Part shown: positions 1 through 10,622 of the stretch, piece after piece
How the letters are laid out: every line of letters begins with the position of its first letter
How positions within the stretch are numbered: the first letter of the stretch is position 1
Origin: a virus
Virus genome (UHGV): UHGV-0118722
Direction: 5' to 3' (one strand)
Length of the DNA: 10,622 nt
Notes under the pieces: generated by a model
Database searches by the model: none
Seen by the model: only the letters and a program-made list of their open reading frames with translations
Told to the model about the DNA's origin: nothing
Translations under genes and position numbers: made by a program

Positions 1-7218: not shown

Positions 7219-7821
7219 TTAATTTCCTGCTTTCAGTTGCTTAAGACGACGTTTGAGTTCGCCATTCCGTGCCTTTTCGTTATTGAGTCGGCCCGTCTCC
7301 TTATCCAGCTTCGCCCGCAAATCAGTGATCTGCTGTTGATTGAAAGACACCGAATTCTGCGCGGACTTATAAGCGGCAACCACCTGAGCATTCCGCTGTT
7401 TTGCTTCTTGCAGGCGCTGAAAGTTGGATTTAACTGCCGGTTTCTTGTCTACCGGATTGGCAACACGCTTCGCTTTGGCGATCAGTGATTTCTGGAATTT
7501 TGCGGAGTTTTTGCGGGCCGCCTGTCCCATGACGGTACCAAGCGTCTTGATATCCGGCGACTGAGCGTTAGGAATAGCTTTTCCATTCAGTTTCACAGAC
7601 GATATATCGCCAGTATCGTTTACCTGTATGGCAAGAATTTGTCCGTCGTTAAGAACCAGCTTTGCGGTTTTAACTTTAACGCCATCTTTCGTTGTTGCGC
7701 GGTTGCTGGAGTCAACCTCAATTACCGTAACCCCGGTTTTATTGATCGCCGCGATAAGGGATTTCAGCCCCTTTTCATTAACCTGGTCAAAATCGACCGT
7801 TGCATACTTATTTTTCGTCAT
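7219..7821 (-). CDS. hdf: 200-aa paralogue of the central part of the downstream 639-aa protein, Hdf-like
   Basis: The ORF track gives 7219..7830. I prefer the second ATG (7819-7821) because AGGA lies 8 nt upstream of it, whereas the first ATG has no usable spacing. Shared motifs with the 639-aa protein include KNSAKFQ, encoded by a 21-nt stretch that is 20/21 identical between the two genes. Confidence 0.7.
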   Translation of the reverse strand: MTKNKYATVDFDQVNEKGLKSLIAAINKTGVTVIEVDSSNRATTKDGVKVKTAKLVLNDGQILAIQVNDTGDISSVKLNGKAIPNAQSPDIKTLGTVMGQAARKNSAKFQKSLIAKAKRVANPVDKKPAVKSNFQRLQEAKQRNAQVVAAYKSAQNSVSFNQQQITDLRAKLDKETGRLNNEKARNGELKRRLKQLKAGN

Positions 7822-7830
7822 CTGACACAT

Positions 7831-7991
7831 CCTGTGCGAGATTTATTACGTAACTTCTGCGGATTTGCTGAGTAACAGGGAAAATCCGATACAACGGGTT
7901 AATGAACGAGTCGCCATGCGTAACTATGACGTTGAAATGCCACAGTCGCTCTCCTTTATGCAAAGTAACTTCTCAACCGGTCATTTGTTGC
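7831..7991 (-). promoter_or_regulatory. 160-bp intergenic region upstream of the operon; possible internal promoter or operator
   Basis: Non-coding gap between two minus-strand genes. It contains the 7-bp inverted repeat CGGATTT-N15-AAATCCG at 7860-7888. No promoter hexamers could be assigned confidently by eye. Confidence 0.3.
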
Positions 7992-8273
7992 TTAAGAGGC
8001 ATTTCTATTGAGGTACGAATCGATAATCCTTTGTAACTTTTCAAGAATGAGCCTGTTATTGATGCTGCAAATAATAGTCACGCAATTCTGAAGACTTTCA
8101 TCCATACCCTTATATTCCGCGAAATACATGCCTATAAAGCCTGCAAGTACGGCAGCAATACACTCGGCCATCAATTGCCTGCATGACGCTTCGTAACGTT
8201 TTTCACGAACCCCATTCAGAAACGAATGCACCCCGCCAAGGATGGAGAGGAGCATTATTGTGAAATCAAACAT
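7992..8273 (-). CDS. Small two-helix membrane protein (93 aa), holin-like
   Basis: GAGGAAA ribosome-binding site 7 nt upstream of the ATG (8271-8273). Two hydrophobic segments (FTIMLLSILGGVHSF and IAAVLAGFIGMYFA). It is the first minus-strand gene after the divergent region next to the invertase. In P1 the lyd holin genes head the darA operon, so it may be LydA-like, but I do not recognise the sequence. Confidence 0.6.
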   Translation of the reverse strand: MFDFTIMLLSILGGVHSFLNGVREKRYEASCRQLMAECIAAVLAGFIGMYFAEYKGMDESLQNCVTIICSINNRLILEKLQRIIDSYLNRNAS

Positions 8274-8400
8274 AACTATTTCCTCAATAGTGAATTAAAT
8301 CTCATTGGGAAACGGTATGTACTTTGTGATTTCCACACATACTGGTTTTTGTTAATTAAAATCAGCAGCTTGCTATAAATAACGATAGTGAGCAGAAAAT
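8274..8400. promoter_or_regulatory. Divergent intergenic region between the holin-like gene and the invertase
   Basis: 127-bp AT-rich spacer between divergently oriented genes. It contains an imperfect palindrome GTATGTACTTTGTGATTTCCACACATAC (8315-8342), the palindrome TTAATTAA (8352-8359), and TTGCTATAAATAACGATAG just upstream of the invertase ATG. Confidence 0.35.
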
Positions 8401-8961
8401 ATGCTAATAGGCTATGTACGCGTATCAACAAATGAACAAAACACTGCTTTACAACGAAATGCCCTTGAAAGCGCAGGATGTGAGCTAATTTTTGAGGACA
8501 AGGCGAGCGGCAAAAAGGCTGAACGCCCTGGGTTAAAAAAGGTTCTTCGTATGCTTTCCAGAGGTGACACCCTGGTCGTATGGAAGTTAGATCGTCTTGG
8601 GCGCAGCATGCGTCACTTAGTTGTGCTGGTGGAAGAGCTGCGTGACAGAGGCATTAACTTCCGGAGTCTCACTGACTCCATCGACACCAGTACACCAATG
8701 GGGCGCTTTTTCTTTCACGTAATGGGGGCGCTGGCAGAAATGGAACGTGAACTTATTGTTGAACGTACACGCGCTGGACTTGATGCAGCTCGCGCAGAAG
8801 GTCGAATAGGTGGGCGTCGGCCTAAATACCAGAAAGAAACATGGCAGCAAATGCGGCGATTGCTGGAGAAGGGCATCCCCCGTAAGCAGGTTGCAATCAT
8901 CTATGATGTGGCTGTTTCCACTCTTTATAAGAAGTTTCCGGCGTCATCATTTCAATCCTAA
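8401..8961 (+). CDS. cin: Serine DNA invertase of the Hin/Gin/Cin/Pin family (186 aa)
   Basis: N-terminus [22 protein letters not shown] with the catalytic Ser in VRVST, the conserved ...[12 protein letters not shown]...[14 protein letters not shown]...[19 protein letters not shown]... core, and a C-terminal helix-turn-helix ...[20 protein letters not shown]. It closely resembles Gin and Pin as I recall them. I use the symbol cin because of the P1-like context, but pin or gin is equally possible. Confidence 0.93.
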
Positions 8962-8978
8962 ACCTTGGTTTAAGAGAA
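8953..8978. other. 26-bp crossover site for the serine invertase (hix/gix/cix-like)
   Basis: CAATCCTAAACC-TT-GGTTTAAGAGAA has palindromic inner arms AAACC/GGTTT around a central dinucleotide at 8965-8966, the same architecture as hixL (TTCTTGAAAACC-AA-GGTTTTTGATAA). The invertase stop codon (8959-8961) lies in the left half-site. Confidence 0.75.
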
Positions 8979-10004
8979 CTCGGTACCAGCGGTGAAAAGA
9001 TCCCCCTGTTGAGCACGGCTAACACATGGAGTGCACGCCAGACTTTCAACGGCGGGATCACCGGGGCGCTGACAGGGAACGCCGATACCGCAACGAAATT
9101 GAAAACAGCCAGAAACATTAATGGCGTCAGGTTCGATGGTTCTGGTGACATTAATATCAATACTCTGGTATCGCGCGGTCGCGTAACGGCCCTGGAGGCG
9201 AATGCACAGGGAACATCCGGGATTCAGCTGTATGAGGCATACAACAATGGCTACCCTTCCCCCTATGGCAATGTGCTTCACCTTAAAGGTGCCACCGCTG
9301 CTGGCGAAGGTGAGTTATTCATTGGCTGGAGTGGCACGAGCGGTGCCCATGCGCCCGTACATATCCGTTCGCGGCGGGATACTGATTCTGCCAACTGGTC
9401 TGAATGGGCGCAGGTCTATACGTCAAAAGATTCAATTCCCGGCGTCAATGCCAAAGGGGATCAGGATACCTCTGGTAATGCGGCTACAGCGACCAAGTTG
9501 CAGACAGCATGTACTATCAACGGCGTCTCGTTTGACGGTTCTAAAAATATTGAGCTAACGGCGGAAGATTTAAATCTACAGGAAACGGTAAACAAGGCTG
9601 ATAACGCGGTTCAAAAGACAGGCGATATCTTGTCCGGTGGACTTACTTTTGAAAACGACTCAATCCTTGCCTGGATTCGGAATACTGACTGGGCGAAGGT
9701 TGGTTTTAAAAATGATGCCGACAGCGATACTGATTCATACATGTGGTTTGAAACAGGCGACAACGGCAATGAATATTTCAAATGGAGAAGTCGCCAGAGC
9801 ACCACAACAAAAGACCTGATGAATCTTAAATGGGATGCTTTGTCTGTCCTTGTTAAAGCCCTTTTCAGCAGTGAAGTAAAAATATCGACACTCAATGCAC
9901 TAAGGATATTTAATTCATCTTTTGGTGCTATTTTTCGTCGTTCTGAAGAATGCCTGCATATCATCCCTACACGAGAGAATGAGGGGGAAAATGGGCTTTG
10001 TTGA
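8967..10004 (+). CDS. Tail-fibre variable C-terminal cassette, promoterless and truncated at its 3' end by an IS element
   Basis: The frame is open from 8931 through the crossover site with no upstream gene in frame, so no start codon is expected; the ORF-track start at 9009 is a TTG. It contains repeated tail-fibre motifs [28 protein letters not shown] and [28 protein letters not shown]. Native sequence ends at 9993; the last three codons and the stop (10002-10004) belong to the IS terminal repeat. Confidence 0.75.
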
Positions 10005-10622
10005 ATAAATCAGATTTCGGGTAAGTCTCCCCCGTAGCGGGTTGTGTTTTCAGGCAATACGCACGCTTTCAGGCATACCTGCTTTCGTCATTTTGTTCAG
10101 CGCTCGTACCAGGGCCATAGCCTCTGCAACCTGACCATCGTAGTCACGCAGTGTCAGTGAACCTCCGAACAGCTGTTTTACCCGGTACATCGCCGTTTCC
10201 GCTATCGAGCGACGGTTATAATCTGTTGTCCATTTCCACCGCGCATTACTCCCGGTCAGCCGCTGATTCGCAACAGCACGGTTACGGTCTGCATATTCAC
10301 CGGGCCAGTAACCCGCGCCTTTTCGGGGCGGGATAAGCGCGCTGATTTTCTTACGCCGCAGTTCATCGTGACAGAGCCGGGTGTCGTAAGCGCCGTCTGC
10401 CGATGCTGCCCTGATTTTTCTGTGAGTCTGCCGGATAAGACCCGGGAAGGCTTCTGAGTCCGTCACATTGTTCAGCGACAGGTCTGCACAGATGATTTCA
10501 TGTGTTTTGCTGTCAACTGCCAGATGCAACTTTCGCCATATACGACGGCGTTCTTTGCCGTGTTTTTTGACTTTCCATTCGCCTTCACCAAAGACCTTCA
10601 GCCCGGTGGAATCAATCACCAG
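9994..10622 (-). mobile_element. IS903/IS102-group (IS5-family) insertion sequence, partial (continues beyond the window)
   Basis: The terminal sequence GGCTTTGTTGAATAAATC at 9994-10011 matches the IS903 inverted repeat as I remember it. The sequence just inside differs from IS903 itself, so this is a relative. It contains a transposase ORF on the minus strand. Confidence 0.8.
10050..10622 (-). CDS. IS5-family (IS903-group) transposase, C-terminal part (N-terminus lies right of the window)
   Basis: The minus-strand frame is open to the window edge and ends ...RDYDGQVAEAMALVRALNKMTKAGMPESVRIA, with ...ADGAYDTRLCHDEL... upstream, typical of IS903-group transposases. The track's start at 10619 is an internal Met. 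Confidence 0.85.
   Translation of the reverse strand: MVIDSTGLKVFGEGEWKVKKHGKERRRIWRKLHLAVDSKTHEIICADLSLNNVTDSEAFPGLIRQTHRKIRAASADGAYDTRLCHDELRRKKISALIPPRKGAGYWPGEYADRNRAVANQRLTGSNARWKWTTDYNRRSIAETAMYRVKQLFGGSLTLRDYDGQVAEAMALVRALNKMTKAGMPESVRIA

Follow-up and report, generated by a model that had tools for sequence, protein, structure and literature searches.

Why does a single small holin-like gene stand before Dar-type antirestriction genes with no antiholin beside it? The window analysed here, the whole 10,622-nucleotide stretch of virus genome UHGV-0118722, carries such a gene at 7992–8273, and the original prediction offered two answers: either the antiholin has been lost, with consequences for lysis timing, or the protein is not a holin at all. 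Our analysis indicates that the locus is very probably an intact lydC gene of phage P1 beside the scar of a lydA–lydB deletion, within a decaying, IS-bounded piece of P1 DNA on a mosaic plasmid. Gene, family and role have all been described before; the deletion, derived and rare, is a private event in the ordinary decay of a phage remnant carried on a plasmid.

Identity of the gene at 7992–8273

The ORF map gives an intact gene for a 93-aa protein on the minus strand at 7992–8273, with the Shine–Dalgarno sequence GAGGA at 8281–8285. We compared its product with the lysis proteins of P1. It is identical to LydC (YP_006498.1) at 91 of 93 residues in an ungapped alignment (98%, E = 5e-67), and LydA (YP_006497.1) aligns with 32% identity over 84 residues (E = 1e-14), as a paralogue. 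Because the agreement is 91/93 with LydC and 32% with LydA, the alignments identify the ORF as lydC, the accessory holin gene upstream of the dar operon, and its product as the orthologue of P1 LydC, not of LydA. Relative to the P1 reference, the window allele carries C2F and C23R; it is a common natural allele, listed in exactly this form in 1128 blocks of a public collection and widespread in public assemblies. The protein scores 31.1 bits over residues 5–60 with PF16083, the LydA holin family (gathering cut-off 28.4), and matches PHROG 1527 'holin' with E = 5e-40. Two hydrophobic segments, at residues ~1–22 and ~33–53, give it a class II-like two-helix pattern, the helices being read from Kyte–Doolittle 15-residue means of at least 1.4, i.e. 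from hydropathy alone and not from a dedicated topology predictor. The C-terminal tail is neutral in net charge, not basic. A built-in antiholin produced by a dual start at Met1 and Met7 was considered and rejected, as Met7 has no preceding Shine–Dalgarno sequence. The expectation of a small two-helix holin-like protein before the Dar genes with no intact antiholin, together with the topology check proposed for it, is borne out by the ORF map, PF16083, the hydropathy profile and the NF052326 match of DarA.

The setting of the gene agrees with this assignment. On one side lies the divergent cin gene (8401–8961, plus strand) and on the other the −22 box of the late promoter LPdar (7963–7971). 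P1 LydC (P1 31251–31532) has the same 93 aa, the same position and orientation by cin, the same −22 box downstream, the same helices and the same Pfam family; in P1, however, lydC is followed by lydA and lydB, whereas neither is intact after the window lydC. P1 LydA shares PF16083 and the two-helix topology with the window LydC and differs from it in being a 109-aa protein, expressed from LPdar as the principal holin. An orthologue of LydA downstream of LPdar is absent from the window, and the window ORF sits upstream of the −22 box. That lydA opens the darA operon is right for P1 and does not carry over to the window, where the ORF is lydC and precedes that operon.

The 5′ region of lydC (8274–8400, minus strand) is, on reading the sequence, the divergent cin–lydC intergenic region; it holds the GAGGA motif and differs from P1 at three positions (8285, 8301 and 8364). 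A putative early promoter has been placed in this region (PMC9025707). A sigma-70 consensus scan of the region on the lydC strand gave one match, at 8428–8401, with a number of sites no higher than chance. No C1 repressor operator was found near lydC or elsewhere in the window with up to three mismatches allowed.

LydC has been studied directly by Bednarek et al. (2022), who described a protein of 93 aa with two predicted transmembrane helices and 29% identity to LydA (PMC9025707). In that work, lydC is transcribed as a single gene under a putative early promoter, directly before the late dar operon; cloned P1 lydC is lethal or growth-arresting, P1 lydC mutants show delayed lysis, and LydC can assist the lambda R endolysin, so that it behaves as a canonical holin in an accessory role only (PMC9025707).

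These results bear on the suggestion that LydC is a superinfection-exclusion or immunity membrane protein and not a holin. Such a role would suit a gene that lies outside the late operon under a promoter said to be of the early type (PMC9025707), that lacks a nearby C1 operator, that encodes a protein with a neutral rather than basic C-terminal tail, and that is intact in several of the P1 remnants described below. The retention in remnants is biased, however, because these were partly found by an exact search for intact LydC. Moreover, the protein passes the Pfam holin model, is homologous to LydA and, like Hdf, Hxr and DdrA, finds no match among the PADLOC defence models; the lethality of cloned lydC, the late lysis of its mutants and the ability of LydC to cooperate with the lambda R endolysin also speak against the suggestion (PMC9025707). 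We consider it very unlikely that LydC is anything other than a holin.

Deletion between lydC and hdf

In the P1 annotation, the local order is cin (plus strand), lydC (minus), LPdar, and then lydA, lydB, hdf and darA (all minus). BLAST arms and a per-base comparison place a deletion junction at 7957/7958 of the window, where 653 bp of P1 (NC_005856, 30565–31217) are absent; P1-type records each align to the window as two pieces, with ~653 extra bases in the record. A 2-bp microhomology, TA, is common to both arms at the junction. The deleted segment wholly contains lydA (P1 30854–31183), including its ribosome-binding site, and also removes codons 1 to ~98 of lydB and, apart from its first two bases, the six-base LPdar −10 element. 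What is left between lydC and hdf (7831–7991) is a 20-nt spacer, the −22 box, a hybrid −10 and the 3′ end of lydB.

The lydB remnant occupies 7808–7956 on the minus strand and comprises ~codons 99–147 and the stop codon, with no start of its own, as identified by PF16084 and by alignment. It matches profile positions 97–147 of 147 (E = 6e-30) and, in the comparison with P1 LydB that the original prediction called for, is identical at 48 of 51 residues over positions 97–147 (94%). A full-length lydB of 147 codons with its own start is absent from the window, the start and ~98 codons having been deleted. The P1 antiholin LydB (YP_006496.1, PF16084) is a full 147-aa protein, whereas the window copy retains the last ~50 codons and is non-functional; in P1 and the window alike, the lydB 3′ end overlaps the start of hdf. 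On the evidence of these alignments, the apparently empty 160 bp are the scar of a single 653-bp illegitimate deletion with 2-bp microhomology. They had been described as non-coding, a description that is right only on the surface for a stretch holding the −22 box, the junction and the end of lydB. The loss of the antiholin had been foreseen correctly, in that LydB is cut to its last ~50 codons; the account was incomplete, in that LydA and most of the −10 are gone too and the surviving holin is LydC.

Some smaller features of this region were also recorded. The N-terminal ~20 residues of P1 LydB, which belong to the part deleted in the window, are hydrophobic, with a 15-residue Kyte–Doolittle mean of up to 1.93; the 2022 paper describes LydB as having no predicted transmembrane domain (PMC9025707). 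At 7930–7955 (minus strand), the junction creates AAGGAG-N7-GTG, a strong ribosome-binding site before a 14-codon ORF outside the lydB frame, and a TTG within the −22 box opens a 51-codon frame across the LydB remnant. Neither of these two frames is likely to be meaningful. A search of the 160 bp that separate lydC from hdf for terminators and structured RNA found none; the fold z-score there is −0.39.

Late promoter LPdar

The 9-bp −22 box of P1 late promoters is AAGTNACTT, and the window keeps it intact as AAGTTACTT at 7963–7971, read from 7971 to 7963 on the minus strand; this site maps to P1 31222–31230, the annotated −22 region. In the P1 late-promoter-like sites that we found, the box is followed after 4 nt by TANNNT or by a hexamer with one mismatch from TANNNT, and the box-N4-TANNNT arrangement recurs in P1 before lyz, prt, gene R, gene 23, pacA and others. 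In the window, the hexamer 4 nt 3′ of the box is TAAAGG (7953–7958, minus strand), a hybrid of which the first two bases alone are original, the P1 sequence being TACCAT; the final conserved T is replaced by G. In the −10 of sigma-70 promoters, two bases matter most, and the last T is one of them. Since this T is lost, the hybrid hexamer should badly weaken or cripple the Lpa-dependent late transcription of hdf–darA–ddrA–ddrB–hxr. Since read-through from the lydC promoter would meet no terminator before hdf, it is a possible source of dar gene expression.

Content and boundaries of the P1 block

P1 and P1-like plasmid DNA is 97–99% identical to the window from ~1541 to ~9994. On the minus strand downstream of the scar, the dar operon is composed of hdf (7219–7830; 200/203 aa, intact, its start overlapping the lydB remnant; PF18788 and PHROG 1620, Hdf-like antirestriction), darA (5298–7217; 639 aa, intact; NF052326 anti_RE_DarA, 1092 bits), ddrA (4936–5301; 121 aa, intact; PHROG 1855, DdrA-like), ddrB (1936–4923; 995 aa, intact; assigned by length and position as P1 ddrB) and hxr (1638–1946; 102 aa; PHROG 2292, position as in P1). 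The lengths of hdf, darA and ddrA equal those of their P1 counterparts, and all five ORFs of the operon are full length. On the other side of lydC, the plus-strand cin gene for the DNA invertase is intact (PF00239 and PF02796, and the P1 annotation), cixL maps to ~8956–8975 by comparison with P1, and no differences from P1 occur in the cin/cixL stretch after 8922. The Sv′ tail-fibre segment of the invertible C region follows at 9009–9991 (plus strand), where P1 homology ends at ~9994 and the segment is cut by IS903B. Cin and cixL are present with neither a complete invertible segment nor a second cix site in view, so that cin has the appearance of an orphan invertase. Regarding a lysis partner, the ORF map and family searches found no endolysin or lysozyme gene in the window; in P1, lyz is unlinked, ~10 kb beyond hxr, and that side is replaced in the window by IS1 and ColE1 DNA.

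The left boundary of the P1 block is an IS1-family element (774–1541, minus strand) whose transposase frames are broken up, with NF033558 matching pieces of 54 and 107 aa; P1 homology stops at this element, 97 bp past hxr. Beyond it lies a ColE1-type mobilization region (1–773, plus strand) with the 3′ end of mbeA, recognized by the MbeA C-terminus, and mbeD; this DNA is 99% identical to the 5.1-kb plasmids CP057279 and CP057261. The site of the window IS1 differs from that of P1's own IS1, which is located between isaA and isaB. On the right, a partial IS903B-like element of the IS5 family (9992–10622, minus strand; NF033579, 217 bits) runs off the window. It is 99–100% identical to IS903B copies, and the IS903 terminal repeat GGCTTTGTTGAATAAATC begins at ~9994. 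The Sv′|IS903B junction was not found in GTDB representative genomes. The IS1|hxr junction of the window also occurs in the large mosaic plasmids AP018397.1 and CP034659.1 at 99–99.7% identity. In these two plasmids, the far side of the junction is an ompC-like porin gene and not ColE1 DNA. The differing far sides suggest recombination between IS1 copies. Should IS903B have simply inserted, and should the ColE1 DNA stem from an IS1-mediated cointegrate, the remainder of a P1 genome could lie beyond the 10.6-kb window.

Related remnants on plasmids

Four P1 remnants (UFZJ01000003.1, CP076767.1, AP018397.1 and CP034659.1) have DNA 99.7–100% identical to the window. Among relatives that retain the missing segment, the closest one found is CP076767.1, a 55-kb plasmid. 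Its lydC–lydA–lydB–hdf–darA–ddrA–ddrB–hxr block is apparently intact, with a sucrose (scr) operon on one side and an ompC-like porin gene on the other; both arms of the window are 99.96–100% identical to it, and by this comparison its arrangement is regarded as the ancestral state. There are no P1 structural genes within 10 kb in CP076767.1, so that the Dar and lysis genes form a free-standing island on the plasmid.

The other three remnants carry different lesions. AP018397.1 (pECTOK-001_2) has another deletion, which yields a lydA′–′ddrB fusion ORF of 765 aa. It was considered as a carrier of the window junction and rejected, since the start of its match at 7957 reflects no more than the window's own arm and its deletion is not that of the window. 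CP034659.1 carries an IS3-family element that separates the LPdar −10 from lydA and has the target duplication CCTC. We also discarded an IS-mediated origin of the 653-bp deletion, for which this element, 10 nt downstream of the breakpoint, was the candidate; its own CCTC duplication marks the two as independent events. UFZJ01000003.1 has the same 653-bp deletion as the window and, in addition, a 3.2-kb darA′–′ddrB deletion with a fusion ORF of 693 aa. Its neighbours are IS26, IS1, porin and scr genes, P1 structural genes being absent from the 10 kb around it, and an IS1 fragment lies 3′ of hxr. The outer flanks differ: those of the sister remnants are the scr operon, the ompC-like porin gene and IS26, whereas those of the window are ColE1 Mob and IS903B. 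Several independent lesions at or beside lydA are thus present among the sisters. A lethal holin might have been selected against once the phage was defunct, which these lesions would fit, in a sample that is small and biased.

From these comparisons, the P1 DNA of the window looks like one member of a lineage of remnants on IS-rich mosaic plasmids, decaying piecemeal. The full length of all five dar-operon ORFs speaks against a remnant in so far as decay is not far advanced; the window copy would accordingly stand at a fairly early point of this erosion.

The intact dar genes also invite a different explanation, namely that the deletion fused hdf–darA–ddrA–ddrB–hxr to the lydC transcript and so created an Lpa-independent antirestriction module under selection. 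The damaged late −10, the lack of a terminator or stable hairpin between lydC and hdf and the intact state of all dar ORFs speak for such a rewiring. However, the Dar proteins of P1 act only once packaged into P1 heads, and UFZJ01000003.1, which has the same junction, is already without half of darA and ddrB, which argues against selection. A selected rewiring accordingly has little to commend it and is, in our judgement, improbable to a high degree.

Consequences for lysis

The proposed explanation of the locus starts from the lydC product, a two-helix holin of class II type and a paralogue of LydA. One deletion, reaching from inside the LPdar −10 to codon ~98 of lydB, shortened the order lydC|LPdar|lydA|lydB|hdf|darA, and the same event removed LydA, inactivated LydB and changed the −10 from TACCAT to TAAAGG. 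To judge from what has been published on P1 LydC, to which it is 98% identical, LydC would insert into the inner membrane, form lesions at high concentration, collapse the membrane potential and aid endolysin-dependent lysis. Strong expression of the surviving lydC could still harm the membrane. With LydA and LydB lost and no endolysin gene in the window, however, the most likely state of lydC is that of a relic with little or no expression and not that of a timer in a working lysis cassette.

A rival account leads to early lysis: the ORF is a LydA-like holin of the operon, the antiholin alone has been lost and a working phage lyses earlier. An intact lydB is indeed absent from the window, and LydB is known to slow LydA-dependent lysis, so that P1 lydB amber mutants lyse prematurely (PMC9025707). 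The alignments, however, give LydC and not LydA, and lydA is entirely deleted. Without LydA, P1 fails to lyse E. coli in liquid culture, and no plaques come from the lydA lydD mutant, which is left with only LydC (PMC9025707), so that delay or failure, not early lysis, would be expected. The context, moreover, looks like a remnant and not a working phage. Early lysis from a surviving LydA-like holin is extremely unlikely. The consequences for lysis timing that had been raised are probably moot, given that the P1 DNA looks like an IS-bounded remnant and that LydC alone gives no plaques (PMC9025707).

Authenticity and frequency of the deletion

To place the deletion among P1-like plasmids, we compared the window with PLSDB, in which ~476 plasmids match the flanks and 475 carry the 651-bp lydA–lydB segment. 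At least 80% of this segment is kept in 471 of the ~476 P1-like plasmids (~99%), mostly at an identity of at least 99%. Among sampled contigs with the Hdf allele of the window, lydA and lydB lie upstream of hdf in all ten, and eight of the ten show the full series lydC(93)–lydA(109)–lydB(147)–hdf. A 52-mer across the junction is absent from the phage collection, PLSDB and complete E. coli genomes, and a 30-mer is absent from GTDB representative genomes, IMG/VR and JGI metagenomes; these DNA searches used exact words, so that a copy with an SNP near the junction could escape them.

One other public assembly with the identical junction TTTGCATAAAGGAGAGCGACTG was found through an exact-protein look-up of LydC. 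This is UFZJ01000003.1 (GCA_900448345.1), which is 99.97% identical to window 6177–9043, a 2.9-kb stretch across the junction. Because this independent assembly has the identical junction, we regard the deletion as genuine and inherited, not as an assembly error. That the 653 bp are missing in the assembly only, by an assembly or cloning artefact, might be thought from the single junction and a microhomology of merely 2 bp, but the second assembly and the lack of any nearby repeat of the lydA–lydB segment able to collapse an assembly make this practically negligible.

Implications for P1-type remnants

Two readings would give the locus a wider meaning: a selected loss of the lethal LydA/LydB and of the Lpa promoter, with lydC retained, which would put the intact dar genes under the Lpa-independent lydC promoter, or a role of LydC other than lysis. 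We hold out very slight prospects for them. If the first were true, the locus would be a plasmid module able to supply a superinfecting P1-like phage with products for antirestriction; the alternative would be a function of LydC in the lysogen or plasmid host apart from lysis. For the reading that we prefer, an intact lydC beside a deletion scar in a decaying P1 remnant, the meaning lies in annotation. The gene at 7992–8273 should be annotated as lydC (accessory holin) and the next 160 bp as a lydB pseudogene fragment with a truncated LPdar. A deletion scar can thus mimic an unusual arrangement of a 'holin without antiholin', and the finding is of little import beyond this correct annotation.

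Follow-up and report, generated by a model that had tools for sequence, protein, structure and literature searches.

The serine DNA invertases Cin, Gin and Hin are known from published work to act through an invertasome, in which two 26-bp crossover sites in inverted orientation are brought together with a Fis-bound enhancer, Ser9 of the enzyme cuts the DNA, and strand exchange proceeds by rotation. The Hin/hix system of Salmonella, Pin of the e14 element and Min of plasmid p15B belong to the same family and share the invertasome mechanism, the 26-bp sites and exchange at a 2-bp center. The arrangement of gene and site varies within the family: hin sits inside its own invertible segment, and Pin, like Gin, has its site on the 5' side of the gene. 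In bacteriophage Mu, the enhancer likewise lies in the 5' part of gin and is Fis-dependent. The Cin/cix inversion of phage P1, reportedly described by Hiestand-Nauer and Iida in 1983, is a textbook inversion switch that is annotated base by base in the GenBank records of P1 and P7.

In this work, we analyzed a stretch of 10,622 nucleotides from the virus genome UHGV-0118722, referred to below as the window. Its right part is almost certainly one end of an invertible C segment, the end with cin and cixL, belonging to a P1-type (Punavirus) plasmid prophage (Table 1). The gene order, ddrB-ddrA-darA-hdf-...-lydC-cin-Sv, is that of P1, and positions 7957-9577 align to P1 without gaps at 98.6% identity. 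When positions 8300-9100 were compared with phage records by megablast, the best match was P1 (98.2% over 8302-9100, with cin annotated beneath), followed by P7, D6, RCS47 and further P1-like phages. The P7 record carries the same features, namely cin, enhancer, cixL, crossover point and Cin-binding region, at corresponding coordinates.

Table 1. Features of the cin-cixL region. P1 coordinates are those of record AF234172, which maps onto the window with an ungapped offset of 23259.
Feature	Window position	Strand	P1 position	Remarks
Predicted sigma-70 promoter P2cin	8279-8305	+	31538-31564	Transferred from the P1 annotation
Predicted sigma-70 promoter P1cin	8330-8362	+	31589-31621	Transferred from the P1 annotation
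cin, serine DNA invertase gene	8401-8961	+	31660-32220	ORF of 186 aa; ATG start; TAA stop at 8959-8961
Cin catalytic residue				Ser9, within the motif YVRVSTNEQ
Recombinational enhancer (sis) inside cin	8419-8490		31678-31749	cin nt 19-90; P1 label "enhancer of Cin-mediated C-segment inversion"
Cin-binding region (protein_bind)	8952-8982		32211-32241	Extent as annotated in P1
cixL, 26-bp Cin crossover site	8953-8978			Base-for-base the cixL of P1 and P7
cixL as annotated in P1	8956-8975		32215-32234
cixL outer half	8953-8964			cin codons 185-186 (CAA TCC = Q S) and stop
Central TT of cixL	8965-8966		Crossover between 32224/32225	Strand-exchange point (between window 8965/8966) and left boundary of the invertible C segment, by P1 annotation; same place in P7
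cixL inner half	8967-8978			Encodes GLRE in the tail-fibre frame
Tail-fibre variable arm (S C-terminal module) of the C segment	8966-9993	+		Silent in this orientation; IS-truncated
One copy of the 612-bp internal inverted repeat	8966-9577
IS903B (IS5 family), left part	9994-10622	-		Transposase ORF runs off the window

The protein encoded by the invertase gene contains an N-terminal Resolvase domain (Pfam, 4e-51) and a C-terminal HTH_7 domain (1.9e-18). It is identical to P1 Cin at 185 of its 186 residues, the sole change being E145K, and differs from P7 Cin at four positions. Where the initial annotation had reasoned by analogy with Hin, Gin and Cin, the gene, judged by its sequence, is the cin of P1 itself, beyond a mere analogy. 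Codon 145 (window 8833-8835) lies in the linker before the helix-turn-helix domain and specifies K here and E in both P1 and P7. The allele with K145 is very common, the exact protein being present in 3101 index blocks of public assemblies. The solved structures closest to this protein are those of Gin (3uj3 and 4m6f). Mu Gin is 78% identical, and its alignment with Cin stops at residue 181.

The crossover site has the sequence CAATCCTAAACC-TT-GGTTTAAGAGAA and, together with its flanks, is identical in a three-way alignment of the window, P1 and P7. When its half-sites are read as a dyad, 8 of 12 positions agree, and the core TAAACC NN GGTTTA forms a perfect palindrome. Both the 26-mer and this core occur once in the window as exact copies. 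The initial annotation had placed the invertase stop codon in the left half of the site and had proposed that the last residues of the recombinase are encoded by the DNA it binds, and the comparison with P1 bears out both points. The part of cin inside the site is limited to Q185 and S186 plus the TAA stop. In a functional sense, the tight tie between gene and site suggested there would thus involve two non-conserved C-terminal codons and the stop. The spacing of 4 nt given there between the stop and the exchange dinucleotide holds when counted from 8961 to 8965; as a spacing, it is 3 bases (8962-8964). The residues encoded within cixL belong to the non-conserved C-terminal tail of Cin, since the Gin alignment ends at residue 181. 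Because the frame of gene S crosses the site, its right half codes for tail-fibre residues; the last codons of Cin, in a different frame, occupy its left half. This overlap was correctly observed in the initial annotation but is already known, as gene and site are arranged exactly as they are in P1 and P7, and the overlap as such offers nothing new. The locus matters mainly for annotation, in which the labels to be used are cin for the gene, cixL for the site and 8419-8490 for the enhancer.

The last of these labels refers to the predicted Fis-dependent enhancer of Cin-mediated inversion, whose presence at this position, as in P1, is supported by sequence comparison. Of its 72 bases, 70 are those of P1; the other two are synonymous substitutions that also occur in P7. 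An enhancer in the 5' part of the invertase gene had been expected from the outset and is located there by transfer of the P1 annotation; the interval suggested for a search for Fis sites, 8450-8600, overlaps it in part, but the annotated element starts further left. A single strict match to the Fis consensus lies within the enhancer, at 8471-8485, and the homologue of the second conserved block, at 8422-8436, lacks the terminal C. The strict pattern is not discriminating, with 77 matches in the window (7.25 per kb), which is why the placement of the enhancer relies on the P1 annotation. Alignment of cin with Mu gin revealed two conserved blocks, GTATCAACAAATGA and GCAGGATGTGA; these blocks also encode conserved residues, so their conservation does not constitute independent evidence. 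The two predicted cin promoters are likewise annotation transfers, and a simple consensus scan of the stretch that contains them returned no promoter on the + strand. An Rfam search of the sequence gave no hits at the gathering threshold, and an inverted-repeat search found nothing relevant.

If the system operates as described for P1, Cin dimers would bind two 26-bp cix sites in inverted orientation and, together with host Fis on the enhancer in the 5' part of cin, would assemble an invertasome on supercoiled DNA. Ser9 would then cut the DNA at the central dinucleotide with a 2-bp stagger, one pair of subunits would rotate, and the ends would be rejoined. The resulting inversion of a segment of about 4.3 kb would swap Sv-U or Sv'-U' (a tail-fibre module with its chaperone) onto the constant part Sc of gene S, and this swap would change the host range. 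Cin inversion is summarized in PMC12529663 and bioRxiv 10.1101/2022.07.24.501295, which cite Hiestand-Nauer and Iida 1983 (EMBO J 2:1733). Inversion would never alter cin, because the exchange point lies 3' of the stop codon and cixL and cixR have the same inner half-site.

The partner site had been predicted to lie to the right of cixL, past the IS insertion and outside the window. In agreement with this, no second cix-like site was found in the window even at 6 mismatches, and in relatives the partner lies where it was expected. An inverted cixR was found in each of the eight Cin-encoding loci with sufficient sequence on the right (P1, P7, L004, L005, L006, L008, L009 and L010), at 1.9-4.6 kb to the right of cixL. 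In these eight loci, cixR reads TTCTC(T/C)TAAACCAAGGTATTGGATAA, also written TTCTC(T/C)TAAACC AA GGTATTGGATAA; its inner half-site exactly matches the inner half of cixL of the same locus, and its outer half-site differs. We infer that cixR of the present element lies about 5.4 kb to the right of cixL, that is, about 3.7 kb past the end of the window. This estimate is the sum of the 4296-bp segment of L005 and L010 and an IS903B copy, which we take to be 1057 bp long with a target duplication of 9 bp; the total of about 5.36 kb to the right of 8965 would correspond to an extended window coordinate of about 14.3 kb. In two of these relatives, L008 and L010, one and the same 4296-bp segment (99.7% identity from end to end) faces opposite ways between the same pair of sites, and both states of the segment therefore exist in nature. 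RecA-mediated recombination between the 612-bp repeats, instead of Cin, could also have produced these opposite orientations.

The window covers just the first 1029 bases of the C segment, which form one arm in frame with cixL. The tail-fibre frame is open from 8931 to 10004, through the crossover site; it is identical to the P1 S protein at the Sc/Sv junction and contains a Gp34_trimer domain (Pfam). The 1029 bases that follow the crossover match the L008 segment at 100% identity when the far end of the latter is reversed, the L005 and L010 segments at 99.4% (near end), and the segment of the P1 reference at 98.6% (far end). The arm departs from P1 after segment position 898 and there matches other P1-like plasmids. 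Since the arm on the cin side here is the far-end arm in P1, the C segment is oriented opposite to the P1 reference. Homology to P1-type DNA ends at 9994, where an IS903B element has inserted at segment position 1029 and cuts the silent arm at about codon 343. Its terminal repeat, GGCTTTGTTGAATAAATCAG, begins at about 9994; the element encodes a DDE_Tnp_1 domain (Pfam) and is 99.5-100% identical to annotated IS903B copies. Inversion would fuse Sc to the IS-truncated arm, and one of the two orientations should therefore give defective fibres. The tail-fibre arm on the cin side is best described as a silent module, disrupted by IS903B, in a P1-like plasmid prophage that is undergoing decay.

Taken against the described systems, the locus resembles P1 in the position of the stop codon within the site, the crossover dinucleotide, cixL, the 612-bp internal inverted repeat, and the placement of lydC upstream and of a tail-fibre arm downstream of cin. 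It differs from P1 in the reversed C segment, the IS903B insertion, and the deletion of lydA and part of lydB. With P7, it shares the gene-site overlap and the place of the enhancer in cin, besides an identical cixL; in contrast, the tail-fibre arms of P7 differ, with 82-93% identity over parts only. Mu also uses its invertase to switch tail-fibre S/U modules, but gin reads away from the G segment, whose boundary, gixR, precedes the start codon of gin by 67 bp, and the C-terminal tail of Gin has no alignment to the last five residues of Cin.

Upstream of cin, on the - strand, lie ddrB, ddrA, darA, hdf and lydC, which are 98% identical to P1 except for a 651-bp deletion in the lydB/lydA region. 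At the junction 7957-7958, the 651 bp of P1 (L001 5005-5655) are missing. Most of lydB is lost with them, as are the complete lydA (holin) and a portion of the -10 element in the late promoter LPdar, while hdf and lydC are retained. The loss suggests a lysis-defective prophage. Of the 465 complete E. coli genomes that contain matching DNA by megablast, not one covers this junction, so the deletion looks private to the source. For both this junction and the Sv/IS903B junction, exact patterns gave no matches in genome, viral and metagenome contig collections, and no covering record was found by megablast among complete E. coli genomes and plasmids; likewise, none of the ten contigs listed with the exact Cin protein has IS903B at segment position 1029. 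Further left, positions 1-1537 of the window are 99.3% identical to a 5.1-kb ColE1-like mobilizable plasmid (the mbeD region of pRHB31-C01_4). This small-plasmid DNA meets P1-type DNA at about 1537-1541, which suggests a cointegrate or an insertion of the small plasmid into a P1-like element.

Such signs of decay bear on whether inversion is still available to this element. Possibly, though on balance improbably, cin and cixL survive here as a relic, inversion having been abolished by IS-mediated loss of cixR or of the remaining tail-fibre operon. This reading draws on the IS903B copy inside the segment, the private 651-bp deletion that removed lydA along with parts of lydB and of the LPdar -10 element, and the small mobilizable-plasmid DNA that makes up the left 1.5 kb of the window. 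It also has a precedent in L003, a 202-kb plasmid (positions 10553-14100) in which an identical cin and cixL run straight into IS26-type transposase genes and no partner site was found within 10 kb; that plasmid is an example of an orphaned cin-cixL. However, cin is intact in the window and represents a common allele present on thousands of contigs, cixL and the enhancer are also intact, and the 1029 bases to the right of the crossover are fully identical to a relative with a complete segment. Moreover, the presence of an IS within the segment is not in itself a barrier to inversion. The preferred interpretation remains that of one end of a P1-type C segment whose partner probably lies beyond the inserted element, and no observation speaks against this identification.

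A different proposal gives the overlap itself a regulatory role: Cin bound to cixL would form a roadblock, reducing read-through into the silent arm, which is in sense orientation, or it would feed back on cin expression. A promoter/terminator scan found no terminator-like structure between the cin stop and the tail-fibre frame, and the silent arm lies on the cin strand with a frame open across cixL; both observations are compatible with such a role. In Mu, the equivalent site sits on the promoter side of gin, so that other members of the family also show some form of coupling between site and gene. On the other hand, just two codons are involved, both non-conserved in Gin, and simple compaction, with a site in the tail-fibre frame lying beside a gene, would give the same result. 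We consider the regulatory role unlikely. A broader version, in which the overlap is functional through a Cin roadblock at cixL and inversion of this IS903B-disrupted copy toggles between an intact and a truncated tail fibre, is similarly doubtful; if true, inversion would be an on/off switch for infectious particles and not a host-range switch.

That cixL is merely a chance palindrome at a stop codon has in its favor only that short palindromes are common, and it was rejected as practically impossible, since the site equals, base for base, the cixL annotated in P1 and P7, none of 200 shuffled sequences matched at up to 3 mismatches, the inner half-site recurs exactly in the inverted partner of relatives, and the stretch bounded by the two sites occurs in both orientations there.

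One additional locus departs from the P1-type arrangement described above. In L007 (positions 14329-15008), a contig of 475 kb whose cin and cixL are identical to those of the window, the closest inverted partner resembles gix/pix sites and reads TTCTCGTAAACCGAGGTTTTAGATAA. This site adjoins a second invertase gene, encoding 199 aa, which is followed by P2-like tail genes. Such an arrangement could have arisen when the inversion systems of two prophages recombined with each other, or it could be an assembly chimera.

Follow-up and report, generated by a model that had tools for sequence, protein, structure and literature searches.

Does the open reading frame that follows the invertase gene cin in a 10,622-nt stretch of viral DNA (hereafter the window) represent the silent arm of an invertible tail-fibre segment, one that would give its phage a second host range upon inversion? 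An earlier note on this DNA had proposed as much for positions 8967-9993. Our analysis supports the origin that it assigned to the frame and arrives at a different view of its present state: 8967-9993 is very probably the 5′ two-thirds of a cin-proximal, Sv-type cassette from the Cin-invertible C segment of a P1-family phage-plasmid, pseudogenised by IS903B. The C-segment switch of P1 is a textbook system and the disruption of prophage genes by insertion sequences is commonplace. The locus is thus an ordinary, pseudogenised member of a known system that offers little new biology, and the main value of the finding lies in annotation.

A start-less cassette at the cixL crossover

From 1539 to 9993 the window consists of P1-family phage-plasmid DNA, collinear at about 98% with the P1 order hxr-ddrB-ddrA-darA-hdf-lydC-cin-cixL-cassette, and also collinear with many P1-like plasmids (Table 1). 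A 143-aa ORF on the plus strand (3971-4402), antisense to ddrB, takes the position of P1 iddB, which is nested in ddrB, and is conserved with P1.

Table 1 Coordinates of the features identified in the window
Feature	Position	Strand	Basis or remark
ColE1-type mobilisation DNA (mbeD)	1-779
IS1-family element	780-1538		transposase frame broken
hxr	1638-1946	-
ddrB	1936-4923	-
ddrA	4936-5301	-
darA	5298-7217	-
hdf	7219-7830	-
lydC	7992-8273	-
cin, serine DNA invertase, 186 aa	8401-8961	+	Pfam Resolvase E=4e-51 and HTH_7; 185/186 identical to P1 Cin
Recombinational enhancer counterpart	about 8419-8490		5′ part of cin; 70/72 identical to annotated P1 enhancer
cixL recombination site	8956-8975	none	identical to annotated P1 cixL; crossover at central TT 8965/8966
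Proximal cassette part	8967-9590	+	0.6-kb inverted repeat common to P1 Sv and Sv′; holds both motif copies
Cassette-specific part	9591-9993	+	P1 Sv-type to 9863, then P7/RCS54_p/P2-like; incomplete Gp34_trimer-like domain; ends at IS junction
IS903B (IS5 family)	9994-10622	-	PLSDB/RefSeq 'IS5-like element IS903B family transposase' matches at 96-99.6%; Pfam DDE_Tnp_1
IS903B terminal inverted repeat GGCTTTGTTGAATAAATC	9994-10011		abuts cassette end at 9993
IS903B transposase ORF	10050-10619, runs off window	-	PF01609 (DDE_Tnp_1)

Several features of the Cin/Gin/Hin/Pin-type invertible tail-fibre segments are found together here. The cassette adjoins a serine invertase of the resolvase/invertase family, a cix site marks its boundary immediately 3′ of the invertase gene, and the cassette itself is start-less, promoterless and in frame with Sc across the crossover, as judged from the 1001-aa S protein of an intact relative (CP034659.1) and from P1 S. 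Within the site, TAAACCTTGGTTTAAG at 8959-8974 is identical to P1 cixL and occurs once in the window; the crossover dinucleotide, whose position was assigned by homology to the P1 annotation, falls 4 nt past the cin stop. The window holds neither a second cix site nor Sc, U or a second cassette.

The frame of 8967-9993 opens at 8931, directly after an in-frame TAA (8928-8930) within the 3′ end of cin, and closes at a TGA at 10002-10004; it is free of stops from the crossover to 10001. The cin stop and the cassette lie in different reading frames. There is no in-frame ATG throughout 8931-10001 and no in-frame ATG, GTG or TTG from 8931 to 9008, so that the first possible start is a TTG at 9009, followed by TTG 9099 and GTG 9273. 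No convincing Shine-Dalgarno sequence or ribosome-binding site precedes TTG 9009, and a sigma-70 scan of the plus strand over 8400-9748 revealed no promoter-like site. The description of a frame that runs through the crossover with neither a start codon nor an upstream partner in frame is therefore accurate, and the combination that the earlier note had named as evidence to the contrary, an upstream in-frame start with a promoter of its own, was not found. As for its extent, 8967 is indeed the first full codon past the crossover, while 9993 marks the junction with IS903B rather than an end of the cassette.

The composition of the cassette changes along its length. By BLAST, 8955-9590 is about 98% identical both to P1 Sv′ (L001 6100-7289) and to P1 Sv (L001 10931-10023), the latter being the cassette that is expressed in the P1 reference orientation. 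From 9590 to 9863 only P1 Sv matches, and the alignment to it stops at 9863. The remaining stretch, 9863-9993, is non-P1 and is related at 94-97% to fibre genes of RCS54_p, P7 and P2-like phages; over 9577-9994, P7, PhiR68_1 and P88 show 94-95% identity. On sequence, the switch from P1 to P7/RCS54_p/P2-like DNA at 9863 is ordinary fibre mosaicism. The tail-fibre homology, for which alignment to the S proteins of P1 and Mu had been suggested as a check, is borne out by the matches to P1 S and Sv′, by PHROGs matches to tail-fibre families (best E=3e-123) and by a match to the Mu tail fiber protein S in the PDB (5YVQ, E=1e-61), in which cassette residues 195-337 align with chain residues 161-303 of 504. 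Pfam PF21446 (Gp34_trimer) covers cassette residues 244-327, and the match is cut at profile position 89 of 116.

The two copies of a motif of about 27 residues that had been noticed in the cassette (9078-9158 and 9477-9557) are real. They share 18 of 27 amino acids and 52 of 81 nucleotides, and their local alignment score of 98 compares with 32.7 +/- 5.4 (maximum 53) in 500 shuffles (z≈12). The repeat is significant at the protein level only, and a DNA-level repeat search missed the copies, which are 64% identical as DNA. With the motif as query, tblastn hit tail-fibre genes in 398 phage records, among them T-even gp37, P2 H and genes of Pseudomonas and Acinetobacter myoviruses; both copies fit the pattern GNAxTAxKLxTxRxINGxxFDGS found in T-even gp37, P2 H and others, and the phage records that carry it bear the annotation tail fibre or long tail fibre distal subunit. 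Pfam gave no match to the 27-residue motif, even with the cutoff relaxed to E<=10. Its identification with PF03406 (Phage_fiber_2, 'Phage tail fibre repeat') was considered and dropped, because the repeat which that family recognises in P1 S is another one and lies in Sc. The motif had been called typical of receptor-binding fibre tips, and while it is a widespread tail-fibre motif, its copies here sit within the 0.6-kb stretch shared by Sv and Sv′ and are therefore not specificity determinants; they belong to the part common to both alternative fibres and not to the specificity-determining distal part.

Truncation of the cassette by IS903B

The most revealing comparison is with the intact allele in CP034659.1 (locus L018), which is identical to 8967-9993 at all 1027 nucleotides, lies on the opposite strand and is fused to Sc in a 1001-aa S gene. 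After ...ENEGENG, where the window passes into IS903B, this allele continues for another 204 residues, so that the window keeps 345 of 549 cassette residues and the distal 204 are cut off. The TGA that closes the truncated ORF is supplied by the inverted repeat of the insertion sequence, which adds two codons to the cassette (...ENG-Leu-Cys-stop). The homologous cin-proximal cassette of RCS54_p extends 536 residues from the crossover and is 191 aa longer than the window copy. Missing are the remaining part of the Gp34_trimer-like domain and all that lies beyond; a complete variable C-terminal domain with its chaperone gene (U/Tfa, Caudo_TAP) is thus absent from a cassette that stops at residue 345, and the window has no Caudo_TAP gene, which in relatives lies directly downstream of the cassette. 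In Mu, the distal region of S forms, together with its chaperone, the receptor-binding, chaperone-dependent tip of the fibre. By analogy, the lost 204 codons would include this region, and a fibre truncated at residue 345 has presumably lost its function, which makes the cassette a probable pseudogene. As IS903B has removed the distal third (204 aa), the cassette as it stands encodes no working host-range specificity, and the statement that it specifies one of two host ranges is wrong for this copy. Its description as a silent alternative C-terminal fibre segment holds in that it is promoterless and start-less, begins at the crossover and is found fused to Sc as the same allele elsewhere, and fails in that this copy is truncated.

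The junction between cassette and IS903B is real, since it is identical in all six contigs compared (L006-L011), which come from six different samples with different contig-naming styles and match the P1 part of the window at 99.7-99.98% identity. The exact truncated ORF is present in at least ten metagenome contigs. Both the window contig and the sister contigs break inside IS903B.

Three other readings of the truncated frame can be weighed against this evidence. The join could be a chimeric contig end, as the window makes up the last 10,622 nt of a metagenome contig that ends in the insertion sequence (ERZ1755931 NODE_2375, 12,346 nt) and the junction is missing from reference collections: exact-pattern scans for it returned no match in GTDB representative genomes, IMG/VR or JGI metagenomes, and no place covered at 80% or more was found by megablast with 9750-10250 as query in PLSDB or in complete E. 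coli genomes. However, an artefact would hardly recur identically across the sister contigs, nor would the insertion sequence be expected to begin exactly at its terminal inverted repeat, and we regard this explanation as exceedingly improbable. The frame could alternatively be a complete silent cassette that would yield a functional second host range upon inversion. It starts at the cix crossover, it is open and its fibre homology is real, but the longer cassettes of CP034659.1 and RCS54_p, the stop codon inside the inverted repeat and the interrupted Gp34_trimer match all speak against completeness; we count the alignment to the intact allele as refuting this reading and give it very little credence. 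Lastly, the 331-aa ORF from TTG 9009 could be an independent protein. Gene callers predict it, it goes by 'phage tail protein' in plasmid annotations, and homologous cin-proximal cassettes are annotated as CDS by PGAP. Against a stand-alone gene stand the absence of an ATG, of a convincing Shine-Dalgarno sequence and of a promoter-like site, together with the fact that the residues encoded upstream of 9009 are conserved coding sequence that runs on from Sc in the fused alleles, and such a gene is most unlikely. The 331-aa 'phage tail protein' that gene finders call here is an artefact, a start-less inversion cassette with a stop from the insertion sequence. Host-range prediction for P1-like phage-plasmids from metagenomes should leave it out of the count of intact receptor-binding proteins.

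The inversion switch and its proposed fate in this lineage

Our account of the intact system draws on the P1 annotation, on a published summary of Sc/Sv/Sv′, U/U′ and Cin/cix biology in P1 (bioRxiv 10.1101/2022.07.24.501295) and on the architecture of ten loci with identical Cin. In intact P1, gene S combines two pieces: the constant 5′ part Sc, located outside the segment and driven by a late promoter upstream of R, and one of two opposed 3′ cassettes within the segment, each with its own fibre chaperone gene, U or U′, behind it (bioRxiv 10.1101/2022.07.24.501295; P1 annotation). Cin, aided by an enhancer inside cin, recombines cixL with cixR and the segment flips, which puts the other cassette in frame behind Sc and so changes the host range, while the cin-proximal cassette, having neither start nor promoter, remains silent (bioRxiv 10.1101/2022.07.24.501295; P1 annotation). 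The arrangement seen in these loci is cin > cassette > Caudo_TAP >< Caudo_TAP < S (about 950-1000 aa) < R < gp16. Among the relatives, the cassette type of the window is cin-proximal in five loci (L014, L015, L017, L020 and L002) and Sc-fused in five, counting P1 (L016, L018, L021, L022 and P1), and its occurrence in both positions would be expected of an active switch. Contigs of the IS-bearing lineage were retrieved by an exact-ORF look-up, which is biased towards the cin-proximal form, and they showed that form alone. By homology to P1, the same inversion mechanism can be supposed for the present element. One of these relatives, L017 (JBRWIF010000001.1, a 476-kb contig), carries at 13100-20561 a P1-type block of cin, cassette and chaperone genes followed by a second resolvase-family invertase gene, with P2-type tail genes (GpU, tape measure, GpE, tube and sheath) in place of P1 Sc and R; a P1-type inversion module appears to have been joined there to the tail region of a P2-like prophage.

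We propose that IS903B inserted after cassette residue 345 and would thereby have separated the last 204 codons, along with any downstream chaperone gene, from the rest of the cassette. Inversion, if it still occurs, would join Sc to a truncated, presumably non-functional fibre that is uncoupled from its downstream chaperone.

What lies beyond the insertion sequence depends on how the truncation came about. After a simple insertion, an IS903B of about 1057 bp would be followed by GGGAAAATG and then by GTGATATAGGGCCACTACG..., which opens the remaining 204 codons, and we think it fairly probable that this is the history of the locus. The alternative is that the cassette is a stranded relic, left either because Sc, cixR and the remainder of the C segment were deleted along with the IS903B insertion, or because a P1 fragment was captured between IS1 and IS903B in another replicon; it would then have no inversion partner and could never be expressed. 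Such an origin would suit a P1-like stretch that is flanked by IS1 and IS903B, as well as the other losses that this lineage has suffered (described below). A precedent is offered by AP018397.1 (L013; 201,884 nt), in which IS26-type elements replace the C segment after an identical cin product. The predicted far junction, TTTATTCAACAAAGCC followed by GGGAAAATG and G (IS end plus 9-bp duplication), had no match in GTDB genomes or JGI metagenomes, which would also be in line with a relic. Nevertheless, short-read assemblies always break in multicopy insertion sequences, so that a missing far side is uninformative; two sister contigs (L007 and L008) show normal P1-like backbone, with an ompC-type porin gene, to the left of IS1; and a simple insertion is the more parsimonious event. 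We therefore hold a stranded relic to be possible though rather doubtful.

In further searches for the far side, a flank match in plasmid AP027831 proved to be an unrelated IS903B copy and was ruled out. A search of the protein collections with the missing C-terminal part found no orphan ORF adjoining an IS end, and a short candidate for such an ORF (P0061) turned out to be a frameshifted fibre gene free of any insertion sequence. None of the 240 proteins retrieved in two protein-collection searches had the ending ...ENGLC expected of an Sc-fused truncated form. In AP018397.1 (locus 10561-14100), the IS26-type transposase genes begin about 200 nt after cin, two IS1 copies lie beside hxr, and the P1 remnant is embedded in a large replicon.

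Other parts of the window also depart from P1. At 7957/7958, 651 nt are deleted relative to P1 NC_005856 (about 30565-31215): the holin gene lydA is gone entirely, lydB has lost its 5′ part, and the late promoter LPdar lacks four of the six bases in its -10 hexamer. The genes on either side, hdf and lydC, are intact. The deletion is common to all six sister contigs, and lydA and lydB are kept in RCS54_p and other relatives, which suggests a lysis-impaired or decaying phage-plasmid lineage. L007 and L008 bear a further deletion of 3.2 kb (equivalent to window 2979-6177) that fuses ddrB to darA in a 693-aa ORF and is more evidence of ongoing decay, in this case of the anti-restriction (dar) operon. 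At the left end, the first 1538 nt of the window, mbeD DNA and IS1 together, match one contiguous stretch of the 5.1-kb plasmid pRHB31-C15_3 at 99.2% identity, and P1-like DNA begins at 1538/1539. L007 and L008 have the same IS1/hxr junction as the window, with an ompC-type porin gene on the left side of IS1, which leaves two explanations for the left end of the window: an IS1-mediated cointegrate or an assembly chimera across IS1.

Because the junction recurs across samples, it provides a convenient marker of one decaying P1-like lineage. In a more speculative model, the interrupted cassette and the deletion of lydA, 5′ lydB and LPdar would together mark a lineage of P1-like phage-plasmids, present in human-gut and other metagenomes, that has given up part of its lysis module as well as one host-range arm. 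Such a lineage may be on the way to becoming a plain plasmid, or Cin could toggle between a working and a dead fibre, and so act as an ON/OFF switch of infectivity instead of a host-range switch. We consider this model unlikely.

Comparison with known inversion systems

The closest known system is the C segment of P1 (cin, cixL/cixR, Sv/U and Sv′/U′), whose gene order is that of the window and whose nucleotide sequence is about 98% identical to it over a stretch that runs from ddrB past cin and cixL into the cassette. Of the window cassette, the first 0.6 kb corresponds to the P1 inverted repeat and the next 270 nt to P1 Sv. Whereas Sv is fused to Sc in the P1 reference orientation, the Sv-type cassette adjoins cin in the window, and the window further differs from P1 in its non-P1 DNA from 9863, in the truncation by IS903B and in the upstream deletion of lydA and 5′ lydB. 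Among P1-like elements, RCS54_p (NZ_LT985263.1) carries a cin-proximal cassette of the same type and is 97% identical over 8401-9994, while CP034659.1 is identical throughout the cassette but holds it inverted and Sc-fused. In both, the cassette is complete (536 and 549 aa from the crossover, respectively) and is followed by Caudo_TAP chaperone genes, unlike that of the window, which stops at residue 345. Phage P7 is a P1-like phage-plasmid with the same cin-proximal cassette type, and the ompC-type porin upstream in L007 and L008 is likewise shared with P1-like phage-plasmids.

The G segment of Mu (Gin/gix, S/U and S′/U′) follows the same switch logic as the P1 C segment, and according to the P1 annotation parts of the two segments are 92-94% identical in nucleotide sequence. 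The invertase and site of the window are, however, of the Cin/cix type as opposed to the Gin/gix type of Mu, and the distal 200 residues of the Mu S chain (5YVQ) have no counterpart in the window cassette because of the truncation by IS903B.

Follow-up and report, generated by a model that had tools for sequence, protein, structure and literature searches.

The window analysed here is the whole stretch of 10,622 nucleotides from virus genome UHGV-0118722, which corresponds, with 100% identity, to the last 10622 nt of the ENA contig ERZ1755931 NODE_2375. Its core is a block of P1/P7-like phage-plasmid DNA with an insertion sequence (IS) on each side. Within this block the order is odaA, prt/ddrB, odaC/ddrA, darA, odaE/hdf, the lydAB deletion, lydC, cin, cixL, and a truncated Sv', and the gene names were taken from the P7 annotation and the Pfam families of the called genes. 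The features of the window are as follows.

1–779, no strand: ColE1-type mobilisable-plasmid DNA (mbeD region), unrelated to P1, recognised by its match to CP057279.1.
780–1541, no strand: IS1-family element forming the left edge of the P1-like block, labelled 'IS1 family transposase' in matching plasmids, with DDE_Tnp_IS1 detected on the gene of contig L004.
1542–9993, no strand: P1/P7-like phage-plasmid block, with 97–99% identity to P1-like plasmids only within 1541–9993.
7955–7962, no strand: junction (7958/7959) of a 653-bp deletion, positions 6160–6812 of the P7 sequence used for comparison being missing.
7992–8273, minus strand: lydC-like putative holin of 93 aa (Phage_holin_3_3, E=2.6e-07), in a position that fits the P7 annotation.
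8401–8961, plus strand: cin, whose intact ORF encodes a 186-aa serine DNA invertase (Pfam Resolvase, E=4e-51; HTH_7, E=1.9e-18).
8955–9577, no strand: a single copy of the C-segment's internal inverted repeat (623 bp), the proximal part shared by both cassettes, which matches both cassettes of CP034659.1 and CP057937.1.
8956–8975, no strand: cixL crossover site, with the palindromic core TAAACCTTGGTTTA at 8959–8972 and the central TT at 8965–8966, transferred from the P7 annotation (offset 1156).
8966–9993, plus strand: variable tail-fibre cassette, truncated and lying in the silent Sv' position next to cin, with ~343 of 548 codons kept, collinear with S of the relatives and Sv' of P7.
9985–9993, plus strand: predicted 9-bp target GGGAAAATG, deduced from the 9-bp duplication at the NZ_CP069684.1 copy of the IS.
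9994–10622, minus strand: IS903B-family insertion sequence, partial (629 of 1057 bp), assigned by identity to a complete copy.
9994–10011, no strand: 18-bp terminal inverted repeat GGCTTTGTTGAATAAATC at the IS end nearest the transposase 3' end; its reverse complement closes the full copy.
10050–10622, minus strand: C-terminal 190 codons of the IS transposase (Pfam DDE_Tnp_1), with the stop codon at 10050–10052 and the gene leaving the window.

For the fibre cassette, the alignment with S from NZ_CP034659.1 and CP057937.1 and with Sv' of phage P7 is collinear from the cix site to ...GAGGGGGAAAATG(G). Homology to these uninterrupted relatives ends at 9993/9994, where the boundary is ambiguous by 1 base because base 9994 is G in both. 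Past the break, the relatives go on with TGATATAGGGCCACTACG..., whereas the window turns into the IS, and the junction reads …GAGGGGGAAAATG|GGCTTTGTTGAATAAATC…. Up to 9993, the cassette is 99.8% identical to S of CP034659.1 and 99.2% identical to S of CP057937.1. The collinearity up to 9993 places the IS within the variable part of a P1-type invertible tail-fibre cassette, as the original prediction had proposed. The relatives continue for 616 nt past the break, and the notion that the fibre naturally ends here was ruled out by these uninterrupted genes.

In the relatives, S has 1001 aa when joined to its constant part, and the break falls at codon 797, leaving ~204 C-terminal residues missing; the predicted removal of the distal receptor-binding end was thus borne out. 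The IS cuts near the end of a Gp34_trimer-like domain that occupies S residues 696–806 (Pfam profile position 89/116). The fibre ORF of the window extends from 9009 to 10004 and gives a 331-aa product, although its reading frame is open from the cix site at 8964. At the break, GGG (9993–9995) spans the boundary and is followed by CTT, TGT, and the stop TGA at 10002–10004, which makes the earlier statement that the frame stops three codons into the IS essentially right. The truncated product ends in ...E-N-E-G-E-N-G-L-C, and the codons for its Leu-Cys tail come from the IS.

The gene 3' of S in the relatives encodes a 175-aa Caudo_TAP chaperone (U), which is followed by the mirror-image U' and the second cassette (Sv'), the downstream order that had been anticipated. 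The relatives carry S-U and U'-Sv'; within the window there is one cassette, truncated and without a chaperone gene. By comparison with the uninterrupted relatives, what was displaced is ~204 codons together with the link to U. Since these residues are missing and the chaperone gene is disconnected, the host-range alternative encoded by the cut cassette would be dead, a conclusion that is well supported and in line with the expected inactivation of at least one such alternative.

The element at 9994 belongs to the IS903 group and to the IS903B family. Plasmid NZ_CP069684.1 carries a 1057-bp element whose opening 629 nt match the window without a difference (629/629). This copy ends in perfect inverted repeats of 18 bp and is flanked by a direct duplication of 9 bp, ACTTAGGAA; the same IS sequence is found in at least 5000 plasmid records. 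The terminal repeat was found at 9994–10011, starting where it had been predicted to start, and the second 18-bp repeat lies outside the window and is present at the far end of the identical NZ_CP069684.1 copy. The transposase ORF matches DDE_Tnp_1 with E=8.6e-33 over profile positions 7–199 of 200. In sister contig L005, 976 of the 1057 nt of the IS are present, with a 305-aa transposase ORF still open at the contig end; over these 976 nt, identity to the copies named 'IS5-like element IS903B family transposase' in RefSeq is 99.0%. The full-copy match, the DDE_Tnp_1 domain, and the RefSeq comparison together uphold the IS903-group identity; the name IS903B follows the RefSeq-labelled copies, the ISfinder reference itself being outside the comparison. 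A short IS remnant is ruled out by the at least 976 of 1057 IS bases in L005. The window stops within the IS because its source contig, ERZ1755931 NODE_2375, stops there.

The exact 331-aa product, including its IS-encoded tail, was found on 10 ENA metagenome contigs only in a collection of 15 billion proteins. Eight of the 10 were compared with the window, from which they differ by 0–1 SNP over 2–7 kb; they derive from several projects and at least 5 assemblies, for which different assemblers had been used. Because the same junction was assembled independently in at least 8 contigs, it is no assembly artefact but genuine, and it comes from a nearly clonal lineage in several human-associated metagenomes. 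The suspicion of a chimera arises from the source, a short-read metagenome contig in which another join, ColE1-IS1-P1, may itself be chimeric, but identical junctions from several projects and assemblers speak against it. Likewise, a fibre gene with a natural end at this point is contradicted by every relative, all being 93–100% identical up to the break and then running on for ~204 codons. A chimeric junction or a natural gene end is therefore given a negligible probability. Neither PLSDB nor 5,426 complete E. coli genomes nor the GTDB representative genomes (searched with an exact 37-mer) contain the left junction.

The cut cassette is silent beside cin, and the 331-aa 'ORF' as it stands is not an expressed gene; expression of a cin-proximal cassette would require an inversion that links it to Sc, the constant part. 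This cassette is joined to Sc in CP034659.1 and CP057937.1, whereas in the window it sits beside cin, i.e., flipped, and the segment was therefore inverted at some time in this ancestry. The length and position of cin are those of cin in P7 and P1, and it is collinear with P7 cin. The cixL site overlaps the cin 3' end, and its core is invariant in the alignment with the relatives. No second cix core was found in the window, the pattern search giving 1 site (8959–8972).

The two copies of the 623-bp repeat in CP034659.1, and likewise those in CP057937.1, agree without a mismatch for at least 560 nt. Five of the contigs carry names in the MEGAHIT style (k=119 or 127, a multiplicity of ~284 in one case) and pass unbroken through this repeat, and all contigs break in the IS. 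Since at least 560 identical nt should break such assemblies, the partner cassette is probably absent, and with it the second repeat copy, cixR, and Sc; this argument from the lack of a break is indirect and depends on assembler behaviour and on the interpretation of contig names. Without a partner cassette, cixR, and Sc, Cin would have one cix site and nothing to invert. An exact look-up of the 15-billion-protein collection with a model of the truncated fibre joined to Sc (799 aa, in two Sc variants) gave no hit, a weak result as an exact match was needed. Natural enhancer-dependent invertible segments span ~1 to 4.2 kb. The suggestion that inversion is impaired by the distance arising from 1,057 extra bp was left without support; if inversion has been lost, the missing partner cix site and cassette are the more likely cause.

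At the other end of the block, window 1–1537 is 99.3% identical to the 5.1-kb plasmid CP057279.1, and a relaxase gene lies upstream in contig L004. The IS1-odaA junction is the same in CP034659.1 and in sister contigs L005 and L006. The non-P1 DNA beyond the IS1 occurs in two contexts. In the window it is ColE1 DNA, and in L005 and L006 it contains a porin gene; the porin-IS1-odaA flank of these two contigs is 100% identical to NZ_CP034659.1. Between the window and L005, the IS1 shows 8 SNPs and the neighbouring 1.4 kb shows 2. Assembly may have created the ColE1-IS1 join of the window as a chimera, and part of the 'mosaic' picture would then be artificial. A contiguous P1-like genome around dar and cin was not found, as homology ends at IS1 (1541) and at IS903B (9994). 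A repeat search of the window gave nothing relevant to the IS or the deletions. Apparent frameshifts of prt and darA in contig L007 were rejected as signs of decay, being artefacts of a scaffold N-run and a 7-bp join.

Compared with P7, the 653-bp deletion takes lydA and, from its 5' side, two-thirds of lydB, along with the -10 hexamer of the late promoter LPdar. The lysis module expected of a functional P1-like phage-plasmid, the lydA holin and lydB with LPdar, is thus incomplete in the window. The affected interval measures 361 bp in the window versus 1014 bp in E. coli complete-genome relatives, among the matches listed. The deletion is common to all sister contigs and occurs in none of the best 25 of 467 matching E. 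coli complete-genome records, and its junction, taken as a lineage marker, was absent from IMG/VR and GTDB representatives and, among those best-ranked records, from the E. coli complete genomes. In contigs L005 and L006, prt is fused to darA by a further deletion of 3.2 kb. LydC might partly stand in for LydA, and the lyd deletion need not abolish lysis.

We consider it probable, at about 65%, that the silent cassette truncated by IS903B lies at the margin of a P1-derived remnant that is decaying within a mosaic plasmid of Escherichia type. Such a remnant would be bounded by IS1 on the other side and would have lost lydA, lydB, and the -10 hexamer of the dar-operon late promoter; its remnant status and its missing partner cassette, cixR, and Sc form the inferred part of this explanation. 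The original prediction had allowed two end states, a phage-plasmid locked in one host range and a defective element. The defective state is clearly favoured because of the IS1 boundary, the deletion of lydA, lydB, and the promoter, the dar-operon deletion in sister contigs, the IS-scrambled relative, and the lack of a break at the repeat; the IS1 boundary, the deletions, and the unbroken repeat speak against the locked phage-plasmid. P1-like phage-plasmids have been reported to decay into defective plasmids via gene loss and transposases (Pfeifer & Rocha 2024, PMC10879196).

The intactness of cin, lydC, and, in the window, all dar-operon ORFs counts against a remnant. The lineage is only 0–1 SNP deep, which leaves little time for visible decay, and this was also noted as counting against a remnant.

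A simple insertion of IS903B into a complete, inducible P1-like phage-plasmid was weighed as well. Sc and the remaining parts of the C-segment (distal Sv', U', U, Sv, and cixR) would then lie past the IS, and Cin would invert a segment that now measures 5.3 kb, one orientation giving functional fibres and the other truncated, non-functional ones; this corresponds to the locked host range of the original prediction. A clean insertion with a 9-bp duplication is usual for IS903-type elements and is seen at the NZ_CP069684.1 copy, and cin and cixL are intact. The flipped cassette, showing that the segment once inverted in this ancestry, also fits, and an unseen far side is expected when short-read contigs always stop in the IS. 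However, the 623-bp repeat would necessarily be duplicated if the partner cassette were present, and k-mer assemblies are unbroken there; moreover, the lydA/lydB/LPdar deletion, the truncation at IS1, and the sister-contig deletion speak against a working phage. The Sc-joined truncated fibre is also not on record, insofar as an exact 799-aa match was required. On balance, we regard a simple insertion into a working phage-plasmid as unlikely, though a serious alternative.

If the insertion was simple, GGGAAAATG should recur at the other IS end, and the predicted reciprocal junction is ...GATTTATTCAACAAAGCC-GGGAAAATG-GTGATATAGGGCC..., with the IS end followed by GGGAAAATG and GTGATATAGGGCCACTACG. 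An exact 28-mer of the reciprocal junction had no match in the JGI metagenomes, a collection that also lacks the left junction, which makes this result uninformative. The same applies to a degenerate pattern fitting either junction (...AAAGCC-GGGAAAATG-GTGATATAG), which was found in neither the JGI metagenomes nor IMG/VR; neither junction is there. All junction contigs stop inside the IS, and nothing past IS base 976 was recovered.

The distal part of the fibre was also sought as a separate gene, the form in which a reciprocal junction would leave it. A 186-aa fragment was found on 12 contigs, none of them bordering IS903B, and these contigs were rejected as the reciprocal junction, being unrelated disruptions of the same cassette. 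In E. albertii CP099904.1, the separate fragment results from a 1-bp deletion in a GGGGG run, and in SRR12298972 from a different 1-bp deletion. Other causes were an IS3-family element inserted 77 bp upstream, the end of an IS1 lying 157 bp upstream, and further breakpoints.

The IS could also form one side of a larger cargo region with IS903B at both ends, such as a composite transposon or a resistance region, or be the site of a homologous IS903B-IS903B recombination, with unrelated plasmid DNA beyond. IS903 elements form the arms of Tn903. Identical IS903B copies are abundant on multi-IS plasmids of Klebsiella, Escherichia, and Enterobacter, and a record often has more than one of them. The closest complete relative has itself been made a mosaic by ISs, and the uptake of IS-borne cargo by P1-like elements is known. 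Nevertheless, the recovered sequence ends at IS base 976, and the proposal overlaps with the decaying remnant, since a recombination or deletion edge is one way to arrive at a remnant. As an explanation in its own right, it is improbable.

A remnant might also be kept by selection, through an orphan Cin acting in trans on host invertible segments or a domesticated Dar cassette. This reading draws on the intact cin, lydC, and dar anti-restriction ORFs in the window and on the recurrence across the metagenomes of several projects; we consider it a long shot. If it were true, IS903B would mark the edge of a functional module.

The feature is ordinary and already known in kind, consisting of a common IS, a known module, and a phage-plasmid family known to decay in this way. 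It adds one more documented step in the erosion of P1-type phage-plasmids by ISs and deletions into non-phage plasmid cargo, and it shows that a cin or fibre match in a metagenome contig is not equal to a live phage. The junction sequence and the lydAB deletion junction are specific markers that could trace this clone in gut metagenomes.

In comparison with known systems, the element at 9994 shares its terminal repeat and DDE_Tnp_1 transposase with IS903B and IS903 (IS5 family, IS903 group), and nothing of substance differs over the 629 nt in the window and the 976 nt in L005. The order of cin, cixL, the 0.62-kb repeat, and an Sv'-type cassette is that of the C-segment/Cin system of P1 and P7 (Punavirus). 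Window 8396–9109 (cin-cixL) is 96% identical to P7, and the matching region is 98.6% identical to P1. Unlike the P1/P7 C-segment, the cassette of the window is cut after ~343 codons, and U', U, the second cassette, cixR, and Sc are not visible and probably absent. The variable part also differs from P7 Sv', being of the CP034659.1/CP057937.1 type with a 279-bp block that is missing from P7 Sv'.

The closest complete relative is plasmid NZ_CP034659.1 of E. coli ATCC 98082 (454 kb; IncHI1B and IncY), a multi-replicon plasmid in which the P1 genome is broken up by IS26, IS1, and ISSen4. Its dar region is 99.97% identical, and its cassette, which is 99.8% identical overall, is 100% identical over window 9400–9994. 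Unlike the window, it keeps lydA and lydB, next to which lies an ISSen4, and it has both a complete C-segment and an intact S gene for 1001 aa; it further differs by an IS26 in prt and an extra IS3-family element by the porin gene.

The allele of the window is absent from PLSDB, E. coli complete genomes, and GTDB representatives, and in this it stands apart from the defective P1-like plasmids. It nevertheless resembles the defective or IS-disrupted P1-like elements described previously (PMC10879196), in which phage functions were lost by deletions and transposase insertions. The annotation of phage RCS47 shows this inversion module in split form ('cin (part 1)'), whereas here the IS lies in the fibre cassette and not in cin.

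The fibre cassette cut by IS903B adjoins cin in the window, and in relatives CP034659.1 and CP057937.1 it is in the expressed position, joined to the constant fibre part (Sc). We compared the position of the cassette in the following intervals.

Window, 8955-9994: cassette adjoining cin
L003, a relative's locus, 9839-10878: cassette joined to Sc
L002, the other relative's locus, 6556-7595: cassette joined to Sc

Since the same cassette is on the cin side in the window and joined to Sc in the relatives, the C-segment, the Cin-invertible tail-fibre segment, is oriented opposite to that of CP034659.1 and CP057937.1, and this shows that Cin was active in the past. The cix half-sites differ, as expected: the one towards cin reads ATCCTAAACC, and the one towards Sc reads ATCCAATACC.

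Other lineages show independent breaks in the same cassette, no more than about 160 bp away from the IS903B position; this sample is biased, as the contigs were picked because the distal ORF was called on its own. The breaks were located as follows.

L017 (E. albertii plasmid CP099904.1), about 9935-9945
L018, a contig with a separate distal fibre gene, 1271-1283
L020, a contig of the same kind, 1-28
L013, a contig of the same kind, about 435

CP099904.1 lost 1 bp in a GGGGG run, truncating S at 798 aa, and this is the very run that forms the IS903B target in the window. The remaining breaks comprise a further 1-bp deletion, the insertion of an IS3-family element and the end of an IS1.

The first 629 bases of the IS903B copies in sister contig L005 and plasmid pMUB-MIN9-2 (L012) are nearly identical, and past IS base 629 about 27 of 347 positions differ (L005 8388-8734 vs L012 2130-2476). 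This shows mosaicism among IS903B copies as well, and the sequence of the window element beyond its visible 629 bases therefore cannot be assumed.

Comparison with P7 revealed a 653-bp deletion at window 7958/7959 (P7 locus L001 6160-6812 is missing), common to all sister contigs; of the 467 complete E. coli records that match, the 25 top-ranked all lack it. The lost sequence covers lydA (holin), two-thirds of lydB from its 5' end and, in the late promoter LPdar, the -10 hexamer but not the -22 box; the dar operon has probably lost its promoter.

Sister contigs L005 and L006 lack window 2980-6176, a 3.2-kb in-frame deletion whose 693-aa fusion product combines an N-terminal segment from darA with a C-terminal segment from prt/ddrB. 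Sister contig L009 starts exactly at window 6177, which suggests that deleted and undeleted prt-darA variants coexist in some samples.

When window 1-1541, which includes IS1, is compared with L005 1-2506, the DNA left of IS1 is ColE1-type mobilisation DNA in the window and a porin gene in L005 and L006, as in CP034659.1. The IS1 copies of the window and L005 differ by 8 SNPs in 762 bp, and the next 1.4 kb by 2. Given this SNP excess and the differing flanks, the ColE1-IS1-P1 join may be either a cointegrate that IS1 mediated or a chimera from metagenome assembly.

Within the cassette, a 279-bp block (window about 9156-9434; alignment A1 columns 758-1036) is present in CP034659.1 and CP057937.1, whereas Sv', the cin-proximal variable cassette of P7, is without it. 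The last ~300 nt of the CP034659.1 and CP057937.1 cassettes also diverge from P7, and together these differences are typical fibre-cassette mosaicism.
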